Source of the DNA: an archaeon
GTDB taxonomy: Archaea > B1Sed10-29 > JAJSAI01
Reading direction: 5' to 3'
Length of the DNA: 45,488 nt
Assembly: GCA_024274695.1 (NCBI GenBank)
Contig: JAJSAI010000025.1
Span: forward strand, 1 to 45,488
The translations under genes and the position numbers were made by a program. This document shows, piece after piece, positions 1 to 45,488 of this stretch. Below the pieces are notes generated by a model, which saw nothing but the letters and a program-made list of their open reading frames with translations, searched no databases and was not told where the DNA came from. Position 1 is the stretch's first letter, and every line of letters begins with the position of its first letter.

Positions 1-666
1 AAAGAACTTGAAAAGGCGGTCAAGAACGTGCTCAAGCCCGAGTACTACAAGATAATCACAAGACCCCCCGCCCTGTACAGAGGAGGAGTGCCGTTCATAG
101 TAGAGGCCGCAATAGCCTACGGCGGCGGCCTTGAAACAGAGTCACAAAAGCATAACGGGAACGACGTAAGCATCAAGATAATGAGGTTCGCTAACAGGGT
201 CCCTCTCCTGTTCGACGCGGGAGGCTGCGCGATAACAAAGGCGGTTAACAGTATTGACTGGAAAAGGTACGGTGTGACCCCTCAGACTCCCGTCACCGTG
301 ATCGTGAACTTTACATCAATCCACGTTCCTTACACAGGAGCAGGAAAAGAGGCGATAGCGGAAGAAGAGGAAGTAATGAAAGAGATAAGACTCGCCCTAC
401 AGGACGCGGGCAGAAGGGTTTCAGCATACCTGTCCGGAAAGAGAAGAAAAGCTGAAATGGAAAAGAAGAAGAGGACCCTGGAAGTGTACGCAATACCAGT
501 GGCTCAGTCCATCGCAGCAGTCACTGGCGCTGACTACGAGGACATACTGAACAGGCTTAGAAGAATCGTGGAATCAAGGTACCATGAGATAACGGAAGAA
601 CCTGAACCTGAAGAGCCCGTGCCAGAAGAAGAGTTGGAGGAAGATGCTGATGCCGAAGACGTCTGA
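1..666 (+). CDS. top6B: DNA topoisomerase VI subunit B, C-terminal part (5' truncated by window)
   Basis: Frame open from base 1; transducer-domain motifs TRPPALYRGGVPFIVEAAIAYGG, RFANRVPLLFDAGGCAIT, VPYTGAGKEAIA; directly upstream of top6A. Confidence 0.95.
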   Translation, partial: KELEKAVKNVLKPEYYKIITRPPALYRGGVPFIVEAAIAYGGGLETESQKHNGNDVSIKIMRFANRVPLLFDAGGCAITKAVNSIDWKRYGVTPQTPVTVIVNFTSIHVPYTGAGKEAIAEEEEVMKEIRLALQDAGRRVSAYLSGKRRKAEMEKKKRTLEVYAIPVAQSIAAVTGADYEDILNRLRRIVESRYHEITEEPEPEEPVPEEELEEDADAEDV

Positions 667-1756
667 AGAACTCAGGAGAGAACAAGAACTGCGCAGCATG
701 AAAAGGATAGAAGAGATGATGCGCAGGATACAGGACAGCATATACAAGGGGATGCCTCCTGAGTTTGAAATGCCTGTGAGGAAGGGAGTTTTTGACCCTG
801 AAAAGAAGAGACTGGTGCTTGGGACTTCCAAGACCAGGCGGAGATACATGAACGTAGCCCATACCAGAAAATTCATGCAGACCCTCAAGGTCGCAGAAAC
901 CTGCTATAACGAACTGCTGAAAAAGCACAAGACCACCACCATCAGAGACCTTTTCTATAGTGTTCTGGGAACCATACCAGGAACAAAAATACAGACGTTC
1001 AACGACCAAACAGAATCCAACCTCGTGTCCACAGACCTTGAAGTGGCACTTGGGCTCGCAAGAGAAGACCTGAACCTCGTGGCCGAAAGCAGCGGGTCAG
1101 TAGTTGGGGACGTGGTAATAGAAGATAACGGGGACATAATAGACTGGAGCAAGATGGGTTCAGGGGGCTGGAGCGTCCCCAGCGTGGTCGACCACATTGT
1201 CTTCAAGAAGGTTAACGCCAAGTTCATACTGTACGTGGAGAAGAAAGCAGTCTGGAACCGTCTCAGGGAGGACAACGTGTGGAAAAAGTACAAGTGCGTG
1301 CTCGTGGCCACGAGGGGACAGTCTGACAGAGGAACCAGAAGGCTCATAAAGCGTATGAGCGACGAGTTCGACCTGCCCGTGTACGTGTTCACGGACAGCG
1401 ACCCCTACGGGTGGTACATTTACTCTGTCATAAAGTACGGGTCAATGGCACTACCGCACACCAGCGAGTACCTTGCCACCACCAGGGCAAAGTTCGCGGG
1501 CATGAGCATGGATGACCTGGAAAAGTACGACATACCCAAGAGCCACACCCTGCCCAGGAAACCCGCTGACATAAAGAGGGCCAAGGAAATGCTGAAGTAC
1601 CCGTGGTTCCAGTCAGAATTCTGGCAGAGGCAGTTGAAGAAGGCAATACAAACCAAGAGAAAAGCAGAACTGCAGTCTCTTGCGAAATACGGTATTGAGT
1701 TCATTTCAGAAAAGTATATCCCTGACAAGCTCAAGAACCAAGACTTTGTAGACTGA
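644..1756 (+). CDS. top6A: DNA topoisomerase VI subunit A (Spo11 family)
   Basis: TIRDLFY catalytic-Tyr helix, Toprim motifs YVEK, TRGQ and FTDSDPYG, C-terminal KAELQSL. Start may be ATG 650 (better spacing from GGAGG at 636-640). Confidence 0.95.
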   Translation: MLMPKTSEELRREQELRSMKRIEEMMRRIQDSIYKGMPPEFEMPVRKGVFDPEKKRLVLGTSKTRRRYMNVAHTRKFMQTLKVAETCYNELLKKHKTTTIRDLFYSVLGTIPGTKIQTFNDQTESNLVSTDLEVALGLAREDLNLVAESSGSVVGDVVIEDNGDIIDWSKMGSGGWSVPSVVDHIVFKKVNAKFILYVEKKAVWNRLREDNVWKKYKCVLVATRGQSDRGTRRLIKRMSDEFDLPVYVFTDSDPYGWYIYSVIKYGSMALPHTSEYLATTRAKFAGMSMDDLEKYDIPKSHTLPRKPADIKRAKEMLKYPWFQSEFWQRQLKKAIQTKRKAELQSLAKYGIEFISEKYIPDKLKNQDFVD

Positions 1757-1763
1757 AAGGGGG

Positions 1764-2168
1764 ATGGAAGTCATGAAGGTATACCGGGAAAGAAAGCCTG
1801 AAAAACTCTTCAGAATACTCGCCCAAGAAAAGAAGGGCCAGCCGCACGATGAAGTGTACATAAGCGCGAGGCCCACGATCCCGATCCTGGACAGGATACT
1901 TGAAGTGCACCCTAATCTGAAGAAGCTTTACTGCCCGCCGAGCTTGTACCTGCAGACAGGGAAGCATACTTTCGCGAGAGCAAGAGAGCTTGGAGTGGAG
2001 ATACTCGGAGGCCCTTTCCAGACGGGCAGGCCTCCAAAGTATTCCAAGGAGGACATTAGCAGGATCATCTCAAAATGGAAAGCGGGCGTGCCTGTCAAGA
2101 GGATCTCGGAAGAACTCGGCATCCCCCTCAGGACCGTTTACTTCTACATCCAGGAGGAGAGAGCCTAA
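1764..2168 (+). CDS. DUF1699-like protein with C-terminal helix-turn-helix
   Basis: N-terminal ARPT..ILEVHPNLKKLYCPPSLY pattern of DUF1699; C-terminal GRPPK..GVPVKRISEELGIPLRTVYFY resolvase-type HTH. Confidence 0.7.
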   Translation: MEVMKVYRERKPEKLFRILAQEKKGQPHDEVYISARPTIPILDRILEVHPNLKKLYCPPSLYLQTGKHTFARARELGVEILGGPFQTGRPPKYSKEDISRIISKWKAGVPVKRISEELGIPLRTVYFYIQEERA

Positions 2169-2857
2169 GAGGCTTTCTTCCTCCGTTCAATTCTTTTTTT
2201 GATGTTGACTATAACCGTCTGCTCTGCAGGAGTTAGTTTTTCTCCTCTGTTATACCTCTCAACGAGCTTCAGCTCCCTCTCAGAGAGAGGGGTGTCCTCT
2301 GGCACTATAAGCAGTTCTCTGGGGCGGGCGAGCTTGGAGTACTTATACTCTTCTTCCCTCGCCATTATCCTTCCCGGGCCTCCAAGCTTTTCTATCAGGG
2401 CATGGTAAGCGCCAAGGCTTGTCTCAGGCTCTGGAGGAGAGTACTTTTCCAGCCGCCTCCGCAGTCTTCCTATTATCCTGTACTCTCCCGCGCTGAGCCT
2501 ATCCCCCAGGTTCCAGGCCTCCACCGCGCGCAGCTCTTCCTCGGAAACCTCAAACCCCTCTGGGAGGGCTATCTTTTCGCGGAAGGCTTTCTCACGGGTC
2601 CTGCCCTTTTCCCACCGTTCTATCCGGCCCTTGACAGACCTTACCCGGACAAGCTCGTCACCAGAAACCCTCTTGCCCGAGTTCCACTTCCTAACCGCTT
2701 TTTCCTCTTCCTCGGAAAGAGAAAATCCTTCAGGAACAAGGACAAGGATTCTCTTGCGCCCGGTCTCGGCCCTGATAACCCCCGGACCGCCCATTTTCCT
2801 GAGCAGGGAGAAAAACCTGCCCAAACGCCTTTCCTTCGCTCTCCTTCTGAACCCCAT
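2165..2857 (-). CDS. Hypothetical basic protein with three internal ~45-aa repeats
   Basis: Start set at ATG 2857 (MGFRRR), about 20-25 nt after a TTTTATAA box; purine-rich codon usage like neighbours; repeats P(E)xxx(L/V)SExExxxVxx(W/Y)NxGxx(L/V). Confidence 0.7.
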   Translation of the reverse strand: MGFRRRAKERRLGRFFSLLRKMGGPGVIRAETGRKRILVLVPEGFSLSEEEEKAVRKWNSGKRVSGDELVRVRSVKGRIERWEKGRTREKAFREKIALPEGFEVSEEELRAVEAWNLGDRLSAGEYRIIGRLRRRLEKYSPPEPETSLGAYHALIEKLGGPGRIMAREEEYKYSKLARPRELLIVPEDTPLSERELKLVERYNRGEKLTPAEQTVIVNIKKRIERRKKAS

Positions 2858-2956
2858 GCAAAAGAAAAGGAAGAGCATGTTATAAAAACGTTCCAGCAAG
2901 AAGGGAAAACTTTTTAAGCTGCCCGGGCTAAAAAAGGTTGGCGGTTTTTCTTTGTT

Positions 2957-3032
2957 GCCTCGGTAGCTCAGTGGCTAGAGCGCGTGGCTGTTAACCACGA
3001 GGTCGCCGGTTCGAATCCGGCCCGAGGCGCCA
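2957..3032 (+). tRNA. tRNA-Asn (GTT), CCA encoded
   Basis: Acceptor GCCTCGG/CCGAGGC, D arm TAGCTCAGTGGCTAGAGC, anticodon arm CGTGG-CT-GTT-AA-CCACG, T loop GGTTCGAATCC, discriminator G plus CCA. Confidence 0.96.
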
Positions 3033-3049
3033 AACCAAAAGTATAAAAT

Positions 3050-4615
3050 TTACCTGCGCCACGTTTTCTTTACCGCGCACGCCAGACAAGCGCAGGCGAA
3101 CAGCACCAGAACGATTACCAGATCAACTTCCGGCGCTGACACGAATGAGACCGTGACGCGGACCGGGCTCACTTCCACGGCTCCCGAGTGCGTCAAGCCG
3201 GATAAGACGTAGTATCCTTGCGATGCGTTAAGGTCCAAGAGAACTCCTCCTGCAGACGTGCAGTTGTCCCGGGTTACGCTCGTGAGAACGGTTTCTTGAA
3301 CAGCCCCGTCAATAACGCAAAGAGACCCTGTGTTTCTAGCCGCGGGCACGTAGAGGGTTTTCGCTCCAGACTGCACAATCCCTGCTGGGACCTGAACATA
3401 CGCGTACCCCCTGCCGTCAGAGGTTACGTTACTAGTCCCGTTAAGGCCTGAGGCGCTGGGACCGGCGGTAAAATTCACTGGAATAACCATCAGGAGCTTT
3501 CCTGTCCTGAGGTCATGCACCGTTACGTTGTGCACTCCTATGAAGTAGCTCTCGTTGGCCAGTGTGCCGTTCACCGTGAAATTGAACATGGTGCCAACGC
3601 CGGTCACGTCCAGCTTGTTTCCTATGAACGCGCTCAGGGGAAGGTTATCCACGTTGCCTGTCTCCAAGGAGAAGGGAGAGTCGCATATCCCGTTCAGGTC
3701 AGCATCAACACAGGTGTTACTGTACCCTCCGCCCGTGGAGTTAATGTAACAATTGCCGCCTATTTGATTCCCTAAGCCGCACACCGGCTCGCCCGCCTGA
3801 GGGGTGCCTGTGTCCCACGTGTTCGAGTTTAGAGTGCCTGAAAAAAGAACATGTGTTGTGGCATTGAAGAGGTTATTGTATATCGTGTTAGAGTATGAAG
3901 AATACAACTCTATTCCCACGGCTGTCCCGTGTACCCTATTGCCTATTATTTTGCAGTTGTTATAGGACCCGAGGTATATCCCTTCACTAGAGCCCGATCC
4001 CCGTACTATGTTGTCCCGGACCGTACAGTAACTCCCTACTATCTGAAGCCCTGTTCCTGTCCCCACGTTCACGATAGTGTTACCCTGGACAGTATTCCAG
4101 GCAGTGACATATATCCCGATCCCAGCGCTTGACTTTAGGTCAAGATAGTTTGAGTATACCCTAAGGTCCGAGGGTTGCACAAGAGCAGCGGTGGAAGGTC
4201 CGCTTATCAGGGTGTTATTGATAATATTTCCAGAACTTGTTGTTCCGTATACTGCATAGTACCCTGGACCAGAGACGGTGTTATTGAGTATGTTCACGTT
4301 AGTGCATGACTGAGAGTATAGTCCATAGTAATATCCTGTAATGCGTGAGTCCCTGATGGTAATATTGTCCGCGCCATTACACCACACGCCAGAACCTGAT
4401 GTGCCTCCGGTGAGCGTGTATCCGCTCCCGTAGAGGGTAACATTATCCGAGAGGATCCCTATACAGTAATTCTGCCCTGTCTGGAGGCCTGACAGGTCCG
4501 CGGTGAGGTAGTACTCTCCGGGAGAGGTTATGTTAGAGCACGCGGTTATGCTTACCGCGATCGCGGGGTTCAGCAGCAGAACTGTTATGATAATTTTTTT
4601 GCTCTGGCAGGTCAA
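3050..4615 (-). CDS. Secreted right-handed beta-helix (NosD/pectin-lyase-like) surface glycoprotein with C-terminal membrane anchor
   Basis: TTG start after GGGGTGA; signal peptide; ITxCxxITxPGxYYLTxDL start motif, N/G/I-rich beta-helix repeats, NTIYNNLFN, GGNCY and DxDxNGICDSPF motifs; many NxS/T sequons; ends APE-hydrophobic helix-KKTWRR. Confidence 0.85.
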   Translation of the reverse strand: MTCQSKKIIITVLLLNPAIAVSITACSNITSPGEYYLTADLSGLQTGQNYCIGILSDNVTLYGSGYTLTGGTSGSGVWCNGADNITIRDSRITGYYYGLYSQSCTNVNILNNTVSGPGYYAVYGTTSSGNIINNTLISGPSTAALVQPSDLRVYSNYLDLKSSAGIGIYVTAWNTVQGNTIVNVGTGTGLQIVGSYCTVRDNIVRGSGSSEGIYLGSYNNCKIIGNRVHGTAVGIELYSSYSNTIYNNLFNATTHVLFSGTLNSNTWDTGTPQAGEPVCGLGNQIGGNCYINSTGGGYSNTCVDADLNGICDSPFSLETGNVDNLPLSAFIGNKLDVTGVGTMFNFTVNGTLANESYFIGVHNVTVHDLRTGKLLMVIPVNFTAGPSASGLNGTSNVTSDGRGYAYVQVPAGIVQSGAKTLYVPAARNTGSLCVIDGAVQETVLTSVTRDNCTSAGGVLLDLNASQGYYVLSGLTHSGAVEVSPVRVTVSFVSAPEVDLVIVLVLFACACLACAVKKTWRR

Positions 4616-4713
4616 CTTATTTCACCCCTACCACCAAAAAGTGAAGGAACTGTATAAAAATCTTCCGGCTGCCGCCCTAGCCCGGTCCACGCGCCCATTA
4701 CCGCGGGAAAGGA

Positions 4714-5319
4714 TTAATTTCTTCTAACCGGTCCTCTCCGGACCTTCTTCCTTATCTTCTTGAATTTTTTGGGCTCCTGTGAAGGCTTTTTGATTATCAC
4801 CCTAACGTACTTCCTCCAGAACCTTGCTCCGAGAGACATTTTGGAGGATGTTTTGCCCTCAAGCACTTTAGAAATTTCTTCACCCTCTTCTTCGTGCGGC
4901 GCGTTCCTAAACCTTCTTATCTCAACCTTGTATCCTGCTTTTTCTAGAGCCCTTTTGAGGTTCTCAAAATAATCTACTATTCTTTTGTTGGTTGAGTCAA
5001 AATAGACGGTTTCTTTGCGTATCACTATTTTTCCCCCCGGCTTAAGCTGGGACAAAAATTTTGTTCTGAACAGGTCTGGGACTGCCTCCTGAAAGTTGAA
5101 GATGATCATGTCCGCTTTGTACGGGAGTTTCATCGTGTAGTAGTTTCCTCTCACTAGCCTTACGTTTGGAGGGGCGTTTTGGGGGAGTGAGACTTTCCTA
5201 GAGTCTACTGCGATCACGAGAGTGTCCGGGTGCTTTCTGGCGTAGTTGACCGCGTCAAGGGCCCACGGCCCGCAGCCGAGGTCGTAAACAACCTTCTTGT
5301 ACCTTATTTTTTTGACCAT
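4714..5319 (-). CDS. Class I SAM-dependent methyltransferase-like protein with basic termini
   Basis: Motif I VYDLGCGP, post-I VIAVD, ADMIIFN and LKPGGKIVI. Confidence 0.8.
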   Translation of the reverse strand: MVKKIRYKKVVYDLGCGPWALDAVNYARKHPDTLVIAVDSRKVSLPQNAPPNVRLVRGNYYTMKLPYKADMIIFNFQEAVPDLFRTKFLSQLKPGGKIVIRKETVYFDSTNKRIVDYFENLKRALEKAGYKVEIRRFRNAPHEEEGEEISKVLEGKTSSKMSLGARFWRKYVRVIIKKPSQEPKKFKKIRKKVRRGPVRRN

Positions 5320-5368
5320 TGGGAAAAAGAGGGGGTGCGGCTTTTTTAATCTTTTCCAAGGAAGGACC

Positions 5369-5788
5369 TCAATCTTTTTTCAGGGCTTTGAGTCTTTCCT
5401 TCAGTTTCTTGATTTTCTTTTCCTTTTCCAGCTGTTCTAGGGCGAAGAGGGCTTTGTCAAGCTCTTCCCCTTCCAGACTGGCGAGATACTCCCAGAATTT
5501 CAGCTGGTCTTTCACAGGGTCCCGCAGCACTTCCTTGACGTACTCTGGAGCTGCGTCAGCAGCCTGTTTCATTCTCTGCAGGATTCTCAGTTGTTCGCCT
5601 ATCGGTTTCTGAGATAGGTCCAGCTTGAGCTGTACTGGGGCCCTCCGGAAGTACTCGTTGGCCTTTTCCATTTCGCGTACTGTGGTTTCAAGAACCTTTT
5701 TCAGCGTTCCTTTTTCTTTGAGTGATTCAAGTTTTTTCTTCAGTTCTTTTAACTCTTGCCCGGAGAGGGCCTTCCGAGGTTTCTGCAT
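5369..5788 (-). CDS. Hypothetical helical/coiled-coil protein
   Basis: ATG preceded by AGGTGA; K/E/L-rich; no recognisable family. Confidence 0.65.
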   Translation of the reverse strand: MQKPRKALSGQELKELKKKLESLKEKGTLKKVLETTVREMEKANEYFRRAPVQLKLDLSQKPIGEQLRILQRMKQAADAAPEYVKEVLRDPVKDQLKFWEYLASLEGEELDKALFALEQLEKEKKIKKLKERLKALKKD

Positions 5789-5811
5789 TTGTTCACCTGT
5801 GTTTTATTTTG

Positions 5812-6279
5812 TTAGAGGTTTTTCTTAAAAGATTCTATTAATGGCGAATATCCTCTGGATAGGTAGAACTGTCTTGCCTTGCTATTGTTGGAGTATACGA
5901 TCACCGAAGCGGCAGAGCATCCTTTCTCTTTTAGGCGGGTCTCGGCTTCTTTCAGGAGCAGTGTTCCCACTCCCTTTTTCCTGTGGTCCTTTTTAACGAA
6001 GATCGTTTCTATTTCTCCTTCCTTGAACCCGTCCTGGGCTACTGTCACCCTTGCTGACAGGAATCCGGTCGCTCCACCGTCAGGATCTTTCGCTATCAGG
6101 ACAACCCTGGACGGGTCTGCTATCATTCTCGCTATCTTTTCAGGAGTCGCTCCTTTTTCCCAGTGTTCCTGTATTCTTTTCGCCCACTTGGGGAGTAGGG
6201 ATAGTTCGTATTCTCTCAGTTCTTGGCACATTCTCGCGATGCTGATAGCGTCATCAGGGCCTGCCAGCGTGACGCGCGT
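5812..6279 (-). CDS. GNAT family N-acetyltransferase
   Basis: IETIFVKKDHRKKGVGTLLL acetyl-CoA motif A and NNSKARQFYLSRGY motif B. Start uncertain: ACG 6279 proposed; alternatives TTG 6351 and ATG 6231. Confidence 0.85.
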   Translation of the reverse strand, partial: TRVTLAGPDDAISIARMCQELREYELSLLPKWAKRIQEHWEKGATPEKIARMIADPSRVVLIAKDPDGGATGFLSARVTVAQDGFKEGEIETIFVKKDHRKKGVGTLLLKEAETRLKEKGCSAASVIVYSNNSKARQFYLSRGYSPLIESFKKNL

Positions 6280-6280
6280 C

Positions 6281-6757
6281 TTACTCTTTTCTTTTGATCC
6301 TACGGACTTCAAGAATTTCCGCTCCCCCGATCTTTTTTGTTGAGTACTCAAGAATGTAGGGTGTGTCCCGGTACTTTGCGGCTAGTAGTCTCACCGTTTC
6401 CATGGCCTCCACTGAGGGGTTCACGAACCGCACCGTCCCGTTCCCGTCCCTCAAGAGCTTGAGCAAGGCCTGTTCTCTTATCTTCTGCACGCCCCTCACG
6501 GGAGAGAAATGGAAGTGGACCACGTTGTCTTTTGTCTTTTCTATTACTCCCACTGGCTCTCCTTCGCCTACCCTCACGAGCAGGATTCCTCTGTCTTCTT
6601 TCACGCTCGGGATTCCTTTCAGTATTCCCCTCTGCCTGTAGGACCGCACCATCAGGTGGACTGCCCTTACCTTGTCCTCCCCTGTTTTCAATCGCGAGAA
6701 TCTCACGCTTTTTTCTAGGAGGGTCTCTTTTTTCAGCACCCTAAGTTTCCTTGCCAA
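6281..6757 (-). CDS. Hypothetical basic protein, possibly a degenerate GNAT-like alpha/beta fold
   Basis: TTG start after GGAGGG, overlapping the upstream gene; GILLVRVGEGEPVGVI hairpin resembles GNAT beta2-beta3 but no CoA motif is present. Confidence 0.55.
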   Translation of the reverse strand: MARKLRVLKKETLLEKSVRFSRLKTGEDKVRAVHLMVRSYRQRGILKGIPSVKEDRGILLVRVGEGEPVGVIEKTKDNVVHFHFSPVRGVQKIREQALLKLLRDGNGTVRFVNPSVEAMETVRLLAAKYRDTPYILEYSTKKIGGAEILEVRRIKRKE

Positions 6758-8060
6758 GTTCCTGTCCCTCCAGCAGTCTTTTCACGCCTGCCGTGAGGCT
6801 TGCAAGGGCTTCCCTTTGAGCGACAGGGTTTTTCTTGTCTTTTACGGCCTCCCAAGCTGATTCCCCAAGTAGGTTGGGTATGCTCATCCCAAGCTCTTCC
6901 GCAGCCTCTTGTATTGCTTTGTATGTCTCGGAATCGTGCTTGAAGTAGCATGCGATCTTCTCGTACCTGTGCGCGTGGGCTTCCAGGAATTTTTTAACCC
7001 TCTCTTTAGTGACCTTAATGTACTCCTCCTTTATTTCAGGGGTCTCCTCCCACTCAGGCCAGTCGTATGAGTTGAAGGGATAGTAGTCCGAGAACTCTAT
7101 GGGCACCACTCCAGGTGTTGATACTACCACCCTGTGTATGTCGCGCAGGTGCCCTGTCCTCTTGAGCGCCTGGAATATTTTTTGGTGGGTCTGGCTTTTC
7201 GGGTAGGGTTTTCGGTACGAGCACGGGAGGAATAATAACAGTTTTTTGGGCTTTGGCTCGTAGAACCTCTGAAAGTAGTCCTGCCATACTTCAAAGTGAG
7301 GGTGCCTGAGGGACTGGGACGTGGCCCCCACTATCTTTTCTCTTTTTTCAGGAGGGAACTTTGGAACGAACAGGTAATTCTGGAAGTCAACTTCTACCTT
7401 GGGGTTGGACTCCCACTTTTCCACCCATTCCTTGAACTGTTTCTTGTCAAGGGGACTCCATTCTCCCCTGATCCACATGTCAAACAGGGGGGCCTTAGAA
7501 TGAGGAAACGTGTTTATTGCGACGACTTCGTCGGAGTGCTCCAGTGCGAACTCCATTGTCCGGTCAAAGTCTTCTCTTGTCCCAAAGGGTATGTTAACCA
7601 TGACGTACGTTCTGATCCTCGCGCCGAAGTCCCTGAGGACTTTGACCGCTTTCAGGTAATCCCGGACCGTGAATCCTTTCGCGTACTTTTTGAGGATCTC
7701 GTCATTTGCTGACTCCAGGCCTATGGCTACTGTGAGTTTGAGTCCCTTGAAGGGCTCCAGCGCCTCAGGGGTTATGAACTCTGGCCTGGACTCTATCACT
7801 AATTCTTTTACTCCTTTTTCCTTGAGGTATTCCGCGAGCCACTTTCTAAACTCCGGGGAGAACTGGTTGTCGTCAAGCAGTGATCCTGACGCGAAGATCT
7901 TGAGCTTGTCAACCCCTGACAGGTTCCTCTTTTTTATGATTTCTTTCGCTTCTTCCTCAGTGTACTTTCCCTGGATTCTTCCCCAGCCGCAGGCGTAGCA
8001 CTTCCCCCAACTGCACTTTCCAACGCTGAGTATCAGTGTTTCTGTCCTCATGTTTTTCAC
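6741..8060 (-). CDS. Fusion of RaSEA-like radical SAM domain and archaeosine synthase ArcS core (DUF5591-type) domain
   Basis: N-half CSWGKCYACG, KIFASGSLLD, VIESRPEFI, AIGLESANDEIL (RaSEA-like); C-half LPCSYRKPYPKSQTH (ArcS PCx3KPYx2Sx2H) and STPGVVPIEFSDYYPFNSYD. Confidence 0.85.
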   Translation of the reverse strand: MKNMRTETLILSVGKCSWGKCYACGWGRIQGKYTEEEAKEIIKKRNLSGVDKLKIFASGSLLDDNQFSPEFRKWLAEYLKEKGVKELVIESRPEFITPEALEPFKGLKLTVAIGLESANDEILKKYAKGFTVRDYLKAVKVLRDFGARIRTYVMVNIPFGTREDFDRTMEFALEHSDEVVAINTFPHSKAPLFDMWIRGEWSPLDKKQFKEWVEKWESNPKVEVDFQNYLFVPKFPPEKREKIVGATSQSLRHPHFEVWQDYFQRFYEPKPKKLLLFLPCSYRKPYPKSQTHQKIFQALKRTGHLRDIHRVVVSTPGVVPIEFSDYYPFNSYDWPEWEETPEIKEEYIKVTKERVKKFLEAHAHRYEKIACYFKHDSETYKAIQEAAEELGMSIPNLLGESAWEAVKDKKNPVAQREALASLTAGVKRLLEGQELGKET

Positions 8061-8815
8061 GATATCCGGTTGTAGACTCCCTTCAGCTCAAGAGGAGAGA
8101 GGCTTCGCACTTTTCTCTCGTCAGCTAATTCTTTTCCGTAAAGGTCTTGAACGACCCTCCCAATGTTTTTGTTGGGGTGCCTGAAGACCTGCTTGACGAA
8201 TTCTTCAAAGCCCTTGTCCTTTGCAATATCCTTCTTTTTGAGGATCACCACCGCCGCGTCCACCTTCGGCATAGGGTGGAACGCGCCTCTTGGCACGGTT
8301 TCCTTTATTCTGCCCTCGTAGTAGTACTGGGTTATGACCGAAACATGCCCGTAGCCAGGCCACCCTGGATCGGCGAGCAGTTTTTCCGCGAACTCCTTCT
8401 GGAACGTGAGCACGGCGAGGTCAGGGGCCTCCTGGACTATTTTCATTATGATGTCAGAGGATGAGGAGAAGGGAATGTTTGAAACGGTCTTGTTGTACTC
8501 TGGCACCTGTGTTTTCAGGTAGTCCTGGAACACGAACGTGATGTTGTTGTATTCTGAGAGCTCTGACGTGAGAAGTTTTTCCAGTCTCCTGTCTTTCTCA
8601 ACCGCTATTACCCTGCCCGCCCTCTTGGCAAGTTCTTTCGTGAGAAATCCGGGGCCCGGGCCGATTTCTAGCACGGTGTCTTCTCTGGTTATTTCAGCGT
8701 ATCTTACCATTCTTTCTATGATGCCGAAGTCTATCATGAAGTACTGGTCGAGCGCGTGGGATTGTCTGAAGTGGTACTTGGCGCAGAGTTTTAGCAGTTG
8801 TGGGCGAAGGTTCAT
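8057..8815 (-). CDS. ksgA: 16S rRNA adenine dimethyltransferase KsgA/Dim1
   Basis: LDQYFM, VLEIGPGPGFLT, VSNIPF, TFQKEFAEKL, FHPMPKVDAAV motifs; conserved operon position. Confidence 0.93.
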   Translation of the reverse strand: MNLRPQLLKLCAKYHFRQSHALDQYFMIDFGIIERMVRYAEITREDTVLEIGPGPGFLTKELAKRAGRVIAVEKDRRLEKLLTSELSEYNNITFVFQDYLKTQVPEYNKTVSNIPFSSSSDIIMKIVQEAPDLAVLTFQKEFAEKLLADPGWPGYGHVSVITQYYYEGRIKETVPRGAFHPMPKVDAAVVILKKKDIAKDKGFEEFVKQVFRHPNKNIGRVVQDLYGKELADERKVRSLSPLELKGVYNRIS

Positions 8816-8816
8816 T

Positions 8817-9404
8817 CTACCGCCTGAAGTGCCTTCTCTCGGTGCGCTCTCTGTACGGCCGGGTGAACAGGTAGTACTTTTCGTTTCCCTTCAGTTCTTC
8901 TATTATTCTTTCTACTATCATCTTTTTAGGGTCAGGGAGGAGGGGGACTCTCTCCGCCAGGTCCTTGAAGCTTTCAAAAGGCTTTTTCTCCCTCTGGGCC
9001 AGGATGTCCCACATGTGTTTTTTACCTATTCCTGGGAGGAGTTCCAGGGAATGCTGGCGTACTGTGATGCTTCCTGCCTTGTTGAAAAAGTTCACGAAAT
9101 AGTCTTCTTTTTCTTGGACAAGTTTTTCCAGCGTGTCCTTGAGTTCCTTCTGGGCGAGGTTCGTCAGCTTGTCGTACTTTATCCTGCCTTTTATGAACAG
9201 GACCTTGTCCCTTTTCTCCGGGCCTATGTACACTTTTTCTCCCGGGCTCACCTTAGCCTCTTTTTTTATTATAAGTTCTAAGAGGGTGAAGTGGTCAGTG
9301 CCTATAGCCTGGGCTATCGGTTCCTTCTTAAAACTGCCTGGATATCCTGCGGGAAGATAGTCCAGCACTATGGCGTATTCTTCCTTCAACGCTAACACCT
9401 TCAC
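8817..9404 (-). CDS. DUF655 family nucleic-acid-binding protein
   Basis: EEYAIVLDYLP, AQAIGTDHFTLLEL, FFNKAGSITVRQHSLELLPGIGKK; typical position between rpoF and ksgA. Confidence 0.92.
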   Translation of the reverse strand: MKVLALKEEYAIVLDYLPAGYPGSFKKEPIAQAIGTDHFTLLELIIKKEAKVSPGEKVYIGPEKRDKVLFIKGRIKYDKLTNLAQKELKDTLEKLVQEKEDYFVNFFNKAGSITVRQHSLELLPGIGKKHMWDILAQREKKPFESFKDLAERVPLLPDPKKMIVERIIEELKGNEKYYLFTRPYRERTERRHFRR

Positions 9405-9718
9405 AGTTTTGAGAGTATTTCAAGGATTTTGTCAACGTTTTCTATTTTTCTTTTCTCAAACATTGCCTGAACCTGCTCGGGTATCTCAGGTTTCACGTTG
9501 ACAAGGTATACTGCTTCTTCTTCAGTGAAGCCGAGTTCCATGAGCTCTTTCTTCGCTTTTTCTGTCTTGGTCGGTGCGGCCGCAAACTTGTTCAGGTAAG
9601 TGTACGTGACCTTTTGCTCGTACGTCTGCTCTTCTCTCTCCTTCTTTTCAGCGGCTATTATCTCCTTTGCTTCCGCGAGTGTGAGGGGCTTTTCCGAGAT
9701 TATTCTTTTCCCTATCAT
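9401..9718 (-). CDS. rpoF: RNA polymerase subunit F (Rpo4)
   Basis: MIGKRIISEKPLTLAEAKEII, TYEQKVTYTYLNKF; follows rpl21e. Confidence 0.9.
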   Translation of the reverse strand: MIGKRIISEKPLTLAEAKEIIAAEKKEREEQTYEQKVTYTYLNKFAAAPTKTEKAKKELMELGFTEEEAVYLVNVKPEIPEQVQAMFEKRKIENVDKILEILSKL

Positions 9719-9764
9719 TATCCATCACCATGTGATCCTTGCATTTGAAAGAAAAGCAGGTTTT

Positions 9765-10064
9765 TTAGGTTTCCTGTTTCTGCAGGTGTACCGGGTGCAC
9801 GATTATGTTCTTCCTGGCGTTCATGTCCCTTACTCTAACGATGTAGCAGGCCCCCTGCACTCCCACGACTTCTCCAGTGCGGCCGTGGAATCTTCTGTGC
9901 GGGAGTCCAGAGTGCACGCTGGGCTCTGGCTTTATGTGCACCCTGTCCCCTATTTCAAAGGATTTCAAGAAAGAGTTAACATTAGGCATGCCCCTTTCTC
10001 TGGGCGATTTGGACATTTTGCCCCTTGTCTTTGACCTAGGGCCTTTGTGCTTGTACTTGACCAT
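9765..10064 (-). CDS. rpl21e: 50S ribosomal protein eL21
   Basis: GDRVHIKPEPSVHSGLPHRRFHGRTG and VHPVHL motifs. Confidence 0.96.
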   Translation of the reverse strand: MVKYKHKGPRSKTRGKMSKSPRERGMPNVNSFLKSFEIGDRVHIKPEPSVHSGLPHRRFHGRTGEVVGVQGACYIVRVRDMNARKNIIVHPVHLQKQET

Positions 10065-10142
10065 TCTGATCGCCCTCTTTTTTCCTTATTTTTTCAAACA
10101 TACACATATTTAAATTAATACCCATAATATAACTACCGGAGA

Positions 10143-10457
10143 GTGGTGCTCTTGGGAGATGACAAGAAGGCTTGGCTGACAGAGGATAGCCTCACCCATC
10201 TTGCCATGGGCTTTTTCGTGGTACTGGTCTTCCTGAACTCCACTAGCCCTGCCGCTCTCGGACCTCTCCTCATGGTCTTGGGCGGTTTTTCTGTGTTCTT
10301 GATGGCTGTAGGAGTTTACAGGTACTTCACGCAACAGGACCAGTTCACCGTGGCTGCTGGATTCGCTCTGGCGTTTTTAATATCCTTATTCTTTGGGCCC
10401 CAGCACGTTATAAACCCCTTGTTATTGCTGTTGAGCCTGCTCGCCAGAGTGATTTAA
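10143..10457 (+). CDS. Small integral membrane protein
   Basis: Three to four hydrophobic segments; AT-rich promoter-like region upstream. Confidence 0.6.
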   Translation: MVLLGDDKKAWLTEDSLTHLAMGFFVVLVFLNSTSPAALGPLLMVLGGFSVFLMAVGVYRYFTQQDQFTVAAGFALAFLISLFFGPQHVINPLLLLLSLLARVI

Positions 10458-10494
10458 AAAGGCAAGCTTTATAAACTTTATAAAGGTATATAAA
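10453..10494 (+). promoter_or_regulatory. Tandem TATA-box array upstream of tbp
   Basis: TTTAAAAA (10453), TTTATAAA (10468), TTTATAAA (10477), TATATAAA (10487); 10467-10485 is a perfect inverted repeat around a central C. Confidence 0.7.
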
Positions 10495-10524
10495 GAGTGG
10501 ATCAAGTAAAGGGAGGTTTTTCTA

Positions 10525-10869
10525 ATGCCTGCTAAGAAAACCGCGAGAACTTCTAAAACGAGCAAAAAGCCTGCCAAGAGAACAACCAAAAAGGGCAGGA
10601 AGAAAATAGAGTACCGGATTGAGAACATTGTGGCCTCAGCAAGCCTTAACGTGGAACTGGACCTGTACGCGATAGCAAGGGAAGTCCCGAACGTGGAGTA
10701 CGAGCCGGAACAGTTCCCAGGAGCTATACTCAAGCTAAAAGAACCGAGAATAACCCTGCTGTTGTTCAAGAACGGCAAGCTAATATGCGCTGGGGCGAAG
10801 AGCGAGAAGCAAGTAGAGGAAGCAATTCAGACCGCGTACAACATGGTAAAGCACTGCGTCAAGAAGTAG
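10525..10869 (+). CDS. tbp: Single-repeat TATA-binding-protein-like protein with basic N-terminal tail
   Basis: IENIVASASL..LDL..EYEPEQFPGAI..KEPRITLLLFKNGKLICAGAKSE is one complete TBP repeat; GGGAGGT SD; TAG follows the repeat's last helix. Confidence 0.88.
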   Translation: MPAKKTARTSKTSKKPAKRTTKKGRKKIEYRIENIVASASLNVELDLYAIAREVPNVEYEPEQFPGAILKLKEPRITLLLFKNGKLICAGAKSEKQVEEAIQTAYNMVKHCVKK

Positions 10870-11572
10870 GAGAACCTTTTACCCCCTCTTTTTCTTCATT
10901 TTCATCTTCTTCCCCGAGGCTGATGCCCGCCTCTTCAGCGAGCTTTTCCATTGTCTCTAGCACGGGAACGCTTTCCTCGGGAAGGGTCGTGGTTTCTTCC
11001 TCTTCTCCCTCTTCTTTTTGTTCTCCTATCCCTTGCAGCACTGTATCAATGTTCATCAGAAGCATGAGCAGTTCCAAAACGAGCATCAGCTTCATCGGGT
11101 CCTTCTTGTAGTAGTCATAGTAGACCTTGAGCAGGTTAACGTACTTGCGCTCAATGTACCTGCCCTTGTAGGACCTCAGGAGCTCCCGCAGTTCTCTTTT
11201 GAGGATCCTTGGGTCCTGAACTTCTTCAGGGACCTGTATGTTCTGCACGCAGAACTGAGCGATCTGGTGCAGCACCTCAGGGGGCATGCTAAGGACAATG
11301 TCTGGCTCCGGCAGCTTGTACATGTTCAGGTAGTAGTCTTTCTCAGGGAACTTCCCGAACAAGTCCACGGTAAACCTTCTTATTATCATCGCCCGCGCGC
11401 TGTAGTGCGTGGCATAGTACTGTTCTCCTTTCTTTAGCGCTTCCTCGGCGATTTTGCTGTTCTGCTCGTAAAAGTAGCCAAGGGCAAAGTAGATTATCGC
11501 GAGCTTGTCAGGCCTGCCGTACTTGAGCTTGCTCTTGAACTCTTTGAACTTGCTCGCAAGATCAAGACCCAT
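10859..11572 (-). CDS. Hypothetical protein with acidic C-terminal tail
   Basis: 237-aa ORF with typical codon usage, downstream of the THUMP gene and overlapping the tbp 3' end by 11 bp. Confidence 0.7.
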   Translation of the reverse strand: MGLDLASKFKEFKSKLKYGRPDKLAIIYFALGYFYEQNSKIAEEALKKGEQYYATHYSARAMIIRRFTVDLFGKFPEKDYYLNMYKLPEPDIVLSMPPEVLHQIAQFCVQNIQVPEEVQDPRILKRELRELLRSYKGRYIERKYVNLLKVYYDYYKKDPMKLMLVLELLMLLMNIDTVLQGIGEQKEEGEEEETTTLPEESVPVLETMEKLAEEAGISLGEEDENEEKEGVKGSPTS

Positions 11573-11592
11573 CAGGTCCTGAAGAGGAGGGG

Positions 11593-12438
11593 CTAGTATA
11601 AAACCTTTTGCATGCGCTTCCTCGCCTCTTCTTCAGAGAACGCCGAAAGGGGCACGAACACAGGGAACCCTTTCCCGAAGTACTCAAAGGAGTCCCTAAT
11701 TTTTTCCTTGGTCTGCGGGACCACCACCGCAAGCGCGTTCTCCTCTTCTGCCGCTTGGAACAGGCCTGACTGCACGTGCTTCAGCCCCTTACCTGAGGAC
11801 CACTCTTCAAGAACAGCGGGGTTAGCGGAGCCCACGAGCACGGTCTCGACCCCCCTGCGCATTATCATCCACGCGGCGAACAGCCCGAGATCATCATCGG
11901 CCAGCGCAACAGCCCTTCCCCCTGCAGTCCCGTACGGCAGGCCCCCGGGCCCCTTCAGCGTACGGGTGAAGACGTACGCCTTGCCCTTGAATATTTCCAC
12001 GTTCACCTGCTGTTCTGGGTTCTTGAGCCTGACCTTCAGCCCCAGCCTCTTGACTATCTCGGCCCCTACCCTCTCGTTCACCTGCTGGGATGTTAGGGGG
12101 AAGGCTTTGTCAAGCCTCTGGGTCCTGACCGCGAAGGTCTTTCCTGGCTCGCACGCCCTGACAGCCGCCTCTGTTATCTCGTCCAACTCCGCGTCCACTT
12201 CCTTCGCGGGAGAAAAGGATGACACCCCGAAAACCTTGGACAGCTTTTCCAGGGCCTCTTGCACGTTTCCCCTGACCACTATCCTCCAGTACTTGTTGCT
12301 CACCTTGTGCCCGGGAAGCACCCTCTGGATGTTGGAAGTCAGGATCTTGATGAACTGGCTCCTGACGGGCTCTGCCTTCGTGTAAATCTCAGCGTGCCTG
12401 ACTATCACAACATCCAGCGAGAAGGTTTCTGGGACCAT
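11593..12438 (-). CDS. ThiI-like protein: NFLD-THUMP tRNA-binding module plus degenerate PP-loop domain
   Basis: Real start ATG 12438 (MVPETF); VRHAEIYTK, VFGVSSFSPA, TFAVRTQR, VRLKNPE, GPGGLPYGT; SGGIDS replaced by ADDDLG. Confidence 0.85.
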   Translation of the reverse strand: MVPETFSLDVVIVRHAEIYTKAEPVRSQFIKILTSNIQRVLPGHKVSNKYWRIVVRGNVQEALEKLSKVFGVSSFSPAKEVDAELDEITEAAVRACEPGKTFAVRTQRLDKAFPLTSQQVNERVGAEIVKRLGLKVRLKNPEQQVNVEIFKGKAYVFTRTLKGPGGLPYGTAGGRAVALADDDLGLFAAWMIMRRGVETVLVGSANPAVLEEWSSGKGLKHVQSGLFQAAEEENALAVVVPQTKEKIRDSFEYFGKGFPVFVPLSAFSEEEARKRMQKVLY

Positions 12439-12511
12439 CCTTGTTATGTGAGCTGGAAAAATATAAAAAGGAGGCCGGTAGAAAGACATACTGTAAGGGA
12501 CGTGAAGTGTT

Positions 12512-13657
12512 ATGCCCGCCGCGCTCGAGGACGAACTTCTTTCGGTTGAGGAGAGGCTTAAGATTCTGGAGCTGGAGAACAGGATGCTCCAGCAGGAGGC
12601 AGAGGACCTGCAGAGGCAGCTTGCTGCTGCCAGGAGCGAGCTTGACAAGCTCAAGAAGCCTCCCCTGATAGTGGCTACTGTCCAGGAGAAGATAGGGGAG
12701 GAGAGGGCTGTTGTGAAGAGCCCTACTGGGATGACTGTCCTGATAGACGTTCCCAGGGAAATAAAAGCAGGGGACAGGCTCTTGCTGAACCAGCACACTC
12801 TAGCGTACGTTGGCAAGCTTCCTCCGGAGAAAAACTCGCTCGCCTTGGGCGCGGAGGTCATTGAAAAGCCGAAGGTTTCTTTCAAGGACATCGGAGGGCT
12901 TGACGAGCAGATAAGAGAGATAAGAGAAGCGATAGAGCTTCCCTTGCTCAAGCCGGAGCTGTTCAAGAAGGTAGGAATAGTGCCTCCCAAGGGAGTGCTC
13001 TTGTACGGGCCCCCAGGGTGTGGTAAGACAATGCTCGCCAAGGCAGTGGCGAACGAGACCAACGCCACGTTCATCCGGCTCGTGGGCTCAGAGCTCGTGA
13101 AAAAGTTCATAGGAGAAGGAGCCCGGCTGGTCAAGGACGTGTTCGCGCTCGCCAGAGAAAAAGCACCCAGCATACTCTTCATTGACGAGATTGACGCCGT
13201 GGCAGCCAAGAGGCTTGAGGAGACCACGGGAGGAGACAGGGAAGTGAACCGGACGCTCATGCAGTTGCTGGCAGAGCTTGACGGTTTTGACGAGCTCGAA
13301 AACGTTAGGATCATCGGGGCCACTAACAGGATGGATATTCTTGACCCTGCCCTGATAAGGCCTGGAAGGTTTGACAGGCTCATAGAGATCCCTGCCCCTG
13401 ACGAGAAGGCAAGGGAAGAAATATTCAGGATTCATATGAAGGGAATGAACGTGAGGGGAGTGGACCCCAAGTGGCTCGCGAAACAGTCTGACGGAGCAAT
13501 AGGATCAGAGATAAAGGCTATATGCACTGAAGCAGGAATGTTCGCCATACGCGAGGGCAAGGATACCGTGACGAGAAAGCACTTCAAGATGGCCTTGGAC
13601 AAAGTCCTGGGCCCCGTTATTGAGGAATCAGGGGAAGAAAAGAAGAGTTACTTGTGA
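12512..13657 (+). CDS. pan: Proteasome-activating nucleotidase
   Basis: N-terminal coiled coil plus OB fold (PPLIVATV), Walker A GPPGCGKT, Walker [23 protein letters not shown]-terminal HbYX motif (SYL). Confidence 0.96.
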
Positions 13658-14100
13658 ACAGCAGACCATACTCTCTCGGCCTGTTCTTTGGTCAGGCCCC
13701 TCTTGACCATCTCTCTCACAAACTCGTCCTTGGCCCCTTTTCTCACGAGTTCCATCATACGCTCTTCCTGAGACTCCACCTGCTCCGGGCGGAACCCCTC
13801 TTCTATCCAGGCCTTCCTCATTTCTTCCCTCACGCTCCCGCGGACGGGCATCCTGGAAAGCAGTGACGCGAAGATCTGCACTCCCCCGTACTCCCTGTAG
13901 ATTATGCTGGCTATTGCCCTGCGGCTTACTTTCAGCCCCTTTTCCTCAAGCCTCTTCTGGATCAAGGGGATTATGTCCATGTACGACATCGTCCGGAGAA
14001 CCCTCATTTTCCCCAGGTTGACCCTTTTCTCAGGCCCTTGGATAAGAAGCTTGGCCAGCTCTTCTCTCACTGCTCTTGCTTTCTCGCTCGGCCTTCCCAT
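13648..14100 (-). CDS. Hypothetical basic protein with possible HTH
   Basis: Start ATG 14100 about 23 nt after TTTTAAT; [23 protein letters not shown] is HTH-like; two C-terminal repeats ([10 protein letters not shown] / [10 protein letters not shown]). Confidence 0.6.
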
Positions 14101-14168
14101 GATCGTGAAAAGAACGGAATGCATTAAAAGGCTTTTGGGCTAAAAAGAATGAGGTTCGGTGACCCAGG

Positions 14169-16889
14169 ATGAACCCAGTGAAGCAGAAACTGAAGCGGAT
14201 GGCTGACCAGAATCCTGAAAAGTTTTATCCAGTCAGCGTGCTCAAGGAACTTGGGTACGAGAGGCACCAGTGCAAGAATTGCGGCACTTTCTTCTGGTCC
14301 CAGGAGCCCTCGGACGTGTGCGGAGAGCCAGAATGCTCCGGCGGGTACAAGTTCGTAGGAAACCCGGTCGGGAAGAGGATGACGTTCATCCAGGGTTGGT
14401 CGTGGTTCCGAGACCACATGGCCAAAAGGGGCTACACGCCCATCAAGAGGTATCCTCTGGCAGCAAGGTGGAGGGATGACACCGACTTCGTGCAGGCAAG
14501 CATCTATGACTTTCAGCCGCACGTGGTCACAGGAGAAGCAGACCCCCCGGCCAACCCTCTCGTGGTGCCGCAGTACTGTGCCAGGTTCAACGAGATAGAG
14601 AACATCGGGATAACCGGCAGGCACAAGACAGGGTTTGTCATGATAGGCCAGCACGCGTTCAAAAGCCCCGCAGAGTTTGAGCAGGAAAAGTATTTCAGGG
14701 ACTACCATGACTGGTTCACGGTCACCGCGGGAATACCGAAAGAAGAGCTCAGGATTCACGAGAGCCAGTGGGCAGGAGGAGGGAACGCTGGCACGAGCAT
14801 GGAATTCTTCGCCAGGGGCCTGGAACTAGGGAACCAGGTTTACATGACCTACGAAGTAAGAGAGGAGGACGAGCTTGTGCCCCTGTCCCTGAAGGTCCTG
14901 GACATGGGAATGGGGCAGGCCAGGACCCCCTGGCTCACTCAAGGAGCGTCCAACATTTTCGAGGTAAGCTATCCCGACGTGTGCCAGAAAATCTACCAGA
15001 AAACAGGAGTAAGGCCCACGAGCTTGTACGAGAGGTTCATCCCGTACGGGAGTGTTCTTGACGTTGACTCTGACGTGGAACTGGAAAAAGCGTGGCAGGA
15101 GATCGCCAGCAAGCTGGGAGAAGACGTGAAAACACTGAAAGAAGAAGTGCTGCCCGTTGCAGCAGTGTTCTCGGTAGCAGACCACGCTCAGACCCTGCTG
15201 GTGGCGCTGAACGACGGGGTGCTACCCAGCAATGCGGGAGGAGGATACAACCTCAGGGTCATCCTGAGAAGAGCCCTCGGATTCATCTACCGGTATGGGT
15301 GGAACCTGAACCTGCCTGAAGTGTGCTACTGGCATGCAGAGTACCTGAAACCCCAGTACCCCGAGTTAACGGAAAACCTTTCCGAGGTCGCGGAGATCCT
15401 GGAGCACGAGGAAAAGAAGTACAAGGCGAGCAGGGAAAAAGCACGCCGGAAGGTGGAGGCACTGCTCAGGGTAAAGGAGGAGTTCTCGTTTGAGGACCTC
15501 AGGAGACTGTACGAGTCAGACGGCATAACTCCTGAAATGGTAAGAGAGGCTGCGGAAAGACAGGGCAAGAGGGTGAATATTCCTGACGATTTTTACCTCA
15601 GGCTGGAGGAGGTCAGAGAAAAAGAAAAGAGAGAGGAAGCCAGACAAAAAGAGTACTATCCTGTGGAAGGACTTCCGCCGACCGAGAAACTGTTCTACGA
15701 GCCAGTCAAAGAGTTTGACGCGAGAGTGCTCAAAACATTCGAGCAGGAGGGCAGGCACTTTGTGGTCCTGGACAGGACCGCGTTCTACGCGGTGGGAGGA
15801 GGACAGGACTGTGACCACGGGACCCTGAACGGGATCCGCGTCCTCCACGTGCTAAAACAGGGAGAAGTAATAATACACGAAACAGAAAAACCAATAACCA
15901 GCGAGACCGTGCACGGTGTCATAGACTGGGAAAGGAGAATGCAGCTCACTAAAAATCATACGGCCACCCACATAATAAACGGGGCGGCCAGACAACTGCT
16001 CGGAAACCATGTGTGGCAAGCTGGGGCAGAGAAAACGGTTGAAAAAGCAAGGCTGGACATAACACACTATGAGCAGCTCTCAGAAGAACAGGTAAAAAGA
16101 ATACAGGAGATAGCCAACCAGATCGTGAGAGAAGGAAGGCCTGTGATCAAAACATGGATGCCCAGAACACAGGCAGAACAGAAGTACGGGTTCAGGCTTT
16201 ACCAGGGAGGAGCAGTACCTGGGAAGATGATAAGAGTAGTGGAGATAAAAGACTTTGACGTTGAAGCGTGCGCTGGAACTCACCTGGATAACACGCGGGA
16301 AGCAGAGGAGATACTGATCCTGCGGACCAATAAAATCCAGGACGGGATAGTCCGGATAGAGTTCGTGGCAGGCCGCGCGGCCGTTGAAAGAGAAAAACGG
16401 AGGATGAAGGAAGAAGAGGAGAGGAGGAAGGACTCTCTTCTCAGGAGAGCAGTAAAGCTCACGAACGAGATACTCAAACTCGGCGGGAGACTGCCCGAAG
16501 AAAACCTGCGCGAGCTGGAACCAGAACAGATAGCAAGAAAGGTAAGAGAACTGGAGAAACAGCTTGAGAGACTCAAGGAAAGGAAGACCGTGAAAGAAGA
16601 GTACGAGTCCCCACTGGTACGTGTGGACGAGCCTGACATGAAGATCCTTGAAAAGATCGGCAGAAAACTCCTGGAAAAGTTCGGGTACGGGGTAGTGATA
16701 GGCCCGGGAATGGTCTTCGGTACCAAGAGGCCAGACTCACCTGCCGAAGTAGAAGAAGCCGTCAAAAAAGCCGCGGAAGTGATGGGAGGAAAAGCAGGAG
16801 GAAAGCACAACGAGTGGAAAGGAGGAGGGCCAGCAAAGCACAAGACCAAAGAAGCCTTTGAAGCAGCCAAGCAGGTGCTGGAATGCTAA
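14169..16889 (+). CDS. alaS: Alanine--tRNA ligase (archaeal type)
   Basis: N-terminal CKNC..CG..EC, RYPLAARWRDD, ASIYDFQP, WAGGGNAG, DHAQTL, editing HTATH and EACAGTH. Confidence 0.96.
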   Translation: MNPVKQKLKRMADQNPEKFYPVSVLKELGYERHQCKNCGTFFWSQEPSDVCGEPECSGGYKFVGNPVGKRMTFIQGWSWFRDHMAKRGYTPIKRYPLAARWRDDTDFVQASIYDFQPHVVTGEADPPANPLVVPQYCARFNEIENIGITGRHKTGFVMIGQHAFKSPAEFEQEKYFRDYHDWFTVTAGIPKEELRIHESQWAGGGNAGTSMEFFARGLELGNQVYMTYEVREEDELVPLSLKVLDMGMGQARTPWLTQGASNIFEVSYPDVCQKIYQKTGVRPTSLYERFIPYGSVLDVDSDVELEKAWQEIASKLGEDVKTLKEEVLPVAAVFSVADHAQTLLVALNDGVLPSNAGGGYNLRVILRRALGFIYRYGWNLNLPEVCYWHAEYLKPQYPELTENLSEVAEILEHEEKKYKASREKARRKVEALLRVKEEFSFEDLRRLYESDGITPEMVREAAERQGKRVNIPDDFYLRLEEVREKEKREEARQKEYYPVEGLPPTEKLFYEPVKEFDARVLKTFEQEGRHFVVLDRTAFYAVGGGQDCDHGTLNGIRVLHVLKQGEVIIHETEKPITSETVHGVIDWERRMQLTKNHTATHIINGAARQLLGNHVWQAGAEKTVEKARLDITHYEQLSEEQVKRIQEIANQIVREGRPVIKTWMPRTQAEQKYGFRLYQGGAVPGKMIRVVEIKDFDVEACAGTHLDNTREAEEILILRTNKIQDGIVRIEFVAGRAAVEREKRRMKEEEERRKDSLLRRAVKLTNEILKLGGRLPEENLRELEPEQIARKVRELEKQLERLKERKTVKEEYESPLVRVDEPDMKILEKIGRKLLEKFGYGVVIGPGMVFGTKRPDSPAEVEEAVKKAAEVMGGKAGGKHNEWKGGGPAKHKTKEAFEAAKQVLEC

Positions 16890-17593
16890 AGGTGGGAACG
16901 TGCGGCTGGTCAAGCTTTCCCGCCAAACAGGTCTTGGGAGACTGGAGAAAAAAGTACAAGAGCAAGCTCCAAGCGTACGCCACGGTCTTTCCGGCCGTGG
17001 AGATCAACTCCACTTTTTACAAGCTACCCCTAAAAAAGACAGCATCAAGGTGGAGAGAAGAAGCGGATGAGGCGAACCCTGAGTTTGAGTTCACAGTAAA
17101 GGCGTCCAGGATAATAACGCACGAAGATAGGTTCAGGACTGACAAGAGCATCTCCTTCTTCAACAAGACAGCTGAGATAGCCAGGCTGGTCAGGGCAAGA
17201 CTGCTCCTCCTCCAGACCCCTGCAAGCTTCAAGCCCTCCAGCGAAAACGCTGGAACACTTGAGCGATTCCTGAGAAAAATAGAGTGGGAAGGCAGAATAG
17301 TCTGGGAACCGCGTGGCGCGTGGCTCTCAGAAGGCCTTTCGGAAGTAAAGAGGATATGCGCGGAACATGATCTGATACACTGCGTGGACCCGTTCAGGGC
17401 ACGCTCAGTCACGTCAGGAGAAGTGTACTACAGGCTCCATGGCCTGGGAAAAAAGAACATGTATTACTACAAGTTTTCTGATGATGAACTGAAGAACTTG
17501 GCGAAAAAGACCGAAGAGAGAGCCGGGCATGTTTTCTTCAACAACGTGTGGATGGGAGAAGATGCCCTGCGGTTCCTGAAACTGGTAAAGTAA
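16883..17593 (+). CDS. DUF72 (YecE-like) protein
   Basis: VGTCGWS, VEINSTFY, FTVKASRIITH, LLQTPASF, YYRLHG, VFFNN. Confidence 0.92.
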   Translation: MLKVGTCGWSSFPAKQVLGDWRKKYKSKLQAYATVFPAVEINSTFYKLPLKKTASRWREEADEANPEFEFTVKASRIITHEDRFRTDKSISFFNKTAEIARLVRARLLLLQTPASFKPSSENAGTLERFLRKIEWEGRIVWEPRGAWLSEGLSEVKRICAEHDLIHCVDPFRARSVTSGEVYYRLHGLGKKNMYYYKFSDDELKNLAKKTEERAGHVFFNNVWMGEDALRFLKLVK

Positions 17594-17630
17594 AAAGGTT
17601 TATAACTCGCGAAAACAATACAGACTATTA

Positions 17631-18662
17631 ATGGGTCTTCTCAGCATACTTCGCAGGAAAGCGCGAAAGGCTCTTCCAGGATACCAGGGGTCAAGGATAT
17701 GGAGCGTTCACAAAAAGGTTGAACGCAGCAGGCCAGTGCAGAAAGCAACCAGGTTCTTCAGAGAAGGGCAGAAAAGAAAGCTCGCCGACCAGAACAGCCT
17801 GTACGCTAAGTGGGTGAAGTATTCTGAAGAGAGGATAAAACAGATTGAACAAGGAAAAATTCCTAAAGACGTGTACGCGAAAGCGTTCGCGGTAGGAGCG
17901 CTGGAGTTCTTGAAAGAGGCTGAAATAGGCGGTGAGGCTCAAAAGTATGTTGACGGAGCAATACTCGCGCTCCAAGCATACCTCGCGTTCTCAGCAGCAA
18001 AAGACTATGTGAAAGCGGAAAAGGCCAGAAAAAGGATAGAAGAGAACCTCGCGGCGCTCAGGAGGAAACAGGAGGAGGATCTCTCAAGACTAAGGAGAAG
18101 ACTTGAAATAGCAGAGGGAGTGCAAGCAGGAGAAAGACCATTTTACACTATTGAACGCCTCCCCCAAGGAGGATACATGATAGTCCACGAGAAAGACGCT
18201 CTGATGAAGTACGCTGCCACCCTTGACACGTACGGAGCAATACTCCTCAGCGAGCTTGAGACCAAGAAGAGACCAGTGAAACTCAAGAAAAAGGTCAAGG
18301 TAAAGAAGGTTAAGAAGGTCAAAAAGCCTACGGCGGGATACGAGCAGTTGTTCTACACGGTGCTAGAAAAATCACCTCATTATGCTGAAGAGATGATGGG
18401 AGTCATGAAGCACATTGTCTCACACCCCGAAAAGTATCCCAGGATAGTCGTACAGTCCGCTGAAAAGGTGCTGTCCCTTGGCGAGGCCGTTGGGCTGAAA
18501 CCAGCCAGAGAAATAAGCCCCTCGGAACACTTCCGGAGAATGCTCCAGTTTGAGGATCTCTTCAGGCCTACAGGACAACTACAGGAAAGGGTGGACGACA
18601 CAACAAGCCTGACAATAATAAGAACCCTGGCGGAATTGGGCAGGAAAAGGAAGAGGAACTGA
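17631..18662 (+). CDS. Hypothetical Lys/Arg-rich helical protein
   Basis: 343-aa ORF, leaderless after AAAAAGGTTTATAA; basic N-terminus, internal KKKVKVKKVKKVKK, basic C-terminus. Confidence 0.75.
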   Translation: MGLLSILRRKARKALPGYQGSRIWSVHKKVERSRPVQKATRFFREGQKRKLADQNSLYAKWVKYSEERIKQIEQGKIPKDVYAKAFAVGALEFLKEAEIGGEAQKYVDGAILALQAYLAFSAAKDYVKAEKARKRIEENLAALRRKQEEDLSRLRRRLEIAEGVQAGERPFYTIERLPQGGYMIVHEKDALMKYAATLDTYGAILLSELETKKRPVKLKKKVKVKKVKKVKKPTAGYEQLFYTVLEKSPHYAEEMMGVMKHIVSHPEKYPRIVVQSAEKVLSLGEAVGLKPAREISPSEHFRRMLQFEDLFRPTGQLQERVDDTTSLTIIRTLAELGRKRKRN

Positions 18663-18717
18663 ACACGATCCTCCTAAGGAGCAATGTTTAAAATAGTCCC
18701 GTTCTTTTTCTTTCTTC

Positions 18718-20070
18718 ATGAATGGAAGATATGCTTTGGCTGTGCTAGCGTTGTCACTCCTCGTCACACAGGTGTATGGAATACTCAACGTCAACGACGC
18801 CTTGGAGATTGCTGTGGAGTACAAGACCTCAGAGGTTGAGGATCTTGGCATAGTGCCGCAGCAGGAGGTCTATCACAAGTCAACCCCATACTGGGTCATA
18901 GAGATCAAGAGAGGCAACGAGATATACGCTATGATCCCAATAAACGCTGAAACGGGAGAAGTAGAATACAAGGAAGACGTGGCAAAAGAAGTTATGAAAG
19001 TGCACCTCACTGCAAACTTCCTGAAGTCCAACAAGGGTATTCTTGATTTCGTGGAATCAAAAAAAGAGGCCGCAGAGGGGATAGAATCAGAAGTCAAGGA
19101 CAAGAAATCATTCCTTGACGAGATCAAGATCAACCTTCCTGAAAACGTGTCCCTCACTTCCCTCTCCGCGTACCGTAACGCGCTCGTCACAGCAGAATCT
19201 GCAGCCTCAAAAGTGCAGTCCGCGGCAATAGAAGTCAAACAGGCGATAAACCCTGCTAACATAAAGAGGGTGGACGACATAACCGCAGCACGGGCCAGGA
19301 TATCCTCCTTTGTTCTGGCGCAGTCCAAGTTAAACTCTGACCTGGAAAAGCTCTTGAAAAAAGCAGAGGACCTGAGGCTGGAGGCAGGAAGCAAAAGAAA
19401 CGAGATCGGAGAGGACACATATGCCGCGATATACACTGCCACACGGTTCAGCTCGTTTGACAACTCAAGACTCATCTCCTGGAAGAATGATCTGACAGAA
19501 TGGAGTGCTGAAGTGGACGGATTCTTCTCAGGAATAGAGGATAAAATGGATGACTTTTACGCAGAACTCATCAGGAGGACGCCTTCAAGCAATACTGGAA
19601 AGAGCATACTCGAGCACTATCTTAACTACACCGAAACGTACAATGCGCTTCTGGCGAACTACTCCCAGATGAGCGCCGAAAAACAGGAGAAGATGAACAC
19701 CCTTTCAGCGCTACTCAACGCACTCTATTCTGATTACCTAAAAGGTGATCAAGAGGCTGCAGAACAGAAGTATCCTGAGATAGAGAAATTCCTTTCAGAA
19801 ATTCAGAAACCTGAAGAGACCGCTCAAGAATGCCTGTCTGGACAGACGAGAACCTGCGGGGACAACGGAGTGCAGGAGTGCTCTGGAGGGAAGTGGGGCC
19901 CGTGTATAGAAACACCCCCTCAGGGACTGTCAGTAAACCCTGTGCTGCTGGCAAGCATTATATTATTAATCCTGGCAGTAGTAGTATACAAGTTCAAGGA
20001 TAGAATATTCGGAGGAGAAAAAGGTGAGGAAGAAACTGTTCCTCCTTATTATGATCTTTACGGCAAGTAG
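18718..20070 (+). CDS. Secreted, membrane-anchored protein (PepSY-like head, helical stalk, Cys-rich module)
   Basis: Signal peptide; PYWVIEI..IPINAETGEV PepSY-like; long helical region; ECLSGQTRTC..GVQECSGGKWGPC; C-terminal TM helix. Confidence 0.75.
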   Translation: MNGRYALAVLALSLLVTQVYGILNVNDALEIAVEYKTSEVEDLGIVPQQEVYHKSTPYWVIEIKRGNEIYAMIPINAETGEVEYKEDVAKEVMKVHLTANFLKSNKGILDFVESKKEAAEGIESEVKDKKSFLDEIKINLPENVSLTSLSAYRNALVTAESAASKVQSAAIEVKQAINPANIKRVDDITAARARISSFVLAQSKLNSDLEKLLKKAEDLRLEAGSKRNEIGEDTYAAIYTATRFSSFDNSRLISWKNDLTEWSAEVDGFFSGIEDKMDDFYAELIRRTPSSNTGKSILEHYLNYTETYNALLANYSQMSAEKQEKMNTLSALLNALYSDYLKGDQEAAEQKYPEIEKFLSEIQKPEETAQECLSGQTRTCGDNGVQECSGGKWGPCIETPPQGLSVNPVLLASIILLILAVVVYKFKDRIFGGEKGEEETVPPYYDLYGK

Positions 20071-20794
20071 CCTGGCAGCGGTAAACGCTCAAATAGACCT
20101 TGGCAAGGGAATCGCATACACGGGAGAAGACGTCAAGATCTCCGTGATCCTAACAAATCCCAGCCATCTTGCAGAGAGGGACATCACTGTTACCCTTCTT
20201 CTACCACAGGAACTGGGAGGAAACAGGCAGAGGAACATATCTGTTTTAGAGTACCAGACCCGGCGTACTGAAACATCTACTATTAAAATACCGTCAGACG
20301 CTGAACCGGGGAACTACCCTGTCAATGTAGAGGTGGCATATTCTGGGATATCCTACACCCTAAGAGAGCCTAAGATGCTGCAGGTGCTCAAGTTCCCTCT
20401 GGAGCTTGAGGTGTCCCTGGACCCTGACACCGTACAGAGCAGGAAAGAATCCTCTCTTCACATCACCCTCAGGAACACAGGATCCATTGACCTGGAGAAC
20501 GTGAGCGTGCAGGTTGACGCCGGAGATGTAGTGAGCGTGGAACACTCAAAAATACCTATAGGCCTGCTGTTAAAGGGCCAGGAGAATTCCTTAGTCATAC
20601 CAGTTAAGGCACCGAACACTCCAGGGAGTTATGTGCTGACAGTGGTAGTAAGGTTTGACGATGTCACAGGAAGCCACATGGAGTACAAGTCGGTAACGCT
20701 CAACGTCAGCAGAGGGTTCAGTTTGACATCCCTTATTCTGGCGGCAGCGGTCGCGGCGCTGATCATCTTCTTGTACAAAAAGTTCAAGGGATGA
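20024..20794 (+). CDS. S-layer/CARDB-like two-Ig-domain surface protein (COG1361-like)
   Basis: GTG start, signal peptide, IPSDAEPGNYPVNVEVAY, ITLRNTGSIDLENVSV, PGSYVLTVVVRF; C-terminal TM plus KK. Confidence 0.8.
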   Translation: MRKKLFLLIMIFTASSLAAVNAQIDLGKGIAYTGEDVKISVILTNPSHLAERDITVTLLLPQELGGNRQRNISVLEYQTRRTETSTIKIPSDAEPGNYPVNVEVAYSGISYTLREPKMLQVLKFPLELEVSLDPDTVQSRKESSLHITLRNTGSIDLENVSVQVDAGDVVSVEHSKIPIGLLLKGQENSLVIPVKAPNTPGSYVLTVVVRFDDVTGSHMEYKSVTLNVSRGFSLTSLILAAAVAALIIFLYKKFKG

Positions 20795-20801
20795 TCGCCC
20801 T

Positions 20802-21635
20802 ATGCCCACCAACGTAGGGTACGAGTATGCCCTTGCGGAAAAGAAGTATCTTGAAGCAAAAACAGTGGAAGAGAAACTGAAAGCTCTTGACGAGATGCTG
20901 GCAGCAGTCCCTAAGCACAAGGGAACAGAAGTTCTTAGGATGCAGTTACTCCAGAGGAGGGCCAAACTCAAGAAGGAGCTGGAGAGACAGAAAAGGGCTG
21001 GAAAAAGGGGAAAGCAGACCGGAGTGAAAAAGCAGGGATTTCAGATAGTCATAATCGGGCCTCCGAACTCAGGGAAATCAACCCTGCTGTCAAAGCTCAC
21101 TCCGGCCAGGCCTAAAATAGCAGATTATCCCTTCACAACACAAAAACCAGAAGTTGGGATGATGGATCTGGAAGGCGCGAAGATACAGATAGTAGAAGTT
21201 CCAGCCCTACTTCCAGGAGCCTCAGAAAACCAGGCAGAGCTTCTTTCCATAGTCATGAACGCTGACGCGATAATAATGATAGTTGAAAAGGAAGAGGACA
21301 AGGAATACCTGCTTAAGGAACTAGAAGAATTTGGGATAAGCAAGCCCATGCTGGTCATCAAGAAGGGAGAGGATCTGGACAAGGAAAGGATCCTGGAAGC
21401 CTTCGGGCTGATAAGAGTGTACACTAAAGAGCCATCAGAAGAACCTAAACTTACGGAGCCCCTTATCCTGAAGAAAGGAGCCACAGTGCTTGATGCTGCC
21501 AAAAAGATCCACAAGGACTTTTACAAGAACCTCGCGTACGCGAGGGTCTGGGGATCTTCAAAGTTCCCCGGTCAAAGAGTAGAAAAGGAGTACGTCCTCC
21601 ACGACGGGGACATAGTAGAATTTCACGCCAAGTAA
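20802..21635 (+). CDS. OBG/DRG-family GTPase with TGS domain (short form)
   Basis: PKHKGTE, G1 GPPNSGKS, G2 YPFTT, TGS IRVYTK..ARVWG..GQRV..DGDIVE. Confidence 0.9.
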   Translation: MPTNVGYEYALAEKKYLEAKTVEEKLKALDEMLAAVPKHKGTEVLRMQLLQRRAKLKKELERQKRAGKRGKQTGVKKQGFQIVIIGPPNSGKSTLLSKLTPARPKIADYPFTTQKPEVGMMDLEGAKIQIVEVPALLPGASENQAELLSIVMNADAIIMIVEKEEDKEYLLKELEEFGISKPMLVIKKGEDLDKERILEAFGLIRVYTKEPSEEPKLTEPLILKKGATVLDAAKKIHKDFYKNLAYARVWGSSKFPGQRVEKEYVLHDGDIVEFHAK

Positions 21636-21671
21636 AAAAGCATAAAAAATTAGAGGAGGTAGGAGGGCTCT

Positions 21672-22082
21672 TCAGCGCCTCCTTTTCTTTGTGGTTTTCT
21701 TCTTCTTAGCAGTCTTCTTTTTGGCTGTTTTCTTCTTGGCAGTCTTCTTCTTTTTCTTAGCAGCCTTCTTCTTAGTGGTCTTTTTCTTCTTCTTTGCAGT
21801 AGCCTTCTTTTTCTTCTTCTCTTCAAGTTTTCTTATTCCGATCTTCCTCACTCTCGGCTTCCATACCTTGGAACCCATCCACGCAGGGGCATTTTCCGGA
21901 GCAGGAACTCTCTCCCTAGAACCTATGTAAATGTGGATCTTCTTCGTTCCCCTCTCCCTGAGCTCAATCCTTTTTATTCCCCTGCTCGCTGCCTTCAAGG
22001 CCGCCTGCCTCGGGCTCCTTCCAGTGAACACGTGCTCCGTGTCCTTACCATTTTTGACAAGTACGAAGTACCTCTTTTCCAT
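21672..22082 (-). CDS. Non-histone chromosomal protein MC1 with Lys-rich C-terminal tail
   Basis: MC1 signature FTGRSPRQAALKAASRG..LRERGTKKIHIY.G....AP..APAWM....WKPRVRK; about 50-aa K/A/T tail; GGAGGT SD and TTTATAAA promoter. Confidence 0.9.
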   Translation of the reverse strand: MEKRYFVLVKNGKDTEHVFTGRSPRQAALKAASRGIKRIELRERGTKKIHIYIGSRERVPAPENAPAWMGSKVWKPRVRKIGIRKLEEKKKKKATAKKKKKTTKKKAAKKKKKTAKKKTAKKKTAKKKKTTKKRRR

Positions 22083-22239
22083 TCACACTACCTCCGCAAG
22101 TTTTTTCGCTATGTGAAGAAAACCCCTTTCCCTTTATAAACCTTTCGCTCAAAACCATTAGCCCGGAAAGAGGGGTTGCTTTGCTTGTGCAGTTTTATGG
22201 AGCGCAAAATATAATAACCTTAAAATTATTGAAAAACAC

Positions 22240-22758
22240 ATGAAGCCATGGATGATGCTCGTTTTTCTGGCGGCCGTGGTCCTCGTAGGATGCGTTTCCG
22301 GCACCGAAAACAGGATAGTAGTAACCAGCCCGGCGTTTAAAGACCATGCCATAATACCCGAAAAGTATTCCTGTGCCGGGCAGGACAAAAGCCCTCCCCT
22401 GGAGATAGCGGTAGTTCCTGAAGGAACAAAAAGTTTGGCCATCATAGTCACAGACCCCGACGCACCAGCAGGAGAATTCGTCCACTGGACCGCATGGAAC
22501 ATACCCGTGACCAGCAGGATACCAGAGGGAAGCCTGCCGCAAGGCGCGGTGGAAGGAACCAACGACTTTGGCAGCATAGGGTACGGTGGCCCCTGCCCGC
22601 CTCCGGGAAGCGTTCACAAGTACATGTTTAGAGTGTACGCGCTTGACACAACAATAAACCTGCCAATGGGAGCAGGGAAGACTGAACTGGAAAAGGCGAT
22701 GGAAGGGCACGTGCTAGCAGAGGGGAAACTAGTCGGGATCTACTCCCGCACGGCCTGA
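22240..22758 (+). CDS. YbhB/YbcL (PEBP/RKIP-like) lipoprotein
   Basis: Lipobox LVGC; SPAF..IPEKY, SPPL, DPDAP..FVHW, GYGGPCPP..HKYMFRVYALD. Confidence 0.93.
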   Translation: MKPWMMLVFLAAVVLVGCVSGTENRIVVTSPAFKDHAIIPEKYSCAGQDKSPPLEIAVVPEGTKSLAIIVTDPDAPAGEFVHWTAWNIPVTSRIPEGSLPQGAVEGTNDFGSIGYGGPCPPPGSVHKYMFRVYALDTTINLPMGAGKTELEKAMEGHVLAEGKLVGIYSRTA

Positions 22759-22795
22759 CAAAACGTTAATAATCTCCGGGGAGAGAAAAATACTA

Positions 22796-23644
22796 ATGAT
22801 AACAAAAAAACAGGTTGAAGCGCTTAAAAAGGCTAAAAAGGAGGAGATCAAGAAACTTGCAAGAAAGGCAGCCATAAGAGCAAAACTTGACCCTGGAACT
22901 CTCCTTCTACAAAAGACACTAAAGGAAAAGAACAAAATGCTGTACGAGATGTACAAGTCAGGCGACCTGTACGTATACCTTCCAAGGGTAGAGGGAAGGC
23001 CCATCCCTGAAAAAGAACTGCTTAAAAAGCTTCTTGATATCAACCACTTCTTTCAGAAGATGAAGTATGCCCCGAGCGAGAGAGAAGCGTTCGGCCTCGT
23101 GGCAGTCGTATACAAAGCGAACGTGCCCCTAAAAGATCTGGAAGAAGCGGTAAAAGAAATAGACAAGAGGGTAAAAGACCCTGAAGAGAGAAGGGCAAGA
23201 AAGAGCGCTTTCCTGCGCAAGATAATAGTGGGTTACAAGACAACAGGATACCGTAAAGAAGATCTAGTAAAGTATGCTCTGGAGCAGACTCTCAGGATAA
23301 GAGGAGAAAAGACAACCGCGAGAGAGGGCCTCTGGAGAACCTCTGTGGAGGGCGCGGCGCAGAGAATGGAGAAACTTGGCATTGAGGACAGAGAACTTGA
23401 AAGGCTCACAGCAGCAACGCTCTCGCGAGGGAAAGAGGTTAACGTGGACAAGGTGGCAGAAAGCGTTGAAAGGATATCCCGGATGAACCCGGCGTACGGG
23501 GAGCAGGCAAGGGAAATGGTAAAAGACGTGCTCTCCTCATCCATGGCGTCAGGCAGGTACACTGAAGAAACAATGCAGGCCCTTGAAGAAAGACTTGAAG
23601 AAATGGAGGAAGAAGTCAAGAAAAGAACTAAAAAGAGGGAGTAA
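22796..23644 (+). CDS. Hypothetical helical basic protein
   Basis: 282-aa K/E/R-rich ORF, leaderless after GTTAATAA; no family recognised. Confidence 0.7.
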   Translation: MITKKQVEALKKAKKEEIKKLARKAAIRAKLDPGTLLLQKTLKEKNKMLYEMYKSGDLYVYLPRVEGRPIPEKELLKKLLDINHFFQKMKYAPSEREAFGLVAVVYKANVPLKDLEEAVKEIDKRVKDPEERRARKSAFLRKIIVGYKTTGYRKEDLVKYALEQTLRIRGEKTTAREGLWRTSVEGAAQRMEKLGIEDRELERLTAATLSRGKEVNVDKVAESVERISRMNPAYGEQAREMVKDVLSSSMASGRYTEETMQALEERLEEMEEEVKKRTKKRE

Positions 23645-23657
23645 TCTTCTTTAGATC

Positions 23658-24587
23658 ATGCGGGTAGAACTCATCGCTTTTGATTCCTACGGGGTAAAGT
23701 CCAGTTGCGTGAAGATAACATCTGAGGACACCAGCGTGCTCATAGACCCGGGAGTTGCGTTCGAGGCAGGATCGTTCCCGTGGAGCCTGCCCAAGAGACT
23801 CGCCATGGAAGCCAGGTACTCCAGGACAATCGAAAAACACATCCGAGAAAGCGATGTGATCGTCTTATCCCACTACCACTACGATCATCATATTCCCTCC
23901 CCCTCCTTGTACAAGAACAAGGTCCTCCTTGTCAAGGACCCTGAAAATAAGATAAACAGATCACAGAAGTCCAGAGCAAGGAGTCTTCTGTCAGGACTGA
24001 AGGCGGACGTTAGAATAGCTGATGGAAACGAGTACGAGATCAACGGGATCAGACTGCGCTTCTCAGACCCTGCATGGCATGGTGTCCCCGGAACCAAGTT
24101 AGGATGGGTTATCATGACAACCCTGGAAACAGAGGGGGTTAGGATACTTCACTCCAGCGATGTGGACGGACCAGTATCAGAAGAACAGGCAGAGTACATA
24201 ATAAAACAAAAGCCAGATCTCCTTTTCCTGGACGGGTTTCCCACGTACCTCCTGGGATACCTTACCTCTTATTACAATCTGGCGAGAGCCGTGCTGAACA
24301 CTGAACGGATTGTGAAAAAAGTGGAAAAAACGATCCTGGATCATCACCTGCTCAGGGACTACAGGTACCCTGACTTGTACAAGGTAGTGTACGAGACCGC
24401 CGCAAAAAAAGGGTACATCGTCAGGACAGCCGCGGAGGAACTTGGCAAAGAGCCTGCGGTGCTGTCAGCGTACAAAAAGAACGGGCCCACAAAGTGGACC
24501 GAATGGAGCTCCCTGACAAGAGAAGACCTGCAAGGATTTATAGAACGGGCTGAAGAAAAGAACCTACTAAAGAGAGGGTTCGGATGA
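23658..24587 (+). CDS. Metallo-beta-lactamase-fold hydrolase (UPF0282-like)
   Basis: AFDSYGVKS, IDPG, SHYHYDHH, HSSD, LDGFPTYL, DHHLLRD. Confidence 0.88.
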   Translation: MRVELIAFDSYGVKSSCVKITSEDTSVLIDPGVAFEAGSFPWSLPKRLAMEARYSRTIEKHIRESDVIVLSHYHYDHHIPSPSLYKNKVLLVKDPENKINRSQKSRARSLLSGLKADVRIADGNEYEINGIRLRFSDPAWHGVPGTKLGWVIMTTLETEGVRILHSSDVDGPVSEEQAEYIIKQKPDLLFLDGFPTYLLGYLTSYYNLARAVLNTERIVKKVEKTILDHHLLRDYRYPDLYKVVYETAAKKGYIVRTAAEELGKEPAVLSAYKKNGPTKWTEWSSLTREDLQGFIERAEEKNLLKRGFG

Positions 24588-25720
24588 AGAAAAAGAGAAA
24601 GAAGATTCAGACACGGTTAGAACACTTTGACGAAAAAGGAAGAAAGCAGAAGATGCTTGAAGAGTACGGTGTAGAGATAACAGAACCCAAGACCAGAAAG
24701 GCTGATGAGAGAAAGGCTCTTGAATGGATCAGAAGTCATCCCGGCAAGCCCGTTCCACTACAGTTCTACCGGATACTCAAAAGAATGGCGGGCCTGAAAA
24801 GAAGGGCAGGAGAACACCCAGAAAAAAGGCAGACCGTCCTGGAAGACTTTGGAGTGGAAATACCCAAACTGCTGGAAGAACAGGAGAAAACGCTCCGGGA
24901 GTACCGCAGGAATAAAAGGGAATTCGAGAGAGAACTCAACTTCAAAAGGGAACTTGCGGACGCTATACTAAAGGGAGAGTACCATACTGAGATCCTTGGG
25001 CAGGGAAGACAGTACAAGACAAAAGTGATCAAGTACAAGTACGGTAGGAAAGCGGCAGTCATCAAAATAAGCGAGCCATGGTTTCCTGAAAAGGGGATAG
25101 AGGGAGCGTCCAAAGAAGAGTGGGATGAGAAGATACGGCAGACCCAGGAGGCCATAGAAATTCATAAAAGAATAGAAAAAGCGCTTGGGCCGTACGCTGC
25201 AAGATACTACGGCACGCAGATTTCCTTCGGAAAGAACGGGGAGGTTGTCGCGGTCCATGTTATGGAAAGAGGACGTCCCCTGCAAAGGTACGTCTACGAA
25301 AAAAGGGACGGCAAGTGGGTGAAAGTAGGGGAAGTGCCTGTAAACTATGATGACATAAGAAATTCTCTCCCTGATGCTGTGCGCATTATATTTGACGAAT
25401 GCAGGGCAGGAATCCACCCAGATCCTCACCCGAGCAACCTCGCAAAACGAATAGAGGTCAGGAAAAAAGAGCCGGAGTACATGGTAATAGACACTTTCCA
25501 CGACGAGCCACTGTACGCGGGCAGGCCCAAGTTCGAGGCGTACATGGCAGTATACCTCCGCAGGCTCGCGGAACTGTTCCCAAAAGAGTACAGGAGACTG
25601 CACGAGGAAGCGTACAAGTTCATTGAAAAAGAGTACGGCAGGTACGTCATGGAGAAAGTAAAAACCCGGACAGAAGCAGAGCTCGAGAAACTCAGGAAGG
25701 CAGGAGAACTTCCTGAGTAG
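24584..25720 (+). CDS. Divergent protein-kinase-like protein with N-terminal PIP-box-like repeats
   Basis: Gly loop ILGQG, AVIK lysine, hinge VMERG, catalytic HPDPHPSNL, Mg-binding VIDT; QxxLxx(F/Y) three times at the N-terminus. Confidence 0.7.
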   Translation: MKKKRKKIQTRLEHFDEKGRKQKMLEEYGVEITEPKTRKADERKALEWIRSHPGKPVPLQFYRILKRMAGLKRRAGEHPEKRQTVLEDFGVEIPKLLEEQEKTLREYRRNKREFERELNFKRELADAILKGEYHTEILGQGRQYKTKVIKYKYGRKAAVIKISEPWFPEKGIEGASKEEWDEKIRQTQEAIEIHKRIEKALGPYAARYYGTQISFGKNGEVVAVHVMERGRPLQRYVYEKRDGKWVKVGEVPVNYDDIRNSLPDAVRIIFDECRAGIHPDPHPSNLAKRIEVRKKEPEYMVIDTFHDEPLYAGRPKFEAYMAVYLRRLAELFPKEYRRLHEEAYKFIEKEYGRYVMEKVKTRTEAELEKLRKAGELPE

Positions 25721-25734
25721 AGGAGGAAGCTTAA

Positions 25735-26634
25735 TTGGTCACGCAGTGGATAATCCCAAAAGACTTCGTGAGCAAATACTCAAAGATACTTGGGGACGAG
25801 GTACGCGAGTTCATAAAATACTGTAAGATACCGACAAGACCAGCGGTCCGGATCAACACCCTGAAAAAAAGAGTGGAAGAAGTGCTGCGAGAGATAGACT
25901 TCATGAGCCCAGAAAAGATCCCCTTCTGCGACTACGCGTTCAGAATAAACTACGACAAGCCAGGCAATACCCTCTCTCACTTCCTAGGACACTACTACGT
26001 GCAAGACCCTGCATCCCTCGTGCCAGTAATACTGCTGGCACCAAAACCCGGCGAGAAGGTGCTTGACATGACAGCAGCCCCCGGAGGGAAAACAACCCAC
26101 ATCGCGCAACTCATGGAGAACAGGGGAACAGTGGTCGCTAATGACGTGCGGCTGGAGAGAGTGAAGATGCTGCGGAGCAACCTTGAGAGGATGGGAGTTC
26201 TGAATACCATCGTGACGATGAACGACGCGATGAGCCTGGGATACAAGAAATCTTTTGATAAGGTCCTTCTAGATGCTCCCTGCTCCAGCGAAGGAGAAGT
26301 GCGAAAACGATGGAACGCGCTGTCAGGCTGGAGTCAGCGCAGGGTGGAACAGTTCTCCAGAGTGCAGAAGAGAATGATCAAAAGGGCTGTCGCCGCGGCA
26401 AAACCCGGAGGGACCATAGTATACTCAACATGCACTCTCAGCCCAGAGGAAAACGAAGAGGTCATTCAGTATGCTTTGGAGAATCTTCCTGTGAAAATCG
26501 TGCGGCAGAGGATAAAAGGGTTAAAGCACAGGCCCGGGCTTGAGGGATACGATTGCAGGGACTGCCTGAGGATATGGCCTCAGGATAATGACACCATAGG
26601 ATTCTTTGCATGCAAGATGGTGAAAACAGCATGA
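25735..26634 (+). CDS. NOL1/NOP2/RsmF family RNA m5C methyltransferase
   Basis: YYVQDPAS, LDMTAAPGGKT, DKVLLDAPCSSEG, YSTCTLSPEENE. Confidence 0.94.
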   Translation: MVTQWIIPKDFVSKYSKILGDEVREFIKYCKIPTRPAVRINTLKKRVEEVLREIDFMSPEKIPFCDYAFRINYDKPGNTLSHFLGHYYVQDPASLVPVILLAPKPGEKVLDMTAAPGGKTTHIAQLMENRGTVVANDVRLERVKMLRSNLERMGVLNTIVTMNDAMSLGYKKSFDKVLLDAPCSSEGEVRKRWNALSGWSQRRVEQFSRVQKRMIKRAVAAAKPGGTIVYSTCTLSPEENEEVIQYALENLPVKIVRQRIKGLKHRPGLEGYDCRDCLRIWPQDNDTIGFFACKMVKTA

Positions 26635-27071
26635 GGTTCAAAAAGATTGATCCCGAACAGGTCATAGAATTCCTGTCAAGAGAGTATGGAGTGCCCGAAA
26701 AAGAGCTTGCTAACCTCTCTTTCTGGTCTTCAGGCAAGAGGGTGTGGGCATCGTCTGACGTGATCTTGCCAAAGGGAGTGAACATTCAAGGGATTGGGAT
26801 AGTGATAGGCAAAATGAAGGAAGGGAGGATCATTCCATCAAACGCGCTGTTCAAGAATTTCACGATAACCAAGAAGAAGATAGAACTAAGATCAGAAAAG
26901 GAAGTGAGAACCTTCATGTCAGGGGGGACTATCAAAATAGACAACGGCCCGAGGGGAATCGTGTGCGCCTCGTACAACGGAGAGAATATTGGAAAAGGGC
27001 TCAGCAACGGGAAAGAGGTATTAAGCCAGGTTCCAAAAGAGTTTAGGGCCAAGGGAATTCACATCCCCTAA
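26631..27071 (+). CDS. NIP7/RsmF-C-like PUA-domain partner of the m5C methyltransferase
   Basis: ATGA overlap with the MTase; pre-PUA/PUA-like pattern GIVIGK..FMSGG..NIGKG..SQVPK. Confidence 0.6.
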   Translation: MRFKKIDPEQVIEFLSREYGVPEKELANLSFWSSGKRVWASSDVILPKGVNIQGIGIVIGKMKEGRIIPSNALFKNFTITKKKIELRSEKEVRTFMSGGTIKIDNGPRGIVCASYNGENIGKGLSNGKEVLSQVPKEFRAKGIHIP

Positions 27072-27092
27072 CCCAAAAAGAAAGGAAAAGAT

Positions 27093-27512
27093 TTATTCTA
27101 TTTTTATTAGGTGTCCTCCGGATTCCTTCTTTTTCTTAGGGAGCCGTATTTCCAGCACCCCGTTCTTCAGAGTGCTCTTGGCCCTCCTGCAGTCAACTTC
27201 AACAGGAAGAGAGATTCCCCTCTTGAAGGAAGACGCGGTCCTCTCAGAGTAATAGTAATTCTCCTTCCTCTTCGTCTTCTTCTCCGAAACCTTGGCGCTT
27301 ATCTCAATATAGTCCCCCATGCACCTTATCTTGACATCCTCCTTTTTTACACCCGGAAGGTCCATTGTTATGACTATCTCTTTTCCGTTGTCAAACATAT
27401 CCATCGCGGGTATGGAAACAGTGCCTGAGACAGAAGATGCCATCCTCTTGTACGAGGAAAACAGCCTGTTCAAGTCCCTCTGTATCTCCTCAAAAGGATC
27501 CCAGTACATCAT
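27093..27512 (-). CDS. Small heat shock protein (Hsp20/alpha-crystallin)
   Basis: WDPFEEI, MDLPGVKKED, ER..SFKRGISLP..VD, KNGVLEIRLPK, IKIE; GGAGGTGA SD. Confidence 0.95.
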   Translation of the reverse strand: MMYWDPFEEIQRDLNRLFSSYKRMASSVSGTVSIPAMDMFDNGKEIVITMDLPGVKKEDVKIRCMGDYIEISAKVSEKKTKRKENYYYSERTASSFKRGISLPVEVDCRRAKSTLKNGVLEIRLPKKKKESGGHLIKIE

Positions 27513-27574
27513 GATCACCTCCAAAAATTGAGAAGGATTAGGTATAATAAAAGCGTTTGCTCTAACAGTGATTG

Positions 27575-28588
27575 ATGGCTCGTGGAAAAAAGTGCAGGGC
27601 TCTCGCGGAAAGCCTGAAACGGAAGAAAGAACGGCTTAAAAGGAGAGTGGTCCTCATAAGAGAAAAATGGAACAAGGCCAGTCCGGACTCAGGATTTCTC
27701 GTGATAAACAAGAAGTACGAACCATACTTTTCCTCAGGGGCCTGGAAACTCCCTCATGCCTTAACCAAGGTGGAAGAAGGGACCCGGCTGAAGGAGAAAA
27801 GCACTCACGGGGTATTCCCAACCTATGCGATGAAACCCCTGAAACAAGAACAGGAAGAGGCAGACTACACCCGGGGCCAAGGAGTTATAGGCGCTCCCCT
27901 TGTAGTAAAGCCTTACTCTTTCAAGGACCCTCGCGCCCAGAAGATAAGAACAGAATTCGAGAACACCCTTAAAGCCTACGAGAAGGGAATAAGCACAGTA
28001 GAACCTGTAGCAGTATACGTAGACCCCAAAACCAGGACAGGTTACCTGTACACCCTCGCTAAACCCGCAGGAGTTCCCCTGTCCAAGATAAGGTATAACA
28101 GGATGTCAGAGAAAAAGAGAAAAACGATACTATCTGAGACCGCCAAGCAGATGAAATCCTGGCATGACAAGGGATTCCTGCACAATGACGCGAAACTAAA
28201 GAACTTCTTGTATGATAATATCGAGAGCAAGCTCAAACTTCATCTTAACGAGCTCGCAAAAAAAGACCGTGAAGCCCTTCAGCTTAGGATAGGAGAACAA
28301 GAGGTCCGGCCAAAGGGCAAGGCAAAAGTCCGGATAGAGCCTGTAGACCTGGAGAACGCAAAGTTCCTGACCAAAAGCGCGAGCCCGAGGGACAGAGGGT
28401 TTGATCTTGCCATGTTCCTCGGGGACGCGGTGTATCACGGGCTTGTCAAGAACGAACAGGATCTGAGACTGTTCCTGGAAAGCTATGACCCTGGAAACTC
28501 GGAATTCTGGATTCAGGAACTCAAGCACAGAATAAAAGAGCACAAGAAGGATCCTGTGATCCAAAACCTTAGAAAAGTGCTGAAATAA
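27575..28588 (+). CDS. Kdo/WaaP/Bud32-like kinase-fold protein with basic N-terminus
   Basis: VVKP, helix-C TEFEN, GISTVEPVAVY, WHDKGFLHNDAKLKNFL, VDLENA, FDLAMF. Confidence 0.75.
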   Translation: MARGKKCRALAESLKRKKERLKRRVVLIREKWNKASPDSGFLVINKKYEPYFSSGAWKLPHALTKVEEGTRLKEKSTHGVFPTYAMKPLKQEQEEADYTRGQGVIGAPLVVKPYSFKDPRAQKIRTEFENTLKAYEKGISTVEPVAVYVDPKTRTGYLYTLAKPAGVPLSKIRYNRMSEKKRKTILSETAKQMKSWHDKGFLHNDAKLKNFLYDNIESKLKLHLNELAKKDREALQLRIGEQEVRPKGKAKVRIEPVDLENAKFLTKSASPRDRGFDLAMFLGDAVYHGLVKNEQDLRLFLESYDPGNSEFWIQELKHRIKEHKKDPVIQNLRKVLK

Positions 28589-28630
28589 CAATCTTAAAAT
28601 TTTATAAATATATCTTCTTTTGTTTTCCTT

Positions 28631-29758
28631 ATGAAATCAGCTTTGGCTATGTTCATCGTACTTTTAGTAATAATCCCTCCTGCTCTCTCGGACGGGTTTG
28701 GGTACAGTACATTAACAAGAGAAGTTCTTCCTATGAAACAGACTTCCCAGGTAGCATTCATAGACTGGAATGAAAAAGAGTATACGCTGGATCTGTACGT
28801 GACAATAGGCCCCAGCGAAGGCGAGTTCTATTGGATCATCCCCTTTGACAGGATCCCTGAAGAAGTGTCCGTGAGCAAGTACTCCTCTTCTGACTATCAG
28901 CAGAGGATAGACTGGTACAGGAACAGGGTATGGAAAGTTAAAAACTCAGAATACCTGGTTGATGACGCGTTCAACAAGCAAAAGTTTGTGATCCTGGCGA
29001 ATCCCGTCCTGGTCCCACTCATGGCCCTATACCCTCTAGGGCAATTGAGCGGCCTGGTAGGAATCAACATCGGCGGGGGCTGGAAAACCACCACCTCCAA
29101 AACAGTCAAACCTCTGAAATCATTTTCTCTGGGAGAATTCGGGACAGCGGAAGTGTACGATTCCAAAGGAATGAGTCTGGACCAGTTCTTCGAAGAAAAG
29201 GGGCTACCTATACCAAAGGAGCTGGAGAAGTACTCTAACAAAAAGATCGTGGTTTTCAGGCTGAACAAACTTGACAGCCCCACGAACTTGCTCGTGTCAT
29301 TCAAGTTCAAGAGCAACGGAAGCCTGTTCTATCCTTCCAGCACCACGAGCTTGTGGTCTGACTACGAACAAGAAGACTTCGTAGTGTACATCCTACTCCC
29401 AAGGGACTTTTCAGTAAGCAATGCCAGCGTACGCCCCTCAGGAGAGGTGACTGGTCCGGAACACACTTACGTTTACTATTACGGAAGTAACAAAGTGTTC
29501 AATAATGACATCAGACTGGAACTGGAAAAGGAAAACAAGCCATTCCGACTCTCTACCTGGATTAACCTGTACATTCCCCTGGACTGGGTTACCACAATAC
29601 TCATGGCATGCATAATGTGGCTTTCACCTTACTGGATTCTCAAAAAAATGGGAGCGTGGTCTGGGCTTAGCATTGAAATGTTTTTGAGATATTGCGTTTA
29701 TGCACTCATGATAGGCCTTTTCATATGGCCGTTCATGCTCATCTTGTGTATGGTGTAA
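28631..29758 (+). CDS. Secreted/membrane protein, DUF2330-like
   Basis: Signal peptide; QVAFIDW..TLDL....GEFYWIIPF pattern; C-terminal TM helices. Confidence 0.6.
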   Translation: MKSALAMFIVLLVIIPPALSDGFGYSTLTREVLPMKQTSQVAFIDWNEKEYTLDLYVTIGPSEGEFYWIIPFDRIPEEVSVSKYSSSDYQQRIDWYRNRVWKVKNSEYLVDDAFNKQKFVILANPVLVPLMALYPLGQLSGLVGINIGGGWKTTTSKTVKPLKSFSLGEFGTAEVYDSKGMSLDQFFEEKGLPIPKELEKYSNKKIVVFRLNKLDSPTNLLVSFKFKSNGSLFYPSSTTSLWSDYEQEDFVVYILLPRDFSVSNASVRPSGEVTGPEHTYVYYYGSNKVFNNDIRLELEKENKPFRLSTWINLYIPLDWVTTILMACIMWLSPYWILKKMGAWSGLSIEMFLRYCVYALMIGLFIWPFMLILCMV

Positions 29759-29759
29759 G

Positions 29760-30611
29760 GTGGGAAGGATGGAGAAAGAAAAGTGGATCATGCTCGAGCT
29801 CGTGATCGTAACAGCCATAAGTGTCCTCTTTGTTGTTGCCATTTCATCCCTAAAAGGCTCCACAGGATTTCTTGGCGTTATCCTGCCCTGGCTGGTGGTA
29901 CTCTCTGCTGTCCTCCTGCCTTTCTCGATGCAAGGGGATAACAAAAGAACAAGATTGCTCGCAGCAGCAATATTTATGGTTGGGGCTGCAGGAATCGTGT
30001 GGCAGATCAGACTGCTAATATTCCTCGGCGCAGGATACCTTTTGATAGGGATGGCAGCAAGTATATTGTACCTAACTCCTTTCATTGTGAGAAAGCTTTC
30101 TCCTGCGCGTGATCCTATCATGAACTGGTACAAGAACCTGCCCGAAAAAAAGAAACTGAAAGTTGCTCTTGGGATAATAATACTCGCGTTGGTGTGGGTT
30201 TTGGCCATTTTCTGGATGGCTAACCTAAGCCACACAGAATGGAAGCCACGGACGGTTAATGTTATCGTAGGCCCCTTTAGGACAACGATGCTAAACACAT
30301 TAATGAAAGCTCGTGCGTATCCTGGAACGATATTCTCTCGTGCCGAAACACCCTTTCAGTTCAATGCACTAGAAGAAATCTCTGGAGAGGAATTTAAAGA
30401 AACCGGAACGCCGGTTTACTTTGCTTGCTCTGAAGACCTGCAAACTGAAGGCATGTGTAGCATAGAAGGAGAAAACGAGAGCATCCCCTCTGGCTTTGGA
30501 ACAGAATTAAACGTGAAGGAGACCTTCGAAGAGAAAGTGTATGCCATGTGCACCAAGGAGTACTGTTGTGTGAGCGTAGGAGATGTAGAACTGCTGAAAG
30601 AATGTGAGTAA
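29760..30611 (+). CDS. Multi-pass membrane protein with Cys-rich C-terminal domain
   Basis: About five TM segments, then a soluble domain with six Cys; stop abuts the CCA end of tRNA-Thr. Confidence 0.65.
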   Translation: MGRMEKEKWIMLELVIVTAISVLFVVAISSLKGSTGFLGVILPWLVVLSAVLLPFSMQGDNKRTRLLAAAIFMVGAAGIVWQIRLLIFLGAGYLLIGMAASILYLTPFIVRKLSPARDPIMNWYKNLPEKKKLKVALGIIILALVWVLAIFWMANLSHTEWKPRTVNVIVGPFRTTMLNTLMKARAYPGTIFSRAETPFQFNALEEISGEEFKETGTPVYFACSEDLQTEGMCSIEGENESIPSGFGTELNVKETFEEKVYAMCTKEYCCVSVGDVELLKECE

Positions 30612-30687
30612 TGGAGCCTCGGGTGGGATTCGAACCCACGGCCTGCGGTTTACGAGACCGCCGCTCCACCAGCTGAGCTACCGAGGC
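30612..30687 (-). tRNA. tRNA-Thr (CGT), CCA encoded
   Basis: Minus strand reads GCCTCGGTAGCTCAGCTGGTGGAGCGGCGGTCT-CGT-AAACCGCAGGCCGTGGGTTCGAATCCCACCCGAGGCTCCA; full cloverleaf. Confidence 0.96.
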
Positions 30688-31139
30688 TTTCGGCCGCAGA
30701 TCTGATCTTCTTTTAGGAACAAAAAGAATTTTAATGCTTCCTTTTGATCATCGTACGTGAGCCGTTTAAGAGCTTCTTCTGGGCTCACCCAAGCGTAACC
30801 AGAGTGCTCTCTCTCGTCTATCCTGACAGGGCTCCCGTCGTGCTCTACAGAGTAAAGCATTAGCCTGACACCTTCCCACGTGTCACCGTCCTTCGGAAGG
30901 GGCCTTGACCACTTGTACTGGAGGATATAGTCCAGCTTCTCGTACTTGGGGTTCTCTATGCCCACTTCTTCCCTAAGTTCCCTGAGCAGGCAGTCCTCCT
31001 CTGTTTCCCCAGGAAGCATTCCTCCCTTTGGGAGCTCCCAGCCTACCCAGTTCAAGTGCCTGTGCAGCAGGAGCACCTCCATTCCATCCTTTTTCTTGCG
31101 CCACACGACAGCACAGACTCCTGGACGGTACTTGACCAT
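30678..31139 (-). CDS. NUDIX hydrolase (Ap4A-hydrolase-like)
   Basis: Nudix box WELPKGGMLPGETEEDCLLRELREEVG; EHSGYAW. Confidence 0.92.
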   Translation of the reverse strand: MVKYRPGVCAVVWRKKKDGMEVLLLHRHLNWVGWELPKGGMLPGETEEDCLLRELREEVGIENPKYEKLDYILQYKWSRPLPKDGDTWEGVRLMLYSVEHDGSPVRIDEREHSGYAWVSPEEALKRLTYDDQKEALKFFLFLKEDQICGRKPR

Positions 31140-31206
31140 ACCAAAACCCCCTCATCCCGAACAAACTGGAGAGTTTAATAAGCATTCCCTCTTTTATTAT
31201 GATGGG

Positions 31207-32070
31207 ATGGCGAAGATAAAAAAGAGGAAGATAGGCAGCTGGTACGAGACAGAAGTGTCAGGGAACAAGGTGCTGAAAAGGCTTAAAGAGAGTGTGCTGG
31301 CGGACTACAACAGACGACTGGAAAGGATTCTAGAGTGGGAAAAAGAGGAAATTCTGAGAGAGTTCAGAAAGCATTTTAAGAGAAAACCAAGGTATTCTGT
31401 CAAGATATCAAAAGACGGGAAGGTCATCGTGAAAACGAATCTGCCGGACAAGGAAGAGAAGATCCTGAAAGACATAATAAAGAGCAGGATAGAAAAGGCC
31501 ATGAGCATCATCCCCGAAGTGAACAAGGTGGTGTACGAAAGCGTTAAAAAGGCCCTTCCTGAGAACGTTCCGAAGAGGTTCGCGCCTGAAAAGATTGATG
31601 AGGTCTACGAGTACGGCGGGCGGACGCTGTACACCCTGCACAGGGACGCGCCCATAAAAGAGGTGCAACAGGATTACTCCAGGATACTGGACCTTTCCTT
31701 CAAGGCGTTCAAGAAGGGAGTTATCCTTGACACTCATTCTGGAAACTGGACAAAAACAAAGGACGGAAGGATATTGTACGTGGATTTTGAACCTCACTCC
31801 GTGACACTGGCGAGAGGACTGTTCCACGAGAGGATCCCCCAGCAGGATCTTGCCCTGAAAAGGTTTGTGGACTCTCTGGAGGAGATGATCTACTTCGCCG
31901 CGCTAGAGCGCCAGGGAAAAGAAAGCGAGAGGATGATCAACCACCTGCTCAAGGAGATACGCGAGAAAGCATACTCCGAACTGCCCGCCGAACAGGCAGA
32001 CAGGCTGGTTAACGATGTCCAAACATTCGTCGGCAGGCTCAAGGCAAGAAGAAAGTTAAGGGGGTCTTAA
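31207..32070 (+). CDS. Divergent protein-kinase-like protein with basic N-terminus
   Basis: Real start ATG 31207 (MAKIKKRK); KIGSWYETEV..KVLK N-lobe-like, GVILDTHSGNW catalytic loop, ILYVDFE. Confidence 0.65.
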   Translation: MAKIKKRKIGSWYETEVSGNKVLKRLKESVLADYNRRLERILEWEKEEILREFRKHFKRKPRYSVKISKDGKVIVKTNLPDKEEKILKDIIKSRIEKAMSIIPEVNKVVYESVKKALPENVPKRFAPEKIDEVYEYGGRTLYTLHRDAPIKEVQQDYSRILDLSFKAFKKGVILDTHSGNWTKTKDGRILYVDFEPHSVTLARGLFHERIPQQDLALKRFVDSLEEMIYFAALERQGKESERMINHLLKEIREKAYSELPAEQADRLVNDVQTFVGRLKARRKLRGS

Positions 32071-32544
32071 CCACACCACCACAAGCCCTAGTACAAGGAA
32101 CCCGCTAACGTACAATGCCTTCGTCCACCCGAAAGAGAGGTGGTGGAACAGCAAGGCGAACGCTGCAAAGAACATCAGGAGAGTGACAGAGTACTCCAGC
32201 ATACCCCCCGTTTTCATCTTTCCGGCCTGGAGTTTTTTCTTTCCCGGCCAGAGCAGATGCACGCCCTCAGGAGTAAGCGCGTCTCCCAGCACGTGCGTGG
32301 CAAACCCTATTAGGAACAACTGCGCCGGAAGAGTGCCGAGGTTGTCCGCGATCAGGAGGCCCATTATTACCGCGAACCATATGTTATGGAAGAGCTTCCT
32401 GTGCAGCCCTTTCATGGGAAGATCGAAATCAGGGAGCATGGCGCCCAGGAGCACGAAAAGATAATAGGATAGAGGTATCGGCTGGAACGCCAGGGCTAAA
32501 GAGAACGCGAACAAACTGAGCGAAAGATGGCCTGCTCTGTTCAT
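32056..32544 (-). CDS. YdjM/DUF457-like membrane-bound metal-dependent hydrolase
   Basis: GH, GAMLPDFD, HRKLFHN, THVLGDALTPEGVHLLWP. Confidence 0.9.
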   Translation of the reverse strand: MNRAGHLSLSLFAFSLALAFQPIPLSYYLFVLLGAMLPDFDLPMKGLHRKLFHNIWFAVIMGLLIADNLGTLPAQLFLIGFATHVLGDALTPEGVHLLWPGKKKLQAGKMKTGGMLEYSVTLLMFFAAFALLFHHLSFGWTKALYVSGFLVLGLVVVWLRPP

Positions 32545-32619
32545 GCTCTCCCCCGTGTTTTCTTAAGGCAGCAAAACCAATAAAAAGCATTCAGTGAGAA
32601 AAAGAGGATGGTGGGATTC

Positions 32620-33300
32620 ATGGTGAAGATAGTGTTCTTGGGAGCTCCTGGTTCTGGGAAGGGAACCTACTCTGAAAGAATAAGCCCGAAACTGGGCGTC
32701 CCTCACATCAGCACAGGAGACATTTTCAGGGAGGCGGTCGCCAAAGGAACGGAACTTGGGAAGAAGGTGAAAGAGTACCTGGAATCAGGCTCGCTCGTTC
32801 CTGACGAGATCACGATCCAGGTGCTGAAAGAGAGGATATCCCAGCCCGACTGCGAGAAGGGATTCATACTGGACGGATTCCCGAGAACGCTCGAACAGGC
32901 CAAGGCACTTGACCAGATAACAGACATAGACATAGTTATCCTCTTGAACCTGCCTGAGGAACTGATAGTCAAGAAACTTGCAGGAAGGAGGGTGTGCGAG
33001 AAGTGCGGGAAGATCTACAACGTTGCAGACATATCCTACGGGAAACTGAGGCTGCCGCCCATGCTCCCTAAGAATCCTGAGGGCGTATGCGACGAGTGCG
33101 GCGGCAGGCTGGTCCAGAGAGAAGATGATAAAGAAGAAGTGATCAGGGAGAGGCTGAAAGTGTACCACGAGCTGACAGAACCCATAATAGAATACTACAA
33201 GAACCAGGGCAAGCTCGTCACCGTGGAAGTTGACGCTCCAGCGGACGAGATGGCCGAAAAAATCCTGAAGATTATTAGGGAAAAGACAGGGAAGGAATGA
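32620..33300 (+). CDS. adk: Adenylate kinase (long, Zn-lid type)
   Basis: [28 protein letters not shown], lid CEKC..CDEC, QREDD. Confidence 0.96.
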
Positions 33301-33362
33301 GAAACGGTTATAAACACCTTAAGATAAAAAAGAACAAGAACGGGGAAAAAGGAGGCCTTAAC

Positions 33363-34490
33363 TTGAAGTCCATGATCACCGCGTCACTCAAAAAGGCTAA
33401 AAAGAAGCCCAAGCAGGCTGGCACTAAAAAGACTGGCAAGAGCCAGCACATTGAAGGGATAACAGACGAAGAACTTGAAAAGACCCTGCGGGAAAGCTCT
33501 GCCAGGATAAAGGTCGTCGGAACCGGAGGGTCGGGGAACAACACCATCGCGAGAATGAACGAGATCGGAATCTACGGGGCTGAACTCATAGCAGTCAACA
33601 CTGACGCGCAACACCTGCTGAACACCCCCGCAGACAAGAAGGTGCTCATAGGAAAAAAGCTCACCAACGGGCTTGGGGCAGGATCCAACCCTGAAATAGG
33701 AGAGGCTGCCGCAAAGGAGTCAAAGGCAGAGCTTGAAAAGGTGCTCAAAGGAAGCAACCTGGTGTTCATAACCTGCGGTCTCGGAGGAGGGACAGGAACA
33801 GGCTCTGCCCCCATAATCGCGCAGGTCGCGAAGGAGCTTAACGCCCTAACAATAGGGATCGTCACCCTCCCGTTCTCGGTGGAAGGCAGGAAAAGGCTTG
33901 AGAACGCTATCGGAGGGCTGAAAAAGCTCAAGAAGGCCTGTGATACAGTCATAGTCATACCTAACGACAAGCTTCTGGAGATAGTGCCGGAACTGCCCCT
34001 AAACGCGGCGTTCAAGGTGGCTGATGAAGTGCTCACCAACGCTGTGAAAGGCATTGCAGAGATGATAACCAAGCCAGGCCTCGTGAACCTTGACTTTGCC
34101 GACGTGAAAACAATACTCGAGAACGGCGGCGCGGCAATGATCGGCCTAGGAGAGTCCAGTGCAGACTCCAGCTCAGAAACAAGGGCTCTCGAGGCCATAG
34201 AAGAAGCGCTCAATTCCCCGCTTCTGGACGTTGACATATCCGAAGCGGACAGGGCACTCATCAATGTGGTGGGAAGCCCGGACATGACCCTAAAAGAGGC
34301 TGAGATAATCTGCGAGGCCGTAGCTAGCAAGATTCACTCTAACGCGCACATAATCTGGGGAGCGATGATATCAGAGGACATGCCCAGGAACACCATAAGA
34401 GCAATGATAGTGATCGCAGGAGGCAAGGTACCATACTTTGACATAGAACCAGGAGCAGGCCCCGACCTGGACATAGAGTACGTAAAGTAA
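33363..34490 (+). CDS. ftsZ: Cell division protein FtsZ
   Basis: [31 protein letters not shown]; TTG start 7 nt after GGAGG; ftsZ-secE-spt5 synteny. Confidence 0.96.
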
Positions 34491-34505
34491 AAAAAGGGAT
34501 GAGCG

Positions 34506-34676
34506 ATGAGACTGAAAACGTTCTTAGACAACGCTATCAGGATTCTCAAACTGGCAAGAAAACCCACTAAAGAAGAGTTCAAACTAGTAGCCAAGATAAC
34601 AGGGCTGGGAATACTGCTCATAGGGGCAGTAGGGTTCATGGTGCTCGCCATAAAACACATTTTCCCATCAATATGA
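34506..34676 (+). CDS. secE: Protein translocase SecE/Sec61-gamma (56 aa, below ORF-track cutoff)
   Basis: Translated by hand: MRLKTFLDNAIRILKLARKPTKEEFKLVAKITGLGILLIGAVGFMVLAIKHIFPSI; KPxxEEF motif plus TM helix; lies between ftsZ and spt5. Confidence 0.95.
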   Translation: MRLKTFLDNAIRILKLARKPTKEEFKLVAKITGLGILLIGAVGFMVLAIKHIFPSI

Positions 34677-34694
34677 ACAGGACGGTGGAAGGTA

Positions 34695-35132
34695 ATGGCT
34701 TTGTACGCTGTCAGGACCACTATAGGCCAAGAGAAGACAGTAGCCGAGTCCCTGAAAACAAAGCAGAAAAAGCACGGGGAGGACATATACTCAATAGTGT
34801 ACATTGACTCCTTCAGAGGGTACCTGCTCATAGAAGCTGAAAGCGAGGAAGAAGTCAAGAAGGTTTCGTACGGAGTACCCCACGTCAAGGGTGTTGTGAA
34901 AGGAGAGATGGACTACTCCGAAGTAGAGAAGTTCCTGGAACAGAAGCCGCTAATAGAGGGAATAAGCAGGGGAGACATCGTCGAAATCACCAGCGGAGCG
35001 TTCAAAGGAGAAAAGGCAAGGGTTATAAGAGTAGACGAGAGCAAAGAAAAGGTTACCGTGGAGGTCATAGAAGCCACGGTGCCAATCCCGATAACAGTGA
35101 ACGCGTCGGCAGTAAGAAAGACAACACTATAA
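34695..35132 (+). CDS. spt5: Transcription elongation factor Spt5/NusG
   Basis: YAVRTTIGQE, RGYLLIE, KOW GDIVEITSGAFKGEKARV. Confidence 0.96.
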   Translation: MALYAVRTTIGQEKTVAESLKTKQKKHGEDIYSIVYIDSFRGYLLIEAESEEEVKKVSYGVPHVKGVVKGEMDYSEVEKFLEQKPLIEGISRGDIVEITSGAFKGEKARVIRVDESKEKVTVEVIEATVPIPITVNASAVRKTTL

Positions 35133-35146
35133 AAAGGTGGTATGAT

Positions 35147-35740
35147 ATGGCTGAAAAAAGGATCAGCGCACTAGTAGAAGGAGGGAAAGCAACCGCAGGA
35201 CCACCGATAGGACCTGCACTAGGACCCCTTGGAATAAACGCGGGTAAAGTAGTTGCTGAGATAAACGAGAAAACCAAGGAGTTCGCGGGAATGACAGTCC
35301 CGGTAACAATCATAGTAGACACTGACACTAAAGAGTACAGGATAGAGATCGGAACACCTCCCACTTCAGCGCTCATAAAAAAGGTCATAGGAGTAGAGAA
35401 GGGATCTGGAAACCCCAAGGAAGTCAAGATAGCTGACCTGCTAATAGACGAGGTCATCCAGATAGCAAAGTCAAAACAGGAAGCATCACACGGCAAGGAC
35501 CTAAGGGCTATAGTAAACGAGGTTCTTGGAACCTGCCTGAGCATGGGAGTGACGGTAGAAGGGAAAGACCCCAGAGAAGTACAGAAAGAAGTAAAGGAAG
35601 GCAAGTACGACGAAAAAATAAAAGGAATCACACCACTGAAAGAACTTTCTCCAGAAGAAAGACAGAAAAGAGCCCAAAGAGCAAAACAGCTTACAGAAAA
35701 GAAAGAAGAAACAACCGGTAAGGGCAAGAAGAAAAAGTGA
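35147..35740 (+). CDS. rpl11: 50S ribosomal protein uL11 with basic C-terminal extension
   Basis: VEGGKATAGPPIGPALGPLG, PPTSALIKK, GTCLSMGVTVEG. Confidence 0.96.
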   Translation: MAEKRISALVEGGKATAGPPIGPALGPLGINAGKVVAEINEKTKEFAGMTVPVTIIVDTDTKEYRIEIGTPPTSALIKKVIGVEKGSGNPKEVKIADLLIDEVIQIAKSKQEASHGKDLRAIVNEVLGTCLSMGVTVEGKDPREVQKEVKEGKYDEKIKGITPLKELSPEERQKRAQRAKQLTEKKEETTGKGKKKK

Positions 35741-35790
35741 CCCTTACCAAAACCTTTATATACCCAAACAAGAGATAAGATTAAAAGCGT

Positions 35791-35828
35791 CTCCCGCAAG
35801 CACTATCCCTTTTGGGGATAGGAGGGGC
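35791..35828 (+). promoter_or_regulatory. Putative L1-binding autoregulatory hairpin in the rpl1 leader
   Basis: CCC-GCAAGCA-CTATCCC(TTTTG)GGGATAG-GA-GGG structure covers the SD; own TATA box (TTTATATA near 35755) upstream. Confidence 0.55.
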
Positions 35829-35835
35829 ATTCTAA

Positions 35836-36471
35836 GTGGATTGGGTTAAAGCAATAAAAGAGGCCAAAGAAAAGTCAAAGAAGAGAAACTTCATCCAGTC
35901 CCTAGAGTTAATACTCAATTTTGAGAGGGTTGATTTTTCCAAGACAGAAAACAGGATAAACATGGACGTTCTCCTGCCCAAGGGCAGGGGCAAGGACGTC
36001 AAGGTAGCAGTCATAGCGGGAAAAGAACTTCTTCCTGAAGCGAAAAAGACCGCTGACAAGGTACTAACAGAAGAGGATGTCGTGAAACTAGGCAAGGACA
36101 AGAAGGAAGCTAAAAAGCTGGCCAGCCAGTATCATGCGTTCATATGCCAAGCGAATCTCATGCCTTTGGTCGGTAAGGAGCTCGGCCAGGTTCTCGGACC
36201 AAGAGGCAAGATGCCCACTCCAGTTCCACCCAACGCGAAACTGGAGCCTATAATCAAGAGGCTCAAGAACAGCGTGAAGATAAGGACTAAAGGAAAGTTC
36301 CTGCCCACCCTGCACGCTCCGATAGGAACAGAGGACATGAGCGACGAGGACCTAGCGGAGAACGCAAAGGCAGTATACAACGCGGTAGTGCAGAAACTGC
36401 CTCAGAAGGAGGCTAACGTCAAGTCCGTGTACATTAAGACGAGCATGGGCCCCAGTGTAAAGGTGGTGTAG
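35836..36471 (+). CDS. rpl1: 50S ribosomal protein uL1
   Basis: KRNFIQSLELI, LGQVLGPRGKMP, YIKTSMGP. Confidence 0.96.
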   Translation: MDWVKAIKEAKEKSKKRNFIQSLELILNFERVDFSKTENRINMDVLLPKGRGKDVKVAVIAGKELLPEAKKTADKVLTEEDVVKLGKDKKEAKKLASQYHAFICQANLMPLVGKELGQVLGPRGKMPTPVPPNAKLEPIIKRLKNSVKIRTKGKFLPTLHAPIGTEDMSDEDLAENAKAVYNAVVQKLPQKEANVKSVYIKTSMGPSVKVV

Positions 36472-36472
36472 A

Positions 36473-37303
36473 ATGCCAGCAGAATGGAAACAAAGGGTAG
36501 TGCAAGAAGTCAAGGAGATGGTCTCCGGCAGCAAGGTAGTTGGGATCGTAAGCCTGCTTAACCTGCCTTCTGCACAGTTCCAGGAAATAAAGAAAAAACT
36601 AAGGGGCTCTGCGACCATCAAGGTGTCACGATCACGCTTGCTCAAGATGGGCCTAGAACAGGCTGGAGAAGAATACAAAGTTCTCGAGAAATACATCGAA
36701 GGACCCTGCGCGATAATCGTCTCTGAAAAAGACCCGTTCGAACTGTACCAGGTAATAAAGAAGAACAGGACCAAAGCATACGCCAAGCCAGGGATGATAG
36801 CAGAGGATGACATAATAGTGGAAGCAGGAGACACTGGAATACCAGCAGGCCCTGCTCTCGGAGAACTGAAGGCAGCCGGCCTGCCTGTCAAGCTTGATCA
36901 GGGCAAGATCGCCGTGCTCAAAGATACTGTGTTCGTGAAGAAGGGGGAGATAGTAACCCCTGAAAAAGCAGCGATCCTAGCCAAGCTGGACATAAAACCC
37001 ATGGAAATCGGCCTGAAGATAAAAGCATTGTACGCTGACGGCATCGTGTACGAGCCAAGCGTGCTGGACATAGACACTGAAAAGGTGTTCAACGACTTTA
37101 TCACAGCACACTCTCAGGCAGTCAACCTGTCTGTTAACGCAGGAATCATAAACAAGTACTCAATACAGCCTCTGTTAACCAAGGCGGTCTCTGAAGCCAG
37201 GGCCCTGGCCTTGGAGGCCAACGTGTACACCAAAGAAACAATAAAAGACATAATAATCAAGGCCCACAGGGCCGCAGAAGCGCTCAAGACAAGAACAGGA
37301 TAA
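36473..37303 (+). CDS. rpl10: 50S ribosomal protein uL10/P0 lacking the acidic C-terminal tail
   Basis: EWKQ, AKPGMIAEDDIIVEAGDTGIPAGP, LDIKPMEIGL; ends right after the spine helices. Confidence 0.94.
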   Translation: MPAEWKQRVVQEVKEMVSGSKVVGIVSLLNLPSAQFQEIKKKLRGSATIKVSRSRLLKMGLEQAGEEYKVLEKYIEGPCAIIVSEKDPFELYQVIKKNRTKAYAKPGMIAEDDIIVEAGDTGIPAGPALGELKAAGLPVKLDQGKIAVLKDTVFVKKGEIVTPEKAAILAKLDIKPMEIGLKIKALYADGIVYEPSVLDIDTEKVFNDFITAHSQAVNLSVNAGIINKYSIQPLLTKAVSEARALALEANVYTKETIKDIIIKAHRAAEALKTRTG

Positions 37304-37324
37304 TGCTTTAAGGAGGTATGAAAA

Positions 37325-37633
37325 ATGGAATACGTGTACGCAGCACTCTTGCTACACTCTGCCGGAAAAGAGATAACAGAGGACAACGTGAAGAACGTCC
37401 TCAAGGGAGCAGGAATAGAGCCTGACGACGCGAGAGTAAAAGCGCTGATAGCCAGCCTCAAGGAAGTGAACATAGAAGAAGCGATCAAGCAGGCTGCAGT
37501 CGCACCAGCCGCAGCACCGGCAGCACCAGCAGCTGCACCGGCAGAAGAGAAGAAAGAGGAAAAGAAGGCTGCAGAAGAGGAGAAGAAGAGCGAGGAAGAA
37601 GCAGCGGGAGGACTAGCATCCTTGTTCGGATAA
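37325..37633 (+). CDS. rpl12: 50S ribosomal stalk protein P1 (aL12)
   Basis: [11 protein letters not shown], Ala hinge, [13 protein letters not shown]. Confidence 0.97.
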
Positions 37634-37681
37634 ACCTTTTTATACCCCCTCTCCCTCTCTTAGATGCAAGGGTGAACAAGG

Positions 37682-37978
37682 ATGCCTGCAAAAAAAGCTG
37701 CCAAGAATAGTAATGAGAAGGTATTCAACTACCTTCTGGTACAGTACTTGAAGGAAATGTCCAACGAGCTCACTTACTTGCTCCTGGTAGTCGCTGCTCT
37801 CTTCCTGTTCATGATCCTGGATGTACTGCCGGAGATAACAGGCAGGCCGCCCATAGAATCATACTCTGCTGTCAGGACAGTGTTCATAATCCTGGTGGTA
37901 GGAGGATTTTTCCTTTTCGGAATATCCAACGCAACCAAGAAGAGGATTGAAAAACAGATGATCAGGATCCTGTCCTGA
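37682..37978 (+). CDS. Small two-TM membrane protein
   Basis: GGGTGA SD, TTTTTATA promoter, two hydrophobic helices. Confidence 0.7.
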   Translation: MPAKKAAKNSNEKVFNYLLVQYLKEMSNELTYLLLVVAALFLFMILDVLPEITGRPPIESYSAVRTVFIILVVGGFFLFGISNATKKRIEKQMIRILS

Positions 37979-37992
37979 GAACATTACTTCTT

Positions 37993-39078
37993 TCAGTGGT
38001 TTATTCTAGCATAGGCCGCGGGCTGTTTCAGCCCGTGTCCTGTAACCAGTAGCACTATTCTCTCGTCAGTCCTGCCTATTTCCTTCTCCACCGCGGCAAG
38101 GGTCGCGGCACTGGCCGGCTCGGCGAAAATGCCTTCAGCAGCCAGTTTTTTCATGGCCCTGAGAATCTGGTTGTCTGTGACAGAGCAGAAGAAGCCCTTA
38201 GACTCGTTGACCGCGTCAATTGCTGTCCAGCCGTTAAAAGGTTCTTTGACTGCTATGGACGAGGCGATAGTGTGCCTGCCTGGGTCTGGCATCGGGAACC
38301 GGTCAAGCCCCTCTTCCCACGCTCTCACGATCGGAGAAAAGCCCTCGGCCTGGACTCCAACCATGACAGGAAGTTTTTTAGACGCTCCCGCCTGCTTGAG
38401 TTCCTTGAACCCCTTCCACACCGCGGTGAAAAGGCCGCCTGTCCCGACAGGCACTACCACAGTGTCAGGCACGCCTATTTCTTCAAATATCTCGAACGCG
38501 ACAGTCTTTTCTCCTTCAAGGTAGTAAGGATTCACTCCTGTCATGGCGATGTAGTATTTTCTCCTGTTCTCCCAGAGTTTTGAGAAGCACTCTGAGAACG
38601 TTCCTTTAACCTTTCTCACCCTCGCACCATACGCTATTATCTGGGTTATCTTCTGAGGGGGAGTGTCTTCGGGCACGAAAACTTCCGCGCTGATGTTCGC
38701 ATAGGCAGAGTACGCGGCAACGCTCGCGCCCATGTTTCCTGTGCTCGCGACACCCACCTTACCGTACCCTTCTCCCAGCGCGTGGGAGATGACCAGAGCA
38801 GTGCCCCGGTCTTTAAATGAGCCAGTGGGATTATCTCCCTCGAACTTGTAGTACATTTCAGGATACTTTCTGACAAAATCCCTGTTCTTGACGAGAGGAG
38901 TCCATCCTTCTCCCATGCTTATTCTTTCCTTGACCGGAGGGAGCATTCCAGAATACCGCCAGACGCCCTCTCCCTCGGGATTCCAGAGCGTTTTTCCTTT
39001 CCACAGGAGAACTGACCCGCAGCGGCAGAAGTACCTGAACCTGGAGTAAGTCTTCCCGCATTCAGGACACTCAAACAT
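37993..39078 (-). CDS. thrC: Threonine synthase (PLP-dependent)
   Basis: N-terminal Zn ribbon, GEGWTPL, NPTGSFKDRG, ASTGNMGAS, EGEKT, AEPASA, TGHGLK. Confidence 0.9.
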   Translation of the reverse strand: MFECPECGKTYSRFRYFCRCGSVLLWKGKTLWNPEGEGVWRYSGMLPPVKERISMGEGWTPLVKNRDFVRKYPEMYYKFEGDNPTGSFKDRGTALVISHALGEGYGKVGVASTGNMGASVAAYSAYANISAEVFVPEDTPPQKITQIIAYGARVRKVKGTFSECFSKLWENRRKYYIAMTGVNPYYLEGEKTVAFEIFEEIGVPDTVVVPVGTGGLFTAVWKGFKELKQAGASKKLPVMVGVQAEGFSPIVRAWEEGLDRFPMPDPGRHTIASSIAVKEPFNGWTAIDAVNESKGFFCSVTDNQILRAMKKLAAEGIFAEPASAATLAAVEKEIGRTDERIVLLVTGHGLKQPAAYARINH

Positions 39079-39079
39079 T

Positions 39080-40627
39080 TCACGGACACCCTACCGAGTA
39101 CTTCTGGAAACTGAACCTCATTTCCTGCGGCAGCACGTTCTGTCCGCCGCCAACCCCTCCGTAGTAAACTTGGCTGGCGTTTTCTTTCCCGCACGTTGCC
39201 CACACTCTCGTATAGTAGTAGTCAGCCGGGCTTAACGAGAACGTGACCTCGCCTGTTTCGTTGGTGTAGTACGTCTTTTCGTACCCTGTGAACTTTCTTA
39301 GCGTGATGGCCACATTGTCTAGGGGGTTGTTGTCTGCTCCTACGGCAGTAACGTGGTACTCTATCTTGTCGGATGGCACGCAGTTGAAGATTATCGTGCT
39401 CGGGACAGGGTCGTAGCCCACTCTCGGCAGGGAAACGTTCCACGCCTGGCAGTAGTACTTCTCGCCGTCCGAGGTGGTGCCGTACCCGTAGACCCACGCC
39501 CAACCTGGGGTCATGTTTATCTCGTAAAACCGAGAGTACCAGGGTGGATCGTACCTGAAAGTCTTTGACCCGTCAACAGAGTGCTTGAAATACACTACCC
39601 ACTTTGACAGTAGGGAACTGCTCTGATCTTTCTTGAACTGGACTTTTATCGGGCGCTTGTAAAGGCTGCAGTTCAGTTTAATCCTTTCCCCGCCGTACAG
39701 GTACGTGTTGTACAGTGTGACGTTGTACCTTTCTCCGCAGTAAATGCCCAGCTGGTACTTCAGATGGGGCCAGGTGTAATCACTTGGTATTATCTTGAGT
39801 TTCGCGGTTTTCTTCTCCGTGACGTTCACGTACTCGTACACGCTCTTGTTCACGGAGGCAGTTGCCTTGAAGGTTATGTTCCCTTTAACTTTTTTTTCCG
39901 GTTTTACCGTTACAGTAACCTCTACGAGAGCCCAGCTGGGTATTGCGCTCTGGTTGCCTATAAGCTCCACTGGAATGGAGGGAATGCATTTTACTTCCAC
40001 GGTCTTGCCGAATGGGTCAAAGTCCACTTCCTTCGGGATGCCCACATCCTTCCTATTCTCCCCACAGTCTAGTTTCAGCTTGTAGGGAGCATCGGCCTCT
40101 GAAAGGTCTTTTACCGTGACAACCCCTGAGGGTCCTTTGTACAACAGGCTCCCGTCACGGGAGTACAGTTCTATCGTGCCATTCTCATACGTTTTACCGA
40201 AATGGTCTAATACTCTCACGACAAGATCCATTTTAGCGCCTGTTTCCAGGGGGTTGCATACAACCTCCACTTGAACAGGGGTCTTGTTGGATATTATCAC
40301 CTGTTCCTTCTTTGTCCCTTCATACCCTTCTGGGCACGTTACCGACACCAGGTACGGTTCTTCTGAAGCGGGAAGATCCTTGACGTGCTGAACTTCGTAA
40401 ATGTCCTTGTCAAAAACGTTCTTTTTGCCGTGAGTGATCGTCAGGTGCGCTCCGCCAACAGGACTTCCGTCAGGGGCCTGCACGCTCACCACTATTTCCC
40501 CTTTCACTACTGCCTGCTGGACAGGTTTTTCCTCAGGCTTGGTCTGGTTCCCTTGGGGTCCTGGACCTCCAACGCATCCCAGCACCAGAATAATCAGGGC
40601 CACAATCAATAGGATTGCTTTCTTCAC
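39080..40627 (-). CDS. Lipoprotein with repeated Ig/carboxypeptidase-regulatory-like domains
   Basis: GTG after GGTGA; lipobox VLGC; repeated V.V....G.P..GA.I and YTNETGEVTF beta-sandwich motifs with paired Cys. Confidence 0.75.
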   Translation of the reverse strand: MKKAILLIVALIILVLGCVGGPGPQGNQTKPEEKPVQQAVVKGEIVVSVQAPDGSPVGGAHLTITHGKKNVFDKDIYEVQHVKDLPASEEPYLVSVTCPEGYEGTKKEQVIISNKTPVQVEVVCNPLETGAKMDLVVRVLDHFGKTYENGTIELYSRDGSLLYKGPSGVVTVKDLSEADAPYKLKLDCGENRKDVGIPKEVDFDPFGKTVEVKCIPSIPVELIGNQSAIPSWALVEVTVTVKPEKKVKGNITFKATASVNKSVYEYVNVTEKKTAKLKIIPSDYTWPHLKYQLGIYCGERYNVTLYNTYLYGGERIKLNCSLYKRPIKVQFKKDQSSSLLSKWVVYFKHSVDGSKTFRYDPPWYSRFYEINMTPGWAWVYGYGTTSDGEKYYCQAWNVSLPRVGYDPVPSTIIFNCVPSDKIEYHVTAVGADNNPLDNVAITLRKFTGYEKTYYTNETGEVTFSLSPADYYYTRVWATCGKENASQVYYGGVGGGQNVLPQEMRFSFQKYSVGCP

Positions 40628-40671
40628 GCGGAATCACCGGATAAGAAGGAAGAAAAGAGCGTATAAAAAGG

Positions 40672-41286
40672 TTACAGGTGCACTTTTCTCGCAGAGGAGA
40701 GGGTCTTGTTAACAAGGTCCTGGAGGTCTATCTTCTTTTCTTCTTCCTCTATTCTTTTGAGTCTTGCCCTGGTGGCCGGCTTGGGGGGCACGATCATACA
40801 ACACGCGGCCGGTCTTATGGAAATATCGTAAGTGCCTATCTCCTTGGCCACCGCGATTATGTCTTCTTTATCCCAGCCTATGAGCGGCCGTATGATCGGG
40901 ACCTTTAACGCAGAGGATTCTGTGTAAATGTTCTGCAGGGTCTGGGAGGCCACCTGCGCAAGGTTTTCTCCGGTTATCAGGAAGTCATACCCTTCCTTCA
41001 GAGCAAGTTCTGAGGCTGTCCTGAACATCATCCTCCTGCAGAGTACGCACTGGAACTTCCTGTCACAGTTTCTGGCGAACTCTGCAAGGTTCTGCCCGTG
41101 AGGGAGCACGTACGCGTGCTTGAACCCCAGCACCCGCATGCAGTCGAGCGCTCGCTCGCGGGTGTCATCCCCTGCGAATGGGAAGTTATCAAAGTATACT
41201 GGCATCTGCTCGTAATCCCTGAGAACGTATGACGCAACCGGAGAATCTATTCCCCCGGATATCAGTGTGAGTGCTCTGGGCCTCAT
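40672..41286 (-). CDS. thiI: Stand-alone ThiI catalytic (PP-loop) domain, tRNA 4-thiouridine synthase
   Basis: SGGIDSPVA, CVLC, TGENLAQVASQTLQN, RPLIGWDKEDII..AKEIGTYDIS, ACC; no THUMP domain; ATGA overlap with cgi121. Confidence 0.88.
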   Translation of the reverse strand: MRPRALTLISGGIDSPVASYVLRDYEQMPVYFDNFPFAGDDTRERALDCMRVLGFKHAYVLPHGQNLAEFARNCDRKFQCVLCRRMMFRTASELALKEGYDFLITGENLAQVASQTLQNIYTESSALKVPIIRPLIGWDKEDIIAVAKEIGTYDISIRPAACCMIVPPKPATRARLKRIEEEEKKIDLQDLVNKTLSSARKVHL

Positions 41287-41699
41287 GATCTCATCCAAAA
41301 AACTGCTGTTTTTTCCATGGCCTCCAGCAGAATGCTCTTGTCAGGATCGGTGAACAACACCTCTTTTTTGACAAACTCTTTCTTAAATTCTTCCCAAGTC
41401 CTGCTGCAGTCCTCGTTCCAGCAGATGAAGACCGCTTCGTCTCCCTTAACCCTCGCCTTTTCCAGAGCCCTGCTCACTTGACGTTCTCCTGAAAGCCGCA
41501 CCAGAAGCTCCATTTCAGGACTCCGGGAGATATTGTTCTGCTGCTCGAAAGCTTTTAAAACCTCTAGCACGGAATGTTTTGCGTGGGTAGGGCCCGCCAC
41601 AACTTCCGGGCTTACTACCTGCACTAGATTATGGTTTCCTATCCAGTCAGCAAGACCCTGACTGGTCTTCAGGAAAACCTTTTTAACCAAAATGTTCAT
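41283..41699 (-). CDS. cgi121: KEOPS complex subunit Cgi121
   Basis: Q......VAG..H......KAF....NISRSPEMELLVRLSGERQVSRAL; C-terminal MEKTA. Confidence 0.85.
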   Translation of the reverse strand: MNILVKKVFLKTSQGLADWIGNHNLVQVVSPEVVAGPTHAKHSVLEVLKAFEQQNNISRSPEMELLVRLSGERQVSRALEKARVKGDEAVFICWNEDCSRTWEEFKKEFVKKEVLFTDPDKSILLEAMEKTAVFWMRS

Positions 41700-41751
41700 A
41701 AGAATGCTTACGATCCTTTAGAATATTAAAGTTTATTGAAAGGGTGTTAGG

Positions 41752-42144
41752 ATGGCAGTATCTCACGCGAGAGACAGGAAGAAGATCACTGGAGGAAGGG
41801 TAGGCAAGAAAAGAGACAAAAGGAAGAGCGAACTGGGAAGAGAGCCCACCATGACAAAGGTCTCGGAAAAGCAGAAAGTGAAGAAAATCAGGGTCAGAGG
41901 CGGGAACGTGAAGGTCAGAGTAATGCACGCCGCTTACGCTAACGTCATGGACCCTGAAACCAAGAAGGCCCAGAAAGTCAAGATACTGACAGAAAAGAGC
42001 AATCCTGCGAACAGGAACTTCGCGAGGAGGAACATACTAACCAAGGGAGCGATAATAGAGACCGAACTGGGGACCGCCAGGATCACCAGCAGGCCCGGAC
42101 AGGACGGCACAGTGAACGCAATCTTGATAGAAAAGAAGGCCTGA
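41752..42144 (+). CDS. rps8e: 30S ribosomal protein eS8
   Basis: [39 protein letters not shown]. Confidence 0.97.
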
Positions 42145-42204
42145 ACATCCACTCTCTTTTTCTATGTCTCGCGGCCGAAACCAAAAGGACTGTACGTCAG
42201 AAGA

Positions 42205-43731
42205 TCAGCAGCAGTACCACTCTGTTATCTTGCCTTCAGGCTTGCCGAACGGGTTCCCGTACCTTCTCACGTTCTCTATCATTTTCCTGTTGGCCTCTGT
42301 CTCTATTCCCTTGGACACGAGCTCCTTGCGCTTCCTCAGAATCTCTTCCGAGAGGGTGATGCCTGCAGGGCATGCCTCGTCACATGCCTTGCACAGAGTG
42401 CAGGAGTAGAACGCTTCGAGATCGTCCAGTCTGCCGTGCAGGACAGCCCTCCCTCTTGCGCCTGTTGATTCCAGAAGCTCTGCGAGGTATACCGAACACG
42501 TTTTGCACATCCCGCACTGCACGCACCCGATACTGTTCTTGGATTCAGAGTACTTGGACGAGTCTATTACTTTGCCTGGGTTCATTATCCCTTTAGGGTC
42601 ATATTCTTTCTTCAGCCTTTCCAGCTTCTGCCTACGTTCTTCTGGAACATACTTTACTTTCTTTATCCCGTAACCGTGTTCTCCAGAAGCCAAGCCTCCT
42701 AAGGACCTGACGAGCTCGTGCATTTCTGGGATCAGGTGCTTGTTTTCTTCTGAGAACCGAGGGTGTAGAATACCATACCCGATGTGTGCTGCTGTGGGCA
42801 CATTTCTCTCCAGGAGCCAGCCGAGGACCTTATCTAGCCCGTCTTCAGGGACCCACGGATCTTCTATTATCGTGTATCCTGCTGCCGCCCTGGCTGGTCC
42901 AACGTTTTCCCTGAGCTCTACTAGTTCTTTTAGCCTGTCACGGGTTTCTCCCCTTTCGTCAGCGTACCCTATCAGAAGGTGATGCGCTTCTGGAAGTCCA
43001 ACGAGCTTGCTGGAAATGGGGCACAGGTACTCCATGAAAGTTGCGTGTGGTTTTTCTTTTTTCATCACGGCCAGAAGGTCTGGAATGGATTCGAACTTTA
43101 GCAGGCTCATGCTCTTTTCTTCAAACGCTTCGGCAAGCGCGAGTACTGCTTCAAGGACTACTCCCAACGTTCCCTCTGCACCGCAGAAATCCTTGACCTT
43201 TTCTCCCGAAAGACGCCTGAGCTCTCCTCTGCCGTCCACGATGGTAAGCTCTTTAACCCAGTCAGAGGTCCTGCCGTACTTCATTGCTCTAAGTCCTGCT
43301 GCATCGGTGCTTATCATCCCCCCAATTGTGCATACTTTTTCGCTAGAAGGGATTACTGGAAAGAAGAGGCCATGTGTTCTGGCAAGATGGTTCAGGTCTG
43401 CAAGGATGGTTCCAGCTCCCGCGACCGCTGTTTTTTCTTCTGGAATGATATACACATCGTTTATCCTGCTCAGGTCAACCACTACTCCTGTGGGAACCGC
43501 TCCTCCCGCAAGTCCTGTTCCCGCACCCCGTGGTGTTACTGGGATATCATTCTCGTAGCAGAACCGAACTATTTTCTGCACTTCCTTCTTCTCTTTTGGA
43601 AAGAAGACAAACTGTGCGGGCCTTTCCACTAGGGACGCGTCTGTCCCGTACGTGATTTTTTCTCTCTCCGAGCAAGAGCAGTCCACGCCAAGTGATTTCA
43701 GGCGCTCAACTTGTTTTTTGCTTAAGCGCGT
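42205..43731 (-). CDS. GlcD/D-lactate-dehydrogenase-like FAD oxidoreductase fused to a 2x[4Fe-4S] domain
   Basis: PRGAGTGLAGG, TIGGMI, GAEGTLG, GEHGYG..K, DPKGIMNPGK, CVQCGMCKTC and CTLCKACDEACP. Start uncertain: ACG 43731 proposed, GTG 43686 in the ORF track. Confidence 0.9.
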   Translation of the reverse strand, partial: TRLSKKQVERLKSLGVDCSCSEREKITYGTDASLVERPAQFVFFPKEKKEVQKIVRFCYENDIPVTPRGAGTGLAGGAVPTGVVVDLSRINDVYIIPEEKTAVAGAGTILADLNHLARTHGLFFPVIPSSEKVCTIGGMISTDAAGLRAMKYGRTSDWVKELTIVDGRGELRRLSGEKVKDFCGAEGTLGVVLEAVLALAEAFEEKSMSLLKFESIPDLLAVMKKEKPHATFMEYLCPISSKLVGLPEAHHLLIGYADERGETRDRLKELVELRENVGPARAAAGYTIIEDPWVPEDGLDKVLGWLLERNVPTAAHIGYGILHPRFSEENKHLIPEMHELVRSLGGLASGEHGYGIKKVKYVPEERRQKLERLKKEYDPKGIMNPGKVIDSSKYSESKNSIGCVQCGMCKTCSVYLAELLESTGARGRAVLHGRLDDLEAFYSCTLCKACDEACPAGITLSEEILRKRKELVSKGIETEANRKMIENVRRYGNPFGKPEGKITEWYCC

Positions 43732-44434
43732 CCAGGATCACCTCAGAGATTTCTTTCACCTTCAGGTCAGTGTTCTGAGCAGTTTCCTTTAGCTGCAAAT
43801 AGCACATTGGGCATGCGGTGGTGAGAAGTCCTGCCCCAGTCTCTTCTGCCTCATCAATCCTGATCCTACTTACTTGCTTGCTCTTCTCAGGGTAGTTTGA
43901 CCTAAGCCCTCCGCCTCCTCCACAGCACAGGCTGTTTTCTCGTGAGTGCCGCATTTCGATTATTTCGTAGCCGAGTAGTGTCAGGAGTTTTCTGGGGAGA
44001 TCGTACTCGCCAGAGTACCTTCCAAGATGGCAGGGATCATGGAATGTTATCCTACCCTTCTTGGGGAAATCGCTCTCCCGCTCTTCCAGTTTGTCCAGGA
44101 TCTCTCGTAGGATTAGCTTCGGCTGGAACTCAGGGTAGTATTTTTTGAACATCGTGTAGCAGGAGGGACAACTAAACAGAACCGTTTCAACCCCGTATTC
44201 TTTGAGCGTGTTAACGTGCTTCTCCCGGAGTTCCAGGAAGTCTGCCTCGTATCCCGCGTTCAGCACTGGAGACCCGCAACAGTAGAATTCCGGGACTTCA
44301 ATGAACTTGATCTTGAATTTCCTGAGCAGGTTTTCATAGTTTCCCTGTACTTCAGGTAGCACGAATTTTGTCAGGCAACCTGGATAGTATGCTGTTTTTC
44401 CCTTTCCTGAGAGTATCTTTTCCAGCAGGCCCAA
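43706..44434 (-). CDS. CCG-domain Fe-S protein (GlcF/HdrB-like)
   Basis: YYPGC, CCG, CPSC, HDPCHLGR, CCGGGGG, ACPMC. Confidence 0.92.
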   Translation of the reverse strand: MGLLEKILSGKGKTAYYPGCLTKFVLPEVQGNYENLLRKFKIKFIEVPEFYCCGSPVLNAGYEADFLELREKHVNTLKEYGVETVLFSCPSCYTMFKKYYPEFQPKLILREILDKLEERESDFPKKGRITFHDPCHLGRYSGEYDLPRKLLTLLGYEIIEMRHSRENSLCCGGGGGLRSNYPEKSKQVSRIRIDEAEETGAGLLTTACPMCYLQLKETAQNTDLKVKEISEVILDALKQKTS

Positions 44435-44435
44435 G

Positions 44436-45488
44436 TCACACCACCAGGATTACTGCCGCGAGGATCAACAGTCCTATCCCCATCACGAGCCTGAATTGCT
44501 TCCTGTGGGCTAGCCTGAACTTTTCAATGCTCTGCACGCTCTTGCCTTCCGCCACCGCCAGGGTTATTACTATCAACGGGAGCACGAACACTATGTTATA
44601 GATTATAAGGTATGTTATGAACAGGATGGGGTCTATTCCGCTCGAGACGAGGTATGTTATGATCCCGAGGTACATCATTCCAGAACAGGGGAACTCAACT
44701 ATCGTGACGAAAACGCCTAATACCAGCACGGCGGGTATGCTCATCCTTTTTATGAGGCGCATGACCTTCTGCTTTTGTTTCTCGTTGAGTGCGAATGAGA
44801 CCCCTTTCCCGTACCAGAAGTAGTCTTTTATGTTCACTGCAGCGGCTATTACTATGAATACTGCCACGAGGGTTTTTGCGATTCCCATTATATTCATGGC
44901 AAAGAAGCTGAACTGGTTAACAAGCATCATCGCGCCCGCGAATATTATCAGCCCGATTATGAAGTACGAAACGTAAACGCAGAAAGTGTAGATAGATCCT
45001 AGGATTATCAGATCTCTTTTGCCCGCCTTCATGTTCGTGAGGGTGGCCAGCAGTAGGCCGAGCACGGCCATTATGCAGGGGTTCACTGAATCGGCGAGGC
45101 CTGTGCCTATAACAAGGGCTAAGTCAGAGAGAATGTCTCTTTTTACCGGAGTGACTCCTCCGTTGTGAATGACCTGGGTCTTGTTCCCTTCCTGCACTGT
45201 CTCGTTCTGAGAAGCATTAACAGCAGGCACTGGATTCGGGTTGTTAACCTTGTCTACCACCTGAGAGAGGGTCTCTATTATGGGTTTGTCTCCTTGTATT
45301 ATTGTTCCGTTTCGCCAGTCTCCGCTGAAAACAAGGACTGTGGGAACTCCTGCACCCACGTGATAGTATTCAACCACCTGCAAGAACTTTTCTTGGTTTT
45401 GGGAGTTAAAGTCTAGCATGTATTTTTCAACACTCGCATTTACACTATCCAGCACTCCTGAAGAAAGCACTGCGTGACAGTGAGGGCA
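44436..45488 (-). CDS. Thioredoxin-like (CPHC) domain fused to CcdA/DsbD-type membrane domain (5' truncated by window)
   Basis: Frame is open to the window end and reads CPHCHAV; GVPT cis-Pro loop; ADSVNPC and EFPCSG redox cysteines within about six TM helices. Confidence 0.85.
   Translation of the reverse strand, partial: CPHCHAVLSSGVLDSVNASVEKYMLDFNSQNQEKFLQVVEYYHVGAGVPTVLVFSGDWRNGTIIQGDKPIIETLSQVVDKVNNPNPVPAVNASQNETVQEGNKTQVIHNGGVTPVKRDILSDLALVIGTGLADSVNPCIMAVLGLLLATLTNMKAGKRDLIILGSIYTFCVYVSYFIIGLIIFAGAMMLVNQFSFFAMNIMGIAKTLVAVFIVIAAAVNIKDYFWYGKGVSFALNEKQKQKVMRLIKRMSIPAVLVLGVFVTIVEFPCSGMMYLGIITYLVSSGIDPILFITYLIIYNIVFVLPLIVITLAVAEGKSVQSIEKFRLAHRKQFRLVMGIGLLILAAVILVV

Follow-up and report, generated by a model that had tools for sequence, protein, structure and literature searches.

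Archaeal and eukaryotic TBPs consist of two repeats which form a pseudo-symmetric saddle, an arrangement long taken as a relic of a homodimeric ancestor. The stretch of DNA analysed here (45,488 nucleotides of an archaeal contig, called the window below) includes a TBP gene with a single repeat. This raises the questions of whether such a gene can provide the general TBP of its host, how its product could then form a saddle, and how the number of repeats came to vary. The source genome (G000; 825,026 bases in 32 contigs) is rated 91% complete.

A first-pass annotation, made from the sequence, had placed an open reading frame of 114 amino acids (aa) at 10525..10869 of the + strand, and the open reading frame list includes it with these positions and a TAG stop. 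The gene and its parts are:

10525..10869, + strand: single-repeat TBP gene, 114 aa, ending in TAG (open reading frame list)
10525..10605, + strand: N-terminal tail, aa 1–27 (read off the sequence)
10606..10866, + strand: one complete TBP repeat, aa 28–114 (positions 2–84 of the 85 in the Pfam profile)

The repeat includes strand S1 (aa 28–41), the stirrup EYEPEQ (aa 58–63), F64, F81 and the C-terminal helix. Pfam PF00352 matches the protein in one stretch covering nearly the full profile (aa 30–110; E 2e-29; 101.7 bits for a cut-off of 22.9), in agreement with the earlier description of exactly one intact repeat. The reading frame opens just 5 codons ahead of the ATG at 10525 and, since the domain has no other start codon upstream, the 27-aa tail belongs to the protein.

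Comparison with PDB sequences (phmmer) identified 35 distinct TBPs at E <= 0.01, with 1mp9_A as the top match (E 3.4e-43), and the lone repeat aligns with each of the two repeats of every PDB TBP chain. In TBP structures, the conserved residues are the minor-groove contacts and two intercalating Phe per repeat, while the acidic stirrup binds TFB/TFIIB. These features had been recognized at first pass as the Asn of ENIV, the Phe of QFPG and LLF, and EYEPEQ, and all are found (N34, F64, F81 and residues 58–63). N34, V36, F64 and F81 align with their counterparts in 1mp9 and 1ais, and EYEPEQFPG (58–66) is identical to the C-repeat of 1ais_A with no mismatch. Invariant residues in 105 single-repeat proteins are N34, V36, A39, L41, L47, E58–A67, L69, K70, P74, L78, L79, F81–K85, I87, C88 and G90. 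At position 89, the window protein has Ala, and at least 90% of the single-repeat proteins in the alignment have Thr.

The first-pass annotation also described the start of the protein as resembling repeat 1 and the remainder repeat 2. This is not borne out by log-odds for N against C repeats, which are +17, -12 and +11 for the successive thirds. Over the whole repeat the value is +16, compared to averages of +115 for ordinary N repeats and -113 for C repeats; by sequence, the window repeat sides with neither the N nor the C repeats.

The gene is flanked by the following features:

8817-9404, - strand: DUF655 gene (Pfam PF04919)
9401-9718, - strand: Rpo4/RpoF-like gene (Pfam PF03874)
9765-10064, - strand: ribosomal protein L21e gene (Pfam PF01157)
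10468..10494, + strand: three TATA-like boxes (read off the sequence)
10511..10516, + strand: putative Shine-Dalgarno sequence GGGAGG, 8 nt ahead of the ATG
10859..11572, - strand: convergent gene, 237 aa, with an acidic C-terminal tail (open reading frame list)

The boxes, TTTATAAA at 10468-10475 and again at 10477-10484 and TATATAAA at 10487-10494, resemble the genome-wide upstream consensus tTTTTAAA (see below), and we infer that they act as the promoter of the TBP gene. The earlier claim that the gene has a promoter of its own holds for the presence of the boxes and, as regards their activity, is a prediction. The strong Shine-Dalgarno sequence claimed at the same time is present, with a function presumed from its letters. 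On the other side, the 237-aa open reading frame overlaps the TBP stop by 11 nt. The 3′ end of the convergent gene leaves no room for a second repeat and the whole-genome HMM scan detected none nearby, as expected from the first-pass description. The convergent protein yielded no Pfam family at E 0.01 and no usable Atlas match. A homolog adjoins TBP in 6 of 38 related loci, with 77% identity in G001, a genome of the same genus, and 31–38% in G003, G007, G002, G009 and G008a.

The divergent neighbours (8817..10064, - strand) mark a conserved TBP locus. L21e-Rpo4-DUF655 adjoin the TBP gene in 17 of the 38 related loci, one- and two-repeat alike, and the neighbours of the G001 gene are the same as those in the window. 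The two-repeat genes of G009 and G011 sit beside L21e-Rpo4-DUF655, as do one-repeat genes of the class to which the source genome belongs. These shared neighbours place a single repeat at this locus in some lineages and a pair of repeats in others. The first-pass annotation had considered that close relatives with a normal two-repeat gene at this position would point to a recent deletion. Two other genera of the order do have such genes; a recent private deletion, however, is not what the locus suggests. Two-repeat genes at the same locus argue instead that the one-repeat state is one side of an evolutionary toggle.

How many TBPs does the organism have? In a six-frame scan of the 825-kb assembly, the window TBP is the sole PF00352 match above the cut-off. 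The search of the genome for a two-repeat tbp or a second half gene, proposed as a check at first pass, therefore returned neither above this threshold. The same was observed in G001 (95% complete), G004 (91%), G007 (91%, in 2 contigs) and G019 (96%), each with a single one-repeat gene and no other PF00352 match above the cut-off: no canonical TBP was found in the five class genomes that are at least 90% complete and carry one single-repeat gene. On these sequence searches, the window gene probably encodes the only TBP of the organism.

There is one TFB gene in the source genome. In this assembly it has an in-frame TAA, which the TFB genes of G001, G003, G007 and G013 do not. Recoding of TAA was considered as a cause and set aside, since TAA is not over-represented between long open segments in the same frame: by this crude test, such segments are separated by TAA 112 times, TGA 285 times and TAG 169 times.

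The gene is also conserved. Between the window repeat and that of G001 (89 codons), 52 of 267 nt differ, with 48 synonymous and 2 non-synonymous codon changes (dN 0.014, dS saturated). This ortholog supplies the dN/dS comparison of one-repeat genes that the first-pass annotation had recommended, and shows, at the sequence level, that the single-repeat TBP gene is genuine and that purifying selection on it is strong.

We examined the distribution of the two architectures in a census of 31 species genomes of the class, in which every match frame was read:

One single-repeat gene: 14 genomes (G000, G001, G003, G004, G006, G007, G010, G012, G013, G014, G017, G019, G021, G027)
Two or three single-repeat genes: 9 genomes (G018, G020, G022-G026, G028, G029)
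Two-repeat gene: 4 genomes (G002, G008, G009, G011)
TBP gene cut by contig ends: 1 genome (G005)
No match at 1e-5: 3 genomes (G015, G016 and G030; 80, 67 and 61% complete)

The 11 genomes that are at least 90% complete include 5 with one half gene only, 2 with two half genes and 4 with a two-repeat gene. One-repeat genes occur in 10 of the 12 families of the class and two-repeat genes in just two (f2 and f8), so that the one-repeat state is the more frequent of the two in terms of distribution. In nine class genomes, two distinct one-repeat paralogs are located at separate loci. Class-mates appear in public records as Iainarchaeum / Diapherotrites. The ten ‘same domain’ genomes searched all carry ordinary two-repeat genes. 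In a survey outside the class, a complete one-repeat gene is present at 15 of 80 genome loci and one more is truncated at the end of a contig. The 15 include four genomes of the class that figure in the census above, and the remaining 11 come from records titled Micrarchaeia, Micrarchaeota or Marsarchaeota. Five of these genomes beyond the class, searched whole, carry one-repeat TBP genes exclusively. A search of a large protein collection returned 769 clusters of 47-153 aa at E <= 1e-8, some of them on contigs of 0.69-1.17 Mb. Of 122 proteins examined, 107 are complete one-repeat proteins with a Met start, and several lie on contigs of 0.22-1.17 Mb.

Since each chain has one repeat, any saddle would be an exactly symmetric homodimer with two identical stirrups. 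The symmetric homodimer proposed at first pass was modelled with two copies of aa 26–114, leaving out the tail, with a user-supplied alignment and three controls. The model predicts pairing through the S1 strands, with ipSAE values of 0.69, 0.69 and 0.68 compared to 0.01 for the best control, pLDDT of at least 90 for the partner, and at least 96% of contacts common to the runs. In the calibration of the tool, 20 of 30 proteins with solved structures as pairs of one chain scored this high, compared to 1 of 23 solved as single chains, counts which hold here only roughly since the alignment was our own. The predicted interface includes residues 26, 28–41, 87–88, 94, 97–98, 101–102, 105 and 109. 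The two S1 strands are antiparallel in the model (35 pairs with 35, and 34 with 34) and the C-terminal helix is also part of the interface. In the TBP saddle, which has ten strands, S1 and S1′ lie side by side at the centre; as the modelled interface matches this arrangement, the score may partly reflect the model's memory of solved TBPs.

Promoter statistics were obtained from a crude set of 885 open reading frames, also used for the survey of basic tails, in which a longer antisense frame takes the place of the TBP gene. AT content ahead of the start codons peaks at -30 to -24, suggesting leaderless mRNAs. The motif tTTTTAAA fits 193 of the 401 upstream regions whose intergenic gap is 40 nt or longer. 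In the 110 sites which could be extended, A represents 47–55% at each of the four positions directly 5′ of the box, a BRE-like feature. The upstream matrix correlates at 0.93 with its own reverse complement. Palindromic promoters were not retained as evidence of symmetry, since the search had been seeded with a palindromic word and the consensus is ordinary. TTTTAAA resembles the usual archaeal TATA boxes and consequently cannot tell a symmetric from an asymmetric TBP.

We consider it likely that a one-repeat homodimer is the general TBP of the organism and that TFB and the upstream A-rich element set polarity. We infer the dimer, its binding to DNA and to TFB, and the role of the tail as follows. 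Two TBP copies would pair via their S1 strands into a ten-stranded saddle of exact two-fold symmetry, which would bind the TTTTAAA box that precedes most start codons by about 27 nt. Four Phe, F64 and F81 of each copy, would kink the box. Of the two EYEPEQ stirrups, the single TFB would then dock on the one turned towards the BRE-like, A-rich element 5′ of the box. As TFB picks the stirrup on this side, TFB and DNA alone would decide which way transcription runs. Each of the two lysine-rich tails would contribute non-specific DNA affinity.

This last point concerns the N-terminus, described at first pass as histone-tail-like. The tail (aa 1–27) includes 10 K, 3 R, 5 T, 3 A, 2 S and 2 P and no acidic residue. 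In many archaeal TBPs the tail is acidic and C-terminal, unlike the basic N-terminal one of the window protein. The tails of the nearest relatives (13, 20, 31 and 34 aa) are alike in composition and differ in sequence, and lysine-rich N- or C-terminal tails occur in many one-repeat clusters as well as in G006, G008a, G023c, G024b, G025a and G026b. The TFB of the same genus also starts with a lysine-rich tail, and a further example is present in the window:

21672-22082, - strand: MC1 chromatin protein, ending in a (KKTA)n tail

The 27-aa basic tail described earlier is present but is not special to TBP: as TFB and MC1 carry similar tails, it appears to be a habit of this lineage in its DNA-binding proteins. 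It is most simply read as adding non-specific DNA affinity.

Could the one-repeat protein be real and yet not be a homodimeric TBP, acting as a monomer on nucleic acid or with a diverged partner that was not recognized? We judge this improbable. Lone TBP-fold domains do function in RNase HIII and in DNA glycosylases, according to PMC3597702. The N-terminal TBP-like domain of RNase HIII is a single copy of the fold acting on nucleic acid (PMC3597702 and PMC12917281); in contrast to the window TBP, it is fused to a nuclease, is very divergent and is no transcription factor. Sister families carry two paralogous half genes which might form heterodimers. A candidate partner is also present in the genome: a 129-aa open reading frame on contig C24 has a weak TBP-like stretch at its C-terminal end, which matches PF00352 below the cut-off (17.8 bits). 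This candidate was rejected both as a second half and as a TBP partner. It is found in just 3 of the 31 class genomes, its G001 counterpart has 40% identity and is interrupted by a stop codon, and it has no PDB TBP match better than E 1.3. Moreover, the saddle, DNA-contact and stirrup residues are all invariant, and the predicted interface is the canonical inter-repeat interface. Without a homodimer, the organism would be left with no TBP saddle, yet it keeps TFB and TATA-like promoters.

A second alternative is an accessory or competing half-TBP, with a canonical TBP in the unassembled 9% of the genome. Precedents exist, since single-domain TBPs occur beside full TBPs in Halobacteria and Thermococcales (PMC3597702). 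Halobacterium TbpA, as presented there (Brindefalk et al. 2013, PMC3597702), has a single TBP domain very similar to full TBPs, coexists with full-length TBPs and is non-essential. The monopartite TBP-domain proteins of Thermococcales, as listed in Table 3 of the same source, are of 82–136 aa, distant from TBP and accompanied by a normal TBP. Most other single-domain candidates are described there as resembling misannotated TBPs. The window protein is similar in size to the Thermococcales proteins but is a bona fide TBP repeat (E 2e-29), and whereas TbpA has a full-length TBP beside it, none was found in G000, G001, G004, G007 or G019. The 91% completeness of the source genome would accommodate a missed gene. 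Against this, the five class genomes that are at least 90% complete and carry one single-repeat gene only, and five outside the class, yielded no canonical TBP, the gene fills the locus at which the two-repeat relatives G009 and G011 have their sole TBP gene, and it is conserved like a core factor, with 2 non-synonymous changes in 89 codons. An accessory role is therefore very unlikely. At first pass, it had been left open whether the protein is the main TBP or an alternative or competing one; that no canonical TBP was found in the five class genomes that are at least 90% complete and carry this gene alone favours the main TBP, and the competing role fits less well.

The one-repeat homodimer as general TBP also presupposes that the gene is correctly assembled. 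With two near-identical tandem repeats, an assembler could jump from repeat 1 to repeat 2 within an identical stretch common to both and generate an in-frame, one-repeat chimera. Two-repeat genes of the same order do hold identical runs of 78–98 nt, able to mislead short-read assemblers, and the G005 gene is broken at contig ends. There is hardly any chance that this explains the window gene, given that five gene calls of a genus-level group, from different sources and with tails of 13–34 aa, are all one-repeat, one of them being identical in NCBI, JGI, Logan and ENA; that one-repeat proteins 92–100% identical to the window protein exist whereas, in the best 120 of 2673 proteins of 62–200 aa, no two-repeat protein is more than 76% identical to it; that G000 and G001 share the architecture in spite of their 52 differences in 267 nt; that both repeats came out of assembly resolved in the four two-repeat genes of the class; that nine class genomes have two distinct one-repeat paralogs at separate loci; and that one-repeat genes are located on contigs of up to 1.17 Mb. 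A scan of metagenomes gave a best contig with 76% identity, which has no bearing on repeat collapse.

How one- and two-repeat genes are related was addressed through a comparison of individual repeats. The two-repeat TBPs of the same order (G002, G009, G011 and G008a), of which those of G009 and G011 share the locus, have repeats that are 72–80% identical to each other. Inter-repeat identity is 47–74% in Micrarchaeota/Micrarchaeia records, 60% in the ‘same domain’ genome G037 and 34–53% in most other archaea. Tracts identical between the two repeats reach 93 nt in G011, 98 nt in G002, 91 nt in G009 and 78 nt in G008a. The overall dS between repeats is 0.66 in G011 and 0.92 in G002, and identical tracts of 78–98 nt within such a background indicate gene conversion, which blurs tree-based counts of duplications.

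In a quick tree of 193 repeats, the Iainarchaeota/Micrarchaeota group contributes 99 (45 single, 27 N and 27 C). All of these lie on one side of a branch with 100% SH-aLRT, opposite 94 ordinary N and C repeats, and the N and C repeats of other archaea are largely separate. An apparent grouping of these repeats with Woese- and Pacearchaeota C repeats (96/90) was not retained, as the AU test gives p 0.64 with a better likelihood for the constrained tree. In the tree of class repeats, those of two-repeat genes fall in the same clade as the window repeat. The second paralog (‘type B’) is monophyletic (100/98), in G008a the N repeat is sister to the C repeat (94/93), and G002 and G009 have one duplication in common. 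One old duplication for all two-repeat genes of the class was rejected, keeping the four N repeats together at a cost of 23.75 lnL (p-AU 0.035), a weak test as the group was named after the tree had been seen and gene conversion confounds it.

It is conceivable that the one-repeat TBP of Iainarchaeota/Micrarchaeota is no secondary reduction but the surviving pre-duplication form, that these lineages at no time possessed the differentiated N and C repeats common to other archaea and eukaryotes, and that their two-repeat genes arose later and independently. The split of the 99 group repeats from the 94 ordinary ones, and the neither N- nor C-like character of the repeat, are consistent with this idea, but species-tree parsimony and the ordinary differentiated repeats of other DPANN speak against it and we give it very little credence. 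The one- and two-repeat forms have probably been interconverted by tandem duplication, gene conversion and deletion.

In many ways the window protein resembles canonical archaeal TBPs (1mp9, 1ais, 1d3u, 1pcz, 2z8u). The Pfam domain is shared, the sequence is very close, and the logic of TATA box, BRE-like element and TFB would be expected to be the same in the organism. In contrast to their chains of 180–200 aa with two repeats, it has one repeat of about 87 aa and lacks the two tandem repeats per polypeptide that define the canonical form. A literature search of main texts, including few subscription journals, identified no report of lineages with a one-repeat protein as sole TBP, although an earlier mention is possible. 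A single-repeat protein which, from its sequence context, appears to be the sole TBP and is typical of a class would be new with respect to the accessory single-domain TBPs known before.

Whole lineages appear to live on a one-repeat TBP, and may provide a natural model for how a universal transcription factor began. One class spans one repeat, two half genes and two repeats kept alike by gene conversion. The inference of a homodimeric ancestor becomes experimental, through a symmetric dimer bending DNA, one-sided recruitment of TFB and polarity from TFB/BRE, and it also becomes possible to ask what is gained by fusing two TBP halves into one chain. As regards annotation, short TBP genes in metagenome assemblies are easily dismissed as fragments.

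The class genomes G018, G020, G022-G026, G028 and G029 (loci L033-L041 and L048-L061) each carry two paralogous genes for one-repeat TBPs. The type A gene is situated at the conserved TBP locus marked by the neighbours L21e, Rpo4 and DUF655, and the type B gene (MENKYNIKIVNMVASANF...) is located away from it. Type B paralogs form a single clade (support 100/98), and those of G023, G026 and G024 have a lysine-rich N-terminal tail of about 70-140 aa. The two types could associate as heterodimers or constitute two kinds of homodimer. Among class members with two-repeat TBP genes (loci L043-L046), the two repeats share an identical nucleotide run of 98 nt in G002, 91 nt in G009, 93 nt in G011 and 78 nt in the G008 gene G008a. 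Outside these runs the repeats are diverged, with a dS of 0.66 in G011 and 0.92 in G002, and identical runs amid such a diverged remainder are the signature of intragenic gene conversion.

Two of these class genomes also encode other arrangements of the TBP repeat (PF00352):

2925-5103 of locus L047 (G008 contig C8), plus strand: four-repeat TBP frame of about 716-726 aa (E 1.1e-71, 4 stretches)
2868-3522 of locus L051 (G023 contig C1), plus strand: 218-aa frame with two diverged TBP-like repeats (E 1.6e-11 and 3.5e-6)

In the first, the four repeats give way to a hydrophobic stretch, after which comes a long C-terminal region without any family match; no other TBP-repeat architecture of this kind is known to us. 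The second frame has a hydrophobic, signal-peptide-like N-terminus and may represent a non-transcriptional use of the TBP fold.

Three features of the window and its genome (G000) concern other proteins:

C29, about 8824-9900, plus strand, outside the window: sole TFB gene of the assembly
10859-11572 of the window, minus strand: 237-aa protein with an acidic C-terminal tail, of no known family, convergent to the TBP gene
21672-22082 of the window, minus strand: MC1 chromatin protein, 136 aa (PF05854, E 6e-28)

The TFB gene starts with TTG in both species of the genus (G000 contig C29 and G001 contig C13; loci L143 and L146), and in both a lysine-rich tail of ~20-35 aa precedes the zinc ribbon, so that basic N-terminal tails are present on both TBP and TFB in this genus; TFB of G003 is without such a tail. 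The G000 gene includes an in-frame TAA after ...ASELKLSG, early in the second cyclin repeat, and the frame is uninterrupted in G001 (341 aa), G003 (348 aa), G007 (304 aa) and G013 (318 aa). A sequencing error, strain variation and a genuine break are all possible explanations of the TAA. The 237-aa gene is kept convergent beside TBP in 6 of the 38 related loci, across the order, and a functional tie between the two proteins is possible. The MC1 protein ends in a (KKTA)n lysine tail, the most basic terminus among 885 crude G000 ORFs.

Since an AT-rich box peaks genome-wide at -30 to -24 relative to G000 start codons, most mRNAs appear to be leaderless. The window TBP gene has a Shine-Dalgarno-like GGGAGG and its boxes lie farther upstream than this peak, which suggests a short leader.

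One other G000 ORF has some resemblance to TBP:

24305-24691 of contig C24 (1495-1881 of locus L002), minus strand: 129-aa ORF

Its TBP-like C-terminal stretch is weak (17.8 bits); the ORF evolves rapidly and was found in the genus only, plus one faint match in G018. It adjoins a gene which, judged by eye alone, resembles a cobalamin adenosyltransferase.
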